DNA from: Guillardia theta CCMP2712
Taxonomy: Eukaryota; Protista; Cryptophyta
Length of the DNA stretch: 64,000 bases
Direction: 5' to 3'
Assembly: GCF_000315625.1 (NCBI RefSeq)
Contig: NW_005434617.1
Location: 89,734 to 153,733, forward strand
Shown here: piece by piece, positions 1 through 64,000 of the stretch
Layout: every line of letters begins with the position of its first letter
How positions within the stretch are numbered: position 1 is the first letter of the stretch
Position numbers and translations under genes: made by a program
The notes under the pieces: generated by a model
What the model was told of the DNA's origin: nothing
The model's database searches: none
What the model saw: only the letters and a program-made list of their open reading frames with translations

Positions 1-1185
1 GATGTTTTGAAGTGCACCTGTCGCGTGCGTCATCGCCATCTTGGTCAAGCATGCGCGCAACAACCATGTCATGGATGATCTCTGGGTTTGGCGGCAGCGG
101 GTTTGGACCATGAATCCATCGTCCCGCAGAAAATTGTTTGCCCGAGCGAACAAATACCGGAGAGAGCTTCCGAAGGCTGTAAAGCATGATACCTGCTGAC
201 TTCTTCAGCTTAACCCAAGAGAAATGCTACGAATATGCATCCAAATACAATCTTCTTGTATCCAGAAAGAGTGTTTGTTTCTATGATACACTGATACACT
301 ACTAAACTTCAACATCATGAAGTATCAGGCTTCTTTTGCTCGCAAGACTTCCATTCGTCCTCTTCTCAGCCATAAATCCCAAAGCTGTCCTCCTGTCTTA
401 TTCTTAAACCATCTTTCTTTCCTCTCATTCTACTTTCCACTCTTTCCTTCACACAACCCTGACGTGTGATGTTCAACTTTCCGCACCCTGACATTTTGTA
501 ATCCTGACACTCGCCTTCACCTCCGAACACGTCTCGACTCAAGTAATCTCCTATCGTCTCCTCTCTCCTCGTATCCTCATATCGTGTCGTCCCATCATCT
601 TTTCTCTCCTCTCCTCTCCTCCATGATCCCATCTCTTTTCTCTTTGTCACGCCCCAAATCCACCATTAGAGACGCAAAATTGAGCCGTAGAGCCACCCTA
701 CCCATTACACTAAAATACAGGTACCCTACCCATCAAAATAGAACAATTCTTCCTGTGATTGCGGGGTTCACAGATACAGGGGTGGGTATTCAGATTGCTG
801 GGGAACCAAGGATGATACCGGGGCCAGGCTAGAAGTACAATATGGGTTCAAACTGATGGGGTAGGGTAGTCCCAAGGGCAGGTAATTAAGTGGAAAATAG
901 GGGGTAATTTCATGGGGAGTCAGGGGTAGGGGTAGGGTTGCTTACTTCTGCTTACGGACTCTTGGGTGACGGGTCGCCTTCTGTCAGTCACTGAGTGAAA
1001 GGCCGGGTGAAGGTGCCGGCGACCGGCCCTGTCAAGCGGGGGGATGAGGGGGGAGCGATCGGGGTGCCAAGGGTCGCGGCATGCAGGAGTTGTCGCCAAC
1101 GGTGCGGGGAAACCCGGTGAGGATGGCATGCTGAGAGGAAGAGAGGAGAGGAGAGGAGAGGAGATAAGCAGAGGTGAGAGGAGCG

Positions 1186-1229
1186 GGTATGGTAGGTATG
1201 GTATGGTATGGTATGGTATGGTATGGTAT
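1186..1229 (+). repeat. (GGTAT)n microsatellite
   Basis: Direct inspection. Confidence 0.9.
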
Positions 1230-1618
1230 TAGAGTCTAGACAATTGCGCGATTCGATGTTTTGAACCGAGTAGATGAATTCATGAAACTTGTGTGCTGTT
1301 GTAGCATCATCACGATAATCCTGTCAAGAGTGGAACTTGTCTTTCTATCTTGAAAGTCTCGTGCAGAGATGTTGATGTGCTTGTCTGAAGGGTGCATCGT
1401 TTGTTGTGAAATAATCCGAAACAGAGCGATCAATGTTTGACGGAGACTTGCTTTGATCCCCCGCAACGCTCTCCCTCTGATGTCCATACACACCACATTG
1501 ACTGATTCAAAATCATGATGTCATGAATTACTATGGGAATCCTGGATTCTCTCTCTCCTCATTTAGCTAGACAAACCTGTTTAATCTATCCCGTGCTAAT
1601 CGAACTTTCTTCTCGCAG

Positions 1619-4600
1619 CTCCTGAGGCTGGGCCGAGCACAGTCATGTCTCCTGCCCATCCTTGCGACGAGCATGTGTGTTCTGCTAGCGGTCTACCATG
1701 TTCGCTATCCCTCGACTCCTCAGGTGAACGTTGTCCCGTCGTCACCTGTGCTTTGCATTGATTTCAACCTTGCAGATCCTACATAGTGTTGCAAGCCCAA
1801 GCAGGCCGATAGGCCAGCCTGCTCGCGTGGAATACGTGAAGGGAGATCGTGACAAGCCTGTTGGAACTTTGGGAAGCTCCAAGGAGAGAAAGGTACATGC
1901 TGCAGTCTACCTACTTACCCCCTGAGGGCACTGACTCGTGGTAGTTTCTTAATGACTTCGTGGCTGGAGCGAGGAGAAAAGCGAAGATGATGGAGGCTGA
2001 GAAAGAGCTGGACCGATATTCTCTGATGGCAGAGGAGGCTGTTTCGAACTTGCGGGGGAAGCAAGCTCCGGCTGGTTCGGAAGGGCCTGCTGCGGATGGG
2101 TCATCGGTAGCCAAGAAGCTGCTGTCCAAGACCAAGGACGAGATCAGGACCATTGAGAGTGACTTCGAGAAGTCTATCGCCCGGCATGCTGGCTCGGAGC
2201 GCAAATCGTCAGAGTCACATGCTGTCCAGCCTCCGAAGCAGCAGCTCGAGAAGTTGCTCATGATGGACAAGCTTGCCTTGTCTGACGAGATTCACATCAA
2301 GATGCCGCAGAGCTCCCAGGGTGATCCGTAAGTTGAAGTTTGCGGTCGATAACCCTTCCTGAATTTGCTGGTCAGGCTGAGAGAGCAATGGACGGACGAA
2401 GGATGGAAGTCAGCGTCTTCGTCACGGCAGCCACGGGGGTCAAGGATGGGTGCCGTGCGGAAGTTGCCACAGCAGGCGTTACATCAAGGGATGATAGAAA
2501 ACTCAGTGGGCGAGAGCAGGAGGGCGCCGATGAAGGAAGGGAACTTCAACGTGCCTTATGCTCCGATAGGAGGCTACCAGGGGGCCATGGGACTTGGAGG
2601 GAACTTCCACACCAGCGGAGACTCTCCTGCCTTGTCTCTGAACGAGGAGGGGGGGGCTGGTTGGGTGCCCTATGTGGACGACGAGGGAAGGGACAAGTAC
2701 TACACGCAGGATGTGATCGGGGCAGGGACGTCGCACTACAACGTGCTGAACTCGAGGACGCCCCTTCTTGACCAGGGGGTGAGGGGAGAGTCAGACTTGA
2801 GCAGCGGCATGAGCGAAGAGGGAGACAAGGGGCTACTGGACCAGAACGACCACTTCATCGACTACGTCGACAACGAGGGGCGGGAGAAGAAGTTCAGGGA
2901 GCTGGGAGTTGTCACTTCAGTGCACAGAGGGAAGACTGTCTCTTGCCTCAAGAACTGTGATGAGGAGAGGAACACAACTCTCACCCCCGTCGGAACCTTC
3001 GAGGCTGCCCCCAGCTCAGACGACTGGCCGCAGATGACATCCCGGTCCGTCAAGGCTGAGAGCGAGTCGGACACGGACGACATGGACTCCGAAGCTCCGG
3101 CGACGGAAGTTGAGGCAGAGACCAACAAGCTGGGAAGGGACCTGGCTGACCTGAGAAGAACAGCTCAGGTCAAGGCGGACGACGAGCACGAGGAGCAGCT
3201 GTCGAAGCTCGACGATTCGCACGCCTCCGCTCTAGAGGCTCTCGACCTTGCGAAGAAGGTTGCGGACGACCAGGTGGAGGAGATCGATCTGAAGCACTCG
3301 ATCAAGGACCTTCAGTGGCAGCTCAACGCCTCATCTGAAGCCTTGGACTACGCGCAGAAAGACGACTTCAGCTATGTCGGCAAGATTCCGCCAGGGGGGC
3401 AGGAGGGGAACCTGGAAAGGCTGTACAAGGACGAGGATCCGTTGCTGCTTGCTTCCATCCGCCGTGGCGATTTCGTGCGAGCAGGGCCCAACGGGGAGGT
3501 GGAGCCTTATGTAGACAGCCAAGGGAACGAGATCTCTGACGAGAACCTTGAGAAGCTGAAGAAGAAGACAGGAGACGACCTAGAGGTTAGACGACCTTGT
3601 TGTTTGTTCGCGGCTCCCTCCTCGTACTCTGCTCCTTCCTCTTAACTCCCCGTCCCCCTCCTTGCTCTCCTTTCTCCTTCCTCCTTCCTCCTCTCCATCG
3701 TCCTTCCATCTTCATCTCGTTCTCTCTTCGCCCTTGCTTGACTCTCCTTCCAGCATCTGGACTCGCGCGCCAAGGACCTCTTCGATGCCCTTCCGCTCGT
3801 CGACAGTCACATGCTGGGAGACGACAAGGAGACACCCACCTGGGGCTTCAAAGACATGATGAAGGCGGGGAAGGAGGACCCCGTCCCCAACGAGAAGTTG
3901 GACCGGTTGTGCCTGCTCTGCGAATCCCTCTCCGATGACGGGAAGCTAGAATCCGTCCCAATATGTCAAGGTGACTCTTGGCTCTACCCAGTCCTTCCTC
4001 CTCCCTGCTCCTCCTTCTCCATCGTCTTCCTCCTCCCTTGCATCTCCCTTTGTTATGTCCACTCGCCTCCTGCTCACGGCTCGACCAGGGTTGAGCTGTG
4101 TGACGGGAGCCTGGCAAGACAGCATTGACAATCACCCGTACGACGAGCATGTGCTGCAGGTAAGACTTCAGCGACGTCCACTTCCTTTTCTTTCTCGTGT
4201 CTCCTTCCTCCTTGCGCTGCCTGCCGTTTTCCACCCTCTTCCTCCTGCTTTTTCCCTCCTCCTCTGCCTCTTCTGCATCGCACCTGGCTTGTTCGTCCCT
4301 CATGTTGTTCCAGGTGGCTCTCCATCCTCCCACGAAGGAGCTTCGCAAACTTGGAGTGCTGGACCGTGCGGAGCATCCGGAAGCTTACAAGGAGTATCCC
4401 GAGGAGAAGATCCGAGCCGGGTAGATGAAGGAGGAGACGGAAGGGGAGAGGAGTGGCGGTGATAGGGAGGCAGGATGGAAGGGATAGAATGCAAGACTCA
4501 GGAGGAGGGCGAGGGAGAAAGATGGAGGTGGGGACGTTGCGGGAGTATGAAGAGATGAAGGAAGGGAAGGGGGAGGGGAAGGGGAGAGCACGAGGGTGAG

Positions 4601-6697
4601 GGAAGGAGGGGAGGGCTGAATGTGGACAGTGGGAGGATGAAGTTTCAAGGTCGAGCTGACAGTCTGCCGGGCAGTCTCATCGCTTACTACGATTCGACTC
4701 ACAAGAAGCCGAGGGGTCAGGAGGACTCGATGGCAGGGCAGACGACGAGCCTGGCGCAGAACTTCCCCCAGAAGCAGAAGAGGAGGATGAGTAAGGGGCA
4801 GGTGCGGGCGCTCGCGTGCGACTACCTATCGTCCTCTCCGTCTCGTGGCCATGTCGAGGAGCTTCAACGTCTCTTCCTGCGCAAGTTCGGGGAAGGCTTG
4901 AAGTGCACTGGGGAGGAGCGAGGGAGAGCACATCAGCAGGTGAAGCAGGTAAGCTTGTGAGGACGATGACGATGGTGGTGGTGATGAGGTGCAGAACTTG
5001 GCGATGAAGCCTGAAGAAGAGGCGAAGAAAGATCAGGAGGAAGAGAAGCTTGAGGAGGAGCAGAAGGAGGAGGAGCAGAAGGAGGAGGAGCAGAAGGAGG
5101 AGGAGCAAAAAGAGGAGGAGGAGGAGGAGGAGGAGGAGGAGAGGACAGTTTACCTCTACGTCGGGCGGGACGCGCGAGCAGCCTTCCAGTACAAGGTCGT
5201 CAGTCATGCTGGCATCTGTGAGATGACTAAGAGGTCAACAGGTCGAAGACATCCTCTCAAAACNNNNNNNNNNNNNNNNNNNNNNNNNNNNNNNNNNNNN
5301 NNNNNNNNNNNNNNNNNNNNNNNNNNNNNNNNNNNNNNNNNNNNNNNNNNNNNNNNNNNNNNNCCAACCTGCAACTCCTTCTCCACCACCACCACGTCCT
5401 CCTCCTCCTCCTCCTCCTCCTCCTCCTCCTCCTCCTCCTCCTCCTCCTGCTCCTGCTCCTGCTCCTTCTGCTCTTCGTCTTGTCTTCCGACTTCTTATGT
5501 ATTTTCAGAGCATCAACAAGGAGGCAATCAGAGCTGTTGTGTGGGCCAAGGATTGTTCTGTCCTGATGTTTCCTCCATTCTTCAGCTTCCCGGACTTTCA
5601 TGAATATGTAAGAAAAGTAGGAGGAAGAGGAGGCGGGGGTAGGGAGTGGGGAAGCAGGTGGGGGGGCAGACGAGGGAAGCAGAGGAGGAGGGAGGATGAA
5701 GAGACTGAAACGCCTGCTGTGCAGGCTAAGAGGGATATTCGCAACTTTGTGAGGAAAGGAGGAAAGCATCACGGGACGGTCCTCTTCGTGGGAGGAGGTT
5801 TAGAAGTCTCCGTCATCAATCACATCTTCGGCTTCGAGGTCAAACCCTCCCTCTCCTTCTCCTCCCTCATCCCCCCTCTCCCTTCCTCTTGCTCCTCCTT
5901 CCCCGTCCCTTCTCCTCGCTTTGCCTCCTCTTCTCTTCCCCTTCCCCCATCATCCACTCCTTGATCTTGCTCCCCTCCCTCTTCCCCTCCACGAGTGCTC
6001 ATCTCGCTGCAGATTCATCCCAAGTACGTGGCTGGCCCCTACTACAAGAACAAGCGCTACGTGAAGGAGGGCGAGAGCTTCTCGGAGCTGCCTGACCTTG
6101 TGCCTGAGGTGAGACGAGGGGATGAAGACGAGGGTTGAGAAAAGGAGATGTAGACGATGGAGGAGGGAGGAGAGGAGAGGAGAGGAGAGGAGAGGAGAAG
6201 AATTTTTGACAGTTTGATCAGGTGGGGAATGTTTATGGGATGTGGATGCCATCGCTGCCTCCAAACTCTAGGTCCTTCTCTCCTCCCTTGTCCTTCTCTC
6301 CTGCTCCTTCCCTTTCTCCGCCATACGCCCTCCTCCCTCTTCCCCCCCCCCTCCTGACTTCCTTTCCCACAGGTCATTCTACGACTCCTTCGGTGTTAGC
6401 GTCGCCTGCTGCATACGATATGACCTCGGAAGAATCTGCTTCCTGGCACAGGTGTAACTTATCCACTTTCCTCTCCTCCTCCCTTCCACCCTTCCCCACT
6501 ATCTCCTCCCCCTTCTCCATTGCCCCTCGTCTCCCCCCGATCCTATCCTCCCGCTCCTCTCCTCCCGCTCCTCTCCTCCTGCTCCTCTCCCCCCTCCTTG
6601 TCCTCTCCTCACTCTCCTGCAGGACTTCTTGGATGTTCTCAAGGACGAGGTTGGTCCCTGGGCTGCTCTGTTAGCGGCGATTCTCGACTACTCGTGA
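1619..6697 (+). CDS. Large multi-exon orphan protein, probable N-terminal membrane anchor, acidic/coiled-coil middle (start uncertain; spans gap 5264-5363)
   Basis: ORF pieces 1960-2331, 2365-3645, 3811-, 4314-4420, 4630- and 5510-6110 are joined by GT-AG introns, e.g. GCC GG|gtagat...gacag|T GGG AGG ATG in frame. The last exon reads DFLDVLKDEVGPWAALLAAILDYS* and stops at 6697. Hydrophobic LPILATSMCVLLAVYHV lies near the 5' end. No family recognised. Confidence 0.5.
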
Positions 6698-6961
6698 GGG
6701 GGTGTAAATACGATGAGTGTAGACTAGGAGCGGGGGGAGACTGCAGGCCGTGAGGGTTCAAGTCTGAAGAGAGCGAACGTAAGTAGCGCTGGAGATAGGG
6801 GGAAAGAGGAGGAGGAAGGGGAAAGAGGAGGAGGAGGGGGAAAGAGGAGGAGTAATCGAGACGGGCTATTCATCTTTTGTAAATATTTCACCGAAAATTG
6901 TGTCGAGAGTGGAGGAAGGGAGGAGGAGGAGGAGGAGGAGGAGGGGGAGGAGGGGGGAGGG

Positions 6962-7598
6962 CTAGCAGCATGAGGTGTTATTGTTGAAGGAGTGGCTTCG
7001 CTTCGGCTTGGACCCTACCTTCTCTGGGTTGGGGGTGCCGAACATGCCCTGGTGGACCCACTTGGGGGTCATCATGACCTCTCCCTTGGCCAGCACGGAC
7101 TTGAGCTTGAGAGTGTTCTTGTCGAGGAGGAGAACGTCGGCGTCAGAGCCCACGCTGATCTCTCCCTTTCCCTTGAGCTTCAGGAACTTGGCCGGGTTCT
7201 TGGTTACGAGCGGGAGGATCCGATCGAGGGGCCACTGCTCCTGGAAGTACATCTTCCAAATGAACTGCAGGAAGGCCTTGGGGTGGCCGTAGGTGTAGCG
7301 GACGAGGTTGCCGTCGTCGTCGAAGGACGGGAGGGAGCCGTAGGAGTCGGAGGAGACCATCACGTGGTCCATGGGCAGCCCCTCCTGGTGGTACTTGCGG
7401 AGGGCGAGACGAGCCTTGACGGTGCGGCAGGTGAAGTCGACGTAGCCTCCCTTGCGGATCCACCTTGCTCCGTCCTGCGGGGTGATTGAGTGACAGGAGA
7501 GGGAGGGAGGCGGGAGGAAAGACTGAGGAGAAGGTTGGGGAAGAGAGATCAAGACAGGAATGAGGAGGAGAGGGGAGGGGCAAGAATGGTAGTGATAA

Positions 7599-7635
<37 letters not shown>

Positions 7636-10600
7636 GGCAGGGGCAGGGGCAGGGGCAGGGGCAGGGGCAGGGGCAGGGGCAGGGGCAGGAGCAGGGGCAG
7701 GGGCAGGGGCAGGGAAAGGAGGCGCAGGATAAGGGGAGGGGCCCCTAACCTCGATTAGGGCTTCCGATCGCTCCATGTGGGTGGGCAGGAAGGTCGTAAT
7801 GGGTATATCGCTCTCCTTCATCGCCTTCCACAGCGGCTGCAGCAGCCCATCCCCGAACCCCATGTGGCAGTACATGACTCCGGCCTTCCCGCTCAGCAGC
7901 CCTCCCACCCGACAGTCGGACGCAACGTCGAGGATGCGCTCAGAGGAGGGCTGGGAGCCCCTGTGGTCGGAGATGGCACACTCCCCGACCCCGATGCACT
8001 GCTCCAGCAGGCAGATGTCTCGTCGTACGGAGCCAGTGATGTTGGGCGCGGGGATGCGATAGGCTCCTGTCCACATGTATGCGGTGATGCCGTCCTCGTT
8101 GAGGCCCCGGCACTTGGTCAAGAGGTTCTCAAGGCTCCTGCTAACGCAGTCCGTTCCCAGCACGCCGACGACCGTCGTCAGACCTGCCGGGGGTCTCAGG
8201 GGCAGGAGAGAAGGAAGGGGGCGAGGGGGGTGGAGGGGGCGAGAAGGGAAGGGTGAGGGACATATCAGCCATCCAGTTGAAGGAGAAGCAGATTGAAACG
8301 AATGCAGCTGCAGAAGCCAAGANNNNNNNNNNNNNNNNNNNNNNNNNNNNNNNNNNNNNNNNNNNNNNNNNNNNNNNNNNNNNNNNNNNNNNNNNNNNNN
8401 NNNNNNNNNNNNNNNNNNNNNNGACAACCTGCAAGCTTCTGTCAGGAAGGCGGGGGAAGAGAAGGTAAAGTTGAAGCGATGGCGCTGGTATGTTGATCAT
8501 GATGGGGAGAGGAGGGAGGAGGAGGAGGAGGAGGAGGAGGAGGAGGAGGAGGAGGAGGAGGAGGATAGGTCACCTGCGTACCACCGACTAGAATGTGTTT
8601 GGCGTTGATGACCTCGGGAGCAAAGATCGCCTCGGCGTTCTTGATAAGGGTGAGCTTGAAGCGGGACTGCATCTGCTGAGAGACGACGGGGAGAGGAGGG
8701 ACCGAAGGCTTCAGCAGGTTGTTCGCCTTGTCATGCAGCGCCATGCATGCGTGCTCGTCTCTTCCTATCGCTATGAACATCCCAGCCACTCCTCGCAGAA
8801 ACTGGATGGGAAAGACTCCGCTGCTGCTCTGACCCGGCACGAAGTTACATCCTGCATTCTTGAGGCGCTTCCAGAAGGTCTGGATGTCAAGATCCTCTGC
8901 AAGAGCAAAGTCAAGATCAGAACACCTTTCGTCTTCCTCCTCTTGCCGCAGCCCCCGTTCTCCTCTCCTTTCTACCTCTCTGTTCTCCCTCCTCCCCGTT
9001 CCCCCTCCAATCCCTCTCCCCCTCGCTCCCCCTCCTCCTCTCTCCTGCACCTCTTCTCCCCCTTGCCTCACTTCCTCCCCCCTGAGGCACGCAGCTCACC
9101 TGTCGGCCTGTGCTCCCAGCAGTAGTAGGTCTTGTCGTGTGCGTACATCTGCAGGAAGAGCTTCGGGAAGTGACCTGAACGGAACCGCCCCGCCTTGAGG
9201 CTGCAGAGGACGGGGTTCCCTCCCACAGAGACGAAGTCCATCCCCCCCGGCCCCTTAGGCTTCATCTTGGACACGATGGACTGAAAGTAGCGGTTGGCCG
9301 ACTTCTGAAAGATCTTGGACGCGATCGACTTCCTCCAGCCCATGCACGAGTAGCCGACGATGATCTGGTCCACGAGCCCCTTCCCCAGCAGCACCCCTTC
9401 GTTGTAGTGCAGGGCGGGAGAGAGGATCAGCCCATCGGGCGCCTTGTCGAGGTTGAGAAACTCCTCGACGCAGACCTCACCGAGAGGGAAGTCATACATC
9501 TTCAGCTGCTCCATCTCGCTCACCACCAGGATCCCGTCCCCGTCGGTCCCGTAGATGGGCTTGATGATGATGTCTTTCACGTCCAGCAGCCTGTACGCCT
9601 CCAGCAGGTCATCCACGGTGGAGCAGCGGTACCCTCGAGCAACAGGGATGCTCGGGTCAAGCTGCTCGATTGCGGAGGGGGTGTTTGGAGACGAGACATG
9701 GCGGTGCAGGACGCCCTTGGAGCCGAACTTTTCAGTGAACTCGAGCTCCTCCCCGAAGACAGCGACGCCGAACTCGCTCAGGCTGCTGGCCCATCGCTGG
9801 AATGTGGGAGTGACCATGTAGGGGACGAGCGTCCACTTGTCCTCGCCGGAGATGATGATGCCTTTGAGCTGCGAGAGGATGGAGTCGTCGATGTCGTCGT
9901 CGAGCGACAGGTTCTCTCCTGAAGTGAAGATCGCTTGCGACTTGTCCAAATTCATCGCATTCCTGCAGAACTCCCAGTACTCCTTGATCGGCTTGTATCC
10001 TCCCGGCAAGATAATGATGTCTAAGTGCGGCCTCACGCATGCGATGGCCTTAGCGGCGAGCTGGAAGCGACGGTGAGGCTTTCGAACCTCGCTGAGAGGG
10101 CAGGACTGCACCCAGATCCTCCTCCTGTACCGCGACAGGGAAACAGACTCGACGTTTTGGTTGACACAGACCTCCCGGCTGGCAGTCTCCGCCTGCTCCT
10201 TGAGGGCCATGGCTTCTGAGTCGTCGCTCGCGATGGAGATGTAAGTTCCGATGCCGTAGTTGCTCTGGTTCCTGAGGAAGAGAAGGGGAAAGACTCCTGA
10301 CTTGGACTTCCCGGGAATGAACGCGATCCCCCGCTCCACCAGGCGGCTCCAGAAGGTCCAGATGTCGAGGTCAGAGGGTGGGTGTGAGTTCCACATATAG
10401 AACACAGAGCCCGTCGCATGCGTTTCCAGGAAGAGCTTGGCGTAGTGCATTGACGTGAAGACGTTGGTCTCCATCTCCAACAGGATCGGCTCGCCGTCGA
10501 TGCTCCCGAAGTCGAACAGCCCGGGCCCTTCAGGCTTCATCTCCTTGAGGATCGCGTTGGCCGCCAACGTGATCTGATCCTGGAATTTGAGGCTCGTGAC

Positions 10601-13600
10601 TGACTTGCGGATACACTGCTTGCGGTTCCCGAGGCTGACTACGTCCGTGAAGCCCTGCCCGAAGATCTCTCCCTTCATGTACGCCACCGAAGTCGTGATC
10701 GGAAGGCCGTCCGGCGCCTTGTCCAGCTGCACATTCTCCCGCAGCACCACAGTGCCGTCTGCAAAGTCGTACAGCCTCACCTCCTCGATGCTGCGCACAA
10801 TCTTGCTGGCCCGCCCATCGACGGAGTCTACGGGCCGGATGACGGCAGTCTCTCCGTCATGCAGCCCGAGCTCCTCGAAGGCTGAGACCAGCTCCTCGGA
10901 GTTCTCGCACACGAACCCCCGGATCACTCTGCACTTCTTGCCCAGCAGGGACTCCACCAGCGATGGCGAGGTTGGGGACGAGATCGAACGGAAGATCGCC
11001 TTCTTGTCTCCAAACTTGCTGATCCATTCCGGATGCTCCCCAAACACCTTTAGGTTGCTGTTGTCGATGTTGTTTGCCCATCGCTGGAAGTTGTCGGTCA
11101 CGGTCATGGGAACAAGGATGAATTGCTGGTCCGACTGGTTGCTCACGGTGTTCTTGATCCGATCGATCACGCCCTGATCAATCTCGTCGTCCAAGCACAG
11201 ACTCGACGGATTTCCCGCAGTCCAGATGACCTGCCCGTCTTCGAGCTTGAGAATTTCCTTGCAGAACTCAAAGTAGTCATGAGCCCCCTCGTGATCGCCC
11301 TGGAGGACAATGAGGTCTAGTCCCGGACGCAGCAGGCAAGTAGGGCGGAGCGAGCACTCGTAGCGAGTCTGCGGCCGTCGGATCTCAGGGATGGAGCTGG
11401 TGACCCAGATACGACGGGCTGCCTTGCGCATTATGTCAGCCTTCTTGAAGAAGGATGGCTTCGGGACGATGAGGTCGATCGGAATCCTCGCATTCTTGTC
11501 GAACTTGGAGATGAGGGCGTCTCCCTGCTTGTACAAGGCCTCCGCTTCTTCGTTTGTGTCCCCAAAGGCAACGTACAGGCCTGAAAGACCTCGGAGGAAC
11601 AGGAGAGGGAAGATGCCCCTCGTGGACTTGCCGGGAATGAAAGCGATGCCGTTGGAGACCAACCTGCTCCAGAAGGCGTACACGTCAAAGTCAAGGGCCG
11701 GTGCTGTCTTCCAGCAGTAGAACGAGCTGTCAGGCGCATAGCGAGCCTGAAACAGCTTCGGGAAATGAGCGCCATTGAATCGCCCTGTGTTGATGTCGGA
11801 AAGGACGGGAAGGCCGTTGACTGAAAGGAAATCGACGCCTCCTGGTCCCCTCGGCTTGGTCGCCTGGATGACGTTTTGCATGTATCGATTGGCTGTCTTC
11901 TGGAAGACCTTGGTTGCCCCTGACTTTCTCCATCCCATGTAGCTTGTTCCCACCATGATCTGATCCACTAACCCCTTGCCGATGAGTACCCCCTCGTTGT
12001 AGTGCATGGCGGGGGACAAGACAAGACCGTCCGGCGCCTTGTCAAGGTCGAGGAACTCCTCCAAGCAAACATCGCCCATGGGAAAGTCGTACATCTTGAG
12101 CTGCTCGAGCTCGCTGCAAAAGATGATTCCTTCTCCAGCCGCCCCGAACACCGGCTTGATCACAACCTCCTTGCAGTCCAGCAGCTTGTAGGCCTCCACC
12201 AAGTCGTCCACTGTGGAGCAGCCGTATCCTCGTGCAACCCGGATGTTGGGGTCGATCTCCTCGATGATGGAAGGAGTGTCAAGGCTGCGTACATGGCGGT
12301 GCAAGATGCCCTTCGATCCAAACTTCTGCACCCACTCCAGGTCCTCCCCGAAGACGGAAACATCGAGATCAGCAAGCTGACATGCCCACCGCTGGAAGTT
12401 GGACGTAACCATGTAGGGGACAAGGGTCCACGAGTTCCCCGACGACTGTATGATGCTTCTCAGCCTTGACAGGATCGTCTCGTTGATGTCGTCATCCAGA
12501 CAGTAGGAATCTCCGGACGAGAAGATAACCTGGTCTTCTCCGAGGTCCAACACATCCTTCATGAAACTCCAGAACTCCCTGGTGGGCTCGTGTCCTCCAG
12601 GCAAGACGATGACATCCACACCTGGTCGCAGCAATCCGATGCACCTGTTGGGAAGGTTGTACCTCTGGGTCACGAGCTTGTACTCTGGCCTGGGACTTTG
12701 GATCCAAAGCTGCCGGCGATTCTCACTGAGAGCAACAGACTCAATCTTGTTGCTGAGGTCTACCAGACGCATAACATGCTCGGCCTGCGATCGCAGGAGA
12801 GAGACATCTGCGTCATCGACTCCGATGCTGATCAGAGTTGCTGTTGTGTTCTTCAAGAATAGGAGCGGGAATACCCCACGCTTTGACTTGCCCGGCATGA
12901 AAGCAATGTTGCGATCACACAGTCTTGTCCACAATCTGCAAGCAGAGAGGATTAGGAAGAAACAACTTTCATTGCTTGCATTACGTCCAAACGTCCATTC
13001 CCGGATGCGGATAGAAGTTCCACGAGCAGAACCGAGCGTCCTTCGCGTACATCTCATGGAACAACTTGGTGAAGTGCTCCATGCACAGGGTGCCGGCATG
13101 AGCATCTGTCAAGTACGGCTTGCCATCGACTGAGGTGAAGGCAAAAGCTCCCATCCCCGACGGCGCAATCGCTTCCACGAGTCGGCTTGAATGTTGTCTG
13201 CACACCAGGTCAATTGGATCAACGCCCACACAAAGTTGCATGCTTTACGATATCTTGTCCATAAACTCTTGTGTTGCAGTGCAAGAGCGTAAGCCATAAG
13301 TCATTGAACCCATGATAATCCGTTCGCAGGGACGCCCGTCCAACAGGTCGTTCTGCATGTACTGTACTGTTGGGCTGACGTGCATCCCGTCTGGCGACCT
13401 GTCCACTTGTAGATATTCTTGGAGAATGACATCACCGTATGGGAAGTCATAAAACCTACACAAAAAACTATCGTCACCCTCTCTGCTACCAATATCAAGA
13501 TGATCCTTTCCTCAGCTCCTCGGCACTGGATGGGGACAGCATTCCTTGGCCACTGCTCAGGATAGGCTTGATCACAACTTGCACGTTTGGATCTCCGTCA

Positions 13601-14440
13601 GTCAACAGTCGAAATGCAACCTTTAGGAGTGTTAGGTCACAGCCTCGTCAAGAAGGCAAGCTCACAAGCAACTGCTTGTCATCGGAACAAGTGAAGCCCC
13701 TCGGGACGGTGATGTCTAGCCCCAGTTCTTCGATGATCGATAGTTTGTCGAGGTCAGAAACCTGATCCAACGCAATGACTTGCATGAAACAGAAGAGATC
13801 AACTTAGAGACAACTCACGTGTCGGTGTATCACTCCCCGATTTCCAAATCTTGACATCCATTCTTTGCTCTCTCCGACGATTTTGATGTTTTTCGTCCCC
13901 AGCTGTCTCTTCAGGACCACCTCCAGGTCTCTCAATCTGGACGTTATAGAGAATGGAATGAGCAGCCATTCCTCATCTTGGCTCTTGGAGGCAAAGGAGA
14001 GGACTCTGTCCTTCACGCTGTCTGTAAAATTTCCAAGGGACTCGTTGAACGATCGCTGCTGATCGTCAGTGTATACAATCTGCTCGTCCTTGAGCGTCAG
14101 CACTTCCTTACAGAACTGATTCCAGCATCAAATGCTGCCACAAGACCAAACAGCAACATGTACCTCTGCAAACTCCCGTGTGCTCTCGTGTCCTCCAGGG
14201 ATGACAGCGATGTCCTTGTTGCTCCTTAGCAGCGGGATACACCTGAGCGATGTTGTGAGCAACTCTCTTGACATCGTCTCTGCATTCTTGGATCAATGAT
14301 ATCTACCTTGCTGGGAGCTCATCGAACTCTGCCTCAAAATGCTCTTGGTTCGACACGAGGCACCAAATGCGGAAGACATCTTGGTTGCTCCTGGCGGCTT
14401 TCCTCCCCCGTGTTGGTGTCGTAGGCGTTTGTCCCACCAT
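6962..14440 (-). CDS. Giant fusion protein: four tandem pre-ATP-grasp/ATP-grasp modules plus C-terminal isoaspartyl dipeptidase (IadA-type amidohydrolase)
   Basis: Four ~430-aa repeats begin R(I/L)W...(L/V)R(P/S)xxD(V/I/L)xx(L/I)xGxH/Y at about 14375, 12718, 11420 and 10126. Each carries KFG(S/D)K or RFGNR, RG(F/Y)xC, I(K/R)P, YDF, DKAPDG or DRSPDG, and G(V/I)FP motifs. Exon 8896-8574 joins the end of repeat 4 to FKLTLIKNAEAIFAPE. Downstream exons read GLTTVVGVLGTD, TGAY, AISDHR, RVGGLLSGKAG..HMG, LPTHMER, SSDSYGSLP and KGEISVGSDAD, all matching E. coli IadA motifs. The start could lie one exon further upstream. Confidence 0.88.
7600..7715 (+). repeat. (GCAGGA/GCAGGG)n intronic hexamer repeat
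   Basis: Direct inspection. It lies inside an intron of the IadA domain. Confidence 0.9.
8323..8422. other. Assembly gap (100 N) inside the IadA domain
   Basis: N run. Other gaps lie at 5264-5363, 22236-22890 and 55542-55725. Confidence 0.99.
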
Positions 14441-15009
14441 GTCCTTGGCACTGGCCTGTAAGATATGTGTGTGAAGAAGAGAATCGAACATGCAGAGGAA
14501 AACAAGCTGTCTGTTCGCGATAAATATGATTGAAACTTGTTGAGATGTAATTGGTGAAGAATACGAGAGGCAGGTAAAGGATACTTTCATAATCAGAAAA
14601 TGAAATATGTTTTTCCCTGGTAATGTTGTAATTTGAAGAATTTAGGTGCTTTGTTAGAGAGAAAAAGATGGCTCGCGAGGTTATACAGGACAAAATCGCA
14701 GTGCAAGGAGAAATCAGGATCCATGCATCATGTAAACTACAGGCGGTTTCACCTGGACCTAATTGTATCAGACCCTCTGCGCTACAACAATGGATTCATC
14801 TATATTTCCTATTCAGTAGCATTGTCATGTTGAGATATGCTCGTAACCTTACATTGCGAATCAACTTCGCCATGCCGAATGCAAGACTTGCATGTCTCTT
14901 AGCAACACTCACGAACCCCTCAATATCCCGAGTTTCTCCATGCTTCTTACCCCGCCTCCCGTTCTTTGTCGTCTCTGTCTTCCTCCCCTTCTCTTGTGCT
15001 TTGCTCTTC

Positions 15010-15067
15010 TTCCCCTTCCCCTTCCCCTTCCCCTTCCCCTTCCCCTTCCCCTTCCCCTTCCCCTTCC
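15010..15067 (+). repeat. (CCCCTT)n microsatellite
   Basis: Direct inspection. Confidence 0.9.
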
Positions 15068-15982
15068 TCCCTTCCCATCTCTCCTTCCTATCTTGTGCAG
15101 CATCGTGCCCTGTTCCGCCCAAACTTGTCACCCTACCCTCTACCCACCCTTGAGTTGCTGTCACCCACCTTGAATACTACCTACCCTGACAATGGTAAAC
15201 CTCAATCGTGGAATTGTAGGGGTACTTTAGGATTTAATAGCTACCCTACCCCACCTTTAAATCTGCCCACCCTAGGTCGAAAACACCAATTTCCCTCTTG
15301 CACCCCACTATCCACCCAAACACCACCCACCCACCGAATCACAGACGAAAGTTAGGACCCCATGCATCTTGCTTCCACCCTACCCTGCTGGACTGCATTC
15401 AACTACCCATTTCTACACATAATAAATACCCTACCCCTTGCACCTGTACCCTACCCTCCCCAACAAATTCACCAATCAAGTCTACATCCCGCCAACAAAG
15501 GACTGCATACCCCCTCAATAAAGAACCCCTAACTCTAATTTCCCACAATCGGAGGATCATACGCTCAGTACCCCAATTTTATCTTCTAAGTACCCACCAT
15601 TTTCATATTCTCTGTCTGCACACCATGTTACTACCCTACTCACAAGTACCCCCACCATCAGTTCTGGCTTCTCCATATTCCCCCAAGAAGGTGAGGGAAC
15701 GCAGTGATAATGTATAAGGTCAAAATGCTGTATGAGCGATACATGATGAATTTATAAGAGATACACTGAGTCCAGCGCACTGCCGGGGATCCGGCGGCCC
15801 GCCGGGCCCGAGTGAAAGGTTTGAGCTCTGAGGCGAACCTTGGTAAAGTCCCGTCTCTCCAGCCGCTGTCCTGGGAATGCTTTTCAATGTCTGCGTCAAT
15901 ATTTAAAATTTTCATATGAATATTTCAAATTATGTTTCAAAATTTCGTGCAGAGAGGACCGAAAAGAATTTCCCGCCCAGGC

Positions 15983-17035
15983 ATGGCAGCTGCTTTTCAC
16001 TACATGGACGAGCCGCCCAATGGCTCTGACGCCCATGAGACCTCTGCCTCCATCCCTGACTCCTCTTCCCTACCGCATCGCCTGCCAGACTCTCAGTCAA
16101 GCATTCGGATGAACTTCAAGGGGCAGCCAGGGCAGGACGGGTTCAACAGAAGGGTGAAGTTAGTCCAGGCTATGATGCAGTTGCCGCCAGAGAAAATCTT
16201 CGCAACGAAGGAAAAGAGTAGCATGTACAAAGAGATCACAGATCTTCTCAACCGAGACCCAGCCTTCGCGGGGGGGCTGAAGCAGGGTACGACCCGAGAC
16301 AAGTGGCTAGAGGTCATCTCCACAGTGGACTCGATCATAGCAAATGGGTCAGAGGACAAGTACATCAAGTCGGCAAGCAGTGGGAAGGGTGGTCTGAATG
16401 AGCTAGATGAGCTCTACCTTAGACTTGCCAGGGAGAAGTCCGAGTGGTTGAGAAATCATGATCGAAGTAGGGAAGGGGCCGCGGGCGATGACATACCCCA
16501 GCGCGGGCGGAGGAGTGTGGGGAATGCAGTTCAAAATCAGCCTGATGCATGCAACGTCCACGAGGCTGCAGACGAGCGAATGGAGAAGTCAAGAGCGTCG
16601 TACGCGCACTCCGAGCATTCCGAGGATGGTGGGGGAAGCAGCGACGAGAATGGAGGGGGTTGTCAGGGTAGGAGCTCCTCCCATCCAAACCAGCAGACAG
16701 CCAGGGAGTCAAACAAGCGGCAGAGGGTAGATACGGACAGAAAGGCTGATCGCAATCGTCCAGCGATCGGATCAGCAAACTCGAACTTCAGTGCCGTGTT
16801 GGAATGGCTCCGCAGTTCAGACGAGAAATACCACCAGTCGTTGGAAGCAGATAGGGAGGTGGCGAAGATCAAGGCAGAGGCTGAGCTGCAGCACGAGAAA
16901 GCCAAGGTTCTCAAGCGGGAAGCAGAGGTTCTTGCGAAGAAGACTGAGTCGTACGAGCGAGGGATCGAGCTGCTCAAGTTGTTGGCATCATGTCATGAGA
17001 AGGGTATAACGGTGCCCCCACACATGCTTGTGTAG
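15983..17035 (+). CDS. Intronless protein with probable Myb/SANT-like (trihelix-type) N-terminal region and C-terminal coiled coil
   Basis: ATG at 15983 within ORF 15932-17035. It contains KSSMYKEITDLLN...TTRDKWLEVI...ASSG...ELDELYLRL and a heptad-rich tail (EADREVAKIKAEAELQHEKAKVLKREAE). Confidence 0.6.
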   Translation: MAAAFHYMDEPPNGSDAHETSASIPDSSSLPHRLPDSQSSIRMNFKGQPGQDGFNRRVKLVQAMMQLPPEKIFATKEKSSMYKEITDLLNRDPAFAGGLKQGTTRDKWLEVISTVDSIIANGSEDKYIKSASSGKGGLNELDELYLRLAREKSEWLRNHDRSREGAAGDDIPQRGRRSVGNAVQNQPDACNVHEAADERMEKSRASYAHSEHSEDGGGSSDENGGGCQGRSSSHPNQQTARESNKRQRVDTDRKADRNRPAIGSANSNFSAVLEWLRSSDEKYHQSLEADREVAKIKAEAELQHEKAKVLKREAEVLAKKTESYERGIELLKLLASCHEKGITVPPHMLV

Positions 17036-17301
17036 AGGAGAACAGAATCACTTGGCGTCTGTGTGTTTTTTGTTCCACATCCGAACTTGTGAGATGACAT
17101 ATATCTGCTTATCGACGGCTCGCGTGTGATAAGGCTACTTGTATGCATTCCACAGGGTGATAGGGATTTTGTGTGTAAATGAGGAGTTGAGGTCGAGACG
17201 TGAACAAGTCCAGTAGGAGAATTCAAACTCAAGTCGTTGCAGTTTTTGAAACACTATCTTTGAACAGCTCAAAAGGCTGCGAACCGAATACAAGCGAAGT
17301 C

Positions 17302-19515
17302 TTACTTCTCGGTCTTGATTGTGAAGTATGAACTGATGGTCTTTTGCGGCTTCGCAACCTCCTTGGATGGACTCACCAATCGCCCTTCTTTGCTCTGTCG
17401 CTTTTCTTTCTTGACAGCGTCCTTGTCCTCCTTCCTATCTCTTCCTCCTCCCGGTCGTGCAGAAGTGACGGTTGTCAAGTCGATGACTTCCATCGCCTCG
17501 GCCGCCTCATCGTCCGCTCGCCTCGTCCGCTTCTGCATCGGAGAGGCAATCGGGCTCGTGGAAACCCGATGCTCGCCGCCTTGCACGCTTCCTACCTCCT
17601 GCTTGACACTTGTGGAGTGACTACCTTCTGTCTTGGCCTTCAGAGTCTCCCTCGACTCGTTCGCGATCTCCCTCTTGATAATGTCCAGCGGTTTATCTTC
17701 ATCCCCCTCCTCCTTGCCGACATTCTGCCATGGCCTCTTCTTCGTCTCCTCCTTCACTTCTACCTTGCATGTGCCTGTTGAGCGGTGGCATCAGATCAAA
17801 CTCCTGCCGATGTTCTCTCCCTACCTTCTCCTTTGACCGGACTTTTGAAGTATGATGCTATCCCACTCGCCCTCTGCGCATGGTTATCATAAAACTCGCT
17901 TTTCGAGCGTCACTCTCGACCTGTTTCTCTTTGAACGACGAGAGGGGCAACAAGCACTCGGGGACATTGTTCTTCACATTGTTCACAATGTCCGCGACCT
18001 GCCATCCGTCACAATCCTCCGCATGCTCCATGCACATTCACGATAACCTCGTAGTACTTGAGCTCTTTGCTGTAGGGCGGATGATGGCCTGTACGCTTCA
18101 CAGCACCTCAACGAGATGGCAGGAGGGGTCTGGTAAGTCTTCACCTCTCGAACGTGTTCGCCTCAGCGTCTAGCCAAGCTTCGATCTGGTCGCCCTCTAA
18201 GATCGCCGGCATTCTGTCATGCAGCCAAGACTGGAGCGCACGAATTAGTAAGGGAGGAAGGGATAGCGAGGGAGGCAGAGCAGGTGAGGGTGAGGAGAAA
18301 GAGGCAAGAACACATGGAACACAGGGCAAGTCAAGCTGACCATCTTGTTGCTCGACTCAGTCGTGATGATCGTGCACGAGGTGATCTTCGTCTCTTTCTC
18401 TCCATCCTCAGGCTGCACAAGGCTTATCGCCTTGAGGCACATCAACCCGGTTACCTTCTCTCCCTCCCAGACGTCGTACAACCCCGCAAGACACAATGGC
18501 TTCCCGTCGGCTCTCCTGCTCGGGCTGTCAGCCATGATCGATCCGACAAGCAATCTCTCACTGTATGAAGAACGGTCTCTTCTGCGACTTCGCCGACTTG
18601 TCTTGATCCAGCGGCGAACGAAGTCCAGGAGCCAACCATTCGTAGAAGCCGTCAATGACCTGACTCATGATCCCCATCAAAGCAGGTGACACGGAGGGCT
18701 GGCAGCGCACCACAACACAGCGCCTCTTGTTGAGCAGCCGCTTGTGCACGCGCACAAGGTTATCAGACCTGGAGCAAGGGGAGGTTACCCCTCCAGCGCC
18801 ATGGCTGACCGCTAACCTCGCGTTGATCATGGCATAACCTGCCCTCATGGCCTCCCAGGCCGACGATGCTCTCGTGTACGACGGAACTAGCCCCCATCTC
18901 ATGGACTGGATGACATATCCTGCTCCCTCCTCCTTCACGTCGCAGTCGCAGGAGTCCTTGACCAGGACCGGGAGGAAGTGGCCGGGGCCGCAATTGTACC
19001 TCTGCAGGTTCTGAGGGGAGGGGAGTCAGCGAGGCGGCTGAAGAAGGGTCATCACAGTGAAGATGATGTGAACGACCTTGAACATGATCATGCTCGTCAG
19101 GTGCGAATCATATACAGGCAGCGATGGCGGCCCCTTGCAACACACACGCCCACACCCGAGCGCACTTGGGGCGATGAGGAGGGCCAGGAAGGGCAGGTGG
19201 GAGCAGCTCGGAGGCATTCAAGGATGCACAATGGTAGAAAGAGCACATGCGAGCGAGGATGGGAGCACGAGCATGGAGGTATAGGGAGGAAGGAGGCGTG
19301 TTTTACAGGGGAAATTGAGGGCAACAGCTGCGATCGAGCAGGGAGAGCAAACACAAGAATGAGGAGAGGACCAGGGACAGAAGGAGGAGGGAGAAGAGGA
19401 GGAGGGAGGATCAGACCTCCTTGCCCATGAACTTCTTCGCTCTCGTCGCCTTCATGACCTCCTCCTCCCCGAAGACGCTCATGCATGACGATCGCCCGCA
19501 CCCTCCCCCGCCCAT
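17302..19515 (-). CDS. HMCES: SRAP-domain abasic-site processing protein (HMCES/YedK family)
   Basis: Spliced exons give CGR, RYNCGPGHFLPV, MRWGLVPSY, INARS, RCVV/IDGFYEW, LAGLYDVW, SCTIITTES, WLHDRMPAIL and VNNVKNNVPECLLP. A charged tail ends PQKTISSYF. Confidence 0.88.
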
Positions 19516-19603
19516 CCCGACTACCGCAGGTTACCCCATCCCCGCTCAGGCCCTTTACTTTCCATGGCGATCATATGAGCTCAGCGGGACTTATCGGGCG
19601 AGG

Positions 19604-23420
<3,817 letters not shown>

Positions 23421-24553
23421 AGGGAGGAGGAGGAGCGAGAAGGAGAGAGGGAGGAGGGAGGAGCGAGAAGGAGAGAGGGAGGAGCGAGGAGCGAGAAGGA
23501 GAGAGGGAGGGAGGAGGAGCGAGCGGGAGAAAGGATAGAGAAGAAGCTGAGACAACGATGGGAGGGCGCAGGAACGACTCGACAAGGGGTCAACATGGGA
23601 AATGCCTCCACAAGACATGTCGTTTCCTTCAATCAATCCTCTGGAGCATACCAAGGATCCTCCTCCCTCCCCTTGCGATGAAATAGCGGCAACGTGGCTC
23701 ACGGCCTGTTCGACATGCTGCAGACAGGCCCTGCCATGGCGCTCAACGTTCGACTGCGCTGGTCCGAAGCAACGACTCTACTCTCCTCTGAAATTCTGCT
23801 CCAGTCTTCTATGACTGTAAATGACTTTCACGATATGTCAATCACCTCCTCGTTTCCTCCCTCTCTCCCCTCCCCTCCTCCCCCTCCTCCTCTTCCCCCT
23901 CCCTCTCTCCCCTCCCCTCCTCCTCTTCTCCCTCCCTCCCCTCCCCTCCTCCTCTTTTCCCTTCCTCTCTCCCTCCCCCTCTCCGCCCATCTCCCCCCGC
24001 CCTCCTCCATCCGCCATCTCTCCGCCACCACAAAGTTTGCCGGTGGTTGCTGCCATTTCTTCGCACGTCTCGACTTGATAGGACCTCCGTTGCTGTCCTC
24101 CATTCTCCCGAGTTGAGCTTTCATTTTACGCCTCCCCCTGCCCCCTGCTCACACCTCCTTTTAAACTCCTCCACATCCACCACCACGACCTCCTCCTCCA
24201 CATCCACCACCACGACCTCCTCCTCCACATCCACCACCACCACCACCACCACCACCTCCTCCTCCTGCTGCTGCTGCTGCTGCTCCTCCTCCTCCTTCTC
24301 CTCCTCCTGCTCATCCTCCTGCTCCTCCTCCTCCTCAACCTCAACCTCCTCCTCCTCCTCCTCTGTTGTGAACCAACCTGCAAGAATATTTCTGCACCCT
24401 CGCATGCTTGCAAGCTACTATATTCCCTCATCCTTCTTCTAAGATTTTACCTCGTCTCCGCGCTCTCAACTGCGCATCCCTTCCTTGATCTCCGCCGCCA
24501 CCACCACCACCTCATCCTCCTCCTCCTCCTCCTGTCCTCAACTGCAGTAACCG

Positions 24554-25906
24554 ATGCAACCATACTTGTTCCACCATGGCATATTTAGCTCTTCTCATTT
24601 TCTTTCCTCCCTGCTCAATCTCGCTCTGTGCATTCTCCTCCTCTCCCAGTCTCCCGCCATGGCGTTCGTGTCAAACCCTAACGCTCACCATGCACAGAGC
24701 TCTTTTCCACGAGACGCTGACCGCTGCTCTTCCTCCTCCTCTCCTTCTGCAGGACATCTCGGATTCTCCACCCTTGCCTTCCCCCGGCTGAACATGACGA
24801 AGATGAGCATTCCTGCCGTGATCTACAGCACCAAAGGAGAGCAGGGGATCCGAATGGTCACCAAGACGTTCAGCATGCGCGTCAGGCGGCAGCACCTCCT
24901 CTGCCGCGTCATCTGTGCTGGGATCAACCCCGTGGACGCGAAGTTCCTCGTCGGGGACAAGCTCCCTCACTGGGCAGGAGAGATAGGGAGGAGCGTGATA
25001 GAGGGGAGGACCGTTGGCTTCGACTTCTCCGGCATCGTCGTCGACACGCCGTCCGACTGCAGTCAGTTCAAGGTCGGCGATCGAGTCTTCGGGATCCTGC
25101 CAGCGGGCCAGGGCACTTTCACTCAGTACGTCCATGTCCCTATCGACCAGGTCGCTATCAAGCCCTCCTCCCTCTCCTTCGCCGAGGCCTCCTCCCTCCC
25201 CCTCGTCGGCCTGACGGCCTTGCAAGCGCTGAAGATCGATCATCATCTCGCCCCGTCGCAGCGGCTCCTGGTCATCGGAGGGAGCGGCGGGGTTGGGCAC
25301 GTTGCCATCCAGGTAGCCAAGGCGATAGGAGCCAAGGTGACGACGATCTGCAGTCCGAGCAACACAGACTTCGTGCGGAGTTTGGGAGCTGACAAGGTCA
25401 TTGACTACACCAAGGGGAACGAGCACGTGCTGGCAGAGCTGACGGAGGAGGCGAAGGCGAACGGGCCGTTCGACTTGTGCTTCGACACGGTGTCGAGCAA
25501 TGAAGCCAAGGACAGGGAGTTCCAATACAGGCGGATGATCACGTCGAAGAACCGCAGCCGTAGCCTGCTGGCGGGCAAGTACGTCACGATAGGAGGTAGC
25601 ACGTCGGAGTGGGCAAAGGCTCTGGTCAAGAGAGTGTGCGGTCTGAACCTGTTCGGCAAGGAGGAGCTCTTTTGGGTGTGGTTCCCCAACACCAGGAAAA
25701 CTTTGGAGGAGCTGGGGGCTCTCGCTGAATCACGTCAAGTTCGCCCAAAGCTTGCAGAGGTCATCCCTTTCGAAGAATCGGCGGTGCGAAACGCGTTTGC
25801 GAGGCTACACGGCAGGAGGGTGGTTGGAAAGTTTGCGATACAGGTATCTCCTGAAGACTGGAAGCTGGACGCTGAGACAAGCGGAGCTGGCCAGGGATCC
25901 CAGTAG
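24554..25906 (+). CDS. Zinc-independent MDR-family NADPH:quinone/alkenal oxidoreductase with bipartite targeting leader
   Basis: Single 450-aa ORF with GINPVDAK, GFDFSGIV, FKVGDRVFG, EASSLPLVGLTALQAL, LVIGGSGGVGHVAIQVAK, SLGADKVIDY and GRRVVGK motifs. Confidence 0.9.
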   Translation: MQPYLFHHGIFSSSHFLSSLLNLALCILLLSQSPAMAFVSNPNAHHAQSSFPRDADRCSSSSSPSAGHLGFSTLAFPRLNMTKMSIPAVIYSTKGEQGIRMVTKTFSMRVRRQHLLCRVICAGINPVDAKFLVGDKLPHWAGEIGRSVIEGRTVGFDFSGIVVDTPSDCSQFKVGDRVFGILPAGQGTFTQYVHVPIDQVAIKPSSLSFAEASSLPLVGLTALQALKIDHHLAPSQRLLVIGGSGGVGHVAIQVAKAIGAKVTTICSPSNTDFVRSLGADKVIDYTKGNEHVLAELTEEAKANGPFDLCFDTVSSNEAKDREFQYRRMITSKNRSRSLLAGKYVTIGGSTSEWAKALVKRVCGLNLFGKEELFWVWFPNTRKTLEELGALAESRQVRPKLAEVIPFEESAVRNAFARLHGRRVVGKFAIQVSPEDWKLDAETSGAGQGSQ

Positions 25907-27810
25907 GAGGAACTTCAAAGGCTGTTGCTGAGGCGGGGCTGCTCCAGGACTTCAGAGCTGTCGATCAAGTTCTGAACTCCGAAACTCCGAGCCCGTAAGC
26001 TCGACTGTTGCAGAGGAAGTGAAACGAAAGACTTGAGTGATATGATGTGGGTACGATTGTGATGGTCTCTTCTTCAAGTGTTCAGTGAATGACATCATGA
26101 TGTATGTGATGTGCCAACAGTGTGATGACATCGCCCTCAACCGTTGATGATCGTGACACGCCGCATTACCGCACGCCGGCGTGACTGAGTAACCGTCACT
26201 GAGTCACCCGAACCGTATCCGACCGTCCGACGGGCCGCAGCCAGTATGATGACGGTCTGATGGGCGGCACCCAGGAGACTCATACTACCCTCTCCTAGCC
26301 TCTTCACTGAGTCAAGGCTCCCGGTTCCGACAGCGCCGGGGCCCTTCACAGGCTGACTCGGCTGCCCGCGGCGGCCGCTCCAAGGCCCCGGGCCTGAGCC
26401 TAGCGGCTCTCCAAGCAGGAACGAGTCTGCAGACCGTGAAGTCGACTGATCGGATCGGACTGCTGTCACAGTGTGGTCGCTCACCCACACTGCGAGGGGC
26501 AGGCTGCAGTGCTCAGTGACAGTAAAACTTGAAAGCCTTGAAGGTTCCGAATGTGTTTGGCGGCCCTCCGAGCCGCGGCAGACCCAGAATATGCCTGCCA
26601 ATATAAATCATTGGTAGAAGACGTTGGTTGCATATGCTTTCTTCTTTGTAAAGCGAGGCGCGGCATTGCACGTTGCTGGGCCGATCGGACAACGCCGGCC
26701 CCGCCGGGCGAGGCCGCCCCGGCCGGGCTGCTACTAGGCTCGGCCGCTGTCACCGGGGGACGCCGGGTGGCCAGCCGCTCCTCCCGAGTCCCGGGCAGCG
26801 CCCCCGCGCACTGCGGCAGTGCCCCGGGGCGCCCCCCCAGGCAGGCAGGTCGGAGCCCCGCCCCCCTTTGGACTCCGGGCAGCCGGCGCCCGGCACTGTT
26901 ACTGAACTTCAAGCCTGGCTCAGCCTTTGCCGCCCCGGGGGCCCGGAACTTGGGCGCGGCGCGGCGCGGCGGCCGGGGCGGCGCCCCTCCCCCCGACTAC
27001 TTGAACAGTGAATTTCCCGAGGCTAGGCCGATCCTCGCCATCACTGACGAGTTGGGCCGGGCCCGGACCGTCCCGGAGTCCGTCACACTGTGACAGGCCC
27101 GCTGCCAGGCAGGCTGGCCGCCGCACGGTCACCGTCTGCCAGACATTACTCGGAGTGCCGTGCCTTCCGCCGGATCCTGTCCTGCGAGTTTTAAAAAAGG
27201 TATCCATTCCCGCAAGTTCCGTTTCAGTATTCAAAGGTTCGACCACCCCCGGGCATTGACCACCCCCGACTTTCTCTTTTCCAAAGTGGGGATAGAGGGG
27301 TAGGATCCGTAGTGGCACGGGCAAATGGCGGGGGCGAAACTTTAGCTGTGCATAGTAGCAAGAGGAGGAGGAGGAAACGGATGTTGAAGGGTGCTACAAG
27401 TGTTGATAATGTACTGTTGAAGAGATCTGGATAAGATTGTATGCATTGTGAGCGGTTCAGGGTATGAAGGAACCCAAGATACTGATGGCAATGAGTTTAG
27501 CGGCAGGGTTGGATCAACCATGCGGCAAGAAGGGGGGTGGTTGTTGTCATATTCGCTGCAACAGATGGTGATGTGCTGGAAGTTAGCAACACGGAGGTGT
27601 AGGTCATTCTGTGTAGCGCACCAAGTGTAGCGCACCAAGACGCAGACGTTGCTGTGCCGCATGTTTCAAGTTGGGGTGAGGATGACGACTGAGGAGGTTC
27701 ATACTTGGTATATGTCAAGCATTTCTGACTAGATTTGACTTGTTGTTAATAATTTCTCAACATGTCTCGCAGATTCTGAACGACCTTTCATCCTTGGCCC
27801 TCTGTGTAGG

Positions 27811-30800
27811 ATGCCCGCACCATTGAAGGCGCCTCGAGTCTTGGAGCATCAGGTTTGCATCGTGCTGTCTGGGCAGCAGCAGGGACTAACAGTGTTGTCT
27901 CACAGAAGAGGAAGGTGAATGCTGGGATCCTTCCTGATCAGGTGTTGGACTCTTTCCTTGGTCTTTCCCTGCGATCATCTGACACGATCGTTTCTAGCAG
28001 CAAGTCCCCAGTGTAGGCGACAAGGAGCAGCAGGTGCTGCTGAATCAATCTTGGGACAGATACGGCATCGGGATTCAGTTTGAGTACGACTTGCAAGATG
28101 GTGTTGTCCTGGTGCGATCGATCTCTCGAGGTTGTCGACTCTCTTCCTCCTCGTTCCGCCCGTTGGCTCATCCCTCCCCGCAGGCGCTGCTGTTCCCTTC
28201 CGCATCGGAGACAAGCTCCTGCGGCTGGACGGCAACTCCATCCTCCAGAACCCAGCGCTAGCACCATCTCTCATCTTCGGGGCGAAGAACTCGAACCTTC
28301 ACGTATGCATGCTACAGGATGGAGTGGAGGTGGAGGCCTGGTGCAAGCGGGGCTTCTTCGTGGAGGACGAGAACATGTTGTCGATACTCGGAGGAACGAA
28401 AGCTTGCGGCATTGGGGTCGTCTTGGACAAGGATCCTGTCACCTCGTTGTTTGTTGTCAAGAAGGTCTTCCACAACAGCCCTGCGTACCTTGCAGGCCTC
28501 AGGTCTACCTGCATCTGTTGCGTCCCTTGCTGATCACGAAGTTCAGGAGCGGCCATCTCATCTACTCCATCGACGGCAAGACCGTCCACGCGCTGTCAAA
28601 GGATCAGCTCCCTGGGCTGCTGCTGGGCAAGCAAGGAACGAGCATCAGCCTCACCTTCCTCACCAAAGGTCACCGTCGGACCTGCATGAGCCGCAGCTGA
28701 TGCTGGCTTCCTCAGATGCGAAGGATGTCAAGCATGTCGACGTCGTCCGCACGGTTGACACTGCGCGAGCTCAGATGTCAAATGTCTCTGCTCGAGTTTG
28801 TTGCAACTTGTTGGGACCCTCAAGCAGGTCGATCTCTCTGCAGGTGCTACACTTAGTGGTCTCCGAGCTTGATCCTGATCTCTCTGCCGCAGGAACTCAA
28901 GAAGGACATTGTCTTTGCGCTCTGGACCTCTCCGAATCGAGTGGTAGTGACTGAGGAGGCTTGCGATGCGTATGCCATCAACGTTCACATCCTCCCCGAC
29001 ATCGAGGGAGAGGACTCTCGGAGTGTACAAGAAGTCGTCAGTGAGCTTGAGAAGCAGCTCGAAAACTCCTGCAGTTGTCTCAGGAAAACAAGTTTCGGAG
29101 GACACCTGCGATCGGTGAGTTCCGCTCCTTGCCTTGAACGAGGTTGTGATGGAAGCACCTCCCAGCAGAGTTCCAGCCGCCGGGAGTCATCTGAGAGCGA
29201 CTCGACCTCAGTCTCTCGCTGGTCCTCCGCCAGCACGCTGGACAGGACGGTGACGCTGTCGTCGCCGCTCTCGATGGAGGAGCAACCCACTTCCAAAAGC
29301 CCTACCTACGTCGACCTCGACTTCTTCGGGGCTCCTGGAGCCATGCCTTCCATCACCCTCAAGGGCCACGAGCCAAACGCCTCCGTCCATGGCATCCCTG
29401 CGCGCGTGGTGAGCATGAGCGATCCGACGGCTCCTCATCTGGACGTGGAGATTCCCCTCAGTAGCTGCAGCGTAGCCGACGTGAAACGTGATGTCAGTCT
29501 CGCTCGTTACGTGGTTGACAGTCTGCAGGTTTGATCCTACGTCGGCTGGAATCGGAATCGTCAGACATGGAGCTGTGGCATGAGGGAAGGCACCTGCCGC
29601 CCAGTACGGACGTGCGTGAGCTCTGGATGAAACAGCAGCAAGCAGGGAGCCTGAGGCTGGCGTATTCCCTGACACGGTCACCGGTGTTCAAGCCCATCAG
29701 AATATCTCATGGCCAGGGGATGCGGAGTGTCGAGGGCTTGCGAGAGAGCGGCCTAGCGACTCGAGGGAGCGACAAAGACTCTTTCAGCCCAGCAGGTTGC
29801 CCTCCTTGCGTTGATGTTTGCGGCGACTCACATTCGCTTGCACAGAGCTTGTCCGCTGCGGCATTGTGGGAGTTTGGCAAGTTTAATCAGCATAGTGTAT
29901 TCTATGAGCAGAAGGGCAGACAAGGGCCTCTCAAGGCTTGTCTGCGAAGTGTCGATCCGACGAGGAATCTTCCTGGTCCTGTACAGTGCTATTCTTACTG
30001 ACATTGAAGTCTTATCTCCCCCCCTACCTGCGTCGGCGAGATAGTGTTCCACACACACTTGACAAGAGGAGACGTCCTCGTCGTCCTTAGAGTTGGTCCA
30101 GACCGCATTCTGTGGACCCCTCAGTCATGCAGGCGTCCAGGAGTGACATGAGACCTTGGAAGACTGAACCGACGGGTCCCACGCCCTGCCCCCTATCTCG
30201 TGCGTCCCCGAGAGATGCTCCGAGTTGAGCTGCCGCACTAGAGCACAGAACGAGGAAGGGCTGCATTTCTCAGCTGCTCAAACACCTCTCAGTCACAGCA
30301 AGGAGCGGGTGGAGAGCTCGGCACCGGGTTGAGATTCTACGGGCTCCTTGTTGAATTCAAGGGAAGTATTGCCGCGCATCGACGACCTGGAGGACTTCAT
30401 CAGACCCCGAGCAGGAACCGGCCAGGCACGTACGAGACAGAGTAGTCGAGGACTCCTTGCTCATGCTGTCGTTTCAGCGCGTCCTGGTTGAAAGCTGGAC
30501 GAGCCCAAACAGACTTTGGCTCCTGGAAGAAAAACTCGTCAAACGCACATTTGAACCTTCCAGCTTCCTCCTACGTCACCTCCTCCTTCACGACCCCCAC
30601 GTGTACAGTCCCTTCCTTGACGTGAACAGCCGGTTCGAGCACATCCTTCTCCGCATGTTCGACTTGCTCTGCCTGATTGGTGGAGATTGTAGCCCCCCTT
30701 CTCCTATCCGCAGCGTTCAAGGTGATACGCGGACGAAGGGATTTCGTTCTCCCCCATCCGTCATCTACACACCTCGTGACTCCTCCCCCTTTGCCAGACC

Positions 30801-31210
30801 TCTCTCGTACCTTGCTCCTCCCGCCACGTCCGCCATGTCACTTTCGCCTTGTGCTGCTGGACGAGGCGGCGAACGTGCGGCCCGATTGTGAAATGGGCTC
30901 GTCGGCCCAGCCCCCCAAAGCCGCTCAATGGCATCTCCTCGCCGTCACCATCGTAGACCTGGAGGTAGGACGGAGGCGTCAGAGGTCTAAAACTCGACCA
31001 AGAGGGTCAACAAGGCACCTTGTCGCCTCCTTCCAGGGAAAAGAATCGGCCAGGCTGCCCCCTGTTGACCCGCCTGGAGCTATGGACATAGACGATCTTC
31101 GGGGACTGACGGAGTGCCCTTCCTTGCAGCAAGGCCGCTCCCTTGGCTCCACCCAGAACAGATGCCGAACGGCGAGACAGGAGGTAACAGCAAGTACAGA
31201 CGAGGAGTGA
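27811..31210 (+). CDS. Multi-exon protein with two PDZ domains (boundaries approximate)
   Basis: First PDZ: YGIGIQF...VLVRSI...RIGDKLLRLDG. Second PDZ: CGIGVVL...VVKKVFHNSPAYLAGL/RSGHLIYSIDGKTV...LLLGKQGTSISLTF. Further coding exons run to the TGA at 31210. Confidence 0.6.
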
Positions 31211-32716
31211 GAAAGCCACGAAGCCTACTTTCGTAGTCCTTTCAACCCTGACCATGGACGATGCTATGACTTGTCGGAGTGTTGAAACATCTACGGAGGA
31301 GAAATTCAATCAGCATGAGAAAAGTCTTCACGGCATGAACATCTTGTCTCTGCTTTGTGATAGCTTCCCTACTTTCCCTCCTCCTCCTCGCTCTTAGTTT
31401 CCTCGCCTAGCTCTTTCTACTCCACTGATCTACATTCCCCTAGCTGCACCAACTTTACCACCTGTTCCTCATCACTGTCCATGTTTTCGTCCTCCTCGTT
31501 CCACCCCTTGAACGCTCGCTCGCACTCCACCATTTTCTGTTGGCCCTTGGACAAGGCCCCTCATCCCCTCACTGTTGTTGAAATGCCCTCATCCCCCCTC
31601 ATCTCCTTCAATCATTCCTTAACAATAGGGTGGGTGGGTTAAAATTGGGTGGGTACTAAAGACTGGGGGTGGGAGAAGGACAGCTCTGCAATGGTTTTAC
31701 CTTGTACAGTAGAAGGAAATTGATGGACAATGTGAAGAAAGTTCAAAATATGGGGTACTATAGCGCTCGATGTGGGTGGGGGTAATGTACGGTGGGGTAG
31801 CCTTGAGATGCTGCGATGGTAAGGGTACACGGGTCGTACCAGGACCCACCCTACCTTGCTGACTGCTTACACAACATTGCTGTGTCAATGGGGTACCCAG
31901 AGATAGATGTACCCCTGATATCCCTAGAACACCGGTATAAATACAGATAAAATCACCGGTATACAAAGGTTTTTTAGTACCCCCTACCCACCAATGAAAA
32001 CCACTCCTCGAAATACCGGTTGGTTCTACAAGAACACCCTCCCTACAACATCCCAACCACCCCCTCCCTCCCCACCCCCACCCTCAATGCTATACACACA
32101 CCACCACTTTTCAACCCCTACCCCCCAATACATCAACAAATCCATAGGTGATACTGTAGACCGGTCCCTGTCCTTGCTGCCCCTACCCCCTCCGTACCCC
32201 CCGACCTCCCTACGACTCTCTCCGCGTCAATATGCAGAGATAGACGTTGCAGTAGCGATGGTTACGGCTCGAACATGACCGCAATGAGCATATCATCCTC
32301 TTCCTCCTCTTCCTCTTCCTCTTCCATGTCCTCATCCGTGTCCTCGACATGTTTCATGCGCTTCTCCCGCTTCTACTTTCCCACTCCCTTAACCTGCGCC
32401 ATCCTGCACCTGGTGCCTGTCTAATTTCCTTCACGTGGAATTTCGAGTTCATCGTCACCTATCTCCCCTGCTGAGTCTGTTGTTTTTCGTGTTTCATCAT
32501 CGTGCCTTCATCGTTGTCGCTGCGATCTGTGTTGGACGTGCATCCGTTTGTTCAACCATTACTCCCTTGCCGTAGTCCTCCTTGCTCAATGCATTTTTTA
32601 GTTTCCTAAAAGCAAAGTCCACTCACAAAACCTTGTATGACTGCATTTCTTGTAACTCTGTATGATCTCCAGTGAAACTTCGAAAGAAGCGCTTGCTTCT
32701 TGCCACGAGGAGAAAA

Positions 32717-35700
32717 ATGGGCTCGTATCAGAAGCTGTTAGGATTATCCAGACTCAGCTCTATCCCCAATGTCGCCAACCCCTTCTACACCTTGCAGAAA
32801 TCTTTGCAGCAAAATCGACGGAATCGCATACTTGCAGGAAGCATAAGACAGTCATCAAGTTATGTCGAAGAGATGCGACGAGCGTGGGAGAGGGATCCCA
32901 GTTCCGTGCACGACTCATGGGTGTCCTACTTTGAAAAGTATAGCTCGATACCGACCACGCACGCTCCAAGCCTTTCAAGTCTGCCGAACTCTGACGAATT
33001 ACAGAAGATTGCATCGGACCATATCAAGATGTTGTTGTTCATCAGATCCTACCAAGTGCGGGGTCACTACATGTGCAAGTTTGACCCCCTAGGAATCAAC
33101 GATGCGAATCTGCATGTGGATAAGTTTAGTTATCGTGGAAGCCAGGAGCAGGCTGACAGTGTCCCCAAGTTTTTGGATTATCGAACATACGGCTTCACAG
33201 AAGCGGATCTTGAAAGGGAGTTTTACTTGAATGCAAGCGTCAGTGGCAGGGGGGGTCTGATAGGCAGTAAAGAGAAGAAGAAATTGAAAGAGATTATCCA
33301 GATCATGAAAGAAGCTTATTGTGGCACGGTGGGTGTGGAATTCACGCATATTGCAGACCTTGAACAGCAAAACTGGATTCGATCAAAGTTTGAGAAACCC
33401 AAGAAATTTGAATTCGATGAACAAGCCACACTCCGAGTACTTGATCGCTTGATTTATTCTGTTCAGTTCGAGAGTTTCTTGGCTACTAAGTACAATACCA
33501 CGAAGCGTTTTGGCTTGGAGGGTGTCGATTCGTTGATTCCAGGTATGAAGGCGATGATCGATACGGCGGTGGAACTCGGCGTTGAGTCAATCGATATCGG
33601 GATGCCGCATAGAGGTCGCCTGAATGTCTTGGCGAATGTTATGCGTAAGGTACGAAACCGGTTGATTTCTTGCGTTTATCTTTGACTTGTTTGACTTTTG
33701 CAGCCCTTGGAGGAAATGCTGTACGAATTCATGGAGGGAACGATCACTGCAGATGCTGAAGGCCATTTGCTTGGCTCCGGGGATGTGAAATATCACCTTG
33801 GGTTTACCATGGATCGCCCAACACATAGCAATAGGAATGTTCACATTTCCTTGTGCGCAAATCCCTCGCACTTGGAGGCAGTCAACCCCATCGTGGAAGG
33901 AAAGACAAGAGCGAAGCAACATTACTCAGGAGACACGGAAAGGAAGCGATGCATGAGCGTGGTGCTCCATGGAGATGCAGCCTTTGCAGGTCAGGGGGTC
34001 GTCTACGAGACATTGGAGCTCTCTGACATCAAAGGATATACCACTGGTGGCACCATCCACATCATCGCAAACAATCAGATTGGTTTCACGACGGATCCTC
34101 GATTTTCAAGGTCATCACCTTACTGCACAGATGTCGCTAAGTCGGTGGGTGCGCCCATTTTCCATGTCAATGGTGATGACCCAGAGGCTGTTTGCTGGGT
34201 CATGTCCTTGGCTGCGGAATTTCGACAGACATTCCGCAAGGATGTGGTGGTGGACATCGTCGGTTACAGGAGGCATGGCCATAACGAGATCGATGAGCCC
34301 ATGTTTACTCAACCTCTGATGTATAAAATCATTAAGAAGCATCCTGACGTTCTCAAGATCTACTCCGACAAGCTGGTTGCTGAAGGACGTGTCACTCGGG
34401 AGAAGGTTGAAGAGATGAAGGCAGCTGCTAACACAGTCTTCAACGAAGCCTTCGAGAAGGCCAAGGACCCGAACTATCGCCCCCCGCCTTCTGCTTGGTT
34501 CGGTACTCAGTGGAAGGGCTACAAAACCAAGTTTCAGTTGGGAAAGAATGACGAGACTGCTGTCCCTAAGGACACCTTGCAGTCCATTGGGGAGAAGATA
34601 TCTGCTGTGCCCCAAGGCTTCAACATTCATCGCAAGTTGGAGAAGATGATGCGCGACAAGCGAAAGGCTGTTTGCGATCAGGAGAAGGGGATCGACTGGG
34701 GAACTGCTGAGGCCCTTGCATTCGGAAGCTTGTTGTTGGAAGGCACCCATGTTCGACTGTCAGGGCAGGATGTAGAAAGAGGGACGTTCAGCCACAGGCA
34801 TGCAGTGCTCCACGATCAGAAGAACGAGACCAAGTACATTCCGCTCAACAACTTGTCTCCCAACCAAGCTATGTTTGCCGTTTTCAATTCTAACCTCTCT
34901 GAGTATGCTGTCCTTGGATTTGAACTGGGATATGCCATGGAGAATCCCAACTCACTCGTGTGCTGGGAGGCTCAATTTGGAGATTTTGCCAATACAGCAC
35001 AGGTGATTATCGACCAGTTTATCAGCAGCGGAGAGCAGAAGTGGCTGAAAGGCTCCGGACTCGTCATGCTCCTGCCCCATGGATTCGAAGGTCAAGGACC
35101 TGAACATTCCTCAGCAAGGCTGGAGAGATACCTTCAGATGTGTGACGATGACCCTGATTACATTCCTGAGATGGAGGACACAGGGGTGCGACAGATCCAA
35201 GATGTCAACATGCAGGTCGTCAATCCGTCCACCCCCGCCAACTACTTCCACCTGCTGAGAAGACAGATCCGCAGAGATTTCCGCAAGCCTCTGATCTGCA
35301 TCAGCCCCAAGTCTCTCCTTCGTCATCCTCAATGCCAGTCCGATCTCTTGGATTTCTACGACAACAAGGGATTCCAGAGGGTTTTGCCGGACAGCCTTGA
35401 GGACATCGTTCCCGACAAAGAAGTTCAACGACTTATTCTCTGTTCTGGAAGAGTGTATTACGACTTGGCTGCGGAGAGAGACAAGCGCAATGTAAAGGAT
35501 GTGGCTATCGTGAGGATCGAGCAGATTTGCCCCTTCCCCTACGACCGTGTCGGGCAAATGTCTATCCGATACCCCAATGCAGAGATCTTCTGGGTGCAGG
35601 AGGAGCCGTTCAACCAGGGAGCTTGGGGTTACGTGCAGGTGATCGCCGAGTCTGTTGCTGCCTCCACCCTTCTGACGTTCTGTACAGCCTCGCATCGCCA

Positions 35701-35946
35701 CAGCCCTTCGTGATCTTAACGGTAAAGAAGCCTTCTACGTCGGTAGAAATGCGGCAGCTTCTCCTGCCACTGGAAGTCCAGCCATCCATCAAGCCGAGCT
35801 GGTGAGCTGAGGATTGTGCGTGCGACCTGTTCGACGGATTGACTTGGGTGCAGGATCGTATCCTAGAGGATGCGTTTGCCCCTAACTACAAGCACGAGCA
35901 ATGGCAGTGGAGGCTGTCGGACTTGCTCAGTAAGACCAAGAAGTGA
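32717..35946 (+). CDS. OGDH: 2-oxoglutarate dehydrogenase E1 component, mitochondrial
   Basis: Motifs YVEEM..AW..DPSSVHDSW, RSYQVRGH, KRFGLEG, GMPHRGRLNVL, SGDVKYHLG, NPSHLEAVNP, HGDAAFAGQG, RLSGQDVERGTFSHRH, WEAQFGDF, GPEHSSARLER and WVQEEP. GT-AG introns at ~33650-33703, ~35639-35688 and ~35802-35853. Confidence 0.96.
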
Positions 35947-36896
35947 GCTCAGTTCGGGTTGACCACGACGTGTATTAAATGTTTCACTCATGCCCTGGAC
36001 GTAGCTCAGACTACAGGCCACAGCCCTGCTGCCTTGTCGTGTGTACTCCCGACCTGGACAAGACGCGTCAGGGATCACTTGACAAAGATGGACTTTAATC
36101 TGCGGGTCGTTGAACAGGTCTTGCCCATTGTCTGAGCAGACCATGCCTGATAACCCTAGAAACTCTCTTGCACCTTGCTAGACCGGCGCACTCATCCAAA
36201 CTCAGTGCGCCGGTGAGTAGAGTGCGGGAAGGATGGACAAGAAGCAAACTTACCATCGCCTTCCTTCAACCATCTTGATGTCGACCAGCACCACTGTTGG
36301 GCCATGACAAGCTGCGCACCTGCACGTTCTCAGGTCAGAAACACGAAGGATGCAGATCAGGAGTAGGCACGCAGAACAAGGCAGACAAGGAACTGAAGAG
36401 AGAAGAGAAGTGACAGACGAGGAGAACTGTGGGCTCTTTAATAGTATGGGCTCTCATTCGTCTGAGAGGACCAAGTGGAGAAGAGCCCGCGGGTTGTCTG
36501 GCCCGCTGCTGGTTTACCAACAAGAGAATATAGGCAGCAGAAGTAAGATATGCACTCATGGAAGGAGTGACATCAGGCAAGCTGCCATAGCAACACACAA
36601 ACAAGTTCAGGACTGGATCTTGCGAGCTGAAATTCTGATTCAAGCACATGCTGCTTGAACCAGACTCAACAGCCGCGGACTTTCGCAACATCGAGTAAGG
36701 AAAGAGGAAAACTAGGTGTCCCACTTCCTGTCGCAATAGAGTTGCAACACACAGGCAGACGTGATCGCAACAAGAATAGAATATTACCTTGACACAGCAG
36801 TGGTTCTCAACTTTGATCGTACGCAATGAAGTACTCAGTGACAGGAGTAGGCCAGCATAACATTATCGCTCGGGATGTCTCATCCAGCATGCTCCA

Positions 36897-37488
36897 TCAT
36901 CTCTCGGTGTCTTTGCTCTTGGAGAGCACAGTGACCTGGTCACCTGCGGTGCACATCTGAACGCTGAAATACACGCTCCCGCTCCTCTGGAGCTTCCCGG
37001 GGATGTCGAGGCCGTTTTTCGAGAAGTGAAGGAGCTTCCCTCTCAAATGCACCCCCACCACATCGCCTTCCCCGTAGCCCGACGTCACAGCTGACGTATG
37101 GGTGCTCCTCTCCCTCTGATCTCCAGTGAACACCCCGTTCCCAATGTACCAGACCGAGCCTACGTTGCTGCGATCGAACCAGTTCATTCCCGTTGTCGCT
37201 GTCTGGTTGATCATCTGCATGACCCCGAGGCGAATCGAAGTGACGCCCATCTTGTCGATCCGGACCTTCCAGTCCCCATCGCTGGTCTCGTGGATCGGAT
37301 CCCCGTACCTACAGCTCTGTGAGCAGGTCGATGGTGGAGAGGACAGGGCGAGGAGGACAGAGAAGGTCTCAAGAGCGCATAGGAAGTGTTGTTAGCACCT
37401 TGCTGTGTGCCATGCCTCGCTGTCGCGGCTCTTCACCGCGATCGCGGTGGTCCCCTTCGCCGCGATCCCCACCATCTCCCCCCACATA
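36897..37488 (-). CDS. Small SPRY/B30.2-like domain protein (start approximate)
   Basis: WKVRIDK..SIRLGV, YGEGDVVGVHL, LHFSKNG and VYFSVQM...GDQVTV form a beta-sandwich SPRY pattern. Confidence 0.6.
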
Positions 37489-37686
37489 GCCGCACGTGTT
37501 GGAGCCTCTCGATACGACCCCCGGCCTCGAAGGACCACGATAACCCCCTTCCCTGTATCGCTCTGACACCCCTCTTTATGACTATCCAAATACCCCTACT
37601 TTACCTCCCTGGACTACCCCGTACCCCCTCTTTTGTCTGATGTCGAGGACTGCAATAGCACCCCTGCAGAGCCCAACATGTATTAT

Positions 37687-37768
37687 TCTCATCCCCCTCA
37701 TATACTACTCATCCCCCTCATACACACAATCTCATCCCCCTCATATACAATCTCATCCCCCTCATACA
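37687..37768 (+). repeat. Four-copy ~21-bp minisatellite (CTCATCCCCCTCATA core)
   Basis: The core is repeated four times with 5-8 nt linkers. Confidence 0.85.
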
Positions 37769-40157
37769 GACTCTTGGAAATCTTGACAGCTTGTTGTGTT
37801 TGCTCTCAGGGTTGTTCTACACCTCCCCTGTGATGTAACTCAGGGTAGTATCATAGTACCCCTACCATTGACCATCAAGTACCCACCCAAATTCCAGCAC
37901 TTGCTAGGTACCAGGTCCTTCAGGTGTTCGATGCGAGGTATTGGGAAAGGGGGTGATTAATAGAGACTTGAAGGGGTGGGTAGCCTGTAAACACTGAAAT
38001 CGGAAGTTATGAAAGCAGGAGGATCGAGGTACTGAAATATTTGCTAGTGATATTTATAAATGATCTCTCACCTTGCCGAGTTACAAAGCGACTGCGTTTT
38101 AACCAGGCCTGCCATGAATTGGATACCAGGAGGGGGTGGGGTCAGTCATGGTCTATCGTTTGACGAATGACCGAAAAAACCCTCTTTGGAAATCTTGAAT
38201 CCCAAGTTCGACGCAGAAATGGCGTGAAACACAACAGAGGACCGAATGATCATTTGAAATTAGTTTTTCAAATTTGATTCTAATGTATCAAAATGTTTGT
38301 AATCAGCTCAGGAGTCGAACAACAGGGCCGAACATACGTTTGTTACACCGCCAAATAACCTTGGAATTCATTACGGGACAAATTAAATCAATTTAAACAA
38401 GCTTTTCAAGGGTATCTTATGCGTCGATACTTTCACGAAAATGAATCTTTTCATCACTAAAATATTTGTACGCGTCTTTGCATGACCCTACGTGATGCGT
38501 TTGGGGCCCTGCTTGCAAAGTGAGGTACGGGTAGGTACCTTACCTCGCAGAATACTCGATTTGCGGTTCCATTTCTACCCTTGTGATGCAGCTAAGGTTT
38601 ATAAGTCATCTCATAGTTATTCATCGCCATCACCTAATCTTGCGTAGCACGATTGGGGTCGCCAGGCCTGCCTAGTGCCACCTACCCCTGCAAGGTGTCG
38701 GATCCACCCCATTGAGCCCTATTATTTGAGAGAAAAATTGTACGGAGTAGGTCGCATCTCGCCTACGTACTAGTGACCTAGGACTCCAATAGCACCTTTC
38801 ACCTAGCTACTAAGAATATTTCTATGACTTTTGGTCTATCGATTGCTAGGTCAGATCCTATGACCCCCCTGAGATGTTTTTCGGACTTATAAAATGTTTA
38901 TTAACTTTCTTTACTAGCTACAATCACTTATAAATTATGAAAGGGATTGTTATGGAAAATATTTGTACCGGTTTTCTTTACTCATTTCTCTACTCCTGAG
39001 ACCAAAAAAAAAGTGTAACCCCCACCCCTACACCTTTATTGCGGGACCCCACCTGTCTCAGACTCCACCCACCCTTGTCCGATTACCTCACCTCCCCGCA
39101 TCTCTCCATTGTCTCTTTCAGAGCGTTTGGATCTCCCACCCCCCATATCCACACACCACCCCTACTTTTCATAGATCATAGGCTACACGCTAGTTTGCCT
39201 CTTCCACACCCCTTCTTTTTCCCAACAATCATCACCTTCCCTACACTCTATGGCGGAGGATCTACACTATGATTGATTTTCCTGTAGACGACTTATGATT
39301 CTCTTGACCTTTGATACGGAGACTGACGGATATTGTCTTCATCCCTCACAAAGAGCTGGTTTGGATATAAACCGGTAGTTATAGAAGCAATACCACCCCT
39401 GACCCCTCAATGTGAACTACTACCCCTTACCTCCAATCTCTCATCCTGATTTTGAAGTACCCTTAAAAGACCACTACCCCTGTCACTCCCGGTACCCCAG
39501 CCTTTGTAAGCCGTACCCCCGAGATTGTTCCGTGCAATGTATTGCACGATGTGAAATGCAAGAAGCGCTTGTTTGCGTCTTTTCCCTAGTATGCATGCAT
39601 CGCCGCCTTCTACCAGCGCTCTCCTCTATCATCAACATTCAGTTGCACAATTGAGCTCATACCTCTTGAGACATCTCGTCTCCTTGTGTGCTCTGATTGA
39701 TACTGTAGTTGTTGAATCCCTCCAATCGTGTTAAGAGCAGTTTTTCATTGAGAGTTGGCCGCAGAGCAGGAGAGGCAGGCAGAGAAGAAGAATTTGGAAA
39801 ATTGATGTTGCGCATTGTTGTTCTTCGTTTTGTGAGCTCAAAAGGTCTTCGTTTGTTATGGATTCTAGGTCATCATGGTTCCGTATTTGTTTCTGATAAT
39901 TTCAAACTGCCTGCATTATCATTATGTGCATTCCATTTCGTTGTGAGAATGGTTTAGAACGATCAAGAATTACATTGTCTTTGTCAACTACATTTTATCG
40001 TGATATCTCATGACCCTCGTTTATCTGTGAACCGATTCTGATGTTTTTTCTTGTGCAGTCCGGCTCCACAGCGGCTACATTCACTCAAATTCATTTCGTT
40101 TCCCTATGAGCTCTCAGGACGCGAGATAATCTTGAGTGAGGATCTGATTGATGCACA

Positions 40158-41861
40158 GTGAACATGGAGTGTTCAAGTGCAAAGAAAGAACCATCGAAAC
40201 AGATTTCTATTTGTCCCTCCTACGGCATGCGATCGTGTTCTCGGCTGTGTAACCTGCAGGCGACTACCTTATGCTTCCTGGTGTTCTCCTGTATTCTGAC
40301 CGGTCACTGCGGTGCTGTGTGGTCAAGGACTTCTCCTTCCCAGTTTTTTCATGGAATTGAGCCGGAGTACACATGTGTATATGATGACATCAACGGCTCT
40401 CCAGACCTTCTGAGGAAGATCAATGTAGCCTACAAGTACAAGAACTATCTGTCGAACCAGAATCAAGCGCTCAAGAGCAAAGTGTCGCATAGTGCGAGCA
40501 TTCCAACCAAGGCTGGTGAGGAAGCCATGAGCGAGGACACGATCATGCTTGGCTCTCTAGAGACAGGAGAGCACCGAACACCGCGGGCCCAGCTAAGAAA
40601 GCCTTGTACCGAGTGTGTGCCACCAGTGTTGAAGCAGGATGAAGAGTTTTGGCACAAGGACGTGGGACAGCGATACAAAGAGCTGGTCCCTCCCAAGAAG
40701 AGGTTCAGCTGCAAGTTGCCGCTTGGAATGTCATCTCAAGCAGATCTGCGAAAAGCTGTACAGGCGGCATCAGTATCGAATTCAGCATCAATATCTCCAA
40801 CCAACTCCTATCTTGATATTCAGTCTGCTTCAGGAGAAGAACAAATGCTGGATGAGGTTGTGTTTGTTACTGATCTGGACAAGTGCGCATTTTACGGGAA
40901 TGATGGAAATGACCTTGGGATAGCTCTGCAGTGGATGGAGAAGAGCCCGGAGCAAGTAGTGCAGCTCTACGAAATCCTGCTTAATCCCCAGGTCAAAGAG
41001 ACGTACAAGAAGTTGAAGGCGAAGGCGAAGAAAGTGAAAGTTGTGATCTACACTATGCGAGCGACGTTCCTCGTGTACAGATCGTGTTTCAGAGACCTGG
41101 TGATCCCGCTACAATGGGATCCGTCGTGGCATGAGGGAGCCCAGGTCTTCTTCCCACCGACAGTTAAGACAGCGGACGATATCTTAAAGTCTTACTCCAC
41201 ACCTTGCCAGCTCCTGGAGGAGGAGCTTGTCGACATCAAGAAATCTCTTGAGAGGCTTCTGGCTACCAGACAGGTGATTGCCAAAGAGTTGGAACTGGAC
41301 GATCTCCCGGAGCTAGTTGTTACCGCTACTCCAAAAGATCTGGACTCAACAATGTCCCGTCTGAGGCTCCCCAAAGAAAACGCGTTTCTATGGGACGACA
41401 ACCCCAAGTTGAGGGGAAAGCCAAAGATTGTCAGCGTCGAGCCCTATGAAGCGCTGCACGAGTCGAAACGAACCGAGCTCCTTGCTTTTCTGGACAGGAA
41501 TCTGCCGCCGGAGACGCTAGAAACGGATCTGGTTGAGTTCATGCTCAGTGCAGACCCCAGGGATCAAGTGCTCACACAGGACGAGGAGTCAGGGAGACTC
41601 TGCTACCAGATCCAGATCAACAACGCGCAAGACTCGTGGGCGCTTCCTGAGTTGTCATCGAGCCTCTCGAGTAGTGAGAAGGCTGTCGACTCGGACAACA
41701 GGGTGATCTTGTCGGCGCCTTCCAAGGACGGGAACGGGCACCTGTCCCCTGTCACTCCAGACATCGAGGCACTGGAAAGCACGCACTTCCCGGGGCCTGT
41801 GATACTGAGGGAAAATCATCATGAGGGACTCCTCGGGAAACAATGCGAGAGGGTGCGATGA
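40158..41861 (+). CDS. HAD-superfamily (FCP1/NIF-like) protein; true start uncertain
   Basis: 567-aa ORF with motif I-like VVFVTDLDKC, motif II-like VVIYT, a Lys in TPKDL and motif IV-like FLWDDN. Confidence 0.6.
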   Translation: MNMECSSAKKEPSKQISICPSYGMRSCSRLCNLQATTLCFLVFSCILTGHCGAVWSRTSPSQFFHGIEPEYTCVYDDINGSPDLLRKINVAYKYKNYLSNQNQALKSKVSHSASIPTKAGEEAMSEDTIMLGSLETGEHRTPRAQLRKPCTECVPPVLKQDEEFWHKDVGQRYKELVPPKKRFSCKLPLGMSSQADLRKAVQAASVSNSASISPTNSYLDIQSASGEEQMLDEVVFVTDLDKCAFYGNDGNDLGIALQWMEKSPEQVVQLYEILLNPQVKETYKKLKAKAKKVKVVIYTMRATFLVYRSCFRDLVIPLQWDPSWHEGAQVFFPPTVKTADDILKSYSTPCQLLEEELVDIKKSLERLLATRQVIAKELELDDLPELVVTATPKDLDSTMSRLRLPKENAFLWDDNPKLRGKPKIVSVEPYEALHESKRTELLAFLDRNLPPETLETDLVEFMLSADPRDQVLTQDEESGRLCYQIQINNAQDSWALPELSSSLSSSEKAVDSDNRVILSAPSKDGNGHLSPVTPDIEALESTHFPGPVILRENHHEGLLGKQCERVR

Positions 41862-42545
41862 AGGAAAGATGGTGGCGGCGGTGCTATGTGTACAGTATTT
41901 CTACATATGTGTTTATTCTTTATGTCCTACAGCGAGCGAGCGAGTGGATTGGAGTGGCTGGTGGGTGAAGGACTGTGGGAATGACTATGTTTGTACGTTG
42001 GACAGCAGAACATGGTCAGAGTGATGTAAATTGTGAAGATGTGTGAAGCTAGGCATTTGAGTTTCATTTGTACATGAACAAAACAGTAAAAATCAGCGAA
42101 AATGGTTTGATCCGCTTCAAATGCACAGCTGCATGTCGAGAACACGGACTATGGGGGAAAGGAGCATGTACACTACACTCGATCTCGAAACGTTGGATGG
42201 CGAACGTAGCTGACCTCATCACACATCACAAGAGCAGATGCAACAGGAGAGACAAGGAGAGGTTGACAGTAGTCGTCAGACTGGATGCAGCAGCAAGCTC
42301 GTGTACTGTTCCCGATGCGAATTCAGTGAGTTCGCGTGAAAATTCAAACGTGTTGATGTGAAGGGGAATGCGCGGAGGGGAGGAGGGTGGAGTTTCAAGA
42401 GGAGGAAGAGGGGAATTACCGAATGAGAGCCGCTCGTCATGGTAGTTGATAGGCATCCAAGATGTGGTTGTAAGGCAAGCAGTGAGTAGATTTATGGTGA
42501 TAAAGTCAACAAAGAATATTTCATTCATAAGCCGTATTCAGTTGG

Positions 42546-44375
42546 CTATGACTTGTTTGTGTCTTGCATGGCGTGCAGGATGCTCCGCAAACCTGAAATG
42601 AAAGTGAGGAGACGAGGAGGAGGAAGGAGCAAGCCGAAATGGCAGGGTGTAATGGGGAAGCAAACGCTGCAACGCGAGGAGAAGGAGAGACGGAGTTGCA
42701 GGAGGAAGGAGGAGGACACGTGAAGCGAAGAAGAGCTCTTACTGGAGCTCTCGTTGCGGGCTTGTTTCATCTTAGTCTCATCCTCTGCCTGCTCCGCTTC
42801 CACCCCGACCTCACCCTTCCCGCTCTTGCCCCGGGAGGCGATGAGATGCCGGACAGATACCAGTGTCTCCGCCGCATTCTCCATGCGGAACGACATGTCT
42901 ACGTGTCCCCAGTTGATAGCTCCCGTGTCGAGCCGGTGGATCAGGGACGCGACGTCGACGAACTCCATGCACAGCTGCAGCTCACGGAGGAAGACCTCGG
43001 CCTCCTCCTGCAGCCAGTCCTTGCGCAGATGACAAGGCTTGATTTGATTCCTCAGCCGCAGCAGCTGCTGCGCGAAGGCCTGCGGCGTCTTACAGTCCAT
43101 GCACTCCTCTGCGAACTGGACCCACATGTCCTCCCCGGTGTTTCTCACAGCTGAGAAGGGCAGCCGCATCGAGATGCTGATCATCCTCCTGGCCAGGATA
43201 GCAGGAGAGATGAGCTTGATGCTACCTCCCTCGTTTGCCGATCCCTTCCCTTGGTGCTTGCACTGAAGGTAGTGCTTGCGGATGGTGCTGTTGAACCGCT
43301 CGAAGCTCCCTGCCTCCTCCTCGGATAGCACCATCCCCTTCCTGCAGTTTCCCCACAGGCAACGGACGTTGCATTTCTCTCCCACCTCGCTGCATCGAAA
43401 GTTCCATCGATCCTTCAGCGCACTCTGTGCGATCGGGCGAGCGGTGGAGCAAATGGCGCAAATCGCCTTTACAGGCTTCCTGGACCTGCTGTCCTTCCCT
43501 CCTCCTTCCTTGCTGGTCTTCTGCTTCTTGCTCGGCACAGCCTGCTCCTCTCCTGCCTTCCTCTTCTTAGCATCCTCCTCCTCGTCCAAGGCTACGGCGT
43601 CGAGTTTCATTCTTAGATCTTGCCCCTTCCTGTACTGCTTCGACGACGATGGGTTCCTATTTCTCAGTGACCTGTCCGAGCTCCCAGCATGAGTCGCATG
43701 CTCAGGAGAAATCTTTGGTGTGCCATTCAATGGCAAAATTTCAACCACCCCTGCCCGGTGACCTTCAAGATTCGGTACACCACTTCCTCCTCGTCCTCCT
43801 CCTCGTCCTCCTCCTCGTCCCTTGTCGTTCAACCTCAGCCCTCCTGTGTTTGCACCCGAGACAGACTGATGGAGGTCACAGGAGTTCATGTCTCTCAAAG
43901 AATTCTCATCGTCCTCCTGCTCTGTCGGCGCTTGACTGAGCAAGCTGTGCACGTCCTCCTTGGAGTTGGACCGGGCAAGGGCACTGTCGACTTCATTCCT
44001 GACCAGCTCATGGAAAGCGTGCGAGGAGACCTGGCGCTTGTCACCATGAGGAGCCTCTGCTTTCCGAAAGCTCTGCATGGTCGGCATAGAGCGCTGCTGC
44101 TGCTCACTGATTCCTCCCATCCTCAGATACATTTGAGGAGTAGCCAGCCTTGAGTTCTCATCCCTCAGCTCCCTCAGGCTCTTGTCGGTGGTGACATGAT
44201 GCACCTCTGACGTCTTGATGCCATCGACCTCGACCAGCATCTTCGCCTTCTCCATCACGTTGAACATCTTCGTCGCCTCGTGCACGTCGCTGTTGTGGAA
44301 GCCCGCTCCTCCCACAACATCCGTGCGGAGGATGAGAGGCTGGCGGTACTCGGAGTGGCTTCTTTCCCCCTTCAT
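42546..44375 (-). CDS. Putative chromatin protein with Cys-rich (CW-like) finger and WHIM/WSD-like helical motif
   Basis: 609-aa ORF with CAICSTARPI...WNFRCSEVGEKC, a basic NLS-like KKRK, and LPFSAV...W......C.TPQAFAQQLLRLRNQIKP..LRKDW. The 3' end may be spliced. Confidence 0.5.
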   Translation of the reverse strand: MKGERSHSEYRQPLILRTDVVGGAGFHNSDVHEATKMFNVMEKAKMLVEVDGIKTSEVHHVTTDKSLRELRDENSRLATPQMYLRMGGISEQQQRSMPTMQSFRKAEAPHGDKRQVSSHAFHELVRNEVDSALARSNSKEDVHSLLSQAPTEQEDDENSLRDMNSCDLHQSVSGANTGGLRLNDKGRGGGRGGGRGGSGVPNLEGHRAGVVEILPLNGTPKISPEHATHAGSSDRSLRNRNPSSSKQYRKGQDLRMKLDAVALDEEEDAKKRKAGEEQAVPSKKQKTSKEGGGKDSRSRKPVKAICAICSTARPIAQSALKDRWNFRCSEVGEKCNVRCLWGNCRKGMVLSEEEAGSFERFNSTIRKHYLQCKHQGKGSANEGGSIKLISPAILARRMISISMRLPFSAVRNTGEDMWVQFAEECMDCKTPQAFAQQLLRLRNQIKPCHLRKDWLQEEAEVFLRELQLCMEFVDVASLIHRLDTGAINWGHVDMSFRMENAAETLVSVRHLIASRGKSGKGEVGVEAEQAEDETKMKQARNESSSKSSSSLHVSSSFLLQLRLSFSSRCSVCFPITPCHFGLLLPPPRLLTFISGLRSILHAMQDTNKS

Positions 44376-45840
44376 CCTCTGATCGATCCTCTCTCGCTCA
44401 TCTCCAGCTCAGCATCTCCTCCTCTCTCCTCCTCCTCCCTCATCTTCGCTCCTCACCATCGATCCCCGCCATCTCGTTGCCCTTCCCGCCCCTCATACCT
44501 CCCCAACCCTCGTGGTCCTCATCCCACCTCATCCCGTCACGGTCCGCCGGACCGTATCGCCGAGTCGACTGCGGCCGTACGGCGTACTACGCACGGTTCA
44601 CTGAGTCAACCGCCCGGGCCGGCCCGGCCGCGGGTGACTGCGGCATCCGACTCGGCCGGTGACTCCCGGACTGAGGCCGCGGGCTGAGCCGGGCCCTGCA
44701 CTGACTTGACAGTGACTCGGTACGGTAAAGGGACTCAGAGAGGGCCAGCTGCAGTGCCGCCGGACTCAGTTGAACTGGCACCGTGACTGTCCTGGCGGCC
44801 CACTGACCGTACAGATCGGACGGTGCGGCAAGCCTGGCAAGTTGCCCTCAGTGTCGGTCCTGGCACTGCGCCGCCGCCGCGGCCGGGGCCCCGGGCCGGC
44901 ACACGGTCTCACGGTGCCGGCCAAGTTCCGAGGCCGCTCAGCGGCGTCCGCCATACAGGCCGCCGGGCCGGGCTCCGAGGCTATCGGCGGCTAGTATGGC
45001 CAGTGATCTGCCTGATCACTGGCATAACCGTCACTGGCCGGGCCCGGGTGCCGCTACGCCGTAGTAGGGCCAGGCCCGGGGCCCTGACTAGTACCAGGGC
45101 CTCACCGTCCGATCCCCGGCGCCGCCGTGCCCGGCGGCCCGGCCCTGACCAGCGCCGGGCAGTGCCGCCCGCCGCCTGGGTCGCGGGGCCGGGCCCACTG
45201 TGACGGTGAGATGTCATGATCGCCGGGGGGACTCCGGGCCGGAGGCGGCCCGGCAAGTTCACTCGGACTCCCGTCCGACTGAGACGAACGGTTCGCCGGG
45301 CCCGGCGGCGGGGGCCGCGGCTCGGCCCTTCAAGTCCTGGCGGCGGTCGGACCGCCGTATGGCCCTAGTACGGTCCGATCGGGCCGTCCGGGGAGTCACC
45401 GGGTGATAGCCCGGCCGCTGAGGCCCGGCTCCGGCCCGGGAGGCGAGCCGAATTACATAACGGGTATGAAACGGTCGTGTTGACCATCGGGACTCCTGAA
45501 GGACACAGGGCATGACGAAGCGAGGGATGTGAATGGGAGTAGAGGAGAGAGACGAGAGAGGAGACGAGCAGGACTCAGACAAGCAGGAGACAAGGTAGAG
45601 GAAGACGTGCCCTCTACACGGATGAAGCTGTGATTGGGTGAAACGCGAGGCTTCGTGTGAAAACGGTGTTCGATATAGACGTCCCCTTAGTTGTCCATCT
45701 GTGACCAAGACGTCCAGAAAGAAGAAGCGAGGTGATCGCGACGACGAGCCTCTCTTCAAGGAAAGCCCTATTCGATAGAGCTCAGTGTGATCTGTTTCCG
45801 TCACAAACTTTCATTACAACATCTATCCACATCTTTCAAC

Positions 45841-47304
45841 ATGAAAGGCGGTAATCAGGTAATAAACTGAACCTCAGCTCAAACTCACCGCTCACGATGG
45901 GATCACCTTGTGCTGCTGCAGGATCGGTCATCCGAAGGCCGAGAAACCAGTCGAGAGAGGCCAATAGGCATCATCGGAGCGAGCAGGGGGACGGGGCTGC
46001 AATGTGTAAGGTTTGCCGTTGGTGATCCCATGAACTGAGAAGCATACGTTCAGGTTCTCTATGCTGCCAAGCTGAAGATCCACTGCCGTGCAATCGTGCG
46101 AAACCCTCAGGAGAGTGAGGAGCTCGTGAACTCGTACCTCCCTGTCTCGTTCCGTCAGTATGTGAGTTGGTTGCGCCCTTTCTTCTCCCTGTTGAGTGAC
46201 TCGTGTTGACATCGCAGGTGCAGTACTGCAAGGCGGATGTGACGAGCCCCAAGACGCTATCCAAGGCCGTGAACGGCTGCAGGCGAGCAGGTGGACGGTT
46301 TACTAGGCCCCTGCTGAAGCCGATGCTGCTACCAGGGGTTTGATCTTTGCGGCCACGGCAACAGCCGGCTGGCGCCTTCCTATTTACGACAACAAGGATA
46401 CTCCTCCGCACATCGACTTCGAAGGAAGCGTTGCGGGTATGCAGGAGGTCGCGAGATGGTGGCGGGTCTTCTGAAGCATCCCTCATCCAGCCGCCACAGC
46501 AGCAGCAGCTGAGGGCGTCGCCAGGTTCGTTCTGATCTCGAGCCTCGCTATCACCCGCCCATCTCACCCGATGCATCTGGTGAGTTGAGATGGCCGAATG
46601 TGTAACGAACTCTGTCTGAGAGAAGATCTTCGATCAGGCAAGAAACAGCCTGATGGGTAGGATCATGGATTGGAAGCTTCTTGGGGAGCAGGTAGAACCG
46701 CGCGCTGCAGATGCCGTCGGCATGTGTAGCTGAACTCAAGCTCTCGCTCTCAGGGGGTGTCGAAAGTGTACGAGGCGGTCTCAAAGAGCAGCACAAACAA
46801 GATGTCCTACACTATCGTCCGACCAGGTCAGACCAACTCGCCTGCCCTGCCCAAATCCATCCCGGCGCTTCAGCAACCAGTTCCCCCGCCCCCTCCCCCA
46901 CCTCCACACTTCCTCTGATCTGGTACAGGTTATCTTAACGACGACCCTCCCGGTGGGCCCACCACCTTGCTCGTTGACACGGGAGACAATCTTTCCGGGT
47001 CGATCTCAAGGTGGTCCAGGTAGGAAGCAAGCAGTGCCATGGTCTGACTGTGCTCTAGAGCGGACCTTGCTGCCTTGTGCGTCGAGGCTATCTTCAGGCC
47101 GGATGCTCACAACCTCACTCTCGAGGTGGTCAACGGCAAGTGAGTAGTGTCTTCTCCCCTTGCTCCACTGCTCAGCTTTGAGTCGCAGGCAAGGCGGAAA
47201 CTATCCTGTCTGCAACAGTTATGATCAGGTCTTCCACTCGCTGTCATCTGGTTATCTTCCGGTTTGTGTTTCAGCTGCTCCATGTGATGCAGAAGTTTAT
47301 GTGA
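45841..47304 (+). CDS. NAD(P)-binding Rossmann protein (atypical SDR, NAD_binding_10 / Tic62-like)
   Basis: Spliced exons give IGIIGASRGTGLQC, RAIVRNP, KADVTSPKTL, IDFEG, GVARFVLISSL, WKLLGEQ, SYTIVRPGYL and GSISRADLAALCVEA. Confidence 0.8.
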
Positions 47305-49054
47305 GGTCCAGGTGTCTGCACCCGGCTGTTTACACACGAGTGGAATTAGAGGTATGTGTGGAGTGCAAGATTTAACATGTTGATGGCATGGTAGAAATAA
47401 AATTACAAAACTGAGTTGTCACTGTGCCAGTTCTTGAAGTGGCATTTTAGTATCAACCGATTGTATCTTTTGTACTCTGCATTCTAATTACAATCGATTG
47501 TGATACATGTCTTGGGAGGTGAAAGATATCATGAAGAGATCTGAACTGTGGTGAACAAACACAAATGTGCATTTTTCGAAGGTTTAAGTTCAACGAGCTA
47601 ATAAAGTGGCATTACTAGAATGATTCCGAGCTGCTGCTCAGACCAAAACTAGGAGTAGTTTCAAGCTACAGCTTAGAACCACTCGCCGAAGTAGAGGGGG
47701 CGCTGCTCGTGGTGGAGGTACTCCATGCGCCACATCCAGAGCTGGGAGGTCTGCTGCTTGGTCTGAGAGAACATTGATACCTAGAAAGAAAAAATGTGAG
47801 AATCGAAAAATATCGCATCTTACACTAAACACTTGCAGAATCATCATCCCTTGAACTCAGTGCAAAACCAGAAGGAGTCCAAAACAACAACCATAATCTT
47901 CAAACAAGTCTTGCAGCAGAGTCATTCTCGCATTCATTCTCATCTTTATCATCATCGTCTTTGAATCACAGCAGAACAAAACTCCGCGTCACATCAGATC
48001 ATCGCGTGCCATGGAGGGGGTTCTTACAGTTCGGTGCGGCGGACGAGGGAGGGGAGCCTTTTGTGCGGCCCTTCCGAAGAGCCGCGGGGGAGTTGACTGA
48101 TCCCACTGCCTGAAGAGCCGTCCGTGCCCACCCCTCTACCCCTCATAGTAGTGTAATTTTGCCTTTTTCTTCCAGGTGGGGTGGATGCAGAGACCTGCGG
48201 AGAGCGAAGTGGTGGGGGGATCAGGGGGTGGTGGTAGAATATGATAATCACCATGTACGCCAGGTTTGATAGAGTACCGGTATCTTGCGTATTGGACCTT
48301 AGGGGAAATACAGGTGGGGGTACTATAAAGGTAGCTTTTCGAGGGGTTGGACTTCAATGGGGTACCATTGCCAGGGGTCATTGGGGTACTTAAACTGAGG
48401 CGGACTAGCCCTCAAGAGACATTGGCACCCCTCCTTGCGAGCTCTGCTTTAACCCACCGGTACCTCTCCCTACACCTCATCTTCAAGTACCCTACCCCAC
48501 CAGTTTTACCTAGGGGTACTGGCAGAACAGCACCCTAGGGACCGCCAGTACCACCTGCTTGTAGGACCGAAGCCAAGGACCCATGTGTACCCAAACAATC
48601 CAATGACCCCACCACCCCCTATTAGATGCTTTGACAGCGCCTGTAGGGGGACAATTCAACATGTTATATGTGGTACCCCACCCTATAGTTTTTCTGAGAC
48701 AATCTCTACCCCCCATTGACTCTACAAGTACCTCTTCTTTCCTACCACCCCATCCTGTCTTACTACCCTACCCACACCCCTCGCACAAACCGTACCCCTG
48801 TTGTTGACAGCCTGGCTCTTCGAGATGGAATCCGTTACATATATGTCTTGACCGTTACTCAAAATCTGTAGCCGACGCCTGGTGCGGACCCGCCTCGGAC
48901 CCGCTACAATTTTTCAAGGGTTGGCCCGCCTTTTTGTTCTGTCGGAGCACTGGCAGTGCGCACCATGGAGGACAGGAACGAGCTCGGGCGGTGGAGGGAT
49001 GGAGGGGAGGAGCGGAGGGAAGGGGTGGAAGATACATGAGACTGTGAGAAAGCG

Positions 49055-50076
49055 ATGATGTCGGAATCCGCCGTGTTCACGACGTCTCTTGTTGAACTGA
49101 AAGGAGGAGGAGGAGCAGGAGCAGGAGGAGCACGAGGAGAAGCCAAGGTCAAGATTCGACAGGTGAGAGCTTCTCCATTGAGCCCTGGCCACTGCCATGG
49201 GAAGAATCAAATGCATCACCAAATGCATCATCAGGTTGCATCTGAAGAGTTCGGCTGCTTCATCTGGCCATCGGCTGTGCTTCTTTCTCAATATCTCTTT
49301 GAGCACTCTGGCGTAGTAAGGAACAGCAAGGTACTGGAGTTGGGAGCAGGGGTGGGGTTGCCCGGCTTGCTATGCAGAAAGCTTGGGGCTTCAAGGGTTC
49401 TTCTCACAGATCTGAGCAAGCCCCCGATCATCCTCAGCAACTTGCAGCACAATTGCTGTGCCAACGAGCTAGAACATTGCTCAGCTGCTCCAATGGACTG
49501 GGGTATCGTCACGGAGGAGGTAAGGAGGGAGGGGAGGGGCCTCTCGCTGGATGATGTCTTGATTTCAGATGCTGCTCATGCGACGCACATGCTACGATGT
49601 CCTGCTGGCAGCAGACTGCCTGTACTCGTCCTCCTTATACGAAGACTTTCTCTGTACGGCATCCTTCTTCCTACGTCCTGCTCCAAAGGTTCTTCCTTGA
49701 TGATTGATGGTCGCGGTTGGCGGTGATGGAGAGCAGGGGGAGGCTGGAGCATCATCGGTCAAGGCTCCGGCTCGTCCGCGTCTCTTCACTGTCTTCCAGG
49801 TGGGGAGGGAGGAGGAGGAGGTTGGGCGGTGAAGGAGCCTGCAGGAGAGAGGGTCTGGGTTCTCGCTTGCTCGGCTGATGGGGAGGTGGGGGTTGAGGTA
49901 CGCGAAGATCGACTTTGTCCCGTCTTGCTCAGCTCTGGTGGGATCCTGCCGGGAGGAGGCTGGGGAGGAGGTGACGATCTGCTAAGGTGAACGGAGAGGA
50001 GGTCGAACAAGGGGGGCACGAGCTGCAGCTGCTGGAGATCTGGCACGAGGACGAGGAGCAGGACGGTGTGAGATGA
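49055..50076 (+). CDS. Methyltransferase family 16 protein (METTL23-like)
   Basis: FGCFIWPSAVLLSQYL, KVLELGAGVGLPGL, RVLLTD, MDWG and DVLLAADCLY motifs. Confidence 0.85.
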
Positions 50077-50469
50077 CCGCCGATGGCAGGGGATGGGAGG
50101 GAAATTAGGGAGGAGGAGAGCGTGTAGCGTGCGACTCGTGCTCTGCTGGGACAACTTGATGAACTAAACAAACTGTACTGCACGGGACCCGTTCCCCGTC
50201 ACTGCTGCATATGCTGCTCCTCCCCTTCTTCCTTCATTGGTCCAGCTCCCTTGCAGCTGAGGTTTTGCCTGGCTCCAGACCGTCCACATAGCCCTACGTA
50301 CTCATCGTCATCTCCTCCGCACAACCTGATCCTGCTTGCTTCCTGCTACCCCCCTCTCCTTCTCTGCAGCTCCCTAGCACTCTCTGCTCTCCCTCCCCCA
50401 TGCGCCCTCCTCCCTTCGCTTCCCCCACATTCCCAGGTAGCTCAACAAACCCCTCGTTCCCCTCCTTCT

Positions 50470-52017
50470 TTACAGTTTCTTGCCGCTCTCCTCTCCCCTG
50501 CCCCCTCCTCTCTCATTCCCAGGCAACTCTTCCTTCCCTCCTCCCGCTCCCTCCGCACACTGAAACTGGCCATCCTCATCGTACACATCCTCTTCGTTCA
50601 TCTGCAGAACGGACGCAATCTGCACGCGAGCGCTGCGGTAGGAATGAGAGGAGGGAAGGGAGACGACGAGATTGAGTGGATTCAAGACAAAAGATGGAGG
50701 AAGAAGAGAATTAAGAGGAGGAGGATGTGAGGGGGAGGGAGGGAGGAGGAGGAGGAAAAACAGCCTCGGACTTGCCTGTCATACTTGGGACCCTTCCAGA
50801 AGACCTGTAGCACTAGATCAAGACGTCGAGAGAGGAGCGATTGTGAGGGGGAAGGGGAGGAGGAGGAGGAGGAAGGAGTGAGCGAGACGAGGAGAAGGGA
50901 GGGAGGGGAGGCAGGCAGGCAGGCAGGGAAACCTTCTTGCAACCCATGCACATATAGTACTTTGAGACCTTGACCTTGCAGGAGGAAGGGATCTGACCCT
51001 CATCGAACAGCTTCCAAAAGCGTCAGTCGCACAGCATAGGAGGACGCGATAGGTTCAACCTCTTTGATCTCCTCCTCCGTGAGGCGCTTGTAGTTGGACG
51101 TGTTGCACTTGCTGCACCTGGCCATGAAGGTCTTGGGGCTGAGCGACAAGGCGGGGAGGGAGTCGTCAGCAGCAGGTGGGAGAGGCGAAAGCTGGGGACC
51201 TGAAGGAGAGCCCGAAGCTATCGATGATCTGCAGCATGGGGGCGTCAAGGCGCCTCCTCCTCTCCCCTCCTCTCCCCTCTCCTCCTCAGCTTCGCTCTCC
51301 CCTTCCCTCCTCTCCCCTCCCCTCCTCAGCTTCGCTCTCCCCTTCCCTCCTCTCCCCTCCCCTCCTCAGCTTCGCTCTGCCCTTCTCTGCCCTCCCCTCC
51401 CTTCCCCTTGTCTGCCCTTCTCTCCCCTCCTTCTCACCTCATGGAATCCTGCCTTCGCATCGTTGGATGGCACGAAATAACAGAGTCCTCCGCAAGGCTT
51501 CGAGATGAGTTTCCTGAAAATAAGGTTCATACAACTGTAACCCTCTATCCACCCTCCCACTTTCCCCATGCTCTATCTCCCTCCTGCTCCTGCTCCTGGT
51601 TCCGCTCCTGCTCCTGCTCCTGGTTCCGCTCCTGCTCCTGCTCGTCCTCCTCCTTCTATTTCTCTATTTGTTCCTTCCATCTTGACGTCCTCCCATCCTC
51701 ATGTCCTCCATCCTGCTCCTCCCTCCCATAGCCTTAATCTTACGGCTGACCTGTCTCGGGTGAGGAGGACGCGTCCTTCTCTTGCAGCCAAGGAGATGAT
51801 AGTCTGCGCGTCCCTGTTCCCCTCATACAGGGCTGTATCCACTCCTGCTCCCACTATCAGCTCCTCCTCCCTGCTCCCTGCTCCCTCCTGAACCGATGCA
51901 TCTCAGCCACTTCACCGTCCTCCCGAGCATCGTGTCCGCCAGGAATTTCACTCTGGTAGAGGTCGAGGAGGCTTCACTGCTGCCGGAAGACTCGTCGGGC
52001 TCCGTCTCCTCCCCTGA

Positions 52018-52114
<97 letters not shown>

Positions 52115-52212
52115 TGCTCTTCTTCGACGAATCCAATCATTGAGTCCCCGATCCTCGAGCATGGGAAGCCATCACTGTCTCCAAGAGACCCCATTCTCTC
52201 CAAGCTCCCTCT

Positions 52213-52284
<72 letters not shown>

Positions 52285-54323
52285 CTGCATTTCCAGGTGC
52301 TCGATCCCCCCAATCCCACCAGCCTTCATCAGGCTCAGAGACTCCTCCCGCTGCCCGTCAATCCACAACTTCGCGGCCTTCGCCGCCAGCATGGCAGCCC
52401 TAGCAGCATCCTTTCCGCCGGGGATCTCGTCCTCCACCCAAGGCATCGTCAACATCTCTGCGATGCGGGGAGGAAGGAGAGGCTCTTCACGCTCCCCCCC
52501 CCTCCCTCCCTCCTCGCTCGCGTCCTTGCTGAGGTCCTCCATCATCACCGTCCCCCCGATCCTCTCGTGCCGCTCCTTGATCTCTCGAAGGCTCAGCTGC
52601 AGCCCCAAGTGCGGCCTCCCGCCTCGGAACAGATACCTCCGATCGAGATCGTCTCTTCCTCCTCCCTCTGCCCCTGCCCCACCACCACCACCTCCTCCTC
52701 CTCCTCCTGATGCTGCTGCTCCGGTATCGTCCCGTGGGCGGTCGATTACCACTTTCACTCCTTCTTCCTTGAATGGCCCAGGAGCTACTCCAGCAGGAAG
52801 GAACCCAAACCTCGACATGACCTCAGCAGCAGTCGCCTGGCGCACCTTCCTCCTCGCCTTCAGCAGACCCTCGAGTTTCGACACAGAGACTTTGCCCCTC
52901 CTGCATGACACCACAGCCACCGGAGCTCCGCGCGCTATGAACGCCAGGACCCGACCGATGTTCTCCTCCTCCGTCTTGAAGGCAACCGCTGCCTCCCCGC
53001 TCCTCTCGCACGGCACCTCCTCGGGCACGACGAGCACGCGGGAGCGAGCATGGAGAGGGCGGTCTTCAGCATCGTCGACCTGCTCCTGCCCCTCCTCCTC
53101 CAGTCCGAACCAGCTGATCACCTCCTGCGAGCCCGTGACGTTCGCGGGGGTTACAACTTTGTCGCTCCTCAAGGAGACAGAGGAGAGGACGAGCTCTCTC
53201 CAGTCCTCGAGTTTCTTGTTCCTCTCCCTCATCGTCGGGATGCTGTCGAAGACGGACAGGAGGCAGTGAGCGTCGAGGGCCGCGTACTGCACCTGCTCCT
53301 CGCTCAACGGCCTCGCCTCCCAGTCGCTGATCTGCATCCTCTTGTCAAGGTCCTTCCCAAGACACGCCTGGACCGTTTTCTTCAACGAGTTCCCGCTCCT
53401 GCCCAGCAGCTTCAAGCTCCACTTGCTCACGTCGAGCAAGGAGGAGACGAAGAGGAAGCATGAGGAGAGCGGATAGGAGTTTCTCAGTTTCTCCAGGTCG
53501 TTCTTGAGGTCGAAGCCGAGTTTGATGATGTTGGGGTTGACCAGGAGGTCGTGCAAGATCCCTCCCCCGTACAGCCCACCGTCCCCTCTGCTCAGCTCAT
53601 CCTCTTCCTTCGTCGCCTCCTTCTCACGGCACATCCACAGCAGATCAAAGATCAGGATGTTCCTCCTGAAAGCCACCTGACCGTCTCCCAGTCAGAGAGG
53701 CTCAGGAAAGAAAGTCTGCTCCTCCCTGCTCCCTGCCCTCTGCTGCACCACCTCTCAACAGTTTCTCAGGCTCCTCTACCTGCTCTGCTACTGCTTCCTC
53801 GGTTCCTTCGTCCTCGAGCATATCGCCTGTTCTGATCCTGCCTGTGCTGCTGTTCCTGTTGCTAATCCTCCTCCTCCTCCTCCTCTCCCTCCTCCCTCCT
53901 CCTCCTCCTTCACCTGCAGGATGCTGGCTCGAGAGACCTCCCCAGCCTTGAACACGGCCTTCCACTCCACGTCCAACCCAACAAGCGTGGGAGGCTGCGA
54001 GGACCAGGAGGAGGCAGGAGCCTTGGACGCCTCCTCCTCCATAGCGAGGATGAGGCTTCGACAGAACGCCATCTTCTCCCTTGAGTCTACGAAGCAGACC
54101 TCCTGCAAGGGGCTGCGAGGGACGAGGGTCAGCGGGGAGCAAGGGAGCCGATCGACTCACATCTCAGGAGGGAGATGGAGGTACTTGGTGTCCTCCAGCT
54201 TCGCCATCCGCTCGAGGACGTCTGCTGGGATCTCCTCGACTTCTTCTTCCAGGTTGTAGCTCCTGCGCATCTTCAAGACAAGGGTCAGTCAGCATACATG
54301 CATCTCCTCCTCCTCCTCGTTTT

Positions 54324-54396
<73 letters not shown>

Positions 54397-54406
54397 GCAG
54401 CAGCAT

Positions 54407-54440
<34 letters not shown>

Positions 54441-55430
54441 CCCTCGGCCATGTGTCACCTGCATCGCTTCCTTGTAGTATCTATTGCTGATAAGCGAGTT
54501 CACCAGGTGCACTTGACATGTGCGACAGCTCTTGGCGAACCCGTACGCAAAGGAAAGCTTAGCCTTCCTCACGAACTTGTCGATCTTCTCACACCTCAGC
54601 GCTGTCCTGATCTCCTCCTGGAACTCCTCCGTCTTCCACAACTGCGCCAGGTCCTCTGCCCGGCTCCACTCCTTGTTTTCCATCAGCAGCTTCACCAGGT
54701 CCCTCCTGTTCTCGTCGCTCCCCACCTTCACGCAGAAAGCTCTCGCCGAGTCCCAGTCCTGCACCTCGAGGAAAGCGCTCAGGAGAGCCTCGTCGGCGAA
54801 CTGCTTCCACATTCCAGCAGCTGTGACCAACCTTGTCATGTGCAAGTACAGCTGCTTGCTCCTGAGCTGCTCAGCGATAGACCGCAGGCTCTGGAAGATC
54901 GGGGTGGACCGGAGGTCAGGCCCGTCCCTCCCGAAGCTCCTCTTGAGGTCGAATGTCTCGATCATGCTGCAGAAGGCGCTGTGGGTCATGCAGCATGCTG
55001 CTTCCTCCTCCGACGTTCGTTGGAATTTGGAACAGATTCCCTCGAGCATCCTGAGCGACCGCCGTCCCTCTTGCGTCGAACCGTCCAACGTCACCCTCTC
55101 TGTCCTGCTACCTCTGACCTCGTGCTTCAGCCCGTGCAGAAGGAGGCTGAGCAGGGCCGACTGGGAGCCATGGCTGGGGTCTACCTCGTGCCCCTTCAGA
55201 CTCTGCCGAATTTGGTCCAGATACTCGCGGTGGTCGTCAGCCAGGTCGTTGGGTGAGAACGCGACCAGGTCGATGCAGCAAAGGAGGCTTAGGACAGAAG
55301 GCTTCGCCACCGCCATCATCTTCAGCAGCACGTTGAACCTGAGGCTGAGTCAAGGCACAACTCTAAGTGCGATCCGCTTCTTCACCTGTCCCCTTGACGG
55401 ATCTTCTCATGCAGAAACTTGAGGACCTGA
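50470..55430 (-). CDS. Mut-7/EXD3-like protein: helical N-terminus, DEDDy 3'-5' exonuclease, YbaK-like domain, Mut7-C domain; 5' end probably in gap 55542-55725
   Basis: Exonuclease motifs VGLDVEWK, ASILQ|VAF, KLGFDLKNDL and SDWEARPLSEEQVQYAALDAHCL. Mut7-C motifs KFLADTMLGRTVKWLRCIGVDT, ARCSKCN and VFWKGPKY. Confidence 0.85.
54324..54438 (+). repeat. Compound (TCA)n(GCA)n intronic microsatellite
   Basis: Direct inspection. Confidence 0.9.
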
Positions 55431-55829
55431 CGAGTTCAACTCAGTCCTCAGCATCTTGGCTCTTCCCTCCATCCTCCCCTCCCCCTTCCCTTCCACACCC
55501 TTTCCGCCTTCCCCCCCCCCCCCCCTCCCCCACAAAATTTCNNNNNNNNNNNNNNNNNNNNNNNNNNNNNNNNNNNNNNNNNNNNNNNNNNNNNNNNNNN
55601 NNNNNNNNNNNNNNNNNNNNNNNNNNNNNNNNNNNNNNNNNNNNNNNNNNNNNNNNNNNNNNNNNNNNNNNNNNNNNNNNNNNNNNNNNNNNNNNNNNNN
55701 NNNNNNNNNNNNNNNNNNNNNNNNNNGAGGAGAAGAGGAGGAGAAGGAGGAGAGGAGGAGAGGAGGAGAGGAGGAGAGGAGGAGAGGAGAAGAGGAGGAG
55801 AGGAGAAGAGGAGGAGAAGGAGGAGAGGG

Positions 55830-56070
55830 TTTGAGCAGCTTCAACCTGGTTCATATCTCTCACATAGACAGTGATGGGAAAGTTCCGAGTGCGCGACAGC
55901 ACCTCCTGCACTCCTTGCGCTGCCCCCTCGTAGATCGTTTGCCAGTTGGTGGCTAGCTGGACGTTAGAACGGTACAGACTTTGTGTCCTCAGACTGAACA
56001 AGATGATAGGAGGAGGAGGAGTGTACGACGGATAGAGGACGGGGAGAAGCGGAGATTTAGCATGGTGGTG

Positions 56071-56157
<87 letters not shown>

Positions 56158-58281
56158 ATGATGGTCACGGCCATGATGGTGATGGAGATGATTATGGTGT
56201 TGGTGGTGGTGATGGTTCATGCAGATACTAGTGGGGTATTGGTACTGGTGAGGCTTATGACAAGGTTGAGGTTTACGGTGGTTGTGTTGGTTGTGTTGGT
56301 TGTGTTGGTTGTGGTGGTTGTGTTGGTGGAAGAGGAGGAGTAAGACAAGTATGATAAGTCGCGGAGGAGGAGCAGCAGCAAGCACGTCAAGTCGTGGAAG
56401 GGGGGCCAAAGGGTGGGGCAGCAGACCGTTCACGGAATGAATCTGAGGAAACCGGAAGGTGTCTCGGCACTCAGAGAGGTTGTTGAAGAGCGTCTGACCT
56501 GCTCGCGTCGATTTTCTCAGCTGTCAGCAACACTCAACTTCCCAGCAGCCCTCGTCTCACATGACTGCCCCTTGATTTTCACGAATTGCCGGACCTCCCC
56601 GATGTAGTCCAGGGCGGCGATGTCTGCAAGAGGTGAGCGAGGAGGAGGAGATGGACGACGAAGAAGAGGGGGAGGGTTGATGAATGACTTGCTGGTACTA
56701 TGAGGAAGGAGAGGAGGAGACAACCGGGATGGGATCACGGGAGGAGGGGAAGGTGGAAGAGGGAGCGAGGAGGAGGAGCCGAGAGGAAGGGACGATACTT
56801 CACCTCCCTGGATGAAAGTGGCGGGGACGTCGATGGCGTTGAATCGGATCTCCACCACGATCTCAGACACCACTCGTACCTTGCAGACCATCACACGGCG
56901 AACAGCAAGTCATCACCTCACTCGCAAATGTCCCCCTTGCAGCTTCTGCACGTCGTATGCCCTGGCGGAGGCCGAAAATGTCGCCGTCACATCCACGACC
57001 TTGTCCGTGTTCGCGGTGACCTGAGGGCGTGCCGTCAGTTGGACCACAGAGCTCGCTCCGCTCTTGCCCCGCTCTTCCTCACCCGGACGATTTGTTGGAA
57101 GGTCGGCTTCTTGGAAAGCGGCAGCGTGTTGTACACCTACTCGCTTCCCTCGTCATACACCCACAGGATTTTCCTTGTCATGGGGTGGACCTGGACGGCA
57201 AACAAGTACTTGTGCTGCGGAATCTGCACGAAAAGAGTATCATTCACCTGCCATTTCTATCTCACCGATCTCGCACATCACCTTGAAGGAGAGCGAGAGG
57301 TCCAAAGAGGCACGAGGTGACAAGGGAGGGTATTGAATACTAGTCTGCTCGGTCTGAACCATTGCACCTCAGTGCTGAAGAAAAAACGCAGTTACCCAAC
57401 CTTGTAGTAAGTCCATTGGATGGGTGGATTTCGCGGTACAATCATCATCACCATAGGCTGGATCAGGATCAGAAATCATTTCGACAGGTGCAGGGCAAGC
57501 TCTGACATGCAGGAAATCTGCGTATGGCAACAGCCTCGGGTCGCTCAACCTCGCTCTTCTCTTTGTGACAGTGGTGACGGCGAGCACGTTTTGTTGCAGG
57601 GTGATGGAGGTCTGACAAACAGGAAGGAACGTCACCACATGAACAAGACAGGCCTCAGGGCAGCCCAATCCAGTGCCCTTCATCACCAGCTCATATTCAT
57701 TCTGGAATGTTTTGTGCGCCTGAAGCCTCATTGGTAGCAAAATCCTCATGTTGGTGACCTAGCAGCAGCTTCAACCGACGAGCTTGACAGACTCACGCAC
57801 CATGTCTCGCTGATCAGCATCGCGAACGTTGTAGTTCAAGATCGCTCCTGTCCATCACAGTGCTAAGAAGACGTGCGTCTCTAGGTGATACTGATGCTCA
57901 CCTACACACAAGTACAGGCCAATAAGCACAAGGAGGAAGATCCCGACTGCGTGCTCGTGTCACGTTGGATGAGGTACGGTCAGGTTGGACTCACGTCTGA
58001 GAAAGTTCAAGCGCAGCGACCCTTGTCTGATTGTGTGAACGCGGAGGAGTAGAGTCGTCCATCTGGAAGGGAGTATCTTCAGAGGGAGAGAGAATCCAAC
58101 CATGTCGACCTGACTGATTCCGTAGGCTCGCTTTTCTTAGAGACCTCACTTTCCCCGCCTTCTTTGGACATGGTCGACGACCAATGATGTGACCTGCGTG
58201 CAAAACATTCATTTCAAGGGCGTCTTTCTGATTTAGAGCCTTACTCTTCTCCTCTCTTTTCACGTCTAGCCTACTGCTCAT
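55830..58281 (-). CDS. Multi-exon hypothetical protein with a predicted transmembrane segment (boundaries approximate)
   Basis: Coding-like exons at 57994-58281, ~57900-57955 (HAVGIFLLVLIGLYLCV), 57369-57749, ~56500-57225 and 55830-55985, flanked by GT-AG sites. No family recognised. Confidence 0.4.
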
Positions 58282-59245
58282 TCTTCCCAAAGTTGGACCC
58301 AAGAGGGATGTACACTTGGCAGCCTTTCTTCTTCCCCTTGCCCTCCGGCCCTCCCTCCCTCCCTCCCTCCTCCTCCTCCTCCCTCCCTCCCTCCCCTCCC
58401 TCCCTCCCTCCCTCCCTCCCTCCCTCCCCTCCCTCCCTCCCTCTCTCATCATGCGAATGTGAGCGGCGCTCCCGCCCGTCCTAATTGATTGACAATTTTT
58501 GACGTTTTTTTTGAGGGGCCCGGTGCCCGGCGGCCAATTTCCGGGCCCGCGGCATTCTCAGTGACTTTCTTGTACCTCGGTAACAAGGCGACCGGATGCC
58601 GTGACTGAAGGCCCCGCGATGTAAAGTAAATACCAGCTTTGAAAAGATCTGAATAATTTTCAAATTTTAAAGTAAAGTTTCGTATGTCTACCAGCAGTTG
58701 AATACGTACTTGATCTCGTACCCTGGAGTGATCTTGTTGGATACCCACCCTCCCGACACCATGGTGGGGTCCTTGGTAAAGGTTACTTTGGAGAACAGGG
58801 GTGGTCGAAGGGTAGAGGTACAAGCAGACATGGGTGTACATCAGATATTTGATAATCGCTGTAATATCAAAAACTGAGGTAGCTCGTAGAAGCGCCAATA
58901 TAGCAAGGAGGTCTTTGGGAAGGTCGTAAGAAATACACACTGCCCCTGGTTGGGGGGTCGCAAGGCAATTGAGATGGGGGTGGGGTGGGTCGTACAAAAA
59001 GATCAAAAGATCAAAGAAGGCAGGATGCGGCGAAAAGGGCGAGAAGGAGGTAGAGGGGAGGAAGAAGGAGAGAGAGGGGAGGAAGAAGGAGGTGAAAGGG
59101 AGCGTGAGGAGAGGAGAAGTGAGGAGAAACGAGGATGCGAGATGAGATGAGATGAGATGAGGGAGGGGGGAGAGAGAAGTAGGGAGGGTTGAGGAAGAAT
59201 GCGAGAGGAAGGACGAGGAGGAATTGAGGTTTGCTGCAACTTGCC

Positions 59246-60804
59246 ATGAAAGGTTGAGCGCTGAGGAAGCAGGAGGTGGCTTGCGAGGAAAGAAGTTTAT
59301 GAGAGGAGGAAAAGTATCTCTTCCTCAAGAGTTCACTGATCACTGCATTCTTGTAACCTTCACCACAAGCTCACTTGCTCCGAAATCACGGGCATGACAG
59401 ACCTGCCCTTGCTCTTGCAACGAGAAAAGTTGCTGCAAATCGTGCCGAATAATTTCGCACTGATGGTCTTTGTGCAGTGGATCATCTCTCACAATCTGAT
59501 ACACCGGCGTTGATGGAGCAACCCAACGTGAAGAGTAGATAGCCGAGGTACGGTTCTTGCAAATTCGAAGAGAACGAGACTTTTCAAAGACTTCCCGACG
59601 ATCGGAGTGACAGCAAGGGAACTTGTCGGCATGCCATGGACGGTTGATGCCGAACACCAGGAAAGATCCTCTTGCTGAGTCTGACTGAGACCCAACGCGG
59701 GAGTGTAGCGGGACCGGTCATAGAGGTATCAGGAGGAGGCCTAGAGGGCCATGGGGAGAGGAGGAGGAGGATTCATATCCCGTCCGTCATTCAGCCGCTC
59801 GTCGAAGAAAGATAAAAATGCGAGCCGAGCTGCCAAGAAAGCTCCAGACATGTGATGACGAGGCTGTTTCGATCGGGAGGCTCCTTGACGGCTATCTTGC
59901 AGCATCGTCGAACGATCGCTGCGATCCATAGGGCATAGGGAAGAGGAGGGACCTGCTTCTGACCTGCCAGAGGGCTGTTCCAGCGGATATTGCAACTTCT
60001 CCCTCCTCTCCGAGGTCGCTGATACCCTTCTGTTGCTGCTAGTGTGCGAGGGTTTGACGGAGGTCCAGGATGACTGGCTCGCGATCGAGAACCTGGGGCA
60101 TGGCAGCTTTGCGAACGTGTTCAGGATGAGGAAGAGAGATGATTCGGGTCTAGAGGTGATGATGCAAGAGGCTGGGAGAGGACGACATGACTTGTTGGAC
60201 AGCTTGCCATCAAGTTTCTCAGGAAGGAGAACAGTCCCAGCTCACCAAAACGTGGAGGTATAGCGCTCCGCCTCTTCTACCTTGTCTTGCGGCGACCAAC
60301 TTTTGTCGCTCACGGGGTGGCAGGGCACGACTTGTACATTCAGAATGAGATGCTCAAGACGATGAGACACGTAAGACGAGGGGGTTGGCCCGCCATCGGC
60401 TGATCGCTGCCCAGGAGCTCAACATTATCAGCAAATTGCCAGGGCACCCGAATGTTATCAAGGTGAAGCGGAGGATCGAAAATCCTTGTCGTCGCTGTGG
60501 ACTCTTGGCTTGTCTTGCCTTGTGTCCTGATTCTTCTTCCAGGTGCTGGGAGCAAGCTACGACGGATCATACTTTGCGATGGAATGTGAGTTGACGGGAG
60601 CCCCGGCCTATCGCTGACTTGGCCGTTTCGCTCTCAAGTGGCCAAGACCGATTTGTTTCAGATCGCTCGAAAGAAGAATGTTTGCATGATCCTCCGAGAC
60701 GCCTGGAATTGGTTCCTCCTCCTCTCATGATCGTTTCCCCTCCCTCCCCCTCTCTCCGAGAACCTCTCCCTTCCTTTCCTTCCCCCTTCCTACCCTTGTC
60801 CCTT

Positions 60805-60873
<69 letters not shown>

Positions 60874-62773
60874 CTTCCCTTTCCACCGCCAGCCTCGTCC
60901 TCCTTGAAGCCTGACGTGCTTTTGCCACCAGGTTGAACCAGCTCACGTTGGCGGTGATGCACCTCCACTCAAACGACCTCGTTCACCTCGATATCAAGGT
61001 CCCTGTGGAGCCTCCAACTCCCGTCGGCGTCTAACCGCCTTGCAGTCGTCCAACGTGCTCATCTTCGGTGACAACACAGTCCGGCTGTGCGACTTTGGGC
61101 TGTCGAGGTGAGGCCATGACTATGATAATGATGGAGATGGAGATGGAGATGGAGATGATGATATGAGAGAATGGATTACAGACACTGATGCCTGCGGTCA
61201 CTAGGGAAATGGAAGACAACACGATAGCAATTGACTGCGAGGTGAACAACATCGACCGAGTTCTTCCCTTCGCTAACGATTGCAGACTATCACCTTGTGG
61301 TACCGGGCCCCGGAGGTTCTGATGGGAGTGACGACAGTGAACGACCGTATGGACGCGGGTCAAAGTCTCTTCGAGTTTTGACGAGGCGTGTAGGAGTTGA
61401 CGTGTGGGGGATCGGATGCATCGCCCTCGAGCTCCTGTGCGGCTCGACCCCGTTCAAGGTGATCGCAATAGAGTGACTGGAAGTGACGGATGTTTCTACT
61501 TGTGATGTTTCTTATTCTCCGCCTTGCCTTTGATTTTGACTTGTCATGGTTACTTGTTCCTCCTCTGCTCTGCTCTGCTCTGCTCTGCTCTGCTTGGCTG
61601 TCCTGTCCTGTCCCGTCCTCTCCTCTCCTCTCCTCTCCTCATCTCTCCTCTTCTCTCCTCTTCTCATCGCTGTTCCCTTCTCTTTCTGCCATCAAGGCAT
61701 TAGGACATGTTCTGGATCAGTATCGTTGTGCGTGCTCTGAAAACTTTCCGCAACTACAGGGAGATGTCAACGCTCGTTGTACCTGCAAATCGCCGCGTCA
61801 TCACAATTACAATGAAGATCAACTCAGCAAGATCTTTCAAATGTCTCGTGCTGTGCTTATGTTGATGGAGGGGGAGGGGGAGGGGAAAGGGGGAGGAGGA
61901 GGGGGACTGGGAGGAGGAGGGGGAGGGGGAGGGAGACGGGGAGGAGGTGTTTGTGTTTGTGTTGATGCTGTAAGCAGACTCGGAACTCCTCGTGATGTCT
62001 CCTTCATGAGTTCAACACCGTAACCCATCATTCTCGGTCCCCCGTTGCGTTCCTCACTTCCTGCCTTCCAGTTGTTTCGCTCATTTCGGTGGATGGCCGC
62101 ATTTCATCCCCAGGTACCAGATGATCAAATCCCTTATAACAGCCCTTGACATTTTTTTCCTTCACGTAGATTGGAGAGGATGATCTCCACAAAGATGAGC
62201 GGGAGAGGGCTGAAGGTACTGGACGTTTACAGCTTGTTGTGACCGATCGTGGCCTGACTCTGTCTTCAGTCACAATCGTTTTATCCTGAGAGCGTCAGGT
62301 AGCTCTTATTTTCACCATCCTTTCATCATTCCTCCTCATTCTCCTCCTCCTCATCTTCCTCTTCCTTCTCCTCTTCATACCTGTGCTTATTATCTATTCA
62401 AACTTTCTCCTGACGTGAGCGTGTCCAGCGGAGCTGTCAACGATCGTCGAATATGGATACAAGTACATTCTTCTTTCTTCTTGTCCTCTCTTTGCCTTCT
62501 GCTCTTACTCAACAACGCGCCTACCCTCGTCCTCTGTACATCCTTCTTTCCTTGTCTCTTGCCTCCTATTCCGGTCCCCTCCAGCTCTTTTCTCATCGTC
62601 GCTTCAGTTCCTCAACGGCTCGCTTGCGATCAATCCATCCAAACGGATGTCAGCGCAGGAGGTCTGTTGCAGCCCCCCTCCCCCTCCCCCGCTTCCCCCC
62701 AGTCTTCCCTGCTTCAAGATCCTCTTTCGTCCTGCTCCTGCTCCTGCTTCTGCTCTCTCTCCTGCTCCTGCTT

Positions 62774-62858
<85 letters not shown>

Positions 62859-63457
62859 CCTTCGTTTCTGACCCTGTCCTACAGCTGATAGAGATCATGC
62901 CTTGGTCGTGCTCAGCAAGAAGGTCCTTCTCCTCCGCTCATCCTTCCGCCCTCTTCCATGAGATCCGGCGCAACAGCCAGAGCGCTCAAGGTCTCCAGCT
63001 CGCGCTCTTCTTTCCCTTCCTTCTCCTCTCGCTTCTTGCCGATCCCTCGTGTCCCTCCCTGCCTCTCCTCTCCTCGGTGATCACCTGTCCCTTCCTTACT
63101 CTGATCCTTTCAATCTCGCTCTGCACCTCCCTTCTCTCCCTGTATCGCAACGCGTCTCTCTCCCTCCTCTCTTGTCGCTCCCCTGCCCTCCTCACACTTC
63201 GCCGTGCCATCGTTGGAGAAGGGACTCACATCGTCTCTGACCCTCTCCTCTCAGAGCTGAAGTCGCTGGTTGGCTCGCCTGTGCTTCACGCCCGCGACAG
63301 AGACTTGCCTCGGAGCCGCGTCAACAGTGTCGACGAGTTCGGCGTCTCTTCCTCCTCCTCCTCCTCCTCCTCCCCTCAGTTCAGCACCCCAGCGAGTGGT
63401 GGCCGCATCCAGTCCTTCAGGATGCGATCGGCCAGCGTCGAGCCAGCGCTGAACTGA
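59246..63457 (+). CDS. Ser/Thr protein kinase (CMGC/CDK-like catalytic domain; start approximate)
   Basis: LGHGSFANVF, LAIKFL, HPNVIK, HLHSNDLVHLDIK|SSNVL, LCDFGLSR, TLWYRAPEVL and VDVWGIGCIALELL across many short exons. Confidence 0.85.
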
Positions 63458-64000
63458 CTAGGTCTGAGCTCCAAGTGCGGCCGCAGACCCTCTTGATCGA
63501 GACTGAGGCAGCCCAGAGGCTGGACGGCGACCGGTGACTGCGCGGAGGGCCCGGCACTGGCAGGCCGCTGGACTCGGACTACGACTAATCGACTCAGTAA
63601 AGCCTTTAGTCACTGGAAGGAGGCCGCGGAGTCTGGCCGGGCCGAGTCAGCCTTCACTGACTGAGTCAAGTGATCGGACTGCCAGGGGCAACCGCCGTTA
63701 CTCCGAGTCAGAGGATCAGGAACCGTTGAACGGTTGACCGTCCGACACACAGGCTGTCGGCGGGAGTCCGCCCGGCGGGCCCGGCCCGGGCCCGGGGTTC
63801 CGGGGCCGAAGTTCCGGGGCCGCGGCGGCCGCGCGGAGCGAGTTAACGAAGTTTGCAATGTTAAGTTATTGAAACATCTCATTTGAAGTTGGGCAGATCA
63901 TCGCCAGCCTGAGTCGGACGGTCGACTCGGACTCTCAGCAGTCGGATCTGACTGCCGCGGAAGACCGGGTCCGAACTTGACGTGACTTCGGAATCATGTA

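What the first reader, a model, noticed from the sequence alone, without database searches (positions are those of the whole stretch)
6962..14440. Four tandem ATP-grasp ligase modules fused to an isoaspartyl dipeptidase: candidate synthetase/hydrolase for beta-aspartyl peptides
Seen: four homologous ~430-aa modules (~14375-12760, 12718-11500, 11420-10170, 10126-8715) are followed by an IadA domain. The fusion needs no assumed splice. Inside one exon (8896-8574), the tail of module 4 (GVFPIQFLRG...HDKANNLL) reads straight into the IadA N-terminus (FKLTLIKNAEAIFAPE, compare E. coli FTLLQGAHLYAPE). Known: ATP-grasp enzymes form amide bonds, including in cyanophycin synthetase, D-aspartate ligase and PGM1-type peptide ligases. 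IadA hydrolyses beta-Asp dipeptides such as the cyanophycin product beta-Asp-Arg. Glutathionylspermidine and trypanothione synthetase/amidases are precedents for an ATP-grasp ligase fused to the opposing hydrolase. Inference: one polypeptide makes and breaks an isoaspartyl peptide or polymer, possibly a nitrogen store or osmolyte in a eukaryotic alga. I know of no described protein with this architecture.
Basis: partly seen in the sequence, partly recalled or inferred. Interest (0 to 1): 0.93.

Follow-up and report, generated by a model that had tools for sequence, protein, structure and literature searches.

The report
ATP-grasp ligase repeats fused to isoaspartyl dipeptidase
A Guillardia theta gene encodes one ~2147-residue protein with four ATP-grasp ligase-like repeats, only one still looking catalytic, fused to an isoaspartyl dipeptidase; the same uncharacterised fusion occurs in choanoflagellates, Mantamonas and green algae, which hints at an unknown beta-aspartyl-peptide metabolism in protists.

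Summary
On the minus strand, 14440-6962 is one 12-exon gene of Guillardia theta. It has four homologous ~430-aa PreATP-grasp/ATP-grasp modules, a ~17-aa linker and a type I (Glu-bridged) isoaspartyl dipeptidase (IadA).

The fusion needs no assumed splice: exon 8896-8574 is open from the module 4 tail into the IadA N-terminus. Spliced contigs from two runs cover IadA and modules 4-2 as one piece.

The N gap hides an IadA exon. The contigs carry 199 unplaced letters there. After boundary correction this is 202 nt, which keeps the frame and gives exactly the 69 residues that orthologues have at this spot.

Module 2 alone keeps the full ATP-grasp Lys / Glu-Glu / Asp / Asp-x-Asn / Arg set. Modules 1, 3 and 4 are conserved but degenerate. 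Another first-stage note of this scan on the same stretch says the same, and I tested it here.

The module fold is closest to Streptomyces PGM1/BesA-type peptide ligases. The fusion also occurs in heterotrophs, and the genome lacks cyanophycin genes, so an algal nitrogen-store polymer is unlikely.

The public model GUITHDRAFT_74499 omits two modules. I found no paper on the fusion. The function (making and breaking a beta-aspartyl dipeptide) remains inference.

The parts
14307..14440 (-). Exon 1: ATG at 14440, N-terminus and first strand of module 1 ('RIWCL...')
   Evidence: The nearest in-frame ATG is at 14440. The peptide matches the N-termini of orthologues P0205 and P0002 ('RVWCLA...EFDQLPAR'). 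The public model starts later and lacks this strand.
14164..14242 (-). Exon 2 (module 1), after a 64-nt GT..AG intron at 14306-14243
   Evidence: The junction 'LPAR|CIPLL' aligns without gaps to P0205 and P0002.
13819..14115 (-). Exon 3 (module 1), after a 48-nt GT..AG intron at 14163-14116
   Evidence: The junction 'REFAE|FCKEVL' agrees with the public model and with modules 3 and 4.
13666..13761 (-). Exon 4 (module 1), after a 57-nt GTGAGT..CAG intron at 13818-13762
   Evidence: Best-scoring junction against P0205.
13511..13620 (-). Exon 5 (module 1, holds the 'VVIKP' strand), after a 45-nt intron at 13665-13621
13249..13455 (-). Exon 6 (module 1), after a 55-nt intron at 13510-13456 with non-canonical GA..AG ends
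   Evidence: No GT..AG solution keeps the frame. Orthologue P0205 reads 'SAEELRFYDFPYGDV', which only this junction reproduces. Needs cDNA confirmation.
12985..13197 (-). Exon 7 (module 1, degenerate Mg-site region), after a 51-nt intron at 13248-13198
9100..12935 (-). Exon 8 (3.8 kb): tail of module 1, all of module 2 (12718-11420) and module 3 (11419-10127), and most of module 4 (10126-9100)
   Evidence: 1345-aa ORF, module map, covered without a break by spliced contigs. Module 2 hits PF18604 at 1.5e-10 and ATP-grasp_3. Its model has pLDDT 92.7 and its best fold matches are 8YND, BesA and PGM1.
8574..8896 (-). Exon 9, the fusion exon: tail of module 4 (to ~8712), a ~17-aa linker, and the IadA N-terminus from ~8660
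   Evidence: Intron 9099-8897 (203 nt, GT..AG) is seen as a joint in X3 and X4. There is no stop across the junction.
8323..8428 (-). Exon 10 starts at 8428, after a 145-nt intron at 8573-8429, and runs into the N gap (8323-8422). About 202 nt in all, with only 6 nt visible.
   Evidence: 199 unplaced letters in both RNA contigs, and a 215-letter loose end of X2 at 8423. The length equals the orthologues' 69-residue segment, which holds H-x-H and GGGGE. This exon is not found elsewhere in the assembly.
7749..8183 (-). Exon 11: IadA catalytic core (Thr, Tyr, Glu bridge, Arg, His, His, Arg)
   Evidence: TIGR01975 positions 89-234. Gapless alignment to 5XGX, 7CDH and 8DQN. Residue roles are taken from PMC5517026.
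6962..7473 (-). Exon 12: IadA C-terminal part (Asp metal ligand, beta-sandwich) with the stop codon at 6964-6962, after a 275-nt intron at 7748-7474 that holds a hexamer microsatellite
   Evidence: TIGR01975 positions 235-388, joint seen in X3 and X4, alignment to 1ONW and 7CDH.

Best explanation
Shown: 14440-6962 (minus strand) is one expressed gene of Guillardia theta. It encodes a ~2147-aa protein made of four tandem PreATP-grasp/ATP-grasp modules of the PGM1/BesA structural type, followed by a type I isoaspartyl dipeptidase (IadA) domain.

Inferred from sequence: only module 2 is a working ATP-dependent carboxylate-amine ligase. Modules 1 and 3 are pseudo-enzyme copies. Module 4 keeps the ATP-side residues but not the Mg ligands. 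These degenerate copies would serve as scaffold or regulatory partners, effectively a covalent pseudo-oligomer of a ligase that is otherwise a single module.

The IadA domain keeps the metal and substrate-binding residues of solved enzymes. It should therefore hydrolyse free beta-Asp-X dipeptides.

Most likely mode of action (inference, not shown): the one active ligase site and the hydrolase site work on the same small-molecule pool. Module 2 would activate a carboxylate as an acyl-phosphate and make an omega-linked (beta-aspartyl) dipeptide. The IadA domain would split it again, so the protein sets the level of that dipeptide rather than building a polymer.
For: One gene, one transcript:
- The fusion exon is open across the junction.
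- Spliced contigs of two runs span IadA, the gap exon and modules 4 to 2, then continue 1194 nt further. The spliced module 1 model needs 1172 nt, which fits.
- The whole model is 6444 nt with no stop.
- The fusion is conserved in P0002 (2137 aa), P0205 (2157 aa), Pedinophyceae P0012 (2295 aa), five choanoflagellates (~1260 aa, two modules + IadA) and Mantamonas.

Ligase type:
- PF18604 at 1.5e-10.
- Model pLDDT 92.7, pTM 0.89.
- Foldseek best hits are 8YND, BesA 8YI6 and PGM1 3WVQ at TM ~0.69, against ~0.55 for PurK/PurD/biotin carboxylase.
- Atlas neighbours are PreATP-grasp, PGM1_C and BtrJ families.

One active module:
- In module 2 numbering, K188, E220/E221, D296, D308, N310 and R313 are all kept only in M2, in the second module of two-module proteins, and in single-module relatives.
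- M1 has Q220, A296, H310 and T313. M3 has R188, R220, E310 and V313. M4 has S308 and K310.
- M2 (71/68/56%) and IadA (71/64/58%) are the best conserved parts against three orthologues. M1 and M3 reach 34-51%.
- The M1s and M3s form their own long-branched orthologous clades.

IadA: positions equal to CpsIadA Thr109, Glu166, Arg173, His205, His234 and Arg237 are kept, as is the Asp in the last exon. Their roles are given in PMC5517026.

Omega-carboxylate chemistry has precedent in this structural group. From my own knowledge, BesA makes gamma-Glu-propargylglycine and BtrJ makes gamma-glutamyl thioesters and amides. The BesE preprint names the gamma-glutamyl dipeptide.
Against: - No substrate evidence of any kind exists. 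Nothing shows that module 2 uses aspartate or makes a beta-linkage.
- A ligase and the opposing hydrolase on one chain is a futile cycle unless regulated, and no regulatory element was identified.
- The closest prokaryotic relatives (CPR bacteria) have no IadA in their genomes and no conserved neighbours. Single-module eukaryotic relatives occur alone or fused to RING fingers. So the ligase chemistry is not intrinsically tied to IadA and may act on peptides or proteins.
- The H-x-H metal site and the Glu that binds the substrate amino group lie in the unread gap exon.
- Loss of signature residues suggests inactivity but does not prove it. M3 keeps acidic residues at both Mg positions.
- One module 1 intron needs non-canonical GA..AG ends.
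Confidence: 0.4

Rival explanations
1. Same-direction pathway or salvage. The IadA domain frees Asp and a partner amino acid from beta-aspartyl dipeptides that arise from damaged-protein turnover. Module 2 then uses one of the products at once, ligating it to another acceptor such as a peptide or protein N-terminus, as PGM1 does. The two sites would be coupled in series, not opposed.
For: - PGM1-type fold. From my own knowledge, PGM1 ligates an acid to peptide N-termini.
- Canonical single-module relatives are fused to RING fingers in Picozoa and in environmental eukaryotes. This hints at protein-directed chemistry in the family.
- The ligase exists without IadA in CPR bacteria and as a stand-alone paralogue in G. 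theta.
- IadA enzymes are promiscuous housekeeping dipeptidases (PMC10206079).
Against: - No acceptor peptide or protein is known.
- Free amino acids diffuse, so fusion brings little gain unless there is channelling.
- The strict conservation of the [degenerate-canonical]-IadA order over several supergroups suggests a tighter functional tie than general salvage.
Confidence: 0.25
2. First reader's reading in full. All four modules are active ligases that act in turn, or iteratively, to build a beta-aspartyl oligopeptide or cyanophycin-like polymer used as a nitrogen store or osmolyte. IadA recycles it.
For: - Four homologous modules in tandem.
- Weak local similarity of the 'VVIKP' region to the cyanophycin synthetase G domain (TIGR02068 7.9e-6; PDB 7LG5 0.0048 with the module profile).
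Against: - M1, M3 and M4 lack two to four of the ATP/Mg signature residues, and consistently so in orthologues.
- Many species manage with two modules, only one of them canonical.
- TIGR02068 scores 24 bits against a cut-off of 850. No Mur-ligase-like domain was detected.
- No cyanophycin synthetase or cyanophycinase was found in the assembly.
- IadA acts on dipeptides, and the residues that bind the dipeptide's free carboxylates are kept.
- Heterotrophic choanoflagellates and Mantamonas carry the fusion.
Confidence: 0.08
3. Clean-up (metabolite repair) domain. Module 2 makes an alpha-linked Asp-containing product and occasionally activates the wrong carboxylate. The fused IadA removes the beta-linked by-products.
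For: IadA specificity residues for beta-Asp dipeptides are kept. Otherwise this rests only on the general precedent of repair enzymes being fused to the enzymes that cause the damage (my own knowledge).
Against: - No evidence that the ligase uses Asp at all.
- The IadA domain is as conserved as the ligase module, which suggests a main role rather than an accessory one.
- Stand-alone ligase relatives lack any IadA partner.
Confidence: 0.1
4. Artefact. Two neighbouring genes (a multi-module ATP-grasp gene and an iadA gene) are wrongly read as one, or the gap hides a stop or frameshift so that IadA is not made as part of the same protein.
For: The gap exon cannot be read in this assembly. RNA contigs are assemblies, not single molecules (caveat).
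Against: - The module 4 tail and the IadA N-terminus lie in one exon with no stop and no start codon needed.
- Two runs give the same spliced contig.
- The hidden length fits the frame and the orthologues to the residue.
- The same fusion is present in transcript-derived proteins of distant eukaryotes.
Confidence: 0.02

Closest known systems
PGM1 (pheganomycin peptide ligase, PDB 3WVQ/3WVR), BesA (8YI6) and the Streptomyces ATP-grasp peptide ligase 8YND: PreATP-grasp-type carboxylate-amine ligases
   Same: Same domain plan within each module: an N-terminal pre-ATP-grasp domain (PF18604) plus an ATP-grasp body. They are the best structural matches (TM 0.65-0.69, E to 1e-17). Module 2 keeps the ATP-grasp Lys, Glu-Glu, Asp and Asp-x-Asn-x-x-Arg residues.
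   Different: - Only 13-17% sequence identity, with no sequence-level PDB hit.
- The PGM1_C domain (PF18105) was not detected.
- The known enzymes are single-module bacterial secondary-metabolism proteins. Here there are four tandem copies, three of them degenerate, in a eukaryote and fused to a hydrolase.
- Substrates are unknown.
Isoaspartyl dipeptidase IadA, type I (CpsIadA 5XGW/5XGX; also 7CDH and 8DQN), peptidase family M38, TIGR01975
   Same: The window's exons align without gaps over ~300 residues (E 1e-44 and 1e-18). They keep the Glu metal bridge that defines type I, two His and one Asp ligand, and the Thr and two Arg that hold the dipeptide. Orthologue P0002 matches over the full length at 1e-84.
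   Different: Known IadAs are free-standing ~390-aa prokaryotic octamers. This one is the C-terminal domain of a 2147-aa eukaryotic protein. Its H-x-H exon is unread in this assembly.
Glutathionylspermidine synthetase/amidase and trypanothione synthetase/amidase (a ligase fused to the opposing hydrolase)
   Same: The logic is the same: an ATP-dependent amide-forming domain and an amide-splitting domain on one chain.
   Different: Not homologous. No GSP_synth or CHAP domain was detected. The hydrolase here is a binuclear-metal amidohydrolase and lies at the C-terminus. Opposing action on one compound is not shown here.
Cyanophycin synthetase CphA1 with cyanophycinase and IadA (the cyanophycin cycle)
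   Same: An ATP-grasp step and an IadA step belong to one pathway in bacteria (PMC10206079). There is weak local similarity around the ATP-binding strand.
   Different: - TIGR02068 scores 24 bits against a cut-off of 850.
- There is no Mur-ligase-like M domain and no N domain.
- No cphA or cyanophycinase was found in the genome.
- The module fold is PGM1-like, not close to the CphA G domain.

Membership tests
PreATP-grasp / PGM1-like ATP-grasp ligases | N-terminal pre-ATP-grasp domain (Pfam PF18604) | tested here: met
   Module 2 scores 41.9 bits against a cut-off of 27.5, E 1.5e-10. PF18604 is also recorded for orthologues P0001-P0004 and P0012. The Pfam model does not detect it in M1, M3 or M4, but these are homologous to M2 over their full length.
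PreATP-grasp / PGM1-like ATP-grasp ligases | ATP-grasp three-domain fold closest to PGM1-type structures | tested here: met
   AlphaFold2 model of module 2 has pLDDT 92.7 and pTM 0.89. The top Foldseek hits are 8YND, BesA 8YI6 and PGM1 3WVQ/3WVR at TM ~0.69.
PreATP-grasp / PGM1-like ATP-grasp ligases | ATP/Mg signature residues: Lys before the Gly-rich loop, Glu-Glu hinge, Asp, Asp/Glu-x-Asn, Arg | tested here: met
   Met for module 2 only (K188, E220/E221, D296, D308, N310, R313). Not met for M1 (Q220, A296, H310, T313), M3 (R188, R220, E310, V313) or M4 (S308, K310). Assigning these columns to ATP and Mg binding rests on established ATP-grasp knowledge, not on a ligand-bound model.
PreATP-grasp / PGM1-like ATP-grasp ligases | PGM1 C-terminal domain (PF18105) | tested here: not met
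   No PF18105 hit at E <= 0.1 in the 1345-aa ORF or the other exons. I therefore do not file the modules as PGM1 family members in the narrow sense, only as the same structural type.
PreATP-grasp / PGM1-like ATP-grasp ligases | ATP-dependent carboxylate-amine ligation | not testable with these tools
   Needs an enzyme assay.
Isoaspartyl dipeptidase IadA (TIGR01975, M38) | Full-length match to the family model | tested here: inconclusive
   Two exons match profile positions 89-234 (189 bits) and 235-388 (102 bits), and the N-terminus lies in exon 9. No single piece reaches the 331-bit cut-off, because the gene is split and about 67 residues are unread. Orthologue P0002 matches solved IadAs end to end at 1e-84.
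Isoaspartyl dipeptidase IadA (TIGR01975, M38) | Binuclear metal site: H-x-H, bridging Glu (type I) or carbamyl-Lys (type II), two His, Asp | tested here: inconclusive
   The Glu bridge, both His and the Asp are present. The H-x-H lies in the gap exon. It is present in orthologues at the matching place ('HVHITGGGGE').
Isoaspartyl dipeptidase IadA (TIGR01975, M38) | Residues that hold a free beta-Asp dipeptide (CpsIadA Glu80, Thr109, Arg173, Arg237) | tested here: met
   Thr, Arg and Arg are kept by direct position mapping to 5XGX (roles from PMC5517026). The Glu80 equivalent is in the gap exon and is present in orthologues.
Cyanophycin synthetase (CphA1, TIGR02068) | Family-level match with N, G (ATP-grasp) and M (Mur-ligase-like) domains | tested here: not met
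   24.1 bits against a cut-off of 850, confined to ~45 residues around the ATP-binding strand. No Mur-ligase domain in Pfam. No cphA or cyanophycinase in the assembly.
Glutathionylspermidine synthetase/amidase | GSP_synth and CHAP amidase domains | tested here: not met
   Neither domain appears in the Pfam scans. This is an analogy of logic only.

The most novel reading that the evidence does not exclude
An ancient bifunctional enzyme, spread over several eukaryotic supergroups (Cryptista, Archaeplastida, choanoflagellates, CRuMs), makes and destroys a so far undiscovered beta-aspartyl (omega-linked) dipeptide that acts as a regulated metabolite, buffer or signal in protists. One live ATP-grasp site is embedded in a covalent array of pseudo-enzyme copies that gate it.
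Probability: 0.3. Interest if true: 0.8.

Novelty: new variant of a known kind. Interest (0 to 1): 0.6.

Why it matters
Both halves belong to known enzyme kinds. I found no description of the combination: tandem PGM1/BesA-type ATP-grasp modules, mostly degenerate, fused to IadA. Yet it is conserved from cryptophytes and green algae to choanoflagellates and Mantamonas.

That pattern points to a piece of small-peptide metabolism in eukaryotes that nobody has looked at. It gives a concrete, cloneable candidate with clear point mutants to test.

It is also a clean natural example of pseudo-enzyme repeats kept next to one live copy.

On the practical side, the public G. theta model (GUITHDRAFT_74499, 1221 aa) lacks two modules, the first exon and the gap exon. 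UniRef names it 'dihydropyrimidinase', so it misleads anyone who searches by architecture.

Tried and rejected
- Plain sequence search of module 2 against PDB gave only chance-level hits to succinyl-CoA synthetase beta. The 37-sequence module profile gave only weak local hits to cyanophycin synthase (0.0048). The fold search was needed to place the module.
A 7-sequence alignment worked and found only six CPR loci.
- Gene neighbourhood of prokaryotic relatives: no conserved neighbour and no IadA-like ORF. No IadA anywhere in those five genomes.
- Cyanophycin link: no cphA or cyanophycinase in the genome.
- I hoped the public model P0009 would show the gap exon. It does not. It reads through the intron after the gap and skips M3 and M4.
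- The gap exon is not on any other contig of the assembly.
It was replaced by junction-by-junction enumeration.
I redid it from coordinates only.
- The joined coding model (with X at the 68 unread or split codons) was built only inside scripts from window coordinates, for frame checks and local comparisons. It was not sent to any database, fold or family search. So no search or fold of the full joined protein was made.
- No structure was predicted for M1, M3, M4 or for the ligase-IadA arrangement. The tool reports no inter-domain confidence, so it could not have settled the geometry.
- No complex prediction was run.

Full report
WHAT IS THERE

The window is contig C57:89734-153733 of an 87-Mb, 669-contig assembly. 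Its proteins are 95% identical to Guillardia theta CCMP2712 entries and 94% to Hanusia phi, so this is the cryptophyte G. theta.

On the minus strand a 1345-aa ORF (9068-13105) is flanked by smaller coding pieces. tblastn with one module finds four tandem homologous copies:
- M1, 14244-12743, in three frames
- M2, 12718-11420
- M3, 11416-10184
- M4, 10126-9101 plus 8906-8712

Pfam finds the Pre-ATP-grasp domain PF18604 (1.5e-10) and ATP-grasp_3 in M2. NCBIfam finds isoaspartyl dipeptidase TIGR01975 at profile positions 89-234 and 235-388 in the two downstream ORFs.

THE GAP AND THE FUSION

This was tested first, as the scan's program asked.

The intron at 9099-8897 is phase 1. Removing it restores the motif that the other modules have at that place. 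The joined reading frame runs 1443 codons without a stop, from M1's tail through M2, M3, M4 and a ~17-residue linker into the IadA N-terminus.

Laying contigs of four runs on 6900-12899 gave, in two runs under two organism labels (X3 and X4), one spliced contig that covers:
- 6966-7473
- 7749-8185
- 199 letters that lie on nothing in the window
- 8573-8896
- 9100-12899, and in X3 a further 1194 nt upstream

The skipped stretches have GT..AG ends on the gene's strand, so these contigs come from spliced RNA.

Two letters at 8185-8184 and one at 8573 match by chance across the true splice sites (acceptor cag|G at 8184/8183, donor CAG|gtgacc at 8574/8573). After that correction the unread exon is 202 nt, or 67 codons plus one base. 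That is exactly what a phase-0 donor and a phase-1 acceptor require.

Orthologues P0002, P0004 and P0007 have 69 residues between 'GGTQ' and 'TTVVG'. Here the count is 67 + 1 split codon + Leu = 69.

A contig of run X2 runs 215 letters into the gap from 8423. Its contigs retain the introns, so X2 is probably DNA. The 30 letters given, read by hand after the six visible exon letters 8428-8423, translate to VVGLLDDQAAAA. Orthologues have IVGLLDD.A..A there.

Three things follow. The two sides of the gap are continuous and in frame in the mRNA. The gap is longer than the 100 N written. And it hides the IadA exon that carries H-x-H and GGGGE in orthologues. That exon's letters could not be read, and it is not elsewhere in the assembly.

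GENE MODEL

Module 1 is cut by seven very short introns of 45-64 nt. I placed them by frame, GT..AG ends and gapless fit to orthologues P0205 and P0002.

The first exon starts at the ATG at 14440. It encodes the module's first strand, which P0205 and P0002 also have and which the public model lacks.

One intron (13510-13456) has GA..AG ends. No canonical alternative keeps the frame. Only this junction reproduces the orthologues' '...AEELRFYDF...'.

The whole model is 6444 nt with no stop, giving 2147 aa, 68 of them unread. Orthologues are 2157 aa (P0205) and 2137 aa (P0002). The spliced module 1 part upstream of 12899 is 1172 nt, against 1194 nt in the RNA contig. This leaves about 22 nt of 5' UTR.

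The joined model was kept inside scripts and was not sent to any search or fold tool. All such searches used single exons or references.

The public model GUITHDRAFT_74499 (P0009, 1221 aa) is wrong in three ways. It starts inside intron 1. It jumps from M2 into the tail of M4, losing two modules. And it translates the intron after the gap.

WHAT THE MODULES ARE

An AlphaFold2 model of M2, built on a 37-sequence alignment, is confident (pLDDT 92.7, pTM 0.89). Only the last 25 residues, the inter-module linker, are disordered.

Foldseek ranks three structures first at TM ~0.69: a Streptomyces ATP-grasp peptide ligase (8YND), BesA (8YI6) and PGM1 (3WVQ/3WVR). PurK, PurD and biotin carboxylase follow at ~0.55. 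Language-model neighbours in the ESM Atlas are PreATP-grasp, PGM1_C and BtrJ families. Sequence identity to these is only 13-17%, and the PGM1_C domain is not detected. So the modules are of the PGM1/BesA structural type but form a separate family.

That family is small. An exhaustive profile search found 595 cluster representatives at E <= 0.001.

ONLY ONE MODULE LOOKS ALIVE

I extracted the ATP-grasp signature columns for 37 modules. In M2 numbering these are K188 in 'VVIKP', E220/E221, D296, D308-x-N310 and R313. All are kept in:
- M2 of four-module proteins
- the second module of two-module proteins
- every single-module relative

The other modules have lost some:
- M1 has Q220, A296, H310 and T313.
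- M3 has R188, R220, E310 and V313.
- M4 keeps K188, E220/E221, D296 and R313 but has S308 and K310.

Orthologues show the same kind of losses at the same module positions.

A maximum-likelihood tree groups M1 with M1 and M3 with M3 across Guillardia, P0002 and the pedinophyte, on long branches. M4 groups weakly with the canonical M2 cluster. All canonical modules form one short-branched cluster.

Against three full-length orthologues, M2 (71/68/56%) and IadA (71/64/58%) are the most conserved parts. M1 and M3 reach only 34-51%.

This agrees with an earlier first-stage note of this scan on the same stretch (s1-453505). I treated that note as a lead and tested it here. The degenerate copies are retained over deep divergences, so they presumably have a structural or regulatory role.

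THE IadA DOMAIN

The window's two visible IadA exons align without gaps to solved enzymes. By direct position mapping to CpsIadA (5XGX), several residues are kept:
- the Glu metal bridge (Glu166, the mark of type I IadA)
- His205 and His234
- the dipeptide-binding Thr109, Arg173 and Arg237

The Asp ligand is in the last exon. The residue roles are those given in PMC5517026. The H-x-H and the Glu that binds the substrate amino group are in the unread exon and are present in orthologues.

The domain therefore looks like an active hydrolase for free beta-Asp-X dipeptides. It does not look suited to polymers or proteins.

DISTRIBUTION AND CONTEXT

Fused forms:
- Four modules + IadA: Guillardia, P0002, MMETSP transcript P0205, and Pedinophyceae sp. 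YPF-701. Hanusia's entry (P0001, 1275 aa) is partial and covers modules only.
- Two modules + IadA, with only the second canonical: the choanoflagellates Microstomoeca roanoka, Salpingoeca infusionum, Choanoeca flexa, S. urceolata and Hartaetosiga gracilis.
- Several modules + IadA: Mantamonas plastica.

Single canonical modules occur alone, including a G. theta paralogue on C135, GUITHDRAFT_146829. Some are fused to a C-terminal RING finger, in Picozoa and in environmental eukaryotes.

The only prokaryotic relatives found are ~410-aa proteins of CPR bacteria (Liptonbacteria, Saccharibacteria, Parcubacteria). They have no conserved neighbours, no IadA-like ORF nearby and no IadA in their genomes.

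G. theta has no cyanophycin synthetase or cyanophycinase at family thresholds. It has two further IadA-like loci, not joined to modules of this family.

Three literature searches found no paper on an ATP-grasp-IadA fusion. The cyanophycin/IadA bioinformatics paper does not mention eukaryotes, fusions or ATP-grasp.

HOW IT MOST LIKELY WORKS

Shown: one expressed protein, and the domain identities.

Inferred from sequence: one live ligase site (M2), one live dipeptidase site, and three pseudo-enzyme modules.

Inferred by analogy: M2 activates a carboxylate as an acyl-phosphate and joins it to an amine. Since the permanently attached hydrolase is specific for beta-aspartyl dipeptides, the simplest link is that M2 makes such an omega-linked dipeptide and IadA removes it. 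The protein would then set the level of that compound. Relatives of this structural type that activate a side-chain carboxylate (BesA, BtrJ; my own knowledge) make this chemically reasonable. I give this 0.4.

The main rival (0.25) is coupling in series. IadA would supply an amino acid that M2 ligates onto another acceptor, possibly a peptide or protein. This is suggested by PGM1's chemistry and by the RING-fused relatives.

The other rivals score lower:
- Four-step assembly line or polymer: 0.08. It is disfavoured by the degenerate modules, the two-module forms, the dipeptide-type IadA, the missing cyanophycin genes and the heterotrophic carriers.
- Clean-up role for IadA: 0.1.
- Mis-joined genes: 0.02.

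VERDICT

It is overstated on three points: four active ligases, uniqueness, and an algal nitrogen store.

This is a new variant built from known enzyme kinds. It is conserved across eukaryotic supergroups and directly testable. Interest 0.6.

Noticed in passing
window 6962-14440 (public protein P0009 = GUITHDRAFT_74499): The public G. theta gene model (1221 aa, named 'dihydropyrimidinase' by UniRef) starts inside intron 1, skips modules 3 and 4, drops 9 residues at the 13510-13456 junction, and translates intron sequence after the assembly gap.
   Followed up: yes
window 13456-13510: A 55-nt intron whose ends read GA..AG on the gene strand. Only this junction keeps the frame and matches orthologues. 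It is either a true non-canonical intron or a base error at the donor.
   Followed up: partly
window 12936-14306 compared with 7474-9099: The seven introns of module 1 are only 45-64 nt long. The three visible 3' introns are 145-275 nt, and two of them carry microsatellites: a hexamer repeat at ~7590-7724 and a CCT repeat at ~8503-8572, which read laying skipped as repeats.
   Followed up: no
G000:C135:130933-132299 (L009, L011, L016); X3 record 10: A single-module paralogue (GUITHDRAFT_146829, 585 aa, 55% identical to module 2, with a ~120-aa N-terminal extension) lies on another contig. A diverged 2050-nt RNA contig that touches the window at three short places may be its transcript.
   Followed up: partly
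G000:C6:837560-838228 and G000:C21:137169-138517 (L003-L005): Two further IadA-like loci in the same genome (48% and 33-41% identical to the P0002 IadA domain), not associated with modules of this family.
   Followed up: no
L024-L029 (CPR bacterial genomes); tree: The only prokaryotic relatives found are in Liptonbacteria, Saccharibacteria and Parcubacteria. In a midpoint-rooted tree they sit inside the cluster of canonical eukaryotic modules. That would fit transfer between eukaryotes and CPR bacteria, but the direction is unknown because the root is not established.
   Followed up: partly
P0041, P0042, P0045, P0080: Canonical single modules are fused to a C-terminal RING finger (PF13639, PF13920, PF00097) in Picozoa sp. 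COSAG02 and in environmental eukaryotes. This is a second fusion partner, and it hints at protein-directed chemistry.
   Followed up: partly
run X9: A run labelled freshwater metagenome holds 53% of the sampled words of this stretch. I did not lay it and did not check the organism's habitat.
   Followed up: no
window 5264-5363, 22236-22890, 55542-55726: Three more assembly gaps in the window. The gap studied here is under-sized by at least ~115 nt, so the other written lengths may be unreliable too.
   Followed up: no
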